Shown in pieces: positions 1 through 64,000 of a stretch of DNA of 64,000 nucleotides (position 1 is the first letter of the stretch; each line of letters opens with the position of its first letter). The notes under the pieces were generated by a model. It made no database searches. It had not been told where the DNA came from and saw only the letters and a list, made by a program, of their open reading frames with translations. The stretch lies in the NCBI GenBank assembly GCA_030324005.1, contig JARDVH010000025.1, forward strand, positions 45,031,504 to 45,095,503, given 5' to 3'. Both the position numbers and the translations under genes were made by a program. The DNA comes from Negaprion brevirostris (Eukaryota).

Positions 1-399
1 AATTTTTGACTAAGAATAAAATATTCCCCAGAGGTCCAGTAGATTTTCTGGCCAGTTTTTCAACTTGGCTTTGCATCAGACTAAAGTTAGGGTACTAACC
101 TGGTACCCAGCGGCAAACTCGTGTGATGTTTGGCGACACGTTGATTGAAGGATAACTGTCATCTCCTGCTTTCGTGTGTTTAGGAGTCATTGGATCATTG
201 CTCAAGTCCTAAGTTTTATGACCACTTTAATGTTGATACTCATCCAGTGGCACCCGACATCTTGTTGAAAGTGGTAGTGTAATTGCAATCTGGGACATGC
301 AGCATAACATGTAGGGTACTTTTCTGAGGTAATCATGCATCTTAGTCAGAAAATGATCGCAAACTAGGAGACCAGGGCTGAATTAACTTATATCAACAT

Positions 400-510
400 T
401 ATTTCAACTGAAGATGCATTACTGTCTACAACTTCTATACTTCATTGGCTGAAAACATGCTTTGGGGCACTCTTGAGATCGTCATAAGTGCAATATAAAG
501 GCAAATCTTC
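400..510 (+). mobile_element. 3' end of a degenerate Deu-domain SINE / L2-type tail
   Basis: tacttcattggctg...gctttgggg...gcaatataaaggcaaatcttc resembles the reverse complement of the copy at 3630-3700. Confidence 0.45.
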
Positions 511-899
511 CTGTTTTATTTCCTGATAATTTAAAATATTATTTATATATGTATTAAATTATTTTAAGTCATTGGTTTACTAATTTTTGTATTGGTGTGT
601 TTTGCTGATATAAGTATCATGATGGACAGTTCAGACAACATGACTATGTGACATTAAGGCTGAACCTGACTATCTGAGTCTCTGACACAAGATAGGACTG
701 TTTTCAGGTCACAACTTAACCCTCCCAATTAGCAGATCTTCAGGTTGGTCTTTACCAGAACAAACCAATTAAGAGCTTAGCTCCAGACTTCCCAATCAAT
801 TAGGGAGGGCAAATGGGGTGATGTGGCTATTTTGATAGAAGAAGGATTTCAGAAAAGCTCAGCAGCATCTGGATGTTTTGGGCTCACTGCCCGCAGCAA

Positions 900-2177
900 T
901 GAAGTGGAGAGCTGAGAAGGCTGCTCGCTGGGTGTTGCCCTCATAATCTGGAGATCCTGCTACTGGATTTGAGGGGCTGCAGTGAGGCGAACTCTCCCAT
1001 TGACAGGAGGAAGAGGACAACTTTTCTAACCAAGTGTGGATGTTAGTAGCAGGAGTGTGGTCCCTCCAGCCTGGATACCATGCAGCAAGAGGATCCAGGA
1101 CCGCAGGAGGGCAGAACAGATGAGTGACGCAGCGCTTTAAAGCGTCAAGATCCACACTCCCAACTCATCCAGCATTCTCCTGCACAACCTTCCTCACAAC
1201 AACACACCTTCCAGCTACACTCACTTCTTGCTCTGCAGGTACCTCTCATCCGTCTGAGAAGCAAACACACACATTCACCCTCACCGATGCCTCACAGCCA
1301 TCTTCCTCTTTATGCAAGCTGTTACCAACACTTGCACCTCTCTGCTTTTTATCCTTGTAGGGAAAGAGAGCTCACAGCGTGAGATGGAGACTTGAGATGT
1401 GCAGTAACAGTTACCTTATTGGCTACTAGCAGTTTGTGCCCATCTGCTCTGTTGGGAAGGAGGCCCTTGTTCCAGGAAGTTGTAGATGTCAGCAGTGACT
1501 TTCTATGAGAGCCTGGGTTTCCTGAGGCACTGGTGCTCAGCCATGTAAAGAAAGCTGATCGTGTGACCCTGTATTGGAGTTGTCAGCTCCTCCCAGTTGC
1601 ATCTCAGACATTCTGTTTGCCCTGCGGAGGGACATGTTGCTGAGGAGAAGGAAGCTGTTGCTGCTACTGAAGCAGTTGGCTGTGGTGAGTACCCTGCCCT
1701 TGAGTCTCAGTAGAGATGGATGGTGAAACTGCATCAGCTGTTCCCATGCACTCTGAATGCTGGCAGCTGGGAACTGTGGCTGAAGGTGAGTAAAGCGTCT
1801 TCCAAAAACTTGGCAATCACCTATCAAGCAGTGCAGGCATCCTTGGATAGAAGGAGTGCTTTGAACAGCATGTGACTGATTAAAGCCTTCCCAGCTTGTC
1901 AGTATCAAGGAGGATGTCCTTCCCACTGTGCATTTGCTTTCTCCAACCTGCCAGGTTGCAGACAGAATATGGGAGTCCTGTGCTGTTGGGAATGAGGAAA
2001 TTGTTCCTAATTGCCATCTTGAGTTCTTCAGCTGACTTCCCACTTCGGCTGCCACTCCCAAAAAGTTCTTGGGAAAGTTGGAAAGGGCTGGCATAATGTT
2101 CAGATCCTGATGCAATGTCATCTGCTGCAGAATTCCCACCTCAAACCTGTCTCCGCCAGCCTGGGAAAATTTCACCT
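900..2177 (+). mobile_element. Decayed DNA transposon (PIF/Harbinger-like) with a Myb/SANT-like gene relic
   Basis: LEILL (~948) and VSSRSVVPPAWIPCSKRIQD (from 1042), then a C/A-rich intron and ttgtag|GKRAHS at 1361. Ends in a GGAAAATTTCACC TIR-like motif. Confidence 0.45.
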
Positions 2178-2319
2178 ACAGCCACTGCCTAAGAATTGAT
2201 TTTGATGTTGGGCAGGATGGTTTAGCACATGCGATGTCTAGAACTCTTTTGAACCCGAAAATAAATCGCAATAGAAAAATCTGCTCCGGATTCCAGTTGA
2301 TGATATTATCTTTAATATA

Positions 2320-3360
2320 GCTGAAAATTCTCCTATCATGACTGGTTAATTTTTGATGCATCGGGTTGGGAGATGGACGTGTCAGCCATTTTGTGGGATT
2401 CACCCATGCTTTCCCAACATGTGCCCGTCTTCCACTGCCAGAGAGCAGGGGGCCGAGATCACACTGGAAACCGGTGGGAGGACCAGGTAAGTGATTTGAT
2501 CTATTATAATGTAATTTAAATGTCATTGTTGGGCCCGGGCCTGAATTCTCCAGGCCCGATCGCATCTCCCACCCCGCCAGGAGTATTTCACTCCAGCAGG
2601 GCTAGAGTACATCCCCACTTTAGGGAACTAGTCAGAGACCCTGCTGGAATGAATGGGGCAGGGGGCAGTCAGGGCCCCTTCAGGGGTCAGGCAGAGGCTT
2701 GTACCCTTGGACATGGACTCCCTGGCAGTGCCAGCCTATGCCCCTGTCACTGCCCAAGGGGCAAAGTGCTCATGCCTGGGGGCACCTAGGCACTGCTAGT
2801 CGGGCATCAGGCAGTGTCATGGCATGGGGCCTATTGTGGACGTGGCTTAGGGATGATCAGTGCAGGTGGAGGTCCCACTGCCACTGTGCATGGAGATTGG
2901 TCAGGGTTGCAAGGAGGCCAGCAATCAGGGAGACCTGGAGATGTAATAGTTTGCTGGGTGTGTCTGCCTGCCATGGGGAGGGGTTCTGCCCAGTTAGGGA
3001 GTGGGAGCTGGTGATTGTGTTGCTCCAGGACGGGAGGAGGGTCGGGGCTGGCCTGAGTTTTTTTGGGGGCCGTGATTGGCCAGTAGAGGGGTGCTGGAGA
3101 GGCAGCACTGCAAGGGTCCCGGGCTCACCAGCAAACTGGAGTCTCAAAGTTTGGGGCCACTGTGCATGCGCAGAGCTCTGGATCTGTCAGACTCTGGCGT
3201 GAATAGGCCCCACCCCTGAGCTTTTAATGATATTCCTGATTGTGACCTCTGCATGGCACAGTGTGTTGCTGGTTCAAGTCTGAACTCCCACTGAAAAAGC
3301 AATTGTGAATTACATCATTGCTCCTGCCACTTAGAAAATTTTGGGGAGAATTGTCCCCCT
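2320..3360. repeat. GC-rich non-autonomous repeat (unclassified, probably DNA-transposon derived)
   Basis: GC-rich island sharing motifs (GGCAGTGCCA, GCCC, GAATTCTCC) with 4490-4970; its ORFs look spurious. Confidence 0.4.
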
Positions 3361-3629
3361 TATTCTGGATGGTACTGTGGTCATCACCAATACAGTAATT
3401 TATCACTGATGCAAGGGAATCAAGTAGAGTGAAATGGCTGACTATTGACTCTGAAATATTATTATTACAATAACTTTTGAAAATAGTCTTATTTCAATGA
3501 CAGTTCATTCCTACGTTATATCCGTGTTTAGTAGTAGCAGTCGAGTTTATAACACTGTTTTCTACATTAGCATTTTAAAACTCCAGGTGCAGTTATTGAA
3601 GAGCAGATATCCTGCATAAAATCTAACTT

Positions 3630-4050
3630 CTAGTTCCACTCCCTCCAAATATATGCCCAAAGCACTTTACAGTTAATGAAGTATGTCTGAAGTGCAGTCA
3701 CTATTGAAAAAGAAGAAACGTGACAGCCAATTTGTGCACAGTAAGATCCCATGAACAGTAGTGTGATTATGACCAGATAATCCGTTTTTATGATGATTGA
3801 GGGATACATTTTGGCCAGGATAATAACTCCCAGGCTTTTATTCAAAGCAGTGCCTTGGAATCTTTTACATACATCTAAGATAGCAGAAGGGACCTCTGTT
3901 TACCATCTCATCCAAAAGATGGCATTGCCAACTGTGCAGCACTCCCTCAATATTGCATTGAAGAATCAGCCTAGATTTTTGTGCATGAGTCTGAGTGAGG
4001 CTCGAACTCAAAGCCTTCTGATATAGACTCCAGTGCTACCAACTGAGCCA
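3630..4050 (-). mobile_element. Deu-domain tRNA-derived SINE (SacSINE1/AmnSINE-like)
   Basis: The minus strand reads TGGCTCAGTTGGTAGCAC (A box) and GAGTTCGAGCC (B box), then ...GGCTGATT...TGAGGGAGTGCTGCAC...CTTTTGGATGAGATGGTAAAC. Confidence 0.75.
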
Positions 4051-4489
4051 GAGGTAACAGTGTACAGTTCCCATATAGTTAACAAAACAATGGAAGAAAG
4101 GAAAAAGAATCAAGAAAAATACCATTTTGATAAGCAACGAGAAAACAAAAGAACCCAAGTCCCCTACATTTGCAATTACAAAATCAGTTTCGAAATTTTG
4201 GGCACGAAGATTAAGAAAGAATCAAATTTTCTGTCATCAAAATAATGAATACTGGGACTGAATTTAAACGTCAAGTCCAGTTTTAAGCTCTGCATATTTG
4301 ACAGAACATTAACTTAATTGATAATCAAAAAAAATTACAGAAATTACCTTCTTTTGAAAGTCAATAAGATTTACAGGGTGTTTGTGCCAAAATGCTGCAC
4401 CTACTGTGGAAAAAGCTCTAATTCATCTTTTCTTGTAAGAAGAATGTTCCCAGTTATGTTGGAGTTGTTCCATGATGGTTCTAGTTTTT

Positions 4490-4970
4490 ACAGATGATGC
4501 GGCGGTCCTCCCAGCCCACTGTGCTGCTCAATTAGCGCAGTGGGCCAGGAGACATCAGCTGCGGCCATTTAGTGGGATTCATGCTGGGCACCATAGCCCT
4601 GCGAGCCTTCCAGGGTGAGTTTTCAGCTTCATCAGATCCATGCCGAAAATCGGCACAGAACTGATTTTCATATGGAAATTTGAATTTCCATGTGATTAGC
4701 GGGCCCGGGATGGTATTCTCTGGGCCCTGTTGCGTCTCCCCCATCCCCAATAATGAGAAACCGTATCTCGCAGGAGCAGACTGAGGCCATTGAGGCCACC
4801 CTGGGAGGTCGAGGGTTAGGGAGGTGGAGTTACCCCTTTGGCAGTGGCAGCCTGGGGCAGTGCCAAGGGACTGGGGCCAGAGGAGTCAGTGCCTATTGGG
4901 AAGGTGCAGCCTATTGGGGGGGTGATTGGTTGTTGGTGGGGGGGAGACCCACTGACACTCTGCAGTGCTA
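4490..4970. repeat. GC-rich repeat related to 2320-3360
   Basis: Shared GC-rich motifs. Confidence 0.35.
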
Positions 4971-5270
4971 ATCACTGTGCCACTGTGCTACCCCAATTTC
5001 AATTGTTCTTGTGGTTGTCCCTGCAATTCATAGATTTTTTTTTTAGTTTTGATGCCTATAGTTCGGTTTGCAGTCAGGATTTGACAGCTTGTTTCCTGAT
5101 GGTGACCAGAAGTTATTGGAGATCTGAGACAGGCAGATAATGTAGTATTTTTGGATTTGCAGTCCACATTCGATAACTTGCAGCATGACTTGTTGAGCAA
5201 GCTGAGATGTTGCTGCAAAGACGTGACAGTTGCTGGAGGATAAGGATTGACGAGGTATTGCCCCTGTCAG

Positions 5271-5540
5271 AATAAGAACATAAGAACATAAGAACATAAG
5301 AAATAGGAGCAGGAGTAGGCCACCCAGCCCTTCGAGCCTGCCCCGCCATTCAATNNNNNNNNNNNNNNNNNNNNNNNNNNNNNNNNNNNNNNNNNNNNNN
5401 NNNNNNNNNNNNNNNNNNNNNNNNNNNNNNNNNNNNNNNNNNNNNNNNNNNNNNCCATTCGCCCAGCCTATCTAGATCCTTCTGCAGACTCTGCACACCC
5501 TCCGCGCAAATTGCCGTTCCACCAATCTTGGTGTCATTAA
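5271..5540 (-). mobile_element. CR1/HER1 LINE 3' end and RT fragment spanning a gap
   Basis: (TAAGAACA)n tail repeat and the CR1 3' stem-loop; the minus-strand peptide DTKIGG...LQKDLDRLGEW. Confidence 0.85.
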
Positions 5541-5724
5541 CATAGACTGCACAAGATCTAAAAAATTGACTATGGAAAAAATAACCTTGCTCGTCCAAAC
5601 GAAAATTGGAGTGAAGTAATGTTTGTTGGAATTCAAACAAAGTAGAAGAAACTCATTGGGCTAAAGCTCATATACCGATACACAATGAGCCTCAGGAAGT
5701 ACTTCTGGAACGCAAACACTCAGT

Positions 5725-6045
5725 AAGAATCAGCTCATGGTGCTCCAGTAGTTCTGAGTGGAGATGCTCTGAGTTATACAGGCAAGTACAGTCTCAGCTT
5801 CATGTCTGCTTTGTTCAGTTAGATGATTCGTCACCTAGAGCGGGGGCAAGAAGGGCTGCTGCATATGCCTTCACTGTCCCTGGGCTAGGGAGGGTAAGAG
5901 TGAAACCAAGTTCCCACTTCTGATTATTATTTCGCTTCTTCTGTTGGAAGGTGCTTTAATTGCAACTATGTCATTCAGAACAATCAAGCAGTATCAGCAC
6001 TAGCTGTCTTGGCTCACTAATGAAGAATAGTCATTTGCATGAACT
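5725..6045 (+). mobile_element. Old SINE-like repeat; second copy at ~16340-16640
   Basis: Motifs CCCTGGGCTAGGGAGGG and CACT(T/C)CTGATT; similar organisation in the second copy. Confidence 0.4.
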
Positions 6046-6869
6046 ATATCCACTCTTCAATGGATTTTCTTTTGCATTTATTGAAAATATTGCATATTTT
6101 TGCAAAATAGGCCCTGCAGATTCTATCCAGTAATACTGCAGATTTATTTTGCCCTCCTGGTGACAAGTCAGCACTTGCTAATCGTCTGAAATTAGGAATA
6201 ATGGAATAGTTGTCAGAACTAATTATTTTGTAATCTATATTATGCATTATGTTTGATGAAACTTCCATTGATTTCATTGTAGTGTTCACCACTTTGTCAT
6301 TGTGTGGAGTTAATGACTCAATTTAGAACACTTTAAAATACTGTACACAGCAATTATTGTGTTAACTGTGTGCAAATTTTCAGTTCAGCAGAGTAGAGGT
6401 TAACTGCCTTTTTTCAGAAGAGGGATAAGGTGTGGCAAGAGCAGAAGGAAATCTTTGACATTGGCCTGAACGGCTTTGTCCAGTAAATTTGACAAGCCTA
6501 CGTTGGTACTACTACTGTTAGTGGCCAGTGTAAAAGCAACTTGTATATTATGTCAGGAAAACAGCACCAATAACTATCTCACATTCTCATCCTTTTGGAA
6601 AATCAAGCAATTCATTTCTACTGTAATGTGGCTTGGAGATATTCAAGGGGCTGCCATATTTGGGGAAGGGTGGAACTTGCAAGATGTCGTAGTCGATTGG
6701 ATGTTCGTTTTTCAGCTCTTTGCAGTTATATCTATTCCTTTGATACTGAAATGTTGGTAACCAAGAAAGTTCTGATTTATCTCTTTGTGCATTGCTGCTC
6801 CCTTTGCAGTGATTCCACTGTTGTCCAGCTGAGTGACACTCCTCTCATATAGTTCCAATTCCAATTATC

Positions 6870-8540
6870 TAATTGTAACTAGCAGATCACTTGCAATGCT
6901 TCTGCATTTTCTGCTCCTGCACCGCTACCTCTGGTGTTCCCCAAGGATCTATCCTCGACTGCTTCTATTTCTTGTTGGCACACTGTGTCTCAGTGTATCA
7001 TCCAATGCACAGTGTTAATTTTGAATGTTGACACCCATCCCCACTTCATCACCACTTTTAACACCTCCACAGTTACTAAGTTATCAGATTGCTTATCTGA
7101 TATCCAGTACTAGATCAGCAAAATTTCTCCCAATTAAACATCATCAAAATTGTTGACCAAGTTGAGGCCAAGAGGTGCAGTCATCAACGGGATCTGAAGA
7201 TCTGTTAGTCGCAGATTTTGCCAGCGAGATCACAATCTTGGAACTTCCTTGTCCCTTCACCGGCAACATCATCACTATAGGCCTGAACCTGATTTACATG
7301 AAATTCAATACATTTCAGTATCATTAAACTGGGGATGGGATGGGGGAGGGGGTGTGGAGGTGGATATCGGTTCCAACCATGGTGGGGAGGGAAGAGGCCA
7401 ATGATCAGGAAGGAGGGACAGAGAAGTGCTGACTCCAATCATAGATGGGAGTGGAACCCTGGGATCTCTGTGGTGGGCTGGGGTGAGATTTATTTATTTA
7501 TTAATATCACAAGTGGGCTTACATTAACATGTAATGAATTTACTATAAAGATTCCCTTGTCGCCACACTCTGGCATCTTTTCAGGTACACTGAGGAAGAA
7601 TTTAGCATTGTCAGTGCATCTAACCAGCATGTCCTTCAGACTGTGGGAGGAAACCAGAGCACCCAGAGGAAACCCACGCAGACATGGGGATAAGTGCAAA
7701 CTCCACACAGACAGTGACCCAAGCTGGGAATCGAATCCTGGCCTCAGGTGCTGTGAGGCAGCAGTGCTAACCACTGTGCCACCATGCTGCATATACAGGT
7801 TATGATTGAGGCACCCATCAAAGATGGTGCCCTGATCTATGTGCAGCTGGGTTTTGCTTGTTGAGGCTCCATCCCCTGCATGATGGTGTGAAACACGCCC
7901 CTTTGATTTATTTTGGAAGTGTTGTAAAATCTGAAGAGAAAACAAGAGAGAAACATGCTGGAAACAACACTTTGCCATTTTTTGGTAAGATTCCCCCAAA
8001 GTTTCCGTTGCAAGCTACAAACTCTGTCACTCTTCCAGGCAATAATCAAAAATCATGCCACTCCATTTGCTATCTTGATGTGACATATGAGCCACATAAG
8101 CTTCCAACCTCATTTTCTTGCCATCACTAAAACTGCCTATTTAAGACCATCTGTTTGCACCTTCATAACAGTACCTGACTTCGCCCATGTCCCTGCTGAT
8201 CTGCTGCTCAAATGCTTATTATTGCCTTTGTTATCTCTGGACTTGACCATTCAAAGCACTGTTGACAGGTCTCCCACATTTGACCCTGTAAGCTTGAAAT
8301 CATCCAAAGCTTTGCTATCTACATCTTTAACTCAAAGCAAGTCGTGTTTTCCCCCCTCACATCCTATCCTCACTCATCTACGTTTGTTCAAGGTCAAATA
8401 ATGTCTTGATTTTAAAGTTCTCATCCTTGTTTTCAAATGTCTCCACGGCCTGGCTGTTCCCTAGTTTTTTCTAGCCCACAGCCCTCTGAGATATCTACAA
8501 TCTTCTAATTCTGACCACTTGTACATCTCCATCTTTAAAT
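6870..8540 (+). mobile_element. Degenerate L2 LINE RT fragments interrupted by younger insertions
   Basis: GGTGTTCCCCAAGGATCTATCCTC (GVPQGSIL) at ~6933; GCCTTTGTTATCTCTGGACTTGAC (AFV.S.LD) at ~8224. Confidence 0.6.
7488..7790 (-). mobile_element. HE1-like V-SINE, tail type B
   Basis: tRNA head GGTGGCACAGTGGTTAGCACTGCTGCCTCACAGC; V domain GGGTTTCCTCTGGGTGCTCTGGTTTCCTCCCACAGTC; tail ...CTTGTGATATTAATAAATAAAT. Confidence 0.9.
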
Positions 8541-9199
8541 ACTGATTGATTGAAAAGTAGACTCTGGTCAAGGCATTTCCATGCGAAATGTACCAGGGAA
8601 CATGGGGAATAACTGTTTGCTGGTGCATTCTCCATGACAAAGCNNNNNNNNNNNNNNNNNNNNNNNNNNNNNNNNNNNNNNNNNNNNNNNNNNNNNNNNN
8701 NNNNNNNNNNNNNNNNNNNNNNNNNNNNNNNNNNNNNNNNNNNAAAGCTTTGACCTAATCAGACTCTGCTTGCCAACCGATCAACACCTTTTTCTCATGT
8801 AGTGTAAATAGCTGTTTGCTGTTGAAATTTGGTATTCTTGCATTTGTCCTAATTGAATTCAAGAGAAAAAGCTTTAACATTGTGCCTTTCAGCAATATAA
8901 ATATTAGTTGTTGTTATTCTATTACTAAATGTTCTGTGGAAACATCTTGAGGATGTGATTATTCCCCAGTAATACACTCTGTAACAGAACATTGTATAAT
9001 TGCAACTGAAGTGGCATGGCAGTCATTGCATTTGTAGTGGGCTAAGAAGGTACACGATTCATTGGCCTCTGTTCTCACCGGGCCCTCTTCTCGGCCAGCT
9101 GAGCTTTTTGATACTTTCTGCCTCTTCCAGTGCTCTTCCAAACCATTGGCCTCCAGAATTCGTGTTCCTCAGTAACTGCCTCCCTATTTTCAGTCTCAA

Positions 9200-9500
9200 T
9201 GTTCACTATCTTTATAAGTGGCTTGCAGGTGTCAAGAGCTGCCCACTTCAGAGTAGATTCAGGAAGCACCTCTTCACACACAAGGGAGTGGAAATCTGGA
9301 ATTTGCCCTATAAAGAGCTGTGGATAATTCATCACTAAAATTCCAACTTGAAAAATCAATCTATTTTTCTGCTGGGAAAGGCTATCAAGAAATATGGAGC
9401 AAAGATGGCTGAATGGCACTGTGGTGCAGATCAGTCATGATATAAATGATTGGTAGAACAGGCCTCAGAGGCTGATCGGCTGCTTCTGTTCCTACCCTCC
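9200..9500 (+). mobile_element. Old CR1 3' fragment
   Basis: FRKHLFTHKGVEIWNLP and a CR1-type 3' UTR. Confidence 0.7.
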
Positions 9501-10071
9501 ATGATGCTAAATGCATTAGTTTCCTGGGCTTAAATATGCTGTGAAAGTTATTAAGCATGTGACTTGGGCAGAAAATTAACAATGAAAGATTGAGGAACGT
9601 ATATTCCAATGGACTTATTGCAGCTAATGAACAAACCTTTAAAGCTTCAATCTTTCTGAATGTTGTTATGACTGATTGATTGTGATCAATCATCGATCGG
9701 TTGACTGCAGCTTCTAGACCACCTTCTGTGAATGCGTATGGGCCTCACAGAGTGTGAAGCCTATCCAAACGCAGAACATGACCACTGTGCTCATTGTTGC
9801 CTTGATTCCAGTTGATTTTTAAAAGTGGACTCTTTTCCCACAATGTTTAGTGTAATAATGTTACTTTAACTACAGTGTTTGAACATGGATTGTTCCTTGG
9901 GGTTGGCCTGTGCAGAGTGCCAAATGTGTTGTATCGCACAGTTAAGGAGTGAATGTACTCACTCACTGCACAAGTGCTTTAAAGAAAGACTATTTGGTAG
10001 CTATAAATCCCATTAGATTTGGAATTGTTTTCTGTACTACACAACAGTTATCCAGATTAAAGGGCTGCATT

Positions 10072-10605
10072 AAATTTGATTTATTATTATTACATGTATT
10101 AGTATACAGTGAAAAGTATTGCTTCTTGCGTGCTATACAGACAAAGCATACCGTTCATAGAGAAGGACATGAGATAATGCAGAATGTAGTGTTAGTCATA
10201 GCTGGTGTATAGAGAAAAATCAACTTAATGCGAGGTAGGTCCATTCAAAACTCTGATGGCAGCAGGGAAAAAGCTTTCCTTGAGTCAGTTGGTACGTGTT
10301 CTCAGACTTTTGTATCTTTTTTCTGATGGAAGAAGGTGGAAGAGAGTATGTCTGGGGTGTGGGTGTCTTTAATTATGCTGGCTGCTTCTCCAAGGCAGCG
10401 GGAAGTGTAGACAGAGTTAGTGGGTGGGAGGCTGGTTTGAGTGATGGACTGGGCTCCTGTCATGACCCTTTGTAGTTTCTTGTGGTCTTGGGCAGATCAG
10501 GAGCCATACAAAGCTGTGATACGACCAGAAAGAATGCTTTCCATGATGCATCTGTAAAAGTTGATGAGAGTCGTAGCAGACATGCCAAATTTCCTTAGAC
10601 TTCTG
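10072..10605 (-). mobile_element. Rex1/Babar-like LINE 3' fragment
   Basis: Homologous to 58505-59202; (AAATC)-type tail on the minus strand. Confidence 0.7.
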
Positions 10606-12544
10606 AAAAAAATTTTGATTAAAGTCAAGCTGTCTAATTTTGTGAAAACAATAGGTTTTGTTTTCATTTGTATTATTTGATTTTAATTGAATAAAGGTGC
10701 TTTTACTTCAGAATTAACGTGAGTTACTTATAAGCAGAGGATAGACCATTGAATTGATTCAAGGCTGTGCTAGATAGATTTTTGATAGACAAGGGAGTGA
10801 GGGGTAATGGGGGAAAGACAACGAAGTGGAATTAAGACCACAACCAGATCAGATGTGAATGACGTAGCAGGCTATGCTTGTTTCGTAATGGCTGTCACAG
10901 AAGCCAATCTACAAAAAGTGCTTTGTTAAATAGATAACTAATTTAAAACAAAATTTGCTTAAAAGCATGATCTGTTTCACAGTCAGAAAACAGGCTTCCC
11001 TGATCCCTATCCTAATGGATTCTTAATGCTGCCCCCTTTCAACAGACAGTAGTGTTGTGTGCAAGACCTCCCCCAAAGCTGTCACATTGACTGGCTGATG
11101 GGACGAGGGGATGGAGTCCTGCAGTTGAGAAGAGCAGAACTGGTCTTGTCAGTTTTGCGTAAAGTAACATCCCATGGCCTAGTGACACAAAACCTGTCCA
11201 AATGACATTAGAAGCCCCCGAAATAGAAACCAGCAAGTTTGGGACTGGAGCCTGACCATTGAAGCTACTGGGAAAAGAAACATTCTTCAACTGTCTGATT
11301 GAGCTGACAGGTTGTCGTTCCAGACGTGAGTTCTGCTGAAGGGTAATGGTGAAGCATTGACCATTTACTTGACCCTTCTCTCAACAGATGCTTTGCCTGA
11401 CTTGCTAAGTGCTCCCAGCATCTTGTGTTTGTGTTCCATTCCTGCCTGAGTTTCCTTTTCAGCTGAACTGTACATTTTCAGTGACCTTTATGCTTAAGTT
11501 CATAGTGACCTGCAAACCAATAGTGAGGTTGGGTGAAGAGGTAACTTGAGGCTGTTTCAGCCCCAGTCATTTGCATGCATAAGTAAAAATGAGGCATGAT
11601 TTTAATACTGGAAAAACCCTGTGTTGTAGTCAGCTATTAGATTGAAGATCAAACAAGATGCGATATATAAGGGGTCTGCTCTTGAGAGCAAATGGGGCAT
11701 GAATTACTGGAGAACCCTGCCTGGGGATTGATCAGGGTGTGTAGGCCTCTGGAGAGAAAGGGGACAGCTGTGAGCAAGAAGAGCAAACCCATCAGCCAAT
11801 TTATTTTAAAAAATCTCATGGGTGTTTTTTCCACACGAATAGTTTCTGTTTGGCCACAGTCATAATGAATTTGGATAGTCTTCAAAAGGCAACAAAGTCA
11901 ACGCTGGTGTATGACCGCATTTAGGAGAAATCTGAAAAATACTGTTGACTGCTACAGGTGAAACAAATTTTTTTTTAAGATAATAAAAGAAAGTCCTTGG
12001 ATAAATCAAATTGTGGAACAGATGCTGGATTCTTGCTGTATTTGCATGTGTGATAACAGGCTTGCACTGGCATGGTGTGTACGCCTTCAGTAACTAAGCA
12101 GCTGTTCCACATTTTTAGCACCAGGGCAAGCACCACCACAGTACACTTTGCAAATGCTCTTGTCAGGGCACTGCCACCCTGTCAGCACTAAGTTTTCACG
12201 TACAAATGGATTTTCATTTCTGCTGTTCAAAAGGACAATGTTCTCTGAAATTACATGTGATCAAATGGTACGAAGTTGAGTGAGAATCTGATTTTCTTCC
12301 TCCTATTTTCAGCTTTGTCCTTTCCCCTGCCTGCCCCTCTCCAAAAAAACAGGAGTGCAAAATCAGATAGCCTCAAATGGGATGGTGCTTTTTATTGGCT
12401 GCATGGGACCTAAAATCATAATTCCTCAACATTTCTTAAAACACCTCTTAATGGGTTCATTGTTGCTCGAGCAATGCTGACAGTCATGTGTGAAGTGATT
12501 CTGACCTGGGACAGAGTGAAAAATGGCACAAGATAGGAGATGAG

Positions 12545-14200
12545 TGTTGGCTCCAAGGTTTTTGGGGCATCACAGCGGAGGGCTTGGTGGAGGAGCTGGA
12601 AAGTAGGAAAAATGTCAGTGGTCCACATGGCACCAGGAGACCTACCAGACATATGCTCAGATGGCACTGAGAGCAAGATAGCAGTTAGGTTAATGCGAGG
12701 GATCAAGCTTTGAGGATCTCGATGTAGTGCTGCAAGAAATTCAATGACCTCGCATGAATAGTCAAGGTCAAGTGAATGAATTTTCAAAGCCCACATTGTA
12801 CCATGTACATCAGTAGCCTCAGACATGCCTCAGTTCACCCCACCCCCCTATCACTCAACTACCAACAGTCTCTATTAATTGGGACTCAAATCTAACATTC
12901 ATAGTTTCACCTCACTCTCACATACTGCAAGCACTGCTGCAAACCGCATCCACATCTCACAGAATGCACACACTGCCAACTGGTAAACTATGTCAGGCAG
13001 ATCACTCGAAAACATTGCACCACATTCACTGACACATTTCCCTTCACTTGTAGGACAAAGTAGCGCACAATCAGAGGCAATGGGAGCAAATCAGAAAGGA
13101 ATAGGCACCTTCCTTAGAGATGTGTGGCTATAATTCAAGCATCTGTTGCTGGGCTGTGGCTGGCAGCATGGCTGAATGACTTGAAGAAGATGATGATATC
13201 CTCGCACGTGATCCTTCTTCTCGCATCCCACTTCCTCCTCATCGCAAAATTATAAAGACTTGAAATTATTCATCTCTTTCTCCCCCACCTCCCCTTCCCA
13301 TTTCAAATTACCACTCAAGAAGTGCAAGGAAATAAAGGAACTGCAAGAAGGCAGTGATAGTAAAGGCAAATCATCATTCAAATTGCTACCAGCAGCTCAG
13401 ATACTGCACATAATTTAGAGCTTTGGCTTAGAGATGAGATCTACACATAGTGAGACACTAGGTATGATTGGGCGACAGCCAGTGCAGGGGCTGGATAGTC
13501 CAATGTTCAGAGGGTGAGAACTCAGTGAGCAATAAATGGAGCAACACGTTGAAAAGCACCTGATGACTATGCATATAGCTTGCTGCATTACCTGCCAGAA
13601 AGTTTCAGTGTTAAACAGGATGGAAGAGTCCACCACCAAACCAGCAAAGTGCTTTGTCCAGAACTTGGAGCCCATTATTCTCAACATGAAAGTAGTCACC
13701 AACTCCATTAGCACGCTTGGGAACCTATCCAAGATGCAGTGTGTGATAATTGATGTCTCCACTCCAATTGCAGCATCAACAATTCCCACTCAGCTTCTGA
13801 CTACTGTAGTGGAAGCTCAGACTGAAGTCATGTAATTTTGCATTGCTCTCTTGCAGGCTCAGACTGCTGCTTTCATGGCTGCAGACACCAGTGTTCAAAG
13901 TGGCTTACATGGTCTTGAAAGTTGCTGAGAATAGCAATGGCTCTGTAAAGTACAAATCTGCTGTCCTCTCTCAAAATAACACTATTTGCGCTCTTGTCCT
14001 TGCCACTCAGCCAGTGCCCTTGCTATCCACCAGCCAATGGGCCAGCCCAGCTCAAAATGCTGCCACTCATGCAGTCATGAGCCAGGCCTTCAAAGCTCAG
14101 GGTTGGTCTGGGTCATCCTCTGGGATCCTCTACCATTTCTTGCTCTGAAATTCAGAGGGCAAGCAAAGGGGCATGTACATAAATGACAGCTGCTACAGAA
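12545..14200 (+). pseudogene. Myb/SANT-like DNA-binding protein relic of a PIF/Harbinger-like transposon
   Basis: APRF at 12550 and M*CCKKFNDLA*IVK|gt at 12722-12768; second exon ttgtag|DKVAHNQRQWEQ at 13054; helical-looking ORF at 13536-13835; several stops and frameshifts. Confidence 0.6.
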
Positions 14201-14361
14201 ATGCCCAAGTATAATTTGTTGATGTTTGTATGCATTGTGGCATAACAGTAAGATGTGTACAATTGTGAGCAGATGGTTCATTAAGGTTTTAGTTGCTGGT
14301 ATTTCAATTTAAATGATTCTTCACGTACATTCCAAACATTAGTGTACTATCTATATTACCT

Positions 14362-15700
14362 CCAGGGACAGGATGTACTCACATCTGGAAGAGAACAGGC
14401 TTATTAGTGATAGGCAGAATGGTTTTGTGAAGAGGTGGTCATGTCTGACAAATTTGATTGGGTTCTTTGAGGAAGTGATAAGAAAAATTGACCAGGGCAG
14501 TGGATGTTGTATACATGGATTTTAGTAAAATCATCAATAAGATTCCTCATGGCAGGCTGATACAGAAGGTGAAGTTATATGGGATCCGAGATGAGTTGGT
14601 AAGATGGATATAAAACTGACTTGGGCATAGAAAGCAGAGAGTAGCAGTGAAAGGATACTTTTCTAACTGGAGGTCTGTGACAAGGGTGTTCCACAAGAAT
14701 CAGTGCTGGGGCCTCTGTTGTTTGTAATATTTATAAATAATTTGGAGGAAGATGTAGGTCATCTGATTGGTAAATTTGCAGATGATACAAAAATTGGGGG
14801 AGTAGCAGATAGTGAGGAGGATTGTCAGAGGATGCGGCAGGATATAAATTGGCTGGAGACCCAGACTGAAAGATGACAGATGGAATTTAACCCGGACAAA
14901 TGTGAGGTGATGCAATTTGTAAGGTCTACTGCAGAAGGAAAGTATACAGTAAATGGTAGAGCCCTTAGAAATATTAGCATTCAGAGCGATCTCAGCATGC
15001 AGGTCCACAGTTCCCTGAAGGTGGCAACTCAAGTGGACAAAGGAGTCAAGAAGGCATATGGCATGCTGGCCTTCATTGGTCAGGACATTGAGTATAGGAA
15101 TTGGAAAATCACGTTGCAGCTGTATAAGACTATGGTTAGGCCGCATTTGGAGTACTGTGTGTAATTCTGGTTGCCACACTACTGGAAGGATGTTGATATA
15201 TTGGAAAGAGTGCAAAAGAGATTTACCAGGATGCTGCCTGGTTTGGAGGATATGGACTATGAAGAAAGATTGTTTTCATTGGAGCGTTGGAAGATGAGGG
15301 TGGATCTAATAGAGGTTTACAAGATTATGACAGGCTTNNNNNNNNNNNNNNNNNNNNNNNNNNNNNNNNNNNNNNNNNNNNNNNNNNNNNNNNNNNNNNN
15401 NNNNNNNNNNNNNNNNNNNNNNNNNNNNNNNNNNNNNCTAATAGAGGTTTACAAGATTATGACAGGCTTGGATAGAGTGGATAGTTGGAGTCTTTTTCCC
15501 AGGGTTGAAGGGTCAATTACTCGGGGGCATAGGTTGAAAGTGAGAGGGGAAAAGTTTAAAAGCGATGTAAGGGACAAGTTTTTCACACAGAGGATGATGA
15601 ATGCCTCGAACGGGCTGCCGAAGAAGGTGATGGAAGCAGATTCTATAACAACGTTCAAGAGGCATCTGAATAGATGCATGAATAGGCAGGGAATAGAGTA
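14362..15700 (+). mobile_element. 5'-truncated CR1/HER1 LINE (RT and C-terminal region), decayed
   Basis: KFADDTKIGG, MEFNPDKCEVM, RPHLEYCV, LERVQKRFTRMLPG and TRGH motifs, with stops. Confidence 0.93.
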
Positions 15701-17013
15701 CCACCTTCCCTTCCTCTCCCCTCCCTCCATTCCTTTCTATCAGCTTAACCTGCTCTGTGTGACCTCAGTTCATCCTCGCAGTCATGTTGTATTTCAAGGG
15801 AAATGCCTACTCAAGCACCATCTCTGGGAGCAACTGTTTTGTGCAGAGGTAATGAAATTTACAAAAACCTCCTCACACCACTCCTTCATGACTTTTGCAA
15901 TCTGAAGCAACTGTGGAAACCCCAACAAAACATTTGTGGAATTGTACCAATAGCCAAAAGAAACCTGCAAGTAGTTGAGTGAGGTTAAGAAACAGCATGA
16001 GCTGGATGGAGCATTGGGCTCCAAATTGGCAGTGTTTGTGTTAAATCAGTATCATTTGCTGATTAATGCCATGAGTTGCTTACTCAGCATGCGTCCGACA
16101 GACATTAGCTAAACTCACACTAACACCGTCACCTATATTGAATAATAGTTGTACCAGACGCCATGTTGGTTCCCGAGTGGCACACCTAATGACCAAACAT
16201 TGGGCAGTACTGAATGTAATTTCAGATCCCAGGCACCTTTTCAGCAAATGCTCGACTGTTTTCCATCTGTATTTCTATTATGTAACTTGAATGTTATTCT
16301 GAAAGTAAGACAAAGCCTTTGTCCATTGATAATAATAGCTTTCTCTGGAGTTCCTGTGGTCAATGAGCTGATAAGATTTCAGGTTTGATCCCTGGTTTGT
16401 GCTGAATTCACTGGTCTCTATTGAAAAATTGATGAAGGGATAATATAATTCACTCGCTCCTTTTACATTGAGGAGTGAAAAATCTCACTCCTGATTGCTA
16501 AATTGTGACCTAGCTGGGCATGTTTACAGTTATCAGTGGTGCTCTTGCAGTGGAATAGCTTGTGGGCACTAGCAACTTATCACAACACTAATAACCACTT
16601 GAGTGATTTATTGAACAGCACCCCAAAAGGAATCAAATCCTTTAGAAGAGGAGTAAATTGCTGGGGGAAATAAGATGGGAAAAATTTGTTCATTAGCATG
16701 TTTCAAAACTACACAAATTACGTTTACTTTGCCCCAGGGACAGACAATACCACTAACTGTGATCTGCACAAGGTTCCTCAGTGACAGCAGTGGTGAATGC
16801 TGTGTGGGGTTTAGTATGTGGTGGCTGTCAGTGCTATCCTGAGCAATCGGTGTGGTCCATGAACAAACTTGCCCCTCTACATGTTCCAGATTTCCCCAAA
16901 AGGCTGAAATTCTAAGGTAATGATGAAAGCTGCTGTATTCTCCTGTACAAGTCGATATGAGAGTGAAATGTATTTACCTGGTTTTCATTCTGCTATTTGT
17001 TTCCCCTCCACAG

Positions 17014-17258
17014 TTAATCCAGCTGATACTCAGTCACCTGACAGTGCCAGATCTTTGTCAGTTGGCACAGACCTGCAAATTGCTGCACCAGCATTGCTAC
17101 GATCCCCTTCAGTATGTCCAGCTCAGTTTACAGCCTTACTGGGCAGGCCTGGATGATACCTCTCTGGAGCACCTACAGTCGCGATGTGCTCTTGTGCAGT
17201 ATTTAAATCTGTCTTGGACTGGGAACAGGGGATCTATCTCCAGTCAAGGCTTCAGCAG
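17014..17258 (+). CDS. FBXL4: FBXL4 internal coding exon (F-box C-terminal part and first LRR), 245 bp
   Basis: Polypyrimidine tract plus cag acceptor at 17011-17013. Translates [81 protein letters not shown](R), closely matching vertebrate FBXL4 as I recall it. AG|gtcagt donor, phase 2. Confidence 0.96.
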
Positions 17259-18389
17259 GTCAGTATTAATGTAATTCCCGAGGAAAGTTAATTTACCGCA
17301 GGCATCAAAGATTGTTGAACATCCAAGTGTGTCATTAGTGATCAGAGACCATAGAGATGGTACTATGGGCTTGGTGAAACAGCCTGTGGTTGTTGAGTTC
17401 ACCTCCTTGATTCAAGACAGCTCATTTAAATTGTATGTGGTGTTCCTCGTGCCTGTCGATGACGCACTGAGAACGGCAAGTCCCAGCAGCTGTTGAAGGG
17501 CGGCTGACGGCTCTGGCAGGATGTCTCTTTGACAGAATACCAGTGTAGGGGGTAAAGATCCCTTAGAAACTTTAGAAGTCAAATAAGTGAAGATGAGGAA
17601 GGAGCTTTGACCCTATTGGAAAGAGAAGACCACCGTGATTTTTTTTTGTAAACTGGCTTTCCCCTACAACATCTGTTCCACATGGGTACTGGGCTTCTGG
17701 ATGATGGTGAAGCTAGATTATAGAGAGTAACCCTGATTAATTAGCTTTGATGCACCCGATGCATGGTTTGTACGCTGGTTTCCAAAGCACTTTACACTGC
17801 TTCAGCAAATGGAAATGTGCAACACTGATCAGAGGATGATAGGTCTCCCTTTTTTCTGTGCCTGACAACACAAGGCTCAGTCAGATGCTCCAAGAACTGA
17901 GACATTTCATGTCAGGCCATCCATGAGTTTATGAAGTACATCCACTGGGTTAAAGCCTGATTATTGGTTTTTGTTATTTTAGGAACATCTCTCCCAGCAA
18001 AACATTTGTTTTACTGTTTTGTTTTGCTTCTGGCTTTACTTTTTTGAAAAGGGTTTGTGAATACCTTTGTTTGAGCACTAAGTATATTTGAAATTGTGAA
18101 GTTTAATTCAGTACCTCTCCATTTTTAAATGTCCCCTTTTCTTTTAGTTTAGGGTTTGAAATCTTTTTTATCTCCCCCACTGCCCCCTCCCCCGCCCCAC
18201 CTCGCTAAACATATTTCTTGTGAGAAAGTGGTCAGGTTGGAAGACGTGCCTGCAGATATTCACTGAAGTTGTTGTCATGCCAGCAGTTTGAAAAGTACAT
18301 AACCAGCAGTCTACCTGAATTTCCATGTGCTGCTGAGAAGGGAATTGTCTGCGAAACCAATATTAATTCCATTCAACAGGACACTGTTA

Positions 18390-18691
18390 GGCGGCACAGT
18401 GACACAGTGATTAGCACTGCTGCTTCACAAAGTCAGGGAGCCAGGTTCGATTCCCAGCTTGGTTCACTGTCTGTGCGGAGTTTGCCCATTTTCCCTGTGT
18501 CTGCATGGATTTCCTCCACAGTCCAAAGATGTGTGGGTTAGGTGGATTGGCCATGCTAAATTGCCCCTAAGTGTCAGGAGGACTAGCTAGGGTAAACACA
18601 TGGGGTTATGGAGACAGGGCCTGCGTGGGATTATGGATGGTGCAGACATGATGGGCTGAATGGCCTCCTTCTGAACTGTAGCATTCTATGA
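18390..18691 (+). mobile_element. HE1 V-SINE, CR1-type tail (type A)
   Basis: GGCGGCAC head, GGTTCGATTCCC B box, and tail GATGGGCTGAATGGCCTCCTTCTG...ATTCTATGA. Confidence 0.9.
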
Positions 18692-19688
18692 ACCTAAGAT
18701 GCTGTGGTCCCAGACTAATCAAAACTGTCTTCAATTTTTTTAATTGCCAGCTCTTCTCTTCCTCAATTCAAAGCACACAAACCATAATTGCAAAGTGTCC
18801 AAGCAATATGCCATCAAACTCACCATTTTCTAACATTGCAGGAATTATTCTAACATTCCAGGGTTCTATGGTTGTAATTAAAGATTTACACATTGCTATT
18901 GAAGAGGAACTGGGGATAAACATTTGACCAAAGCCAACTTCTGACTAACTGCATAGTGCACCTTTTTTCAGTATTTTGCTGTTGTTCAAATGTTTATATT
19001 AGATGTGGCACATTGAGGAGGCCTTGTGAAAATAAAAACTAATTTTTGTTTGATACTTTTTTGTCATCCTACATCATTACTGTAATTTTTTTGGTGTTCT
19101 ATGGTTCTTTTACACTCTGCAGATCATTTTAATTGTTCCTGCCTGTGCTGTCACTGAATGATGGTGACAGAGCCAGCTTTTCTTCGCAGCCACTTGTTTA
19201 TTTTTCATCTAGGTGAAGTGGTAATAAAGTGTATTTTGCCTCCTGTATTATCAGGAAATGACAAAAATGCACAATAGGTCAGTCAGCATCTGAAAGTGAA
19301 GGATGACATAACATTGCTGCTAAGACTGTTCATCATATCGTGACATTTGTTTTTGCACACTTGTTTTATTTCATGTATGAACTGAATTTTCTAATTGACA
19401 AGTTGGATTATTTTTAAAAATAATAAGCAGCAGTACTTGACTCTTTTAATTAAGGTGTCAGTTTACCTATTGGACGAATATATCTGCAAGCAGTGACCCA
19501 TTTTCAGATCTGTTCCATATATTAATTCAGAACTTTGCACCTTTTCACTTCCAGTGAAACATCTGCTGTTTTTCTATAGCTTACTCCTGACGTTGCCTCT
19601 TTATGTGATGTCTGGCGCATACGCTCACAGCTTGACGCCTACTTCTTTGACAGGATTTAACCCTATGATTGCTGTGCTTCCTGTGCAG

Positions 19689-19843
19689 ATTCATGCAAGT
19701 GTGTGGAGTTGAGCTGGTGCGTCTGGAGTTGGCCTGCTGCCACTTCCTGAATGAAACTTGCCTTGAGGTTATTGCTCAGATGTGCCCAAACCTCCAGGAG
19801 CTGAACCTTTCATCCTGTGATAAACTAAACACTCGGGCTTTCT
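19689..19843 (+). CDS. FBXL4: FBXL4 coding exon (LRR), 3' end lost in an assembly gap
   Basis: ctgtgcag acceptor, and the phase matches the previous exon. (R)[51 protein letters not shown], then Ns from 19844. Confidence 0.94.
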
Positions 19844-20769
19844 NNNNNNNNNNNNNNNNNNNNNNNNNNNNNNNNNNNNNNNNNNNNNNNNNNNNNNNNN
19901 NNNNNNNNNNNNNNNNNNNNNNNNNNNNNNNNNNNNNNNNNNNNNNNNNNNNNNNNNNNNNNNNNNNNNNNNNNNNNNNNNNNNNNNNNNNNNNNNNNNN
20001 NNNNNNNNNNNNNNNNNNNNNNNNNNNNNNNNNNNNNNNNNNNNNNNNNNNNNNNNNNNNNNNNNNNNNNNNNNNNNNNNNNNNNNNNNNNNNNNNNNNN
20101 NNNNNNNNNNNNNNNNNNNNNNNNNNNNNNNNNNNNNNNNNNNNNNNNNNNNNNNNNNNNNNNNNNNNNNNNNNNNNNNNNNNNNNNNNNNNNNNNNNNN
20201 NNNNNNNNNNNNNNNNNNNNNNNNNNNNNNNNNNNNNNNNNNNNNNNNNNNNNNNNNNNNNNNNNNNNNNNNNNNNNNNNNNNNNNNNNNNNNNNNNNNN
20301 NNNNNNNNNNNNNNNNNNNNNNNNNNNNNNNNNNNNNNNNNNNNNNNNNNNNNNNNNNNNNNNNNNNNNNNNNNNNNNNNNNNNNNNNNNNNNNNNNNNN
20401 NNNNNNNNNNNNNNNNNNNNNNNNNNNNNNNNNNNNNNNNNNNNNNNNNNNNNNNNNNNNNNNNNNNNNNNNNNNNNNNNNNNNNNNNNNNNNNNNNNNN
20501 NNNNNNNNNNNNNNNNNNNNNNNNNNNNNNNNNNNNNNNNNNNNNNNNNNNNNNNNNNNNNNNNNNNNNNNNNNNNNNNNNNNNNNNNNNNNNNNNNNNN
20601 NNNNNNNNNNNNNNNNNNNNNNNNNNNNNNNNNNNNNNNNNNNNNNNNNNNNNNNNNNNNNNNNNNNNNNNNNNNNNNNNNNNNNNNNNNNNNNNNNNNN
20701 NNNNNNNNNNNNNNNNNNNNNNNNNNNNNNNNNNNNNNNNNNNNNNNNNNNNNNNNNNNNNNNNNNNNN

Positions 20770-20906
20770 TAGGTGCATTGGCCATGCTAAATTCTCCCTC
20801 AGTGTACCCGAACAGGTGCCAGAGTGTGGCGACTAGGGGATTTTCAGTGACTTCACTGCAGTGTCAGTGTAAGCCTATGTGTGACACTAATGAATAAACT
20901 TTAAAA
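20770..20906 (+). mobile_element. V-SINE 3' part, tail type B (5' part in the gap)
   Basis: GGCCATGCTAAATTCTCCCTCAGTGTACCCGAACAGG...GTGACACTAATGAATAAAC. Confidence 0.85.
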
Positions 20907-21521
20907 CGTACCAGACACCTCTCCCCACTTTCAAACACTTTGAGAATAGTATTTTCCTCCTGGTAGCCAGTTTTTAGTCCAGTTTACAACTTTCCTCAGA
21001 ATTCCAAGCTCTTTCATTCTCTCCAGCAGTCTGTGTAGTACTTTCTCAAAAGCTTTCTGACAGCCCATGTACACCGTATCCAGAAATATGAAAATAGATT
21101 GTAAGAATTCTTACAAGTAAAATAAAAGGAGAGGAGCTAAAGTAAATTCTGGTCTCTGAGGGACGTGGTAAATAAAGAAATGCCAGAGACATTGAACAGG
21201 TATTTTGTGTCTGCCTTCACAATAGAATACACAAATTACATGCCAAAAATAGAGGGTAACCAAGGAGCTAAAAGAGTGAGAAACATAAGATAATTGCTAT
21301 CAACAGAGAATAAGTATTAAAGAAACATAGTGACCAAAATCCAACAAATTCCCAGGAACTTTTCTTTCATTCATTCTTAGGATGTGTGTGTGGCTAGCCC
21401 AGCATTTATTGCCCATCGCTAATTGCTTATCGAAGGTGGTGGTGAGGTGCTGCCTTGAATTGCTGTGGTTCATATGGAGTAGATACACTAGAGTGGATGA
21501 TGGCTTGCATCCTAGTGCTTG

Positions 21522-21735
21522 AGGGGTGATGATGGTGCAGTGGTAATATCACATTCTAGTAATCTAAAGGTCCAGGCTAATGCTCTGAGGACATGGGAAC
21601 ATCAAATCCCATCACAGCAGCCAGTGGAATTTGAATTCAGTTAATAAGTCTGAATATAAAAGTAGTCTCAGTGATGGTGATCATAAGACTATCTTCAGTT
21701 GTCATAAAAATCTACCTGGCTCACTAATGCTCCAA
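21522..21735 (+). mobile_element. tRNA-derived SINE fragment, same family as 57700-58037
   Basis: GGTGCAGTGGTAAT A box; GCTAATGCTCTG...TGGAATTTGAATTCA motif shared with the other copy. Confidence 0.65.
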
Positions 21736-21739
21736 CAAG

Positions 21740-22012
21740 GAAACATAGAACAGTACGGCACAGTACAGGCCCTTCAGCCCTCAATGTTGTGCCGAGCTAT
21801 GCCCAATCCCAAGATCAAGCTATCCCCTCCCTATNNNNNNNNNNNNNNNNNNNNNNNNNNNNNNNNNNNNNNNNNNNNNNNNNNNNNNNNNNNNNNNNNN
21901 NNNNNNNNNNNNNNNNNNNNNNNNNNNNNNNNNNNNNNNNNNNNNNNNNNNNNNGGGGCAGGCTCGAAGGGCTAGATGGCCTCCTCCTGCTCCTATTTCT
22001 TATGTTCTTATG
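21740..22012. mobile_element. Two CR1 3' ends in opposite orientation flanking a gap
   Basis: AACATAGAACAGTACGGCACAGTACAGGCCCTTCAGCCC (minus-strand end) and GGCTCGAAGGGCTAGATGGCCTCCTCCTGCTCCTATTTCTTATGTTCTTATG (plus-strand end). Confidence 0.75.
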
Positions 22013-22014
22013 AA

Positions 22015-24450
22015 AGGAAGAGAGAGAAAACAGGGAACTGCAAACTGGTTAACCTGATGTTCATTATTGGGAAAATACGAGAATATACTACAAAAGAAGT
22101 TTTAACATTACACTGATAAAATCAGAGCATGAACAGGCAAAGTCAATATGGTTTTATGAAAGGAAAATTGGGTCTGACAAATTTATTAGATGAGGATATG
22201 ACCTGCAGGGCCAATGAAGGAGAATAGTAGATGTAGTATATTTAGAATTCCTGAAGACATTTAATAAATTGCCACACAGAAGTTTGACACAGAAGATAAA
22301 GGCTCATGGAGTTGGGAGTAACATATTGGCATGGACAGATGATTAGTTAATGGACAAGAAGCAAAGAGGAGGGTTAAACAGGGTATTTTTAAGTTGTGAC
22401 CAGTTGCCATAAGGATTAATGCTAGGGCTTCAGAGGATTAATGCTAGGGCTTCAGTTATTTATGTTCTGTATTAATGATCTGAGACAAAGAAATTGGGAT
22501 GAATGAATCTAGGTTTGCTGATGATGAAAAGCCCGGTGAATGTAAGCTGTGAGGAGAACATAGAGAGGTGACAAAAGTTTGTAGACAGGTCAAGTGTGTG
22601 GACATCAAAGTGACAAATGGAGTATAATGTGGAGAAGTGTAATTGCTAGTACTACTTTGGTATTAAGAATTGTAAACCAGATTCATTTTTTAAAATATGA
22701 AGCTTTTAATGTAGAGTGTTAAGAGAGATGGGATTCGGGGTGGGCTGGCTAGCTGGAAACAGAACAGGCTTGGTTACAGGAGACAGGGACTAGCGGTAGA
22801 AGAGTGTCAGAGTAGAGATCTGTGGTTAGTCGTGTTCCGCAGGGATCAGTCCTGGGATCTTTGTTGTTGGGTAATATATATAAATGATCTGGAGGAAAAT
22901 GTGGATGGTCTAATTATTAAATTTGGGGATCACGCAAAGATTGGCGGGAGTTGCTGATAGTACCAAGGATTGTCAGAGGATGCAACATGATGTAGATAGA
23001 TTGGAGGCTTGGGCACAGAAATGGCAGCTGGGGTTTAATCTGGACAAGTGCAAGGTGATGCATTTTGGAGGATCAAATTTAGGTATGAATTATATTGTAA
23101 ATGGTAAACCCTTAGAAACATTAACATATAGAGGGGTTTGGGCGTGCAGGTCCACACTTCCTCAAAAAGTGGCAACACCAGTGACCAAGGTGATTAAGAA
23201 GGCATATGGCATGCTTCATCAGCCAGAGCATTAAGTTCAAGAGTTGGAAAAATCATGTTGCAGCTATATAAAACCTTGGTTGGGTTGCATTTGGAGTATT
23301 GCATGCAGTTCAGGTCACCACACTACCAAAATGATGNNNNNNNNNNNNNNNNNNNNNNNNNNNNNNNNNNNNNNNNNNNNNNNNNNNNNNNNNNNNNNNN
23401 NNNNNNNNNNNNNNNNNNNNNNNNNNNNNNNNNNNNNNNNNNNNNNNNNNNNNNNNNNNNNNNNNNNNNNNNNNNNNNNNNNNNNNNNNNNNNNNNNNNN
23501 NNNNNNNNNNNNNNNNNNNNNNNNNNNNNNNNNNNNNNNNNNNNNNNNNNNNNNNNNNNTGCGGGGGAATGTTTTTAAGTAAAGAGTGGTGGATGCCTGA
23601 AACTCGCTGCCAGAGAGGGTGCTGGAAGCAGGCACATTAGCAACATTTAAGAGGCATCTGGATGGGTACATGAAGAGGGAGGAAATAGAAGGATACAGAT
23701 CAAGTGAGGGCAAAAGGTTTTTTAATGAATGCATCATGATCAGCACAAACTTGGAGGGCAGAAGGGCCTATTCCTCTGCTGTCCTTTTCTTTGTTCTTTT
23801 TCTTAGCACACACAAGTTAACATTCTAATACAATAAGAAATTGGAACGAAAGTGGAAGGTTGGTCTTTTGCAAGGAGATTGGAATACAAGAATAAAGACA
23901 TCTTGCTACAGTAATACAGGGATTTGATCAGACCACAGTTTTTCTCTTCATCTTTAAGGAAGGATATTTTAATTGGAGGCAGTACAGTGAAGGTTTGCAA
24001 GATTAGTCCCTGGAATGAGAAGCGAAATAAATTGGGACGCCAGAGTTTAGAAGAATTAGAGATAATCGCATTGAAACATACAAGATTATGAAGGGACTTG
24101 ACAAGGCCGACACTGAGATTGTTTCCCTTGCCTGGGGAATTTAGAACAGGGGGGAGGGCACAGTCTGAAGGTAAGGAGTCAATAATTTAGGATTGAGATG
24201 AGGAGAAATTACTTCACCCAAAGGGTGCGAATCTTTGGAATTCTCTATCCCAGTGGGTTGTGGATGCTTGATTGAGTCGTGTTAAATATATTTAAGGTTG
24301 AGATAGATTTATGGTCTCTTAAGTAATCTCGGGATATGAGCACTGGCAGGGAAGTGGTGTTGCAGCCAAGGTTCATCCATAATCAGATTGAATAATGGAT
24401 CAGACTCAAGGGGCTGTGTGGTTTGCTTCTACTCCTTGTTTCTTATGCTC
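22015..24450 (+). mobile_element. Old CR1 with a younger CR1 (~22730-23803) nested inside
   Basis: RT motifs occur twice in series. The inner copy ends in a TTTTCTTTGTTCTTTT tail and the outer copy resumes at ~23810. Confidence 0.8.
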
Positions 24451-25721
24451 TTACAGCCACTGCATTTCCTCCATCTACCAAAGCTGTCACCTCATCAAAG
24501 GACTTTATATGAAGTTTGTCAAGCACTATCTAACTCTCTGAAATCTATGTTGGCTGCTTTTAATTATTTTCTTATGCTGTAGATGTTTCATTATTTTATC
24601 CTTAATTCAACACTCAAGAATTCAAGCATATTTTATGGCGCAGGTGAACTCTGTTCCCCCTCTTCAAATCTGTATTACATTGGCCAGTCACCAATCCTCT
24701 GGCACTTATNNNNNNNNNNNNNNNNNNNNNNNNNNNNNNNNNNNNNNNNNNNNNNNNNNNNNNNNNNNNNNNNNNNNNNNNNNNNNNNNNNNNNNNNNNN
24801 NNNNNNNNNATTATCTTCTCTAAAAAAGATTTGTGAAATATCGGGCCAGATTTTGCTGAGTCGAGGAGACTCATTTCTTGATTAGCAGTGGATAGGACCT
24901 TGATCCAGAAGTGGCTCTCCCCCCTGCTTCCCAAATCCATTGTTTCTTTTAGTGAAATTCTAGCTGTCAACCTCTTCAGTTATAAGGAATTTCAATGTTC
25001 CTATCTTTGTTATCTTCCTGGCTGGGGAATCAACTTATCCATTTCTTGATTATAATGTGGTCTTACAATGAAGTGTGAGATTCCACAAGGATGAGATCGA
25101 AACTCTTTTGTTCTTGTTATCTCTTGTCAATTCTATAAGTTATGTGACCTGTTTAAAAAAAGCATTTAAAGTAGCAAAAAAAATTTGATGTACGCACTTG
25201 ACATTCAATTGCATTACCTCCGTCAACATCTCGGGGCTCCCATTTCTGGAAACTGAATTGGACCAACCATGTAATTGCTAGAGCTGCACGAACATGCCAG
25301 AGATCAGAAATCTTGCAGTAAGTAACTCACCTACCTTCCCAAAGCCTGGCCAACAATGCTCACACTTTGGAAAAAAAATTCAAAAGTCAACTGTTGGAAG
25401 ATATTGTACTAACAATCAGCCTTTTGCTGCTGAAACAGATTTGGGGGAAGGTATTCACAGGAGAGTGAAAATGTTTCAGAGCCAGCAGAATGGTGTCAAA
25501 GCGTATCGGCTAATATGTTAATGAGGAAGATTTTTGCAGAATCACCTGAGTCCCATGCTGCTTCTGCCTGGGTCGTCACACTTAAGTGCATTTGATGTTT
25601 CTGTTGTATTGGTGTTGTAAAGAAATTGTTTACAATTGAGTAACTTGCTTACACCACCTCAGATAACGTTAAGACTCATTTGCACATTGTGGACTTTGGG
25701 TAGATTGCTTCCTCCAGTTCA

Positions 25722-25862
25722 GAAGCAAAATACTGCAGATGCTGGAAATTTGTAGCAGCTGGCAACACTCGTGGAGAGAGAAACAGGGTTAATAATTAGG
25801 AGAAGTCCTTTCTTTCGAATTCTCTCTGCTGCCGGATATACTGGGCATTTCCAGCATTTTCC
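25722..25862. repeat. Short palindromic Penelope-like repeat
   Basis: GCAAAATACTGCAGATGCTGGAAAT ... ATTTCCAGCATTTT inverted ends; related copies at ~11300-11430, 46063-46232, 61560-61630 and 62445-62510. Confidence 0.6.
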
Positions 25863-27698
25863 TGGAAATGTTTTATCCTTTTGTCCAAATGGCCATTTTC
25901 TTGTGCCAGCCTACATTATTACATTCATTTTTACAGCTTTCCATTGTGGTGAGTTGAACTCCTGAGCCCTGAATTGTTAGTCCATTACTATCACTTTAGC
26001 AAATACCATAGAAGAGGCTTCCTCAAATGAGTGTTTAAATACTTCACCTAAATCCAATCCACTTTGTGACCAAATTAAAATCCTTCCATGCCTTGTATTG
26101 GAGCATACATGAGAATATTTTACATCGCTCTTGTCAGAAAGCGCAGAGGCCGTTTCACCCATTCCACGGTTGCCTTTTGGACACTTCCAATTATGTTTAT
26201 TGGCACTGCTCATTAGATTTGGAAGCATATCCTGTTAGCTGATATTAAACCTTCATTTTAATTCTCCCTTCTCTTCAGTTATACTACTCAGCTATCTGAA
26301 GAAGGAAATAGATTATTCAAAGTGGTAAGATCATCTTCATTCTGTGAATAGAGCGATACTTACCACACCATCATCCCATCCACTTATCACCACAGGCCTT
26401 GGTGAAAGATGAGCTATTTAGTTTTAGGAGAATATCTGCAAGTTAGTTGCTGCAGCCCAGGTCAAATCAAAATTTGTGCAGGCATGGTGTCTGTCTTTAA
26501 AAAGAAGGAAACTGTGGACCCCTTTTCAGAATGATACAGAAGACCATTTCTTTTGTGTTTCGCATATATACTCTCTAAAAAACCAATTTGAAAAGCACAG
26601 AGGAGTTTGTGAAGATTTGTCTCTATTCAAAGAATGAAAGAGAAAAAGACTGGCGTTCTGAGGCACTTTGCAGAGATGCAAGGAAAGATGAACACTTAGT
26701 CAAAGAAAGAAATTTAAGAAAAAGGATTAAATGCTTGATCAGAAAGGTGGATTTTAAGGATGGATTTAAAGCAGGAAAACGGAATGGTTAGGTGGGTGGT
26801 GAGTGAGTGTATTACAGAGTGTTGGACACAGACAGCTAAAAGCATGGTTAAATACGATGGGGCAAAGCAAAAGAGGTGGGGGATACACAAAGAAACCTGA
26901 GCCACAAGAGCTAAAAATTTGAAGGGGCCATTGGTTCGGATGAGATAGCACACTCTATCAGCTTATATATCTATTTTTCTATGGTTCCCTTCACAATGGA
27001 TGAGCTCCGTATGTTTATAATCTTCTATTTGCAGTAATTGATGCTAAAGTTATGTGACTGATGCAGCTTAGGTTTTCCAATGACAAGAGAAAATGCAAGA
27101 GCAAAGGTTAAGTGATTTATGAGTGCCAGATGCATACTGTCATTATTTAACTCCTTGCACAGTATCTATTTTATATGTTTATGTACTTTAACAATTTAAA
27201 TGCGCTATGTTTTACTATTGTATGTGCAGTGTGATGTGCATGACTTTGTTTTGACATCTTCATTGTTCATCAGCTGTTCATAATTGTGTTCGTGACATTT
27301 GAGTCCGGTGTCTTCTAATTGGTGTTCAGATGTATTGTGATAATTGTGAGATTGACAATAGAAGATGATTGCATGGGTGGTCTGCAATAGGTTACTGAAG
27401 AACGTGACATTCAGTGTTTATTATATGGAAGTTGTGTGGAGTCCTTACAAGAAAGAGTAATGGCATTCAGATGATATGCTATGGTATGATGGTTATAACA
27501 GTTTTCAGAACTCTTAGATATCACTAGGGCCTTTCATAGGTTTCTTGGCATAAATGCACATGTCATGGTATGTGTTTTTCCTATAAATTTATGTTCTAAA
27601 GGTTTTTTTGTGCCTACCTGTCAGAAAGGCAACTGTCAATGTGCTTTTGATTGTTATTGCTTAGTAAAATAATCACAATTTACTAACATGAAGTCATT

Positions 27699-28018
27699 GG
27701 GCTGAATTTTCCCAGGTTTTCCATTTTCTTTACAAACTCAAAACCTGACATGCCCTCAGTGGGCTTCCGAAATCCCGCACCACCAGACAAAAGTGGTATG
27801 TGGGAGGAAATCTGATTTTTCACCCCCCACTTAAAATAGGGAGCACAACTTCATTGGGGTTTAGGTGGGTGTCTTGCGGCTTAGATATTCTCACCCTGCA
27901 AAAAGGTCAGTGGAAAATGGTTTTCAGGACTCTAGTGGAAAATCAGGCTTCCTCCAAATGAAAAGTGGCGATTCATGCATTGAAGCACATCTTTGCACCC
28001 AGATGAAAGTTCAACTCT
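27699..28018. mobile_element. Putative MITE with degenerate TIRs
   Basis: Starts GGGCTGAATTTTC and ends GAAAGTTCAACTC (imperfect inverted ends). Confidence 0.35.
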
Positions 28019-31000
28019 AGTAATGTTAACAGATATTAGGACAGGTAATCAAAAGCAGTGTCTCTCAGCAGGATATTCTGAGTTCACAGTTTGACTGAGA
28101 GCTTAAAGAGACTATTGAAGGCCTTCGATGTGGGATCTGAATAGAATAGAATTTACAATAACCATGTGAGGTTTAAAAGCCTTGAATGGATTTTCTGAAC
28201 TTTCATAGGAGTGGGAGTTGTATAAGTCTGTTAGAATTTTTTTTCTTTTCTCCACATGCCTCCTGAGGTTTTCCTATGGTAGATATCTGGCAGAGTGACT
28301 ATTGAGATGGTGTGGAGGGCTGAGGTGACGGGGAGGGGGCATGAGATGGTACAAAGAGTATGAGGGAACAAGAGGTGGGGGTGAGGAATATGAGTTGGTA
28401 TGAGGGTGGTGGGGTGGTTGTGTGTGGGGGTGAGGGCTAGAAGGCCTAACAACTTCGTAAACTACTGGATGTTCCAGACAACCAAACCAGACCTTCTAAC
28501 CAGCCCACCTTGGCATTCACCTGCCCCCATTGCTACCTACGCTCTGTTCCTGCGGACTGTAGGCCCCACATCTGTACCTGCCAACCACCCCACCCCACGA
28601 CAAAAATCAGCACATTCTGGATACTTTTTACCAAAGCGGGCCCAGCAAGTCAGGAAAATTCCTGACTCGAGCTACAAGCTCGATAACTAGTCCTCAGTCT
28701 TTAACTGTTAGTGAAATCACCATCACCATTAAAAGGCTAGATATGAATACCACACTGCCACTGCTAAGATAGTCCCATTGCATGGGCATGAACAAAGAAA
28801 AGGAAGGTGCAGTGCAAAGGAAAGGCTGGTTTAAAAAAAACCCAAAAATCTTTTGATTTTATATGTTGCTTTAAGTGATTGATTTAAATATACAGCAGTA
28901 GACTTTGCTTTTGTTACAGGTTAAATGTATTTTGTAGATTTTTTTAGAGGATAAAAATTTTTGGTGTGTTTTTTAATTTTGGGGTTTAGAGATTAATTGA
29001 GTGGGTGATAATATCGGTGTTGTAAACTCTTGATTTTTTTTTAACTATGTGTGGGCTAGATAAGTGTCAATAATATGTCATGTGTATGCTTTTCTTGTGA
29101 GAAAAGAGAGGCTGTAGTGGGAGATGAAAGGCAACTGTAATGTTGAAATGATATAACAACATATGTGTAAGAGACAGTTATTCTTTCAGTTTTGTCATGG
29201 TGATATACATTTTATTATTTCAAAAACACTCTAGTGAGATAAGATGCTAAATATGAGAGTGCACCTACTCATGCTGCATTATCTCTTGGAATTGCTTACT
29301 CCAAAGTAAAATATTGTCCCATTTTTTTTCCACAGCAGCTAGGTTTGATTTATGTACTCATTTGTTTTATTTTGCCCGGTAATTTTACACTGTGGCATAT
29401 CTTCCCAAGTTCTGGCCGCTTGATTTTTCATACGAGAACACCTTATAAAGTGGCAGGATTTCTACATCAGATTAAACTGAACAGAGCAGGAGAAGGAACC
29501 TGAATTGTATCCAGTGTGCGGGGAGTTGTTGTTTATCTATTCAGTGATGTGCTTATCCAAGTCAGCCTCTGACACCAAATGAAAGAGATGAACAACCAAA
29601 TTAAATCCTAATGATTTTGGTTTATTCTGCTGCCAAAAAAAGAAAATTATCAAAATGATCCTTGTCCCCACCTTCCCTCCACCAACCCCACCCCACCCCA
29701 CCCCCCCCCCCACACACTCTGGTATTAAGTAGATACAAGAAAGTAAATTAATTCAGNNNNNNNNNNNNNNNNNNNNNNNNNNNNNNNNNNNNNNNNNNNN
29801 NNNNNNNNNNNNNNNNNNNNNNNNNNNNNNNNNNNNNNNNNNNNNNNNNNNNNNNNAGTGTGAATGGTGAATTAAATTTTAAATGAATACAGGAAAGTAC
29901 TGTGCACCATCTGACATGAGCCTGAGCACCATACATTGAACATAAAATACTATGGACAACTTAGAGTTTTGGATCAAAGCAAAAATAACAGTATAACTAA
30001 GGAGAGGATTGAATGCAGCAGATCGAGGTGTGAGACTACCATCCCCCTCTGAAGACCATCTCATTCCAGCATTATTTCTCCTGGGTCGTTTCTGTGGTAT
30101 TTTTCTAAATAGTGAAATAATCTATCTGTTTAATTTTATGACTTAACCTTTCTTCTTTCAGTCTGTGGCTCATTTTGAGCAAGGTGGAAAGTTTCAAACT
30201 CAGGTTTAGAGTTGAATAGTAAATGGAGTCCGGTGACTCATTTATTCTGCTGTTTTCAATCCTTGTTTCCATCTCCAACTCTGAATCCCCCTGGATCTGT
30301 GAATGATATGGAAACAGAGAATAGTAGAGATGCATTTCAAGGGAAGCGAGACATGAATTTGAGGGTGAAAGGAATAGAAGGATATGTTGATGGGGTTTGT
30401 TGAGGAAGAACAGAAGTAAACTTACGTGAAGCATAAACCCTGTCATGGATCTACTTGATCAGCTAGTTTCAGTGCTGTAAATATTTGATAACCCTAATAA
30501 TTTCGGGTGAAATGAATGAATGTAACTATGTTAACAACTGCTCTGAACAACGACTAATCTCAATTTGTCATTTCACCACAAAGATTTGCTACATAACCAA
30601 TAAGGTCCTGATAAATTCTTGTATGATTTGATTTATTCTATTCTACAAAAACCCAATTCTGCATAGGGGATGAAACGATGTGACTAACTATAGTTCTACA
30701 GCAGTAATCAGTTAGTTAATTGAATTGTAGCCTTATTGCATCCACAGTATACATTACTCTGTATGTTATACATGCAGATACTCCAGTTAACTGTGACTAG
30801 AATCCTTTGGCTGACAGTGGTCAGTACTGTTCACTCCTGCCACTCTATGTGGTTTGCTATTGACAGTTTCTCTGGTTTGTCTGATCTGTGAATGTCACAG
30901 TTGCCACTTTATTTCTGGGACACCACTGATCTATTCTGGTGCCACACAGCAGCCTTGCATGTTAGTGAAAGGTCTCAGCATTTTCAAGATTTCTCCTTAG

Positions 31001-31276
31001 GGAGAGGTGTTCAGAGGCAGAGAGCCCCTGGTAACTGCGATCTGTGCAGATTCACATCTAGAGGGAACTGCATTTTGAGCCTGTAATGATTTGTTTGGCC
31101 ATGAGCTAATCGATGGTCTGAATACCCTGGGACTCATTAAACTGCATTTGTGGTAGATGTAACCTAAGTTTAGAGCAGTATTTTGAGAAAGGCAGTGACA
31201 GGCTTTAATGCCTAATTGACCTCTTTTCCCTTTGTTTCTCTATACACGTTGCCTCTGATGTGTCCCATAACGGCAG

Positions 31277-31348
31277 CAAACAGCACTGCTCAGCATTCTG
31301 AACTTCTGCTTGGAACTTCAGCACCTCAGCCTTGGCAGCTGTGTCATG
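31277..31348 (+). CDS. FBXL4: FBXL4 72-bp coding exon (too short for the ORF track)
   Basis: cggcag|CAA...ATG|gtaaga; translates [24 protein letters not shown]; phase 0-0. Confidence 0.95.
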
Positions 31349-31911
31349 GTAAGAACTTGGAGTTGCATGAACTAATCATTTTCTTTTAAGGTCAAGCATA
31401 GTCTTATTTGAGAGCGCTGACAAATCTCCAAAGCTCCTATTTCCATTTTGTAACATTTTTAAAAGAAAACATTTCATAGAACATTATTATATTTCACAAT
31501 AACCATTTGTCTCATTTATATATAAAGTATGGAACAAAAAAAAACTTTAGCATAGATGTGGTGTCACATTAAGGTAATTTTACCATTACCTTAAGTAATA
31601 CTTAACTGATAATTTTGTTCCAAGTATGAATGAGAGAACAGACAGTGAGTAAATTAACTGATCATTTAGGCTTGGGTGACCTATCCCATACTTACATTAT
31701 TAATTTATCATTTGTGAAAAGTTGATCTGCCGTATTTTGTCACAACCAAATAATTTGAAAATCTAAAGGAGCAAAGGAATTCTGCCACATTTTGTCAGAA
31801 CCAAATCATTCTAAAATCTACAGATGCAAAAGATGCACAAGTATGCAATAGGTGAGGGATTTTCTTTTTTGTACTTAACACTTCCAATTTTAATCTTGTA
31901 TGTAAGAGGTG

Positions 31912-32130
31912 AGGGGACCGGTTAACTCAGTTGGCTGGATAGCTAGCATGTGGTTTAGAATGACACCAACAAAATAGGTTTGATTCCAGTTCTGGCTGAA
32001 CTAGATTGCAACCTGGCTCCTCATTCTGACCCTGAGAGTGGAAGGTAATGGCAAACTACCGACTGAAACGGTGAAGGAAATTGCTCGGGATCGGATTATG
32101 AGATGAGGATCTGCCTTCAGGCAGATCACA
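31912..32130 (+). mobile_element. Old tRNA-derived SINE fragment
   Basis: GGTTAACTCAGTTGG (A-box-like) and GGTTTGATTCC (B-box-like). Confidence 0.5.
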
Positions 32131-34462
32131 CATGACATGGCATGTAAAAGGTGTAAATATAAAAACAAACAGGAGCTTGCTAAAGATTTACAGTTGTTTA
32201 GAATTAGATTTTTTTCTTTGAATTTTACTTTTTAAAGGTGGGCTTAAATGCCACAAGAAAAGGATGCAGAAACGATCCTTCATCTCTGGGGCAAAAAATT
32301 TTGTTTTGTTTTCATAAAAATATAGATATCTTTATTTTATTTTCTTACTACTAGCAGCCTGTGATTGCTCCAAACAAACATTTTTATTTATATTTCAGTA
32401 AATGTCTGAGATCATGTTCAGATGTTTTCTGAAATGCCATTTACAGTGAATCCCATCAGTTATTTGGTGGCAATGATTATTTTAAAGTAAGCTTTTTAAA
32501 CACAATATCAAGGCTCACAAACTTTATCTGTATTTGAGAAAAGGGTTGTAAAAATGGTCTACAATCTTTACAAGCATGTTTACAATTATAGTCAAAGCTT
32601 TCTGTGCCCAAGTCAGCAAAGCAATTCCTTCAAAAAAAAATGTTCTTCCCTTCATAGTTTATGCCTTTTCAATGACTTTAAAGGAGATCGGCTAACGCAA
32701 GTGGGAGGTTGGTTTTATTAGAAATGCTGTTATAAGGTTCGACTCCATACTGCAGGTTAACTTTGGCATCTTCCCACTGATCTTTTTTAGGAATATGCAA
32801 GACTCTTAACTCAGGCAAACATGGGTGTTAGTGAATTATCATAGTTCCTCTCATGAGGGGAAAATAACACAAAACGTTCTGTACTTGCAGCCGAGTTCTG
32901 TGAATATTGTTGACCTTGAGATTAAAATCCTCTCAGGATAAAATCAGAAGTGTACACTCTTTGGTTGATGAGTTCACACTTAATTATTTTACATTTCACT
33001 AGGGTGAAATATTATTTTCAGACATTTTTGAAAATAGCAGCAATTCCCTGGGCTAAAATATCTGATTTGCATTTCACCATCAATTCAATGCAATGTAATT
33101 TTAAACAAAATATTTTGAATGAACTAAAATAGCTAGAATTTGAGCTACTGTAATCTGAAGAGTTTTTTTTTGCAACTTTTATTTTACCACCACATCCCTG
33201 TAACAGGAATCAAACTATCCTTTACCATCAGTAAATAAATCAATTGCATAATTTTTAATAAAAGTAAAGGGCACTGACTTTGAAATTGTTTTGTCAGGAG
33301 AACTTCATTTGAATGAAGTTTCTTTTTCTGCTGTTTGGTGGAGATGTTAACCTAAAATAAATATCTAAAGTGTCTGTTAAATAGCATCAGAGAAGAATTT
33401 CAGACAGATGCATTAAATGCTTTTAAGTTGGTCTTCCACAGCGTGGTTTCAAATATCTTGAATAGTAAACTATTAGCCCCATAATTGTGAGAACTGTAGC
33501 AGCCTGTGAAACTAATGTATATATCCAGTTCTTAAGAATATTCAAACATTCTGAGGCTCTTGTGATGTGACTCGGGTGTTAACAAGGGTAGGGTACAGGA
33601 TCTTTTGGACCAGTATAATCCAACAAACATTTTCATTTAATTTGGTTGTGGGAAGATAAGCTTGGATATATGAGAAATATTTGTGATTAATTTATATAGT
33701 TCTGCAATTTTCTTTTAAATAAGTGCATCAGTTCTGCATTTTATAGCCCTCTCTTTTGGATTTACCCTGAAATATTCAACAATGCATTTTCTAAGCTGCA
33801 ATTCTTTCACAGCAAAATAACGAGTAACCTGAGGAAAATGTGTATCTTTTTATATAGGGGAAGAAAAGGCCAGTGGAGGGAGATTAATTTCTGTTTTAAA
33901 TGCTCCATGTGTTTCTCTTCTGGGAGAAGAAAAATGTCTATTACTTCTTTGTTTCAGGATGTTTCCTGACATTTTGGGGTCTGCTACCCTCAGAACTGCT
34001 CTGTTGATGTTACTAGTATTTGTTTCTGGAGCAGCTTCATTCATTTTAATGTCCCCCCTTCCCCCTCCCCCAATTTGAAAGTCTGCTTGACAGCACATAT
34101 TGCCACCTTCCATGGAAAGAATAATTATTTAGAGATCATTTTGTTACCTTCCTACCATGATGTGTATTGCCATCTGAACAACAGATTGGTAGAATAAGCC
34201 GAGGGCCACTCTTACTACAAATCATGTCAGTGAAAATAATTTCTTATTGAGAGGAAAAGCACATTTGATTGGTTTGGTATTGGCAGAGCAAGTGTTGGCT
34301 GTATTATATTATTTGTACAGTGCACACCCTTGCATAAATCCCCAAAATTGCCTTCATGAAAGTGCATTTTCTTTTGTCAGAACACAGTTCCTAAAGAGCA
34401 TGAAAAACAGTTACCCAAATGAGATTTGGATCACTATTGATTGTTGACCTTCTGCTGTCTAG

Positions 34463-34775
34463 GTTGATGACTATGACCTTGTGGCTAGCATGATTGGTGC
34501 CAAGTGTAAAAAGCTACGATCACTCGATCTGTGGCGATGCAAAAATATCACAGAAAATGGCATCGCTGCTATAGTATCTGGCTGTCGGCTCCTGGAAGAA
34601 CTAGACCTTGGGTGGTGCCCGACGTTACAGAGCAGTACAGGATGCTTTATAAAGCTTGCTCGCAAACTACCCAACTTACGCAAGATCTTTTTGACAGCCA
34701 ATAGATCTGTCTGTGACACAGATATCGAGGAGCTGGCCGCAAATTGCCCTCGTCTGTTCCATGTGGATATATTAG
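34463..34775 (+). CDS. FBXL4: FBXL4 coding exon (LRRs), 313 bp
   Basis: tctag acceptor; [104 protein letters not shown](G); G|gtaagg donor, phase 1. Confidence 0.97.
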
Positions 34776-37202
34776 GTAAGGAAATAATTTAGCAGACTGA
34801 CTTGTGAATGTGATTTGGAATTCTGCATCTTTCATAAAACAAAAAATGGTTTGATTTCAAAAATGATCGCAAAATATGTTTTCCCTTGTAATTCAGTTTC
34901 CAGTTTCTTGGTCACACCTGTTGAATTCTTTCAGAAAGCATTCATCTTTCATTTACTAAGCTCAGTATCAACCAGGTGTGTACTGCCCCACTGAAATTGG
35001 ACACATGATAAATATTCATGCTATGGTAAAGTTTCCAGGAAAAGCAGAAAGATCTCGACTTTTAAATGAAAGTTTTATTTTAGTTTCTGATCCAGCTTCC
35101 AATCTATTTTTATATATTCTGAATTAGAAAACCAGGAATTCATTATGTCTGATCTATGCCTAATCTCTGTACAATAAAATTAAGCTGGTTTGTATTCTTT
35201 GCAGTTTGTGACATTTTGAATCGTGCTTAGAGACTACAATGTTATTTTAAAGCAATGCAGTTCTTGGTTATAATCCTCCCCTCCCCCATCCCTAATATAC
35301 TGAGGGAAATACTCTTATTAATTAAATGAATGTTATCAGTAAAACTGATAATCCCCTGCCTCCAAACACCCTAAGCAGCAGCTGTGTGCCAGTAGGGCAG
35401 GGTGGATACGAATGATAGTCTTACTAACCTTTGTTTCTTGTTAACTTAGTGCTGTGTGACCTGCACATAGCAACATTCAGGAAACTTCCACCAATGAAGA
35501 GAAATGAGCTTTGTTCACTTATACTGTGTTCACAAAAGATGCCTTCCTCAAAAAAGTCAGAAAAGACAAGCGTGTTAAATATCAAACACCTTTTCCTGCT
35601 AACGTCTGCAGCTGTATGTCATGTAGTACAAAGCTTTAGTGAACTTCATTNNNNNNNNNNTAGCAAGGCACACTATTTCTTGACTCTATTTTAGTAATTT
35701 AAAGCAGCATTTCAAAAAGAAGCACCCCATTCCTCTTCAGCTCAATATGTTGCATAAAAATAAACAAAAATCAAACTTGACCAAAAGAAATCTGATTCCT
35801 CTCCAGTTCTATATTTATATACATATATATAAAACAGACCTGTACTATAGCTCATATAGACAAATAATGAATTGCCGCAAGATCAAAAAATCCAGAGCGA
35901 GGACAAAGTAAACTTGAGCACATATATAATTTAGAGCAATGTTGCCCAGTGAGACTAATTGGGGATCCAGATGTCACTAATTGCATTTCTGATTAGTAAA
36001 TGAAAAAGACTAATAGACACCTATCTTGAGCATACGATCCTAACACCTAAATTTGTACAGTACTTTAATGTTTTTGGAAATTTATTGGTAAAATAGTATG
36101 TCAAAAAGCAGAACATACAAGTTTTCTCTTTTTACTGTGTCTTGGTTATTGCTTATTGGTCACCTATTAAAATGATGTGTAAGAGAGATAAATATGCCAC
36201 ACTGCAGCACAATAGAAGCAACAGCAACATTACATGGACAAGGGAGTTATCATCATGATCAAGCCGACCAACTGGAATAACCAGTCCAGACCGCCAGAAA
36301 AAAACCTAGTCCATCCAATAGTGAGCAGCTCCTGTGGAGACATCATAGTAAAGGGCAAGCAGCATCTACACTTTCTGGATGATATACAGGGATGGATATG
36401 GAAGGTATCATGTGAATCGACACTTTCAGCAATCACTCTGGATTAAGACAGAAAACACCACTCTGAGAATGCCTGGACAAAAGCCTAGGAGATGTATAAT
36501 ATGTTGGGGTAAAGACTAACATTTCAGTGGTGGTACTTTTTATGCCTGTGCATTAGCTCTTAGTGATTTATGTACATGTGCACCTAAGTCCCTTTGTTCA
36601 TTCACAGCACATAACATTGATTTAACATATCTGCAGTTTCTTTATTATCCATTATAGTTTTGCCTGCATCTATCTGATTTTCTGCATCTTTCTTTCCAAT
36701 TTCATTCCTTATTTTGCAGTTTGCTTTCATATCCTTATGTTTTTTCATATTCCCCCTTTTGACTTTTTTTATATTCTTTTGTGGCCTTTCATCACTCCAT
36801 TTGCTGGATTTCCACTTTTTGCATTTGGGTAAATTTTTTTTGCATTTGGGTAAACCTTTTCTTTTAGCTTAACTGTTTCATAACTCGTTTTCTTCCTCAA
36901 CCACACAAATGGATATTTTGTTTTTTCAGAAATGCCTTGGTTTTATATTGCATCGGTCATTTATTTGAACGCTTTCCATTGTTCGTCTGTCGGTTTATCC
37001 ATTGATGGTTAAGCCTAGTTTGTCGTGTTTAATTTATTTTCTGTCCGTCCAAAGTTTATTTTCTTAAATTTGAAACCTGGGGAAGCTAAGATGAAATTCA
37101 ATCATTTATGGTCATTCTTTGCAAGATTCTCTCTCACCATCGGACTGTTAACTAATTCAGATTTGTTATTCATCATCAAGTCTTGTATTAGTTTCTTTAT
37201 TT

Positions 37203-37695
37203 AGTCCTTTGAAAGGCTAGTCATGGCATAAATCAATCCCTACCTCCCAGACTGCCAGGATTCACTGCAGTTCACCTATTGCCACAACAGATCCACAGCG
37301 GACGCCGTCTCCCTGGCCCTACACTCAACCCTTGACCACCTAGATAACAAAAACACCTATGTTCATAGACTACAGCTCAGCCATTATTCTGATGACACTC
37401 ATCTCCAAACTTCATGGCCTGGGGCTTGGCTCCTCACTCTGCAACTGGATCCAAGACTTCCTAACCCACATACCGCAGTCAGTAAGGATAGGCAACAACA
37501 ACACCTCCATGATCATCCTTAACACCGGTGTTCCGCAAGGCTGTGTCCTCAGCCCTTACTATAATCCTTCTACACCTATGACTGTAAGACCAAATTCCCC
37601 ATCAACTCAATTTTCAAGTTTGGTGATGACACCATCTAGTTGGTCGGATCTCAAACAATGACGAGACGGAGCACAGGAAAGAGATAGAGAACCAG
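37203..37695 (+). mobile_element. Rex1/Babar-like LINE RT fragment
   Basis: [48 protein letters not shown]. Confidence 0.85.
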
Positions 37696-37922
37696 TCCTG
37701 GGGCCACTCATCATATTTTAATTTTATTAAAATCCTCCCTGCATACCTAATGCAGCTGCATGCCCATTTCTAGCGCAGGGCTGCCGATGCCAGAAATCTG
37801 GCGCTGAGGGAGGCGCTCAGGGCCGGACACCCAGTGCAGATCACGCTAATCCAGCCCCCCTGAAATCTCCCAGCCTTCAGTGCTAAAAAATTAGCACAGC
37901 AGGATGGGAGAGTCGCCTCATG

Positions 37923-37934
37923 CGTGTGTGTGTT

Positions 37935-37966
<32 letters not shown>
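37923..37966 (+). repeat. Compound (TG)n(AG)n microsatellite
   Basis: Seen directly. Confidence 0.9.
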
Positions 37967-37967
<1 letters not shown>

Positions 37968-39417
37968 AAGGGATGTTTTGGTTAGATGAAATCTATATTT
38001 CATCTATTTTCTTATTCCCTTTCAATGAGAATTTAATGTGGCAAGTACTGTCATCAGTAAAATAAAGACAAATTGCGATTCTGCCTTAAAACAATGTAAA
38101 CTTTGAGCTAAACTGAGTAAAAACAATTTGAATTATTCGTCCGCATATCTTTCAAAATTATTAGTTTGTGTTTGTAATTGAATACTGCTTGTAATATTCA
38201 ACAGGAAGGGATTTTGCAAATATTTTTCAGCAACAATGTCCGTTGGTTTTAATATTTAGCTGCTAGCAAAATAAACTGTTACCAGGAAGAGGGAAACTTC
38301 TTCCAAACTCTAGTTGCACACGAGGGATTCCTGGAGAAGATTTTTAGAAATCAATCATGGATGATGGATGAATGGAAATAAAGACGATGTGTTTACACAG
38401 TGCACTTTAAAGTGGCTTTCTTCAGTTTTGTTAATGAGAAATGCTGCACAGTCATGCAGGTAGAAGGCACAGCACTGTTTGCCTCAGGGGAATCGAGGTA
38501 GTCTATATAGCACTGCTTTGAAGTGGCAATACATGAACATTTTTAGCCCGCTAACCTCTCAATATTGCTGCAAATCAAATATTTTTTCTATTAAACATAC
38601 TCAAATATTCATTAGTTGCAATTTTTCCCACTTGTACAGTTCTGCGGCACTAAGAAATAAAAAAGGAAATGAGTGTACTTAGTATGCAAAGGTATGAATG
38701 TCAATGCAGTGATTATATTTTTACTGCTGTAGTTTGTGAAAATATTTAAACAAAGGTGCAAGAGAAATTATTTTAAAATTTCTGACTTCACAATGATTAC
38801 ATTGAACTGCCAACTTAAAATGATTGTGTACTCAAAAAAGTTACAAACCAAATCATTTGGGAAACATTGCAATTTGTATGTGCTTACCAACATCTTCATC
38901 TTGTGCACTATCTTGTCAGTAATCTAAATGCAGGGTTCTATTTAACAGGTATTGATGCTCTAGCCAAAGACAAGTGCATATTTCATAGCAGGGCAACTGA
39001 AAGGTTATTTATGCTGTGATGATGTGGATTGTCCATTCCTTACTTGTTATTCTGGGGTATTTACTTGGGTCATTGTATTTATCTTGCAAGTGTGGGACCA
39101 TTTTTGCAACTGTGGGATAGTATTCAGTGCTTTTTAATTTTACAGAATTGAAGCATTTTACCTGTAAATTGTCATTAAGTTTAAGAAAAATTTCACGATT
39201 GAAATGTGTGTGGTTGTGATGCCCACCCCGTGCATGTGCCCCCAGCAAGACATTTCTTTATCAATTTCAAAGATTTTTTTCCTTCTCTTTCTTTTCTGCC
39301 TTCTTTCATTCCTGTCTCTCACTTTCTGAAAAAAAAAAGACTTGTTGCACTGTCGGAGGTCAACTTCATTCTTTCTCATGTTGTTCCTTTGTTCCTCATG
39401 TTGTCTTCAATGTTGTT

Positions 39418-40585
39418 CCTTTGTTTAAGAAGGGTAGCAAGAATAATCCAAATTATTACAAGGTGCTGAGCCTTACATCAATGGTAGGGAGAGGATTCTT
39501 CGAGACAGGATTTATTCCCACTTGGAAATAAGTGGACGTATTAGTGAGAGGCAACATGGTTTTGNNNNNNNNNNNNNNNNNNNNNNNNNNNNNNNNNNNN
39601 NNNNNNNNNNNNNNNNNNNNNNNNNNNNNNNNNNNNNNNNNNNNNNNNNNNNNNNNNNNNNNNNACTGGATTGATTAGTAAGTTTGCAGACGACACAAAG
39701 GTTGGTGGATTTTCGGATAGCCATGAGGACCATGAAAGGATACAGCAGGATATAGATTAGTTGGAGACATGAGCAGAGAGATGGCAGATGGAGTTTAATC
39801 CGGACAGATACAGATAGGAAATATAGAGTAATTGGCAGAACCCTTAAAGAGTATTGATGGGCAAAGGGGTCTGAGTGTACAGGTACACAGCTCATTGAAA
39901 ATGCAATGCACATGGAGAAGGTAGTCAAGAAGGTATACTGCATGCTTGCCTTCATCAGCCGGGGTATTGAGTTTAAAAATTGGCAAGTCATGTTGCAGCA
40001 TTATAGAACCTTATTCAGGCCACACTTGGAATATAGTGTTCAATTCTGGTTGCCACACTACCAGAAGGATGTGGAGCCTTTGGAGAGGGTACAGAAAAGA
40101 TTTACCAAGATGTTGCCTGGCATGAAGGGCATTAGCTATGAGGAGAGGTTGGAGAAAGTTAGTTTGTTCTCACTGGAGCGACAGAGTTTGAGGGGAGACC
40201 TGATAGAAGTCTACAAGATTATGAGATGCATGGACAGGGTGGATAGTCAGAAGCTTTTTCCCAGGGTGGAAGAGTCAATTACTAGGGGGCATAGGTTGAA
40301 GGTGCGAGGGGTAAGGTTTAAAAGAGATGTACAAGGCATATTTTTTACACAGAGTTGTGGGTGCCTGGAACTTGTTGCCGGGGAAGGTAGTGGAAGCGGA
40401 TACAGTAGTGACTTTTAAGGGGCATCTTGACAAGTACATGAATAAGATTGGAATAGAGGGATACGGTCCCCAGAAGGGTAGGGTGTTTTAGTAAAGTTGA
40501 GCAGCATAGCAGGTACAGGCATGGAGGGCTGAAGGACCTGTTCCTGTGCTGTAATTTTCTTTGTTCTTTGTTCGTTGTTCTTTGA
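39418..40585 (+). mobile_element. 5'-truncated CR1/HER1 LINE, same subfamily as 52935-54883
   Basis: KFADDTKVGG; ORF 39906-40418 (RPHLEYSVQFW...TRGHRLKV); tail TTTTCTTTGTTCTTTGTTCGTTGTTCTTTG. Confidence 0.93.
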
Positions 40586-41044
40586 TCTAGACTTCATCTG
40601 AACTTCCCTTTCCCCTTCAATTTCTGAGCATTTAAAGCTGAAACTTGGCATTTCCTATACACTATTTCTTCATTGACTTCATCTTGCCTTTTATTTTACC
40701 CAGATCTACTGGTGATCTGTACTATGGCTCTGAACTCTTTCCTTACTTTTCTTTGTAGACATTACTCCTTTATGTAATTCTTAATAATCCAGAGCATTTA
40801 AGCATTACTAAAATTGTCAGACAGAATATACAGGGTAATTTATTAATACAATGTAAAGCAACCAAATCCCATTTGGTATTGCCTTAGCTCAAATCTCCTT
40901 ACTTATTCAGTGCATCCAACATCTTTCATAGCCATTTACACAGCAGTTCTTCCACCTTTGCAGTTTACAATTATTTATTTTGTAAGAAAACAGTGTTTAA
41001 CCTACATCTTATGAATTTCCAATTTAAAACATTTTTTAATTAAC

Positions 41045-41550
41045 CAAACTGCACCATATTTTAGGAAGGATGTGAAAGTCTTAGGGAGAGGATAGGCAGG
41101 TCCAAGAGAATGGTTTTAGAGATGAGAAACTTCAGTTGTGTAGATAAATTGGAAAGGTTGGGGTAGTTCTCCATGGGAAGAGAAGGCTGAGTTAGATTTG
41201 ATAGAGGAATTCAAAATCAGAATTGAGGGGACTGGACAGAGTAGATTGAGAGAAACTGTTCCCATTCTGGAAGAATTGTGAATCAGAGGGCACAGTGTTA
41301 GGGTAATTGGCAAAAGAAACAACAGCGACAAGAGGAAAACTTTTGCACACAGTAAGTGGCTTGACCCAGAATGCACTGTCTGAGAGTGTGGTGGAGGCAG
41401 GTTCAACCGGGGCATTCAAGAGAAAATTGACTTATTATCTGAACAGAGGAATGTGCAAGGCTACGGGGAGAAAGTGGGGAAGTATGAGTCACACAGACAT
41501 GTCAGGCCAAATGGCCTTCTGCTATACTGTAACCATGCTATTATTCTATA
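41045..41550 (+). mobile_element. Old CR1 3' fragment
   Basis: Degenerate RRL..DLIE.FKI, RGH and ESVVEAGS motifs. Confidence 0.7.
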
Positions 41551-41919
41551 TCAGTAGTCATGAGAGTATGTCCCAACAGTCTATAATAAAGAATCTTGAA
41601 AGCTGATAGATTAGATTATCCATTCAGCTTGGTATTGCAAAAAAAGGCATTGGTTTTCATGGACATGCAGTTGGAACATACTCTCCTCAATCTCATTGCA
41701 TTAATTGCCCTCCATAATTTTAAGCAGACATATATTTAATCAGAATAGATGCACCCTGACAATGTTAGCAATGAACTTCACCGGTTCCCTTGTCCGCTGG
41801 ACAAATTTTTGATTTGATTTGATTTGATTTTTCTGTTTTTCTGTAATGAGCTCCTGTGACCATATTTATTATGGACACTGCCTATCCCATGATGTATTTG
41901 CATCAACCCTGGTGAAGAT

Positions 41920-42225
41920 GCAGCACAGTGGTTAACATACTGCCTCACAGTGCCAGAAATGCAGGTTGGATCCCAGCCTTGGGTCACTGTTGGTATGGAG
42001 TTTGCACATTCCCCTTATGTCTGCGTAGCTTTCCTCCGGATGCTACGGTTTCCTCCGACAGCCCAAAGATACGGACTAAGTGGATTGACCATGGAAAATG
42101 TGTGGGGTTACAGGAATAGAGTAGGGGAAAGGGTCTGAGTAAAATACTCAGAGACTATACTTCAGAGAGTGGGTACAGGCTTGATGGACCAAATGGCCTC
42201 CTACTGCACTATAGGGATTCTATGA
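41920..42225 (+). mobile_element. HE1 V-SINE, tail type A (diverged)
   Basis: GCACAGTGGTTAAC head, V domain, and tail ATGGCCTCCTACTGCACTATAGGGATTCTATGA. Confidence 0.85.
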
Positions 42226-42924
42226 TATATCATCGTTAACAACGTAAGGATGCTCGGTGCTATCACTGGTAGGATGGTATCATTAAATTGTTAATACTTT
42301 AGATAGATTGTTCATACTATAAATATGCTCATAGGAATCTGTAATTGAAATATAAAAACGAGAACTAAATATATTGACTTTAAAGTGAGGACTGAAGTAT
42401 GTCTGCGTGCATTGGTCCAGTTAGCACTCCCTGCCTCTAACCCAACTTTATCTGAAGACTGAATTTTCCCTTGGCTCCCCCTCTACAGTGCCATAGGAGA
42501 TAATTTAGTGATATCTGAAATAATCTCAGGAAACCGGTGAGCGATTTCAGACAGAGTGGAAGAAGCTAGTTGAACAAGTTTTGGGGATATTTGAATGAAG
42601 CATTTACTCAAAATTTTTTAATTGTTCTGTGAGACACAGGCATACAGGTTGTGCTGCAATGGTTTGTCATTTCCAGTCATGTAATCTGAGTTGAAGAACA
42701 CATTTTAAAGTTCAGAATCCTTAACGTATAAAATGAATCCGGAATGTTCCGCACAGTTTCATACCTGTATGTTGCTGCTTTAACTTGGGCTTAGAAAGCA
42801 GGATCAGCCAAAAGACCAAGATCTTAAATTGGATAGGATAAGTCACCATCCCACTGGAATTTAAACAAAAATTTATTTTGTAAAGTAAAAGCATTGCATT
42901 CCCTTAATTGTCGCAGATTTACGG

Positions 42925-43262
42925 ATGATCTAATTGATGATTAAAGGACATGGTGGAGTAAATATAGAGAAACAACTTCAGTGGAGGCGAGTGCAGAACA
43001 GGGAGTCTAGCCTTAAAGTTGCAGCTTGACCCATTCAGGGGTATTGTTGGAAAGCACTTGTTTGCACAAAGGATAGTGGTAATCTGCAAACCTCACCCCT
43101 AAATAGTCAATTAAAAATTCTTGTTAGACAAAGGTATTAGGTAGGACTTATGGAACCAAGGCTGCTAAATGGAGTTAAGATGCAGATCTGTCATGATCTA
43201 ATTGATTGGTGGTACAGGCTCAAAGAGCTGAATGGTCTTTTCCTCTTCCTACATTCCTATTA
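42925..43262 (+). mobile_element. Old CR1 3' fragment
   Basis: CR1-type 3' UTR ...AGGCTCAAAGAGCTGAATGG...CTTCCTACATTCCTAT. Confidence 0.6.
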
Positions 43263-43483
43263 CCTCTCATTGGGAGTTTATGCTCTGTTATTGATTTTAC
43301 TATGACACTTGATAGCTAATTTGCTCCCCAATAAATTAGGCTTTATAATGATGTTAGAATTGAAAGAANNNNNNNNNNNNNNNNNNNNNNNNNNNNNNNN
43401 NNNNNNNNNNNNNNNNNNNNNNNNNNNNNNNNNCCCTTGAGACTGTTCAACCTGTAACTTATTCTCCTTGAATTTTCCTATAG

Positions 43484-43647
43484 GAACACGAATGGTGAGC
43501 CCTGGGGCCTTACGAAAGCTGCTACAGTTCTGTAAGGAGCTCTGTCTGCTAGACGTTTCCTTCTGTTCCCAGATTGATAGTCGAGTGGTGCAAGAACTGA
43601 GTGCCAACTTTCCAAATGTGTCAATTAAGAAGAGTTACACCCAGTGA
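43484..43647 (+). CDS. FBXL4: FBXL4 last coding exon with stop codon
   Basis: ttttcctatag acceptor; (G)[56 protein letters not shown], matching the FBXL4 C-terminus. Confidence 0.96.
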
Positions 43648-44324
43648 CCCAAGCTTACTGTTTCTCCTTGCCCAAAGTGACTAATCAGTTCTCTTGTCCT
43701 GTTTTGGTTTCTGGGGTTTAACAAAATGAATCTTAATTCAAAAGCTTAATTCCTTTGCCATTTGGCACCATTCCCACTGCAGTCCTTCATCCTGGGAAGA
43801 TGCCAAAAGGTGTAATTATTGCAGTCGATGCAGAGTTGATCTGGGCTCTCACAACTAAATTAATGATGACAATGTGAAATGAATGAGTTAAAGTGGAGGT
43901 TTGCAAGGAACCGGACATGAGTTTTTCTCATCACTCAGTAAGTACATAAAGATAATGTACAGTAAACAGATCTGTCCTTAATTGTATTTTTACTACCATA
44001 TATTGCTTCAGTAAAAATTAAAATAGCTGAGGAACTTCCTCCTTCCTCAAACATATATTTTTTAAATGCCACAAGATTTTATACTTCCCAGTTATGGAGT
44101 AGTTTAATAGAATGGGTGTGAAGCAGAGTGAATAGAAAGGAAGTTTAGACAGAAGGTGGTGGTGCATTGTTTGAAAGCTTGCATTGAGAACCTGTTTTGC
44201 ATTCTGACAATTAGATTGTTCACTGGGCAAAGTATCTCAAGAATGGTGTGCCTGCTACAAGTTAAAACTTCCAGTGCACATTACAGTGCTGAAGATGAAA
44301 CATCTTGGTGCATTGTCAACTGAC

Positions 44325-44672
44325 CCCCCCCCCAAGTTGAGGATGACGTCTACTCAGGGTCGCTAGTTTTTGTCATAGGATTTCATGTGATTGAACAGGC
44401 CAGTTTCAACTTTGGGCACATGGGTTAGGAGGTTCCATGAGGTAGTGGGATCCAGAGTGCAAGATTTGCTTCCTTTTCTTTCCCCCCTGCCACTCTTGTG
44501 CCTCATCATTAAGATGCTGGGAACTCGAAGCGTGATACAACTTGATGGACAAGTTATATTCTAAATGACTGGTGGTAAGCTCCAGTCATTTAAGTCAATG
44601 CTGCCACGCTTCAAGGCGAACATTAGTACTTTCATTATCGCCCGCTGGAACGTGGCCATTTGAGAGTTGAGT
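44325..44672 (-). mobile_element. Possible RTE-clade LINE 3' fragment
   Basis: The minus strand gives degenerate QLSNG.R...LKRGSID..W, resembling an RTE C-terminus. Confidence 0.4.
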
Positions 44673-45424
44673 TGATATGGCCAAACTTTTAATCAACTTT
44701 TGACGGAAATCTTTTGAAAGGTGACTACACTGATATTTCACACCACATTATCCCTGTACAGAATTCTTTTACCCATGTTGTGGGATCGAATGCTTTAGAA
44801 CAATAAATTTATGCATGCTACCTTTTCTCTTGACAATGCTTGAAAATAAGTTTGATTTTCTTTATTAATGCAGGTAGAAAAACCTGATGCAAGATTAGAA
44901 TACAAAGAATTTGAGTTAAAGATATGAAATGTATTCTTAGATAATCTGAAATGTTTATTTCATAATTATTTAGTTAATATTTAAAAAGATGCTGGCTCGG
45001 TGTCTCAAAACTGGCTATCTGAAAATCCATGATGTCTGAGAATTGGACATTTTTTCAAAGCTGTAATCACCTGACTTTTCCTCTTCACTGATATCTTTCG
45101 TCTAACTGTAAGGCTGGAAATTCCTTGGAGCTTCTCCCATCCCACATCAACATGTCATTGAAGTGCAGCAGGAACCCCATTTACAGAACTACTGCTATGC
45201 TTCCAGCAATGTAACACTGACGGATCTAAAGCAACTCCACAGAATTTCCTTGGCTGGTTTTGCAGCATGGACTCTTGTTTCTTTCAAAGTTGCCCTTTGC
45301 AATTCTTACTTGGAAAAACATACTGTCAACACACTGCATAACTTACCTGGCCCGAACTGCTTTATTCAAAAACCAGCAAGCTCCAAAATTCGGTATGGGC
45401 CATGTACTAAGATTGCTGGCTTTA

Positions 45425-45890
45425 GAGTAAGAGAACTTTACAGAAAGAGCTCCTTCGGCCCAGCAAGCCTGTGCCAACCATCAAGCACCTAATCCCATTT
45501 TCCATCACTTGTCTGAAACCTTGTATGCTATGGCATTTCAGGTGCTCATGTAAATGCTTGTTAAATGTTGAAGTGTTCCCGTCTCTACCACCCTTTCAAG
45601 CAGTGAATTCCAGATTGCTACCACCCTCTAAACCTTAAATCTATGCCCCCTGGTGGTTGATCCCTTAGTAAACTTTCCCTTAGTAAAGGGGAAAAGTTTC
45701 TTCCTCTCTACCCCATCTGTGACCCTTATAATGTAGTACACCTCAATTAGCAGCCCCCCCCCCCCGCTCCCCCCCAGCCTTCTGAGGAAAACAACCCCAG
45801 CCTAACCAGCCTCTCTTCATACCTGAAACACCCCAGCCCAGGCAACATGCTGGTCAATTTCCTCTTCACTCTCTCTTCTGCAGTGAGATA
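45425..45890 (-). mobile_element. CR1 3' fragment
   Basis: CCTTCGGCCCAGCAAGCCTGTGCC 3' stem, and the reverse complement of the RL.RLGLFS motif. Confidence 0.75.
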
Positions 45891-46062
45891 TTGTATCTGT
45901 AATTTCTATTTTGATTCTTCCTTCCCATTTTGATTATGGGTGAAAATATATTTTGCAATGGATAAGAGTTGCTTAGAACTTGAATGCTATATAAAATTAT
46001 AGTTATGCCAGCATTCGCCAAATCAGGAACAAATTTTGACTTTAAAAGAATGGCTCCAGTCA

Positions 46063-46232
46063 GGAGCAAAATACTGTGGATGCTGGAAATACTTGGCAAG
46101 ACAGGAGTCATCTGTGGAGGGAGATGTTTCAGATCAATGATGAGAGGTCATCGACCTGAAATGTTAACTCTGTTTCACTCTTCACATATGCTGCCTGACC
46201 TGCTGAGTATTTCAAAAACGTTCTGTTTTTAT
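46063..46232. repeat. Palindromic Penelope-like repeat with a hammerhead-like core
   Basis: Inverted arms; internal ATGATGA-G-AGGTC-ATC-GACCT-GAAA at 46137-46161. Confidence 0.6.
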
Positions 46233-46871
46233 TATAGCTTAAATCAGGGATTTACTTATCAGATTTACATATGTGTATATTTGTTTTGAAAAGACAGTTT
46301 TCACTGAATATGGACTTATTTGCACAATAAATTAAATAAATGTGAAATATTATTTAATATATGTCTTGGCCAACCTCTGATCTCCTGTATAATGCTCAGG
46401 TGTTAATTGCCCAATTTTTCCACAAAGTCCTCAGATTGTGGACAGTTATTTAACAGCAAAGTCAAGAATACCTCTAAATGAAGATAAAACAGCAATCCTG
46501 TTTCAGATCACTTCCTGATGCCTGTTTTGTTTACAATCCATGTTGTTTTAGTTCAGGTGGGTTTTTCCTTGTCTGACAGCTGTTGCCAGTGTGAATGGTA
46601 ATGTGGTCCTTTGTGTATTTAATCTCTGATAGTGCTCACACAAGAGAATTAAGACTGTCATCGTGCAAGTGCAGGTTTATGAAAGAACTAAACTGAAATC
46701 GATTTCTGGGAAATTCAAAATAATGCCCACAGGTATTTAGATGACCCACTGAAGTCATGTTATAATGACTTTAAAATGTAGTGGTAAGAGTATATGATGA
46801 CATTTACATGCTACTTTTAAATTACCAGTAACCTTAAATTCTCAGCAGTGTATATAAAGTTGACAAAAAAA

Positions 46872-46907
46872 CTTCTCGGCCTCTTGGTTAAGATCAAGTG
46901 TAGTATC
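46872..46907 (+). pseudogene. U2 snRNA 5' fragment (stem I and branch-point recognition sequence GTAGTA)
   Basis: CTTCTCGGCCTCTTGGTTAAGATCAAGTGTAGTATC versus U2 CTTCTCGGCCTTTTGGCTAAGATCAAGTGTAGTATC; the rest of U2 is absent. Confidence 0.92.
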
Positions 46908-47270
46908 GACATGCTGTACTTGATTGAAGTCATTAGGTTACATTTCAGCTTCTTTTGAAGCAATTTTTTAAAGCAGCATCTCGGCCTTTTGGCGAAGATG
47001 CAAATTAGATCAAGCCTTGGAGGTGGAGCTACACCTACTCCAATCAGCTTGGATCATGTAGGTCAAGCCCANNNNNNNNNNNNNNNNNNNNNNNNNNNNN
47101 NNNNNNNNNNNNNNNNNNNNNNNNNNNNNNNNNNNNNNNNNNNNNNNNNNNNNNNNNNNNNNNNNNNNNNNGCCCTGTCTTGTCAGCTTGGATCGGGAAT
47201 GTCCTAACTTGTTGGGACTCTGAATTGGCTTTAATTTGACTTGATTGGGCCGGAATAAAATTTTTTAAAA
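46872..47270 (+). mobile_element. U2 snRNA-headed retroposed insertion (candidate SINEU-like element)
   Basis: 46872-46907 matches U2 nt 5-40 at 34/36, and a second U2 5' module lies at 46976-47014. AATAAA at 47254 is followed by a T/A-rich tail. Flanking direct repeat AAAGTTGA(C/T)AAA at 46856-46867 and 47271-47282. A 100-N gap lies inside the element. Confidence 0.8.
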
Positions 47271-48498
47271 AAAGTTGATAAACATATTGAACTATTTTAA
47301 AAAAGAACTTCCCTTCCTACAATGAGTAATGTTTTGCACATAATGCCAATAAGAAATTGCCACCAAAATCCTTTATAATTTACTTACCGTTAAAAACAAT
47401 AGAAATGAAGAAGGCAGGAAAACTGTTTTGTCCCAAAATGTTAACTTCTTTCTACACCTGCTTGTACCAGTTGTACTTTGAATGTGAGTCATCAATACAG
47501 ATACTTAAAAGAACAGTCTTCTGCATTCATTTTCTTAAAATATGTTTCCAGGTTTCAAAATATTCTGTAAAATGTCTTGTTTAAATGTTACTGTAAGGTA
47601 CAGTGTTTTGGAAATCTATTTAGTTTGTGTAAAGTATTGGATTGCAATCTGTTTTCTAAGCCAAGTACATATTGTTGACAGCTATAATTTTCTTAGATCT
47701 GCTGTTTGCATTAAGAAAAAAATGACTGGTCTATAAAGCTGGATCTTTACAAATAATCAGCATTAATTTAGTTACTTTGCTAACTTAAGGGGTTCTCTCC
47801 AACCACGCCCCCCCCACCCCTTGGAAGATGTGTGCAAATCTTGAGCAGAATAAAGAACTTACAATATAACAGGATGCTGATTTTAATCCTACAAATGTTT
47901 TTGCAATCTGTGGTGTGGAAATGAGCAAGCTATATGTTTTTTTTATCAGAAAGAAAGAAAGGTGTTATGAAAATATTATTCATTTGTCCAACCTTGTGAA
48001 ATCACTGATGCTTAAAGAAAGCTTTTGGANNNNNNNNNNGTTTTCAGCTCTGGCACCTAATTGGGTCCCGCAAGAACCCTGTAATGCTCAAAACTAGAAT
48101 ATCTTAAGATTGATCTTAAATGTTGTAATCTATGTTGTTCCCCTTCCTCTCAAAGGACGCCAGTAAACTAGTCTATCGTTGTCTCTTTAATTTTGTTGTT
48201 TGTTTATTTAGCCTTGTATATGAACTAGTGAATTGATTCATTCGAAAAAGAGGAGGGGGATAGTTTTTGTTAATTATGTTTATGATGTTCGTATTGCTTA
48301 TCTGTGACAACATTGACCAATGAACTTTTGACTTGGAGATTGGAAAGGGATAAATTTGTTTTTTCTAAATAGATGAAGGAAATCTGATGGGGAGGTGGAT
48401 GATGGAGAGGTGGGTGGGTATATCATCAGAGGTGTCTGTCAGACTTTGAGCATAGGGATTCATGTTCCGATTGCAAGGAAGTAGAAACTTCTAATTAT

Positions 48499-48830
48499 AG
48501 GCGGCACGGTAGCACAGTGATTAGCATTGCTGCTTCACAGCTCCAGGGACCTGGGTTCAATTCCCGACTTGGATCACTGTCTGTGTGGAGTTTGCACATT
48601 CCCCTCTTGTCTGCATGGGTTTCCTCCGGATGCTCCGGTTTCCTCCCACAGTCCAAAGATGTGCAGGTTAGGTTGATTGGTCATGCTAACATTGCCCCTT
48701 AGTGTCCTGAGATGTGCAGGTTAGAGGGATGAGTGGGTAAATTATAAAGGGATAAGGGAGTGGGATTGTGATTGGTATAGACTCGATGGGCTGAATGGCC
48801 TCTTACTGTACTGTAGGGATTCTATTTCTA
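48499..48830 (+). mobile_element. HE1 V-SINE, tail type A, full length
   Basis: GGCGGCACGGTAGCACAGTG head, GGTTCAATTCCC B box, V domain and CR1-type tail. Confidence 0.92.
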
Positions 48831-50929
48831 AAAAAAAATTAAAAGATTTACAGGAGACATGTTGTTCTGCAGAATTAGGCTTTGTAGGCTTTTATTTGTT
48901 GCCAGAATTCCAAAACACTTCTTGTATTTTAGGCAGTTTCTTTTTAAAGTTCTGATACATCTGAGCAACCTTGGCTAAATGTGTTGGAATTAACACATTT
49001 CCTTTATAGCATTGTTATTTAAACCTTCTCAAGGTGAATGACACACTACTCGGGAATCAGTGTAGCACATGCTGTCAGGGCCCTAGAGTGCATTTCAGCA
49101 AAAAATATGCCTTCAGCCCACCCTATCCTGCTGACCATCTGCTTTTGGTTGGACGAGTCACAAATTTACATGGTGGCTGGAGATCACACAAAGGGTTGAC
49201 AACCTGTTTTCCTACTCATCCAGCTGAAGAAACAATGCATCGGGGTAAAATAATTGCAGATGGAAGAAGTTCTTCTTGCTATTGATTTACCTTAGTTACC
49301 ACACCAAGCGTATTATCTGACCATTTTTAAACTTAAAATACAACTTCCTGTTGAATTTTAGTTTACATTAGATTGCACTATATCTGCAAATGCATTTTGT
49401 AGAAACAGTAAATTGACTTTAACACTGATTTGTGCAGTGTGTTAACAAATCTAGTCACTTTTTAATGAATTGTATTTTTGAAGGCTTGTTATAATGCAAA
49501 ACCATCCCTATAATTATTTACATAAAAGTAAGTTTGTGTTTGATGCTTAAGAAAGTCGTTATTTTTATAAATATTTCTTGTATAAATAAAATCTTTCAAT
49601 GCTACCATCTAATTATAAGGGTGCTATTTATTATTCCATGGGTGCAGTTTCACAATTCTCCATTCACCGCTTTGCTGTTGTAATTGCTAATTGTGACCTT
49701 GATTGTAAAGCCTCATGCTGCCTGATATTAAATGCAACAAGTGTACTTCATTAAAAATAGGATTTTGAATAAATAAAGGCAAGTAGATATTGGAAAGAAA
49801 GGTCTCGAGATCGTTTACTTCTAAATGAATGTGCCAAAAGGCTTCATTCAAAGATTGACAGCAACCCTAATAAGAAGCTTTAAAGTGGATTTAAAAACCT
49901 ATTTTAAGTAAAGGCATACAAAGATGCAGTTGTTCAGGCCAGAAGCAAACCTTGATTCCCAATGTCGTGATCAAAGTAGCTTCTGAGTTTACACAGGCAT
50001 TGGGGGATGTTTTACTGGTGGCAGCCAATTAAGAGGCTGCTATCCCCCCCATTAAGGACAAACCCAGCCTCTCCTAGCTGCCGGCCCAATCAGAGGGCCA
50101 GTAACTTTGCACTCTCGGCAATGGTACCAACAGAGACAGGTGCTGCCAAGGTTGCAGGGAGAGGGTTGGGTTACTGAATGTCCAGGTGCCTGGGCAGACT
50201 GCTCCCGATGATCAAATAGGTAAACACTCAGGCAGTGCTGAGCTTTAAGGTTGACTGTGGAACAGTCTGAAAAGAATTCCTCCACTCCCTTACCGTCCGG
50301 GGAAAACCATGGGGTGGGGAGCTGTTCTCACGTTCATAAAATGGCTATCACCAGGCTGATTAATTGGCCACCTCTCTCTGGTTGGATTCAATTCAGGCAT
50401 TTCATAATGTGGCAGGAAGACACTGTGATCACCTCCCCGCCCCCATGTGACACCATCACTGCCATTTTACCACACCTCCCACCTCTCAGCCTGCCTCCAA
50501 AGGCTGGTAAAGTTTGGACCATGAAAGTGACATCAAAACTGTCCACTATGTTGCTGAGATAAAGTGTGATGCTGGGTGTTAAAATTGTTCTGGAAGTCCA
50601 TTGGATTTCAGAGCACTTTCAAACCTTCCTACAATGTATTTCTAATGTTATGAAAGTGTCGCTATTCCTGGTCACGTTCCAAAGACATTCAGATTTTATA
50701 TTCCTGTTTCAGCATTGGGATGGGCCAGTGCACCTGATGTAAACTGTGCTGAAACAGACTCTCATTTATCTATATTTCCTGTCCCAAGCCAAACCCCAGA
50801 GTCTTTTCTGTGCAGGTTTCCTCTCTGGCTGATGTCACCGCCAGAACCAGAACTGGAAGCTCAGAATCTTCTCACTGAGCAAAAACAGCCACAAGATCTG
50901 AAGATCCACTACTAAAGTTTTTGCTTAAA

Positions 50930-51172
50930 TGTTTAAGTGTTTATTTATTAGTGTCACAAATAGCTTACATTAACACTGCAGTGAAGTTACTGTGAAAATC
51001 CCCTAGTTGCCACATTCTGGCACTTGTTCGGGTACACTGAGGGAGAATTTAACATGGCCAATGCACCTAACCAGGCCATCTTTTAGACTGTGGGAGAAAA
51101 CTGGAGCACCTGGAGGAAACCCATGCAGACATGGGGAGAACATGCAGGCTCCCCACAGACAGTGACCCAAGC
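50930..51172 (-). mobile_element. V-SINE, tail type B, 5' head missing
   Basis: V domain and type-B tail on the minus strand; the sequence stops before the B box. Confidence 0.85.
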
Positions 51173-51189
51173 CAGATCACCTCAAGCGT

Positions 51190-51700
51190 GAGGTTCGAAG
51201 CAATCACTCACCTTCGAGAAGCAGAGAACACTGGACCTGCAAGGAACACTTTTCACCAGGACAGCAATATAAGAGTTTAATGTTCAAAGCCATCACTCAC
51301 CTTCGGGCAGAAGAGAGCTCCGGACCAGACTCACTTCACCCGGACAGCCCCTGTTCAAACAGCACACTGAGTTTGGAAATAATCCAAGAGTGGTGTCATA
51401 GGAAAGTGGCAAACTGATTGGGTGATGAGAAACTGAGATGAGGAACTGTGTTTAACTAGCTAAAACCAAAAGCATTATTGGGAAAAGTGTCACTTAGTGT
51501 ATCTAGATTTGTTCTAGTCCAAGGGGTAATTTTTACATTTAAGGCATGTGTGGTGAGGTCAGCCAAGTGGAATGTGTGGCTTGTCACATGGGCAGTGCCA
51601 GTACTCTAGATGACCGCATGTGCAGGAAGTGCTGCCAGCTGAAGAAACTGGAGCTCTGGGCTTTGGAGATTGAGCAGTGGCTGGAGATATTGAGAGCATC
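51190..51700 (+). mobile_element. CR1 5' UTR and ORF1 N-terminus (zinc finger plus leucine zipper)
   Basis: VECVACHM...MCRKCCQLKKLELWALEIEQWLEIL (CxxC...CxxC plus heptads), typical of CR1 ORF1p. Confidence 0.7.
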
Positions 51701-51709
51701 CATGTTCTC

Positions 51710-51863
51710 CAACGTGCAGGTTCAGTCAGCAGTTAGGAAGGCAAGTGGAACTGTAGCATTCATGTCGAGAAGGCTAGAACGCAGGAGGAGGGATGTACTT
51801 CTGAGGCTGTATAAGGCTCTGGTCAGAACCCATGTGGAGTATTATGAGCAGTTTTGGGCCCCA
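51710..51863 (+). mobile_element. CR1 ORF2 C-terminal fragment running into a gap
   Basis: VQSAVRKA...LYKALVRTHVEY..QFWAP. Confidence 0.85.
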
Positions 51864-52934
51864 NNNNNNNNNNNNNNNNNNNNNNNNNNNNNNNNNNNNN
51901 NNNNNNNNNNNNNNNNNNNNNNNNNNNNNNNNNNNNNNNNNNNNNNNNNNNNNNNNNNNNNNNNNNNNNNNNNNNNNNNNNNNNNNNNNNNNNNNNNNNN
52001 NNNNNNNNNNNNNNNNNNNNNNNNNNNNNNNNNNNNNNNNNNNNNNNNNNNNNNNNNNNNNNNNNNNNNNNNNNNNNNNNNNNNNNNNNNNNNNNNNNNN
52101 NNNNNNNNNNNNNNNNNNNNNNNNNNNNNNNNNNNNNNNNNNNNNNNNNNNNNNNNNNNNNNNNNNNNNNNNNNNNNNNNNNNNNNNNNNNNNNNNNNNN
52201 NNNNNNNNNNNNNNNNNNNNNNNNNNNNNNNNNNNNNNNNNNNNNNNNNNNNNNNNNNNNNNNNNNNNNNNNNNNNNNNNNNNNNNNNNNNNNNNNNNNN
52301 NNNNNNNNNNNNNNNNNNNNNNNNNNNNNNNNNNNNNNNNNNNNNNNNNNNNNNNNNNNNNNNNNNNNNNNNNNNNNNNNNNNNNNNNNNNNNNNNNNNN
52401 NNNNNNNNNNNNNNNNNNNNNNNNNNNNNNNNNNNNNNNNNNNNNNNNNNNNNNNNNNNNNNNNNNNNNNNNNNNNNNNNNNNNNNNNNNNNNNNNNNNN
52501 NNNNNNNNNNNNNNNNNNNNNNNNNNNNNNNNNNNNNNNNNNNNNNNNNNNNNNNNNNNNNNNNNNNNNNNNNNNNNNNNNNNNNNNNNNNNNNNNNNNN
52601 NNNNNNNNNNNNNNNNNNNNNNNNNNNNNNNNNNNNNNNNNNNNNNNNNNNNNNNNNNNNNNNNNNNNNNNNNNNNNNNNNNNNNNNNNNNNNNNNNNNN
52701 NNNNNNNNNNNNNNTCTACACAACAAACAGTGATAGTCACTGAGCTGTCATGTTGCCCGTCAGATGGTCCAGTTTAAGCATACACTAACGATGTGAAGCA
52801 CTAGGCAACCCTCAAAGCAACATCCAAGAGCAGCCCTCGCACGACCCACCGTGTGTATGCCCCTTGTTGGACAACAAGGCGGATTGAATCACCTGTGAAG
52901 TAAAAGAAAAGACATCAATAAACATGCAAAACTT

Positions 52935-54883
52935 AGATAGACCCAGGCCCTGATGAGATATACCTCAAAGTACTGAGACAGGCAAGGGAGGAAATTGCTG
53001 GGACCTTGAGAGAAACCTTTGTATCCTCACTGCCTACAGGGGAGGTCCCAGATGATTGGAGAATAGCCAATGTTGTTCTGTTGTTTAAGAAGGGTAGCAA
53101 GAATAATCCAGGTAATTACAGGCCCGTGAGCTTACGTCAGTGTTAGGGCAATTACTGGAGAGCATTCTTCGAGACAGGATTTACTCCCACTTGGAAATAA
53201 GTGGACGTATTAGCGAGAGGCAACATGGTTTTGTGAAGGGGAGGTCATTTCCTACTAACTTGATTGAGTTTTTCGAGGAAGTGACAAAGATGATTGAGAA
53301 TAGGGCAGTGGATATTGTCTACATGGACTTCAGTAAGATCTTTGACAAGGTCCCTCATGGCAGGCTGGTGCAGAAAGTGAAGTTGCATGTGATCAGAGGT
53401 GAGCTGGCAAGGTGGATACAGAACTGGCTCAGTCATAGAAGACAGAGGGTATCAGTGGAAAGGTGTGTTTCAAAATGGAGGGCTGTGACAAGTGGCGTTC
53501 CTCAGGGATCAGTGCTGGGACCTTTGCTGTTTGTAATAAATATAAATCATTTGGAGGAAAATGTAACTGGTTTGATTAGTAAAGCTACCTGCACTAGCAA
53601 AGCTACCCGCAAGAATGTTGACCCCAAAGTTGTTCAGATGCAGACTGTCCCTCTTATACATGCCCCTCTTACCCAGAAACGGTCCCAGTATTATAGGAAT
53701 CTAAAACCTTTGCTCTTGCACCAACTCTTGAGCCGCACATTCCTCTACCCTATTTTCCTTTTTCTATACTTGCTAGCATTTGGCACCATGAGTACAAAGA
53801 GCGAAGAAAATTACAGCACAGGAACAGGGCCTTCAGCCCTCCAAGCCTGCACCATGTGGCCCAACTGAACTAAAAACCACCCCCCCCCAACCCTTCCGGG
53901 AACCATATCCCTCTATTCCCATCCTATTCATGTATTTGTCCAGATGCCCTATAGAACTCACTGTTTTAGTAAGTTTGTGGATGACAGAAAGGTTGGTGGA
54001 TTTGCGGATGGTGATGAGGTCCATCAGAGCATACAGCAGGATATAGATCGGTTGGAGGGTTGGAAAGATGGCAGATGGAGTTTAATTTGGGCATTAATGC
54101 ATTTTGGAAGGTCTAATAAAGATAGGAAATATACAGTAAATGGCATAACCCTTAAGAATTCTGATAGGCAGATAGAATATTGATCTTGGTGTACAGATAC
54201 ACAGGTCACTGAAAGTGGCAATGCAGGTGGAGAAGGGAGTCAAGAAGGCATATGGCATGTTTGCCTTCATTGGCCAGGGCATTGAGTTTAAAAATTGGCA
54301 AGTCATCTTGCAGCCTTACAGAACATTATTTAGGCAGCACTTGGAATATAATATTAAATTCTGGTCGCCACACTACCAGAAGGATGTGGAGGCTTTGGAG
54401 AGGTTACAGAAAAGATTTACCAGGATATTGCATGGCATGGAGGGCACTAGCTATGAAGGGAGGTTGGAGAAACTTGGTTTGTCCTCACTGGAATGATAGA
54501 GGTTGAGGGGCGACCTGATAGAAGTCTGCTAGATTATGAGGGGCACGGACAGAGTGAATAGTCAGAAGCTTTTTCCTAGGGAGGAAGAGTCAATTACTAG
54601 GCGGCATAGGTTTAAGGTGCAAGGGGCAAAATTTAAAGGAGATGTACAAGGCAAATCTTTTACACAGAAGATGGTGGGTGTCTGGAACTCACTGCTGGGG
54701 GAGGCAGTGGAAGCACATACGACAGTAAGTTTTATAGGGCATCTGGACAAATACATGAAAGGATGGGAATAGAGGGATATGGTCCCCGGAAGGGTGGGGG
54801 GGTTTTAGTTCAGTTGGGCCACATGGTGCAGGCTTGGAGGGCTGAAGGCCCTGTTCCTGTGCTGTAATTTTCTTCGCTCTTTG
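52935..54883 (+). mobile_element. 5'-truncated CR1/HER1 LINE interrupted by an inverted insertion at 53583-53965
   Basis: PGPD, WRIANV, YMDFSKIFDKVPH, SGVPQGSVLGPLLF, (split) ISKFVDD, TRRH and a 3' tail TTTTCTTCGCTCTTTG. Confidence 0.93.
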
Positions 54884-55088
54884 TACTCATGGTGCCAAAT
54901 GCTAGCAAGTATAGAAAAAGGAAAATAGGGTAGAGGAATGTGTGGCTCAAGAGTTGGTGCAAGAGCAAAGGTTTTAGATTCCTGTAATACTGGGACCGTT
55001 TCTGGGTAAGATGGGACATGTATAGAGGGACAGTCTGCATCTGAACCACACTGGGGGCCAACATCCTTGCGGGTAGCTTTGCTAGTGC
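53591..55088. repeat. ~370-bp inverted repeat pair: 53591-53964 and 54722-55088
   Basis: The two arms are reverse complements with scattered mismatches. The ORF track shows the same peptide (...QKRSQYYRNLKPLLLHQLLS...ACTMWPN) on opposite strands. Confidence 0.95.
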
Positions 55089-55815
55089 TGTTGGGAGGAG
55101 TTTAAACTAGTTTGCCAGGGAAGAGACACAACATTAGTAAAATAAAGACACGTTCTACGTAACAAAAGCATGTCAGAGTTACTTTAGCTGTGTTGAGTGT
55201 CAAGAAAATAAGGCAAGGTTTAATGCTAGAAGTGTAATAGGTAAGACTGATGAGGGCATGGATTGACACATGGAATTGTGATATTGTTGCCATCTCAGAA
55301 ACATGGCTGAGGAAAGGGCAGGACTGGCAACTCAACATTCTGGGGTATGGGATCTTTAGCCAAGACAGAGGAGGGTGTAAAAAGTGTGATGGTGTTGTAC
55401 TATTAGTTAAGGTGTCAATTATTGCAATACGGAGGGTTGATGTCTTGGAAGAGTCTTCAAATAGGGCTTTGTGGGTAGAATTTAAGAATATAAAGAAGAC
55501 AGCCAAATTACTGGGAGTGTATTATAAGCCCCCCAAAGGATCAACAGCAAATAGAAGAGCAGATATGTAGACAATTCAGTGAAGTGTATAAAAATAATAA
55601 TTGGATAATTAAAACATAGAACTTCAACTTCCCCAATATCAGTTGGGATCGTCACAGTATAAAGGGTTGAGGGAGCAGATTTCTTGAAATGTATTTCAGT
55701 ATCAATATGTAGAAGGGATGGAGCAATGCTGGATCTGGTTCTGGGAACGAAGCTGGACAAGTGTTCAATGTGGCAGTGGGGGAACATTTTCAAGATAGTG
55801 ACCACAACTTTCTGA
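54884..55815 (+). mobile_element. Older CR1: ORF1 esterase C-terminus and ORF2 APE endonuclease
   Basis: RNVWLKSWCKSKGFRFL..WDRFW (SGNH-esterase region); FNARSV, DIVAISETWL, LLGVYYKPP, NFPNI, LDLVL and DSDHN. Confidence 0.85.
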
Positions 55816-56799
55816 TGGCTCACATATGTTACGGGCAAGCTAAGGGCAAAATGTCAGCCATGACTGGCAGAATCCCAGGCATAGCTCAATCTGAGCACAA
55901 TTGCTGAGGGCTTCGAGATAATGGTAGGCCTTCAGGACTGCCAAGGGCATCTCAAGCAACTGGGTGTGGAAGGCAGCATAAGCACAGCTAGATTTAGTGG
56001 TAGGCCTAGCAAGATGAAGGAGTAATTGGGACAGAGTGGACACAGATGAAGTTAGGCACCAGTAGTTAGGGTTTAAACAATGTGTCGCAATCACAAGTCA
56101 CACAATGGAAATCTTTTCTGACTTTGACCCCTCTCCCACAGGAGAGGTTTTAGATGCCTTTATCCCATCTGAACACAGCTCTTCCCACAGGCCCTTGAAG
56201 CAATGCGGACAGTAAGAACCAATCACACTGACAATGACAGACATCCTACTGTCAATCTGTAAACCCTTCACCTTGCCCATTTTCTCTGTTTGAAGCTACA
56301 GAATAAAGGAATGTGCCCCCAACTCTCACACAGACATGAGCGCAGGAGTCAGTTAGCTGTCAGCAAACAAGGAGTCAGACATAAGCAGAATCAGAGGAAC
56401 ATCACAGCTTTCCTCATTTTGTATCATCATCACGCTCCTGCCTTGGCATGCGAGTCAAACACATGGATAACCCAGTACCGTGATCATGAACCCTTCCACA
56501 GGTGCGGGGGGATCGGGTTGGGGGTGGTTCAGGAATGATGGTTTTGGGGTGGGATGTTGTGAAGCTACCAGTCAACAAGCTGTCTATTGGGAGAACCTGG
56601 AAGTAACAAAGTCATCCCTAGTGTTCCCGCCCACATACATCCTGGCTGCTGCCTTTCCTCCAGGTTTTCCTCTGGCTCTCCCTCCTGGTCCTCTTCCAGG
56701 TAAATTGGAATCAAAGATTTGCAAGCACAACTGGAGTGGACAAAAGATTGCCTTTAAAGTGGGGGTTAGTTAAGGTACATTCGAGATATATTTTCTTGA

Positions 56800-57352
56800 T
56801 GGTGAAAAGTACAGCAAACAAATCCAGAGTTCCCTGGATGATGAAAGTGGTAGTGATGAAACAATAAGAAGGTGTGTATAGCAGATGTCAATTTGAAAAT
56901 GCGAGTCAAAACCATGGTGAAAAGAGCATAAGACACCAGCAACTAATATAAGCACATGAGCAGTAAAAGGAGGGGTCGATTAAGGATCAGAAAGGGGATG
57001 TGCAGATGGAGGCAGAGGGCATGCAGAGGTACTAAATGAGTATTTCATGTCTATTTACCAAGGAGGATGTTACCAAAGTCATGGTAAAAGCAGTTACATC
57101 ACTGGATGGACTACAAAGTTAAAAAAGAAGAGTTATTAAAAAAGCTGGTTGTACTTTAAAGTTGATAAGTAACCAGGACCAGATGGAGTGTATCCAAGGT
57201 TTGTGAGGGAAATAAGTCAGAAGATTACAAAAGGACGTGCAAATGTTCTCTACCCTCCTGAGATACAGAGATGGTGCCAGAGGACTGGAGAATCGCAAAT
57301 GTTACACTTATTCTAAAAGAGTATAATGATAAACCCAGCAATGACAGGCCAG
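56800..57352 (+). mobile_element. Degenerate CR1 ORF2 linker / pre-RT segment
   Basis: EVLNEYF, PGPDGVYPR and VPEDWRIANVT motifs; cut by the SINE at 57353. Confidence 0.75.
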
Positions 57353-57700
57353 GGGCGGCACGGTAGCACAGTGGTTAGCACTGCTGCTTCACGGCTTCAG
57401 GGTCCTAGGTTTGATTCCTGGCTCGGGTCACTGTCTGTGTGGAGTTTGCACATTCTCCTCGTGTCTGCGTGGGTTTCTGCCAGGTACTCCGGTTTCCTCC
57501 CACAGTCCAAAGATGTGCGGGTTAGATTGATTGGCCATGCTACGAAATTGCCCCTTAGTATCCAGGGATGCGTAGGTTAGAGGGATTAGTGGGCATAATA
57601 TATAGGGATATAGGGTTAGGCCTGGGTGGGATTGTGTTTGGTGCAGACTTGATGGGCCGAAGGGCCTCTTTCTGCACTGTAGGGTTCTATGATCTATGAT
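57353..57700 (+). mobile_element. HE1 V-SINE, tail type A, full length
   Basis: GGGCGGCACGGTAGCACAGTGGTTAGCAC head and tail ...GGTTCTATGATCTATGA. Confidence 0.93.
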
Positions 57701-58037
57701 TTATTTCTTCATTCTTATTTATTCATTGGGACATGGGCGTCGCTGGCTGGGCCAGCATTTATTGCCCATCCCTAGTTGCCCTTGGAGGGCTCCAGATTGC
57801 TGTGGCTCTGGAGTCACATGTAGGCCAAACCAGGTAAGGACGGCAGATTTCCTTCCCTAAAGTGAACCAGATGGGTTTTTTCCAACAACGGTTTCATGGT
57901 TATCAGTAGAGTCTTAATTCCAGATATTTTTTATTGAATCCACCATTTGCCGTGGCGGGATTCGAACCCGGGACCCCAGAACATTAGCTGAGTTTCTGGA
58001 TTAATAATATAGCAATAACATAACTCGTCATCGCCTC
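57701..58037 (-). mobile_element. tRNA-derived SINE of a second family
   Basis: Minus-strand B box GGGTTCGAATCCC; tail GGGATGGGCAATAAATGCTGGCCCAGCC..., also seen at ~21365-21470. Confidence 0.8.
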
Positions 58038-58504
58038 GCTGGACATATGAGCGGAAGTGGGGGATGGGGGTGGGGCTGGTACAATGATTTAATTCAAACG
58101 TGCGTATTTTTTCTGCATATTTTTCTGCAATATTCTGTTTCCTGTTGTTACGAGGCACTTGGGGATGTGTGATGGTGATTGTGTAAGCACCTGTTAAATC
58201 ACACACATATTCTCCGCACGGTAACCACAGAGTGTCTCACGCCAGATTTCCCTCATGAATGGAAAGGCTTTGAATTAGGACAGCAGAATAATTTAACCAA
58301 TACTGGTTATTGACCTGCTCCGGGCCAGTGAGTTGCAGGAGTATTTGGAGAAGAGACACGGGATCTGCTCACTCTTTAAAGCAAGTTAAACACTTAGCTA
58401 TTCACAACCCCCGACATCCCAAATCGAATGGTGATCTGACATCAGAAACATAATGGCCAATTGGATTAAAGCATGACAAAGATGCATTTTTGATTTGATG
58501 TGTT

Positions 58505-58953
58505 ACTGGAGCATGGGAAACAATGAAATTTGGCACATCCGCCACAACTCTCACCAAATTTTACAGATGCACCAGAGAAAGCATCCTTTCTGGTTGCATC
58601 ACAGCTTGGCATGGGCTCCTGCTCTGCCCAAGACCGCAAAGAACTACAAAATGTTGTGAACGTAGCCCAATCCATCACACAAGCCAGCCTCCCGTCCACT
58701 GACTCTGTCTACACTTCCCGCTGCCTCGGAAAAGCATAATTAAGGATCCCGGGCACCCCAAACATATTCTCTTCCACCTTCTTCCGTCAGGAAAATGATA
58801 CAAAGGTCTGAGGACTGCAAAACTACACTCTGCGCTCTCTTGTTTCCTTCTCTATGAATGGTATGCACTGTCTGTATGGTACCCAAAAAAAAATACATTT
58901 TCACTGTATGCAAATACATATGACAATAATAAACCAAATCAAATCAAATCAAA
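58505..58953 (+). mobile_element. Rex1/Babar-like LINE 3' fragment
   Basis: GSCSAQDRKELQNVVNVAQSITQASLPS..SVYTSRC; tail TGACAATAATAAACC(AAATC)3. Confidence 0.8.
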
Positions 58954-59202
58954 ATGTATTGGGATACAATGAAAAGTATTGTTTCGTGGGCGCTATATAG
59001 ATAAAGTACACTGTTCATAGAATACATAGGAGAGAAGGAAAGGAGGGAGTGCAGGATGTAGTATTACAGTCATAGCGAGGGTGTAGAGAAAGATCAACTA
59101 AATGCGAGGTAAGTCCATTCAAAAGTCTGACGGCAGCAGGGAAGAAGCTGTTCTTATGTCGGTTGGTACGTGATCTCAGACGTTTGTATCTTTTTCCTGA
59201 TG
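58954..59202 (-). mobile_element. Second Rex1/Babar-like 3' fragment, tail-to-tail with the previous one
   Basis: Collinear with 10093-10330. Confidence 0.75.
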
Positions 59203-59322
59203 NNNNNNNNNNNNNNNNNNNNNNNNNNNNNNNNNNNNNNNNNNNNNNNNNNNNNNNNNNNNNNNNNNNNNNNNNNNNNNNNNNNNNNNNNNNNNNNNNN
59301 NNCTATCCAGGCCTTTCAATAT

Positions 59323-59476
59323 TCAGTCCAAAGATGTGCTGGTTAGGTGGATTGGCCATGCTAAATTCTCCCTCAGTGTGCCCAAACAGGTGGTGGAGTA
59401 TGGCAACTAGTGGATTTTCACAGTAACTTATTTGCAGTGTTAATGTAAGCCTATTTGGGACAAATAAATAAACAAA
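59323..59476 (+). mobile_element. V-SINE 3' part, tail type B
   Basis: CAGTCCAAAGATGTGCTGGTTAGGTGGATTGGCCATGCTAAATTCTCCCTCAGTG...ACAAATAAATAAAC. Confidence 0.85.
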
Positions 59477-59479
59477 CCT

Positions 59480-60420
59480 CTGGAGGACTGGAAGAAATAC
59501 ACAGTGGAGTTCCCTGGTGTTTGGTGTTAGGACCACTGCTTTTCTTGGTATATATTAGTTACCTAAACTTGTGTATACATGAGACAAATTCAAAATTTGC
59601 AGCTAACACAAAACTTAGAATTATTGTGAGCTATGAGTAGGATTGAGGTATGCTTCAAGAGGTCGAAGGCTGATTGAATGGAGGGACACATGACTGATCA
59701 AAATTTATGCCGAAGATTGTGATATAATACATTTTGACAGGAGGTAATAGAGGGGCAATATAAGAAAAGCTAATATAAAACAAAAGGATGCTTTTCTAAA
59801 AAGATTGCATAGAGAGACTTGAGGTACATGTTTTATATGTGCACAAATTGTTTAAGGTGGCATGGCAGGTTGTGAAAGTAGCCATGAAGGTTAATGGAAA
59901 CATGGGCTTTATAGAGGCATAGAGTCGAGAAGCAAGAAAACCATGATGAAGCTTTCTAAAACATGACTTTATCCTCAACGGGAATATTGTGACCAATTCT
60001 GTGTTCCACACGTTAGGAAGGTATGAAGGCACTAGAGAAGATGCAGAAAATATTGATGCGAATCATTCCAGGGGTGTGGGATCTCATTTACGAGGGTAAA
60101 TTTGTTCTTGGAGAACAGAAATTTGAGAGGAGATTTGATGGAACTTTTCAAATCCATGAGGGATCTAGATAGAGTAGATAGGAAAAATATCTTTTCTATT
60201 GGTGGAAGGGTCAAGAACCAGAGGACGCTGATATAAGCAGAATGGCAAAAGAAGCAAAGGTGACATGAGGAGAATGCTCTTCACCCAGTGAGTGTTTAGA
60301 TCCAGAATATATTATCTGAGAGTGTGATGGAGGCAGATTCAATTGGGGCTTTTGAAAAGGAATTGGATAAAACCTGAAAATAATTAATTTACAAGGCAAC
60401 TGAAAAAGATTCTATGATGG
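59480..60420 (+). mobile_element. Heavily decayed CR1 RT and C-terminal segment
   Basis: SGVP..LVLGPLLFLVYI, SKFAANTKL and LRGDL..FK motifs. Confidence 0.75.
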
Positions 60421-62004
60421 CACCGGATTGAGGTGACTTCGTGCAAGCTGTGCCTAGCATACCTTCTAATCAAATCAAACAAAAAGACCCTGGGATTGAA
60501 GTTAGCTGATTTGCTCTTGCAGATGGACTTCATTGGTAATGTAACCATTCTATGTGATCAAATGCACCATGAACCGAAATTCCTGGATTGGCTAATTTTA
60601 GCAAAAGGCAGAGGTCAGTAAAAAATTATAGAGTCCCAGTTTCTAGACACTTCTAGTTTTCTCCTACAATGAATGAAGACAAGAATTTCAACTCCAAGTC
60701 ATCTTACAGCTAAATATGTTGTAAAATATGTATGTTGAGTTTGCCTTCTCAATGATGTTTAACTTATCTGTATTAACCATTTCAATTTTCTTTGCTGCTT
60801 TTTCTAAATGGTTCTTCATTCCAATGAAGCAACATATACAATGCAGATGCAACCAAATGAATTCTGTAACATGTAGTCACTGAGAAATTTGTGAACTTAC
60901 TTCATGGTGTGCTGGAAATAAAATTGAACAAGGAATAGTTATTTAAGATCCCCAAGAAAGTAAATTTGCTCAAAAAATTTTATTTACAAAAATAAAAAAA
61001 CTGCTGCATCTGGTGCCACTCAGGCACTTAAAAGGCCCGCACTGGGCCTTCCCCTGGGATGAAAGATCCTGGGAGTAGAAGTCCTTCCAGCTGAGAAGCT
61101 GACAGCTCTTCTGGATTCAGGAACACCATCCGAGAGTTGGTAGTGGCTGCTTCCAATACTGCAACCACTCGAAGTCTCAAATTGAGGAGAAACCCAGACA
61201 TAGTGCACAATAATGGGAAGGTGGTGACTGGAGAAGGAGAAGCGGGATCAGCAGTAAAATATTGGGTTAGATTTCAGTAGTTCCTTTGGTCAGGCAATGA
61301 ATACCTTTGAACATGAAATGCTCCCTAGCAGCCTGCAAGCAAAAACACCAGGGTTCCCACTTGATTAAGCCTCCTAGGTTGATGAGACCCTTAAGGGACC
61401 TCAACTGGTGGCAGGCCAGGAAGGCCATCCACAGGCCTTCTGCTCTAGATTTAATTGGGATGTTGGCAGAAACATAGTGAGGTCCATACCTACCCATCCT
61501 GTCGAACCATCCATCACCAGACTTGCCATGGTGGATAATATTAAATTTTGCCCATTAACTCAATTTCACCCACCACAGATGCTGCCAGATCTGCTCAGTG
61601 TTTCTAACATTTTCTATTTTTGTTTTACTTCTTTCACTTCACTCTGCTCCATCCTCAATGTGATAGAAGTTCTTAAATTTGTGAATAGCCTGGGCTCATT
61701 GGAGGAATAATTGGGAAAGTATTGCCAAATCTTACTTAGACAGTTAATTCTCATGCTTTCACTCCATCTGTTGAATTACAATGCGTAACCTCAAATGAAA
61801 TGACAATTTCCACAGGTCGTTGAATGTCCATAGTGACTGTGACTCCTCCAGTGGATTTCTCCAGGTTTTTCAATGCAAGTTCCAGCCAAACCAGCCAGCT
61901 GACTTCCAATGAGACTACAATCCTAACACTGAAGTAAATTAATCAGAGGATTCCCATTGCCATCAAAGCATAAGCAGAATTACTGCTGAATTCAGAAGTT
62001 TGAT

Positions 62005-62296
62005 TTTAAAGTTAATTTATTAGTCACAAGTAGGCTTACATTAGCACTGCAATGAAGTTACTGTGAAAATTCCCAACAACAGTTCGGATACACTAAGGGA
62101 GAATTTAGCATTGCCAATCCATCTAACCAGCACTTCTTTCGGACTGTGGGAGGAAACTGGAGCAGCCAGAGGAAACCCCCGCAGATGCAAGGTGAACATG
62201 CAGACTCCACATAGACAGTGACCCAAGATGGGAATTGAACCCACATCCCTGGTGCTGTGAAGCAGCAGTGCTAACCACTGTGCTATCATGCTGCCC
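62005..62296 (-). mobile_element. HE1-like V-SINE, tail type B, full length
   Basis: The minus strand shows a GGGCAGCATGATAGCACAGTGGTTAGCAC head, GGTTCAATTCCC B box and tail GTAAGCCTACTTGTGACTAATAAAT. Confidence 0.9.
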
Positions 62297-63199
62297 TAAT
62301 AACCACTTGCTTGGAAAACAAACTAAAAACCGAGCAGCAAAGCCAGAAATCTATCTAAATAGCCAGTAAAAGTATGGAGCAAGGAGATGGAATTTTAAAC
62401 AATAGTAGAAGGAACCAGAGCATAAACTCATTGAGAACAAGGGAAGCAAAAACAGAAAATGCTGGAAAATCTCATCAGTTCTGACAGCATCTGTGGAGAG
62501 AGAATAAAGTTTTTGAATAAATTGGATCACTGCATTGTAACGCGAAAAGCACTGCCCATCACCAAGATTGCAGAGAGGTAAGAGTTAAACCCAAATCTGT
62601 AGATGAGATGGAAAATATGATGGAGTATGTTAATGTTCCTGCAGATGCAAATTAATCTAAGCTGTCACATGGGAAGTGGCATTTTGCTGTTTCCTACAGT
62701 ATGTATATTTCCCAAAGGTTTTGTTTTTTTTAAGCTTTTAAATGGAACAGTATTCTCCCCCTGAAATAAATAGACATAATTATCTCCATTTGTATTTCTA
62801 GAACACCCAGTCGAATTTAACAACTGTTGGCTTATTCAGAGTTGAGTGGGGAAGAGGGATGAAGGCTTCCTGCATAATTAAGAGTAAAACTGAGGTGATC
62901 AATTCATGTCCCAATTACAAAGAAACATTATTGTAATAAAAACCCAGATTTGGGGACAAATGAACAAAGTATTGTGATTATTATAAATAAAATCATACTC
63001 TCTCCCAAACCACTATGGATTTGATCAATTTCTACCATTTTTTAAAAATGAAGACTTGCTGATATGAATTTGACAAAATAATGGTATCAGATTTATCTTG
63101 GTGATCACATAGACTTGGTTTGTTTGGAAAATAACACTTCTTTCAAAACGTCTCATAGTATTGCTCATTTTAAAGTCTTAAATTTTGTATAGATAAAAC

Positions 63200-63400
63200 A
63201 TATCGACCATGCTTTGTCCAATAAGACCCCATAAGCATGTTTTACATAGGATACATGCTTACGGGGTCTTTAACATCCATCTGAACTACTACAGCATGCA
63301 AACAGGGCTTGGTTTAAGGTTTTATCTAAACAACAGTACTTTCAGCAATGTAATTCTCTGTGCTATACAACAGAGAATTGATATAGCACAATGTAATTTA
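63200..63400 (-). mobile_element. Degenerate Deu-domain SINE fragment
   Basis: GGGGTCTTTAACATCCATCTGA...CTTGGTTTAAGGTTTTATCTAAA resembles 3855-3920. Confidence 0.4.
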
Positions 63401-63877
63401 TCCTTCAAGTTCAACAGTAATGCAAAGCAATTTCTGCTTCATGCTAATGCAAAAATGAACAGTGCACTGCCAGATTGAGGTCCCAACCTAACCAAGGAGC
63501 AAGAAGGAAAGACTTCCAGAGAAAAGTATTTGACACTATGTAGTGTGTCAATTCAACACTGTATCAAGCCCAACTTAAAAAGGGCTTTGAGATCCACTGG
63601 ATCCCAAACACATTTTATCTCCAGCTGCCATGAATTTAAATGTTTAGTGTCCACTCCTTTATGGACTCTCATACACTTGGTTAGAGAATCAGATTGGGCC
63701 CTGACACTGTATTTATAATCCATTTACACTAGAACTTCAGTATCCCTGCAAAGCAAAACCATTTGATTTTGATATTATAGATGGAGCACTGGATGAGCAG
63801 CCTTAGTCATTTCAAAATCATGGCAGATGGAAGGGAGCATCAGGCCTAAAGCAGGCAAATAGAAAGAATCCTCAATC

Positions 63878-64000
63878 TAACAACAACAAATTGAATTAAT
63901 ATTATACCTTTAGCCAAAGAAAATGCCCCAGCAGCTACACAGGAACATCGTAAAACAAAGATTAATACTGAGCCACGTAAGGAGATTTTAGAAAAAAATA
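63878..64000 (-). mobile_element. Probable L2 3' end (continues past the window)
   Basis: AACAACAAC tail followed by an L2-like terminal motif in reverse orientation. Confidence 0.45.

Follow-up and report, generated by a model that had tools for sequence, protein, structure and literature searches.

The window, the whole 64,000-nucleotide stretch of contig JARDVH010000025.1 analysed from the shark Negaprion brevirostris, contains the exons of a leucine-rich-repeat gene (19669-43690, plus strand), which we take to be FBXL4, and, on the same strand and ∼3.2 kb beyond its last coding exon, a short interspersed element (SINE) headed by a piece of U2 snRNA. The AATAAA of the element lies ∼3.6 kb beyond the stop codon of the gene, and the one exon of the gene that was scanned gave no Pfam match. 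The element is non-coding, shorter than 500 bp and ends in a 3′ A tail; it measures 307 bp up to the AATAAA (∼310 bp), with the oligo-A tail extra. An Rfam U2 match of 46.6 bits over 46868-47059 is the sole gathering-level match within the window. The parts of the element are given in Table 1.

Table 1. Features of the U2-headed element, in window coordinates.
Feature	Position	Strand	Basis
Left target-site duplication, 12 bp	46856..46867	+	11/12 identical to 47271-47282
Four A's replacing U2 nt 1-4 (slight 5′ truncation)	46868..46871	+	Sequence
U2 head, nt 5-40, with stem-loop I and branch-point recognition sequence	46872..46907	+	U2 gene, Rfam
Module 1 remainder: head-pairing strand (predicted), small hairpin, T6/A linker	46908..46975	+	Fold of copy L007
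T6/A linker of module 1 (T6 at element nt 97)	46964-46969	+	Sequence
Module 2, traced to the 5′ ∼85 nt of sister family Z	46976..47054	+	Alignment to Z
ATGCAAAT octamer inside module 2	46998-47005	+	Intact in 46/54 copies
Module 3, traced to Z nt ∼32-150 (diverged U2 39 to ∼110), split by gap	47055..47253	+	Alignment to Z
100-N assembly gap for ∼15 bp	47072..47171	.	Gap-free copies
AATAAA (47254-47259) and T/A-rich tail	47254..47270	+	Sequence
Right target-site duplication	47271..47282	+	Sequence

The preliminary description of this locus, made from the letters alone, reported a U2 head, a second U2 5′ module and an AATAAA with a T/A-rich tail, enclosed by a 12-bp direct repeat, and all of these are present, the repeat with one mismatch. 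Compared with the genome's own U2 gene, the head is identical at 34/36 positions and the second 5′ piece (46978-47000 against U2 6-28) at 20/23. The octamer within module 2 is presumably the snRNA enhancer motif. The join across the assembly gap is correct, as gap-free copies at other genome loci (L004, L007 and L010) link the same two sides 15 bp apart, which rules out a mis-join.

The element is one copy of a dispersed family of ∼310 bp with ∼3,000 copies. A search of the 2.69-Gb genome with the 5′ part of the element brought up 3,080 candidates, and every one of the 40 that were scored is 92-100% identical. A 23-mer spanning the head/body junction has at least 2,279 genome matches (control 0) and a 21-mer from module 1 at least 2,903 (control 14), both counts being lower bounds for the copy number. 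These numbers rule out a one-off U2 chimera and confirm the multi-copy family that had been suspected; its SINEU-like nature is likewise upheld by the U2 head, the length below 500 bp and a structure that is fixed in thousands of copies. The window copy matches the majority sequence of the youngest subfamily at 192/200 positions (96%) and is thus a young copy.

Clustered alignment of 54 copies, grouped by eye with copy L008 and one edited copy left out, yields four successive subfamilies (A-D) whose mean identities to their own majority are 91.5, 93.0, 93.0 and 95.8%; the two oldest were drawn by targeted query, and their shares are not frequencies. The AATAAA is present in 23/24 D, 5/13 C, 0/8 B and 1/9 A copies and is a late gain in the SINE lineage. 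Target-site duplications (TSDs) were scored in the 56 copies, among 87 SINE-selected loci, that have both ends clear of gaps. A first, unanchored test came out near null; an anchored test separated the copies from the control, with scores of at least 7 in 15/56 copies versus 16/1,512 mismatched pairs. The L1/Tx1-type signature described earlier held up; 41 of the 56 copies are without a clear TSD. The 5′ starts of 56 other copies range from U2 nt 1 to 22, eight of them at nt 1, and the flanks of the 56 copies appear unrelated to one another. Six of the 87 SINE loci adjoin another family member, and L137 and L140 have a TSD between the neighbouring elements. At L193:976-3070, two SINE copies 1.8 kb apart lie inside one ∼18-bp direct repeat, as if they were one moved unit.

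The body of the element had been called non-U2, which proved mistaken, since most of it derives from U2 through an older sister family, Z. Family Z is ∼215 bp long with an A/T tail, is met downstream of tandem clusters (e.g. L151:2003-2200, L197-L225), and has a motif with at least 2,483 genome matches (control 0); 28 copies are 91% identical to their majority. Z aligns with U2 nt 1-169 at 132/166 positions around a ∼20-nt insert, a result equalled by 0/300 shuffles, and is a diverged near-full-length U2 monomer in which regions resembling U2 stem IIb, the Sm site and stem III are retained. Modules 2 and 3 can in turn be traced to Z: the old-subfamily majority of module 2 matches it at 63/77 positions and the young-subfamily majority of module 3 at 92/115, with 98/121 for module 3 of the focal element (0/300 shuffles each), and window 47172-47260 compared directly with U2 39-191 is equalled by 1/300 shuffles. 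Read in this way, the element amounts to a multimer of U2, rich in hairpins, and the history of the source sequence runs from U2 to monomer (Z) to multimer to four subfamilies.

The origin of module 1 past the head is less clear-cut. Tests for a fold-back copy or diverged U2 were weak (3/300 and 33/300 shuffles), as were those for an inverted copy of the head (3/300 and 17/300 shuffles; 36/300 against whole U2). Derivation of module 2 from antisense U2 stem IV was rejected as not significant (79/300 shuffles). Still older Z variants are seen in L051 and L117, and in L224 the 5′ piece of a Z copy resembles module 1.

The RNA of the family is predicted to be highly structured. The gap-free natural copy at L007 folds at z = -5.6 compared with shuffles, the predicted fold burying the branch-point recognition sequence in a 15-bp stem, and every subfamily is more stably folded than shuffled sequences (z -2.7 to -6.8). 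Along the subfamilies, a single local pair clearly changes in compensatory fashion (U-A > U-G > C-G); over the whole predicted fold, subfamily changes break 6-10 pairs, chiefly long-range ones. ADAR editing of duplex RNA is the established mechanism behind A-to-G hyper-editing, and the second SINE copy of L115 (L115:2477-2780) bears such a pattern, with 38/73 A's of the sense strand changed to G, the majority of them within the 5′ two thirds, and two T>C changes, versus 105/3,839 A>G in 54 other copies (at most six per copy). The copy looks like retrotransposed hyper-edited RNA, in which ADAR would have edited duplex SINE RNA ahead of reverse transcription, and it attests to an RNA intermediate.

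The enzymes for reverse transcription are likely those of a Tx1 LINE. Among the zf-RVT loci fetched, 29/30 belong to one dispersed Tx1 family with scored RVT_1 and zf-RVT domains. Its nearest homologues carry PF03372, PF00078 and PF13966; one is named transposon TX1 149 kDa protein and none is labelled Keno. The nearest named protein cluster includes a Leucoraja protein, and the reverse transcriptase shares 75% identity with one of the cluster's members, which fits a cartilaginous fish as host. The SINE and the LINE stand head to tail, within 80 bp of each other on the same strand, at 3/30 Tx1 loci and 3/87 SINE loci, and never on opposite strands, where chance is estimated to give ∼0.02 adjacencies per 30 loci.

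A second line of evidence for this partnership comes from U2 nt 39. Keno and Utopia LINEs insert with U2 resuming at nt 39, according to the available text of two papers (PMC4640811, PMC6136364). In this genome, an A-run directly 5′ of U2 nt 39 occurs at three places, namely a SINE tail (L163), a Tx1 tail (L166) and one next to a gap. At L129, a SINE tail is followed by another SINE that starts at nt 39; at L081, U2 1-37 and then a full SINE head lie within a U2-variant array; at L087, a Tx1 tail stands ahead of U2 46-191. The Tx1 junction at U2 is exact in L166 and lies close to nt 39 at two further loci, at nt 43 in L081 and at nt 46 in L087. The 3′ junction at nt 39, seen for one Tx1 and one SINE copy, and the reverse transcriptase and zf-RVT domains of the LINE are shared with Keno. 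Unlike Keno, the partner LINE lacks specific insertion at U2 38|39: only single SINE and Tx1 copies were found at the exact site, and U2 3′ sequence follows Tx1 in 0/22 3′ flanks of the zf-RVT-selected loci. Unlike Keno and Utopia, the SINE encodes nothing. The partner family is mostly dispersed and Keno-like with relaxed target specificity. The idea that the SINE family itself began as a Keno-site insertion, suggested by the head boundary, is weakened by the descent through Z and by the oldest subfamily, which departs from U2 identity at nt 37 rather than 38-40, so that the head boundary alone is no proof of such an origin.

L166:100-152 (minus strand) consists of U2 1-37, a bare T2A10 and U2 39-58, possibly an extremely truncated Keno-site insertion. 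An intact 1,273-aa endonuclease-RT-zf-RVT open reading frame occupies L090:249-4067 of a 5-kb contig; it shares 30% identity with the common Tx1 family, belongs either to a rare young element or to foreign DNA, and showed no link to the SINE.

A common 3′ end with Tx1, which the preliminary description had proposed to look for, is rejected, as the SINE and Tx1 3′ regions are without a match in 30 loci besides a short AATAAA-containing motif in the young SINE tail. It is very improbable that the family consists of internally deleted, non-autonomous Tx1/Keno elements or of many independent U2-LINE template-switch chimeras. Joints resembling template switches do occur, in L088, where U2 1-58 was added, and in L081, where the SINE is fused to a Tx1 fragment, but one uniform structure runs through thousands of copies and the body traces to U2.

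The element has no tRNA, 7SL or 5S head, Rfam finding only U2 over it, and stands outside the canonical Pol III SINEs (SINE1/2/3); the T runs within it speak against Pol III, as in SINEU. Three genome places contain a 29-mer of the U2 proximal promoter region (control 0): the intact U2 gene, L083, 18 kb from that gene, and L096, on another contig. At both L083 and L096, the U2 5′ sequence runs on into the SINE body. Their upstream regions have 276 bp in common at 82% identity, with the same tRNA-SINE insertion near -95. L083 is nearest the oldest subfamily (131/144) and L096 nearer the younger ones (43/48 vs 37/48, over 48 nt only). Upstream of dispersed copies, promoter sequence was found in 0/70, the best scoring 13/30 versus 21-22/30 among the promoter loci. 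Judged from these sequences, L083 and L096 are probable candidate members of a lineage of source genes with a U2 promoter. Both have decayed (∼9-10% from the subfamily majority) and are incomplete. Beyond nt 149 one of them is lost in a 4-kb gap; a Tx1 piece truncates the other at nt 48, and the 8 kb downstream contain no remnant of SINE or U2. The assembly is fragmented and gappy, with tandem U2 arrays likely collapsed, and yielded no intact young source gene.

On balance, we regard the family as probably a U2-built retroposon that is inserted by Keno-like Tx1 enzymes and transcribed from a few source genes with a U2 promoter. RNA polymerase II would start at U2 +1 of promoter-linked loci; the RNA would fold into a hairpin with its branch-point sequence buried and be reverse-transcribed in trans by Tx1 ORF2; insertion would take place at A/T-rich nicks with a weak preference for the U2 site; and dispersed copies would be promoterless and dead on arrival. 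A further step is possible and is put forward tentatively, namely a self-renewing cycle of promoter capture in which the promoterless U2-headed retroposon rides the Keno-like LINE into U2 genes at 38|39. The SINE head would anneal seamlessly with the target, and the Pol II promoter of the U2 gene would make the next master copy. If true, such a cycle would mean that the promoter of an snRNA-derived SINE had been located for the first time and that SINEU arose a second time among vertebrates, independently, in an origin common to several cartilaginous fishes.

A rival account keeps the Tx1 motor and treats L083 and L096 as dead Keno-site insertions in U2 paralogues, the real sources being read from unrelated flanking promoters, a mode of transcription that has been proposed for the crocodilian SINEU. 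Both loci are decayed, the SINE and Tx1 do insert in U2 sequences (L081, L163, L166, L087), and 5′ extensions taken from flanks are described for crocodilian SINEU-2 in the available part of one paper (Kojima, PMC4494074). In the shark family, however, no 5′ extension is common to the 70 copies compared with the promoter, and the starts stop at nt 1. L083 and L096 have the same derived upstream insertion yet correspond to successive subfamily types, and the proximal 80 bp of L096 are closer to the U2 gene (68/80) than those of L083 (58/80). Moreover, the insertion in the U2-variant gene of L081 doubled the head, whereas L083 and L096 each have a single seamless head. Reading from flanking promoters is therefore rather unlikely.

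The copies could also be processed pseudogenes of a functional variant-U2 gene or another host non-coding RNA gene instead of a selfish SINE, much as ID elements relate to BC1 as pseudogene-like copies to their source RNA. The stem IIb, Sm-site-like and stem III regions kept by Z, the stable subfamily folds and the compensatory series would fit a host RNA, but the source took on at least five successive forms and duplicated its modules, a turnover that would be unusual for conserved host RNAs, and the promoter-linked loci have decayed. Such a source is improbable.

The family is SINEU-like and, set apart by the described layouts, probably independent of the crocodilian SINEU. SINEU-1, -2 and -3 are known from crocodilians, and Kojima (2015) found none elsewhere, according to the available part of that paper (PMC4494074); searches of the open literature, to the exclusion of subscription journals, Repbase Reports and Dfam, yielded no shark or other non-crocodilian SINEU. 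The two systems share a U2-derived head, a length below 500 bp, an A tail, an internal oligo-T, thousands of copies, repeated 5′ addition and duplication of snRNA pieces, TSDs that are present or absent, tandem insertions sandwiching a TSD (here L137) and, probably, a Tx1 group close to Keno as the mobiliser, to which the nt 39 junctions and the adjacency point indirectly here. Unlike SINEU, the present family belongs to another vertebrate lineage (cartilaginous fish), has a near-full U2 1-169 monomer with a ∼20-nt insert rather than an internal deletion, shows no U1 part in the focal element, and has candidate source loci with a U2 promoter. No common transposon target was seen in the flanks of 56 copies; crocodilian SINEU families have a preference for Mariner-N4_AMi (PMC4494074, available part). 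The same paper reports no promoter for SINEU, and the available parts of two papers leave its transcription in the absence of an internal promoter an open question (PMC4494074, PMC5786205).

Other small-RNA retroposons provide further comparisons. The A/T linker and successive subfamilies recall Alu; the parent RNA, U2, differs in being driven by an external Pol II promoter, where Alu has an internal Pol III promoter. An altered small-RNA monomer that gives rise to a multimer likewise parallels the monomer-to-dimer passage of Alu (FAM/FLAM, cited in the available part of PMC4494074). Tailless and chimeric U2 retropseudogenes (PMC4494074, same part) are similar in that U2 5′ fragments are copied by LINE machinery, and pieces of this kind are found in this genome (L088 and the L163 flank). 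Unlike them, the family is one fixed composite with thousands of copies and diagnostic subfamily changes.

A second SINEU-like lineage with a readable history makes the question of snRNA-SINE transcription testable, and the identified loci that carry U2 promoter sequence, together with a partner LINE that still reaches the Keno site, bear on the transcription of SINEU itself. As U2 is associated with Keno-related Tx1 elements in crocodilians and in this lineage alike, LINEs that target U2 would seem to spawn U2 SINEs repeatedly. The young dispersed copies, which number in the thousands, are possible presence/absence markers for sharks and rays. In a sequencing-run index, at least half of the words are present in 14 rows, which represent 8 studies and 6 coded organisms; one row may be the source sample.

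The genome also harbors variant U2 genes. Three tandem U2-variant genes (L036-L038, L190:7000-8170) are spaced at 492 bp, show 84% identity to the main U2 gene and have a different spacer; Tx1 and SINE insertions are present in related units at L081 and L166. The U2 genes of L032-L034 have high Rfam scores yet are 81% identical to the main U2 gene, and represent another variant or foreign DNA.
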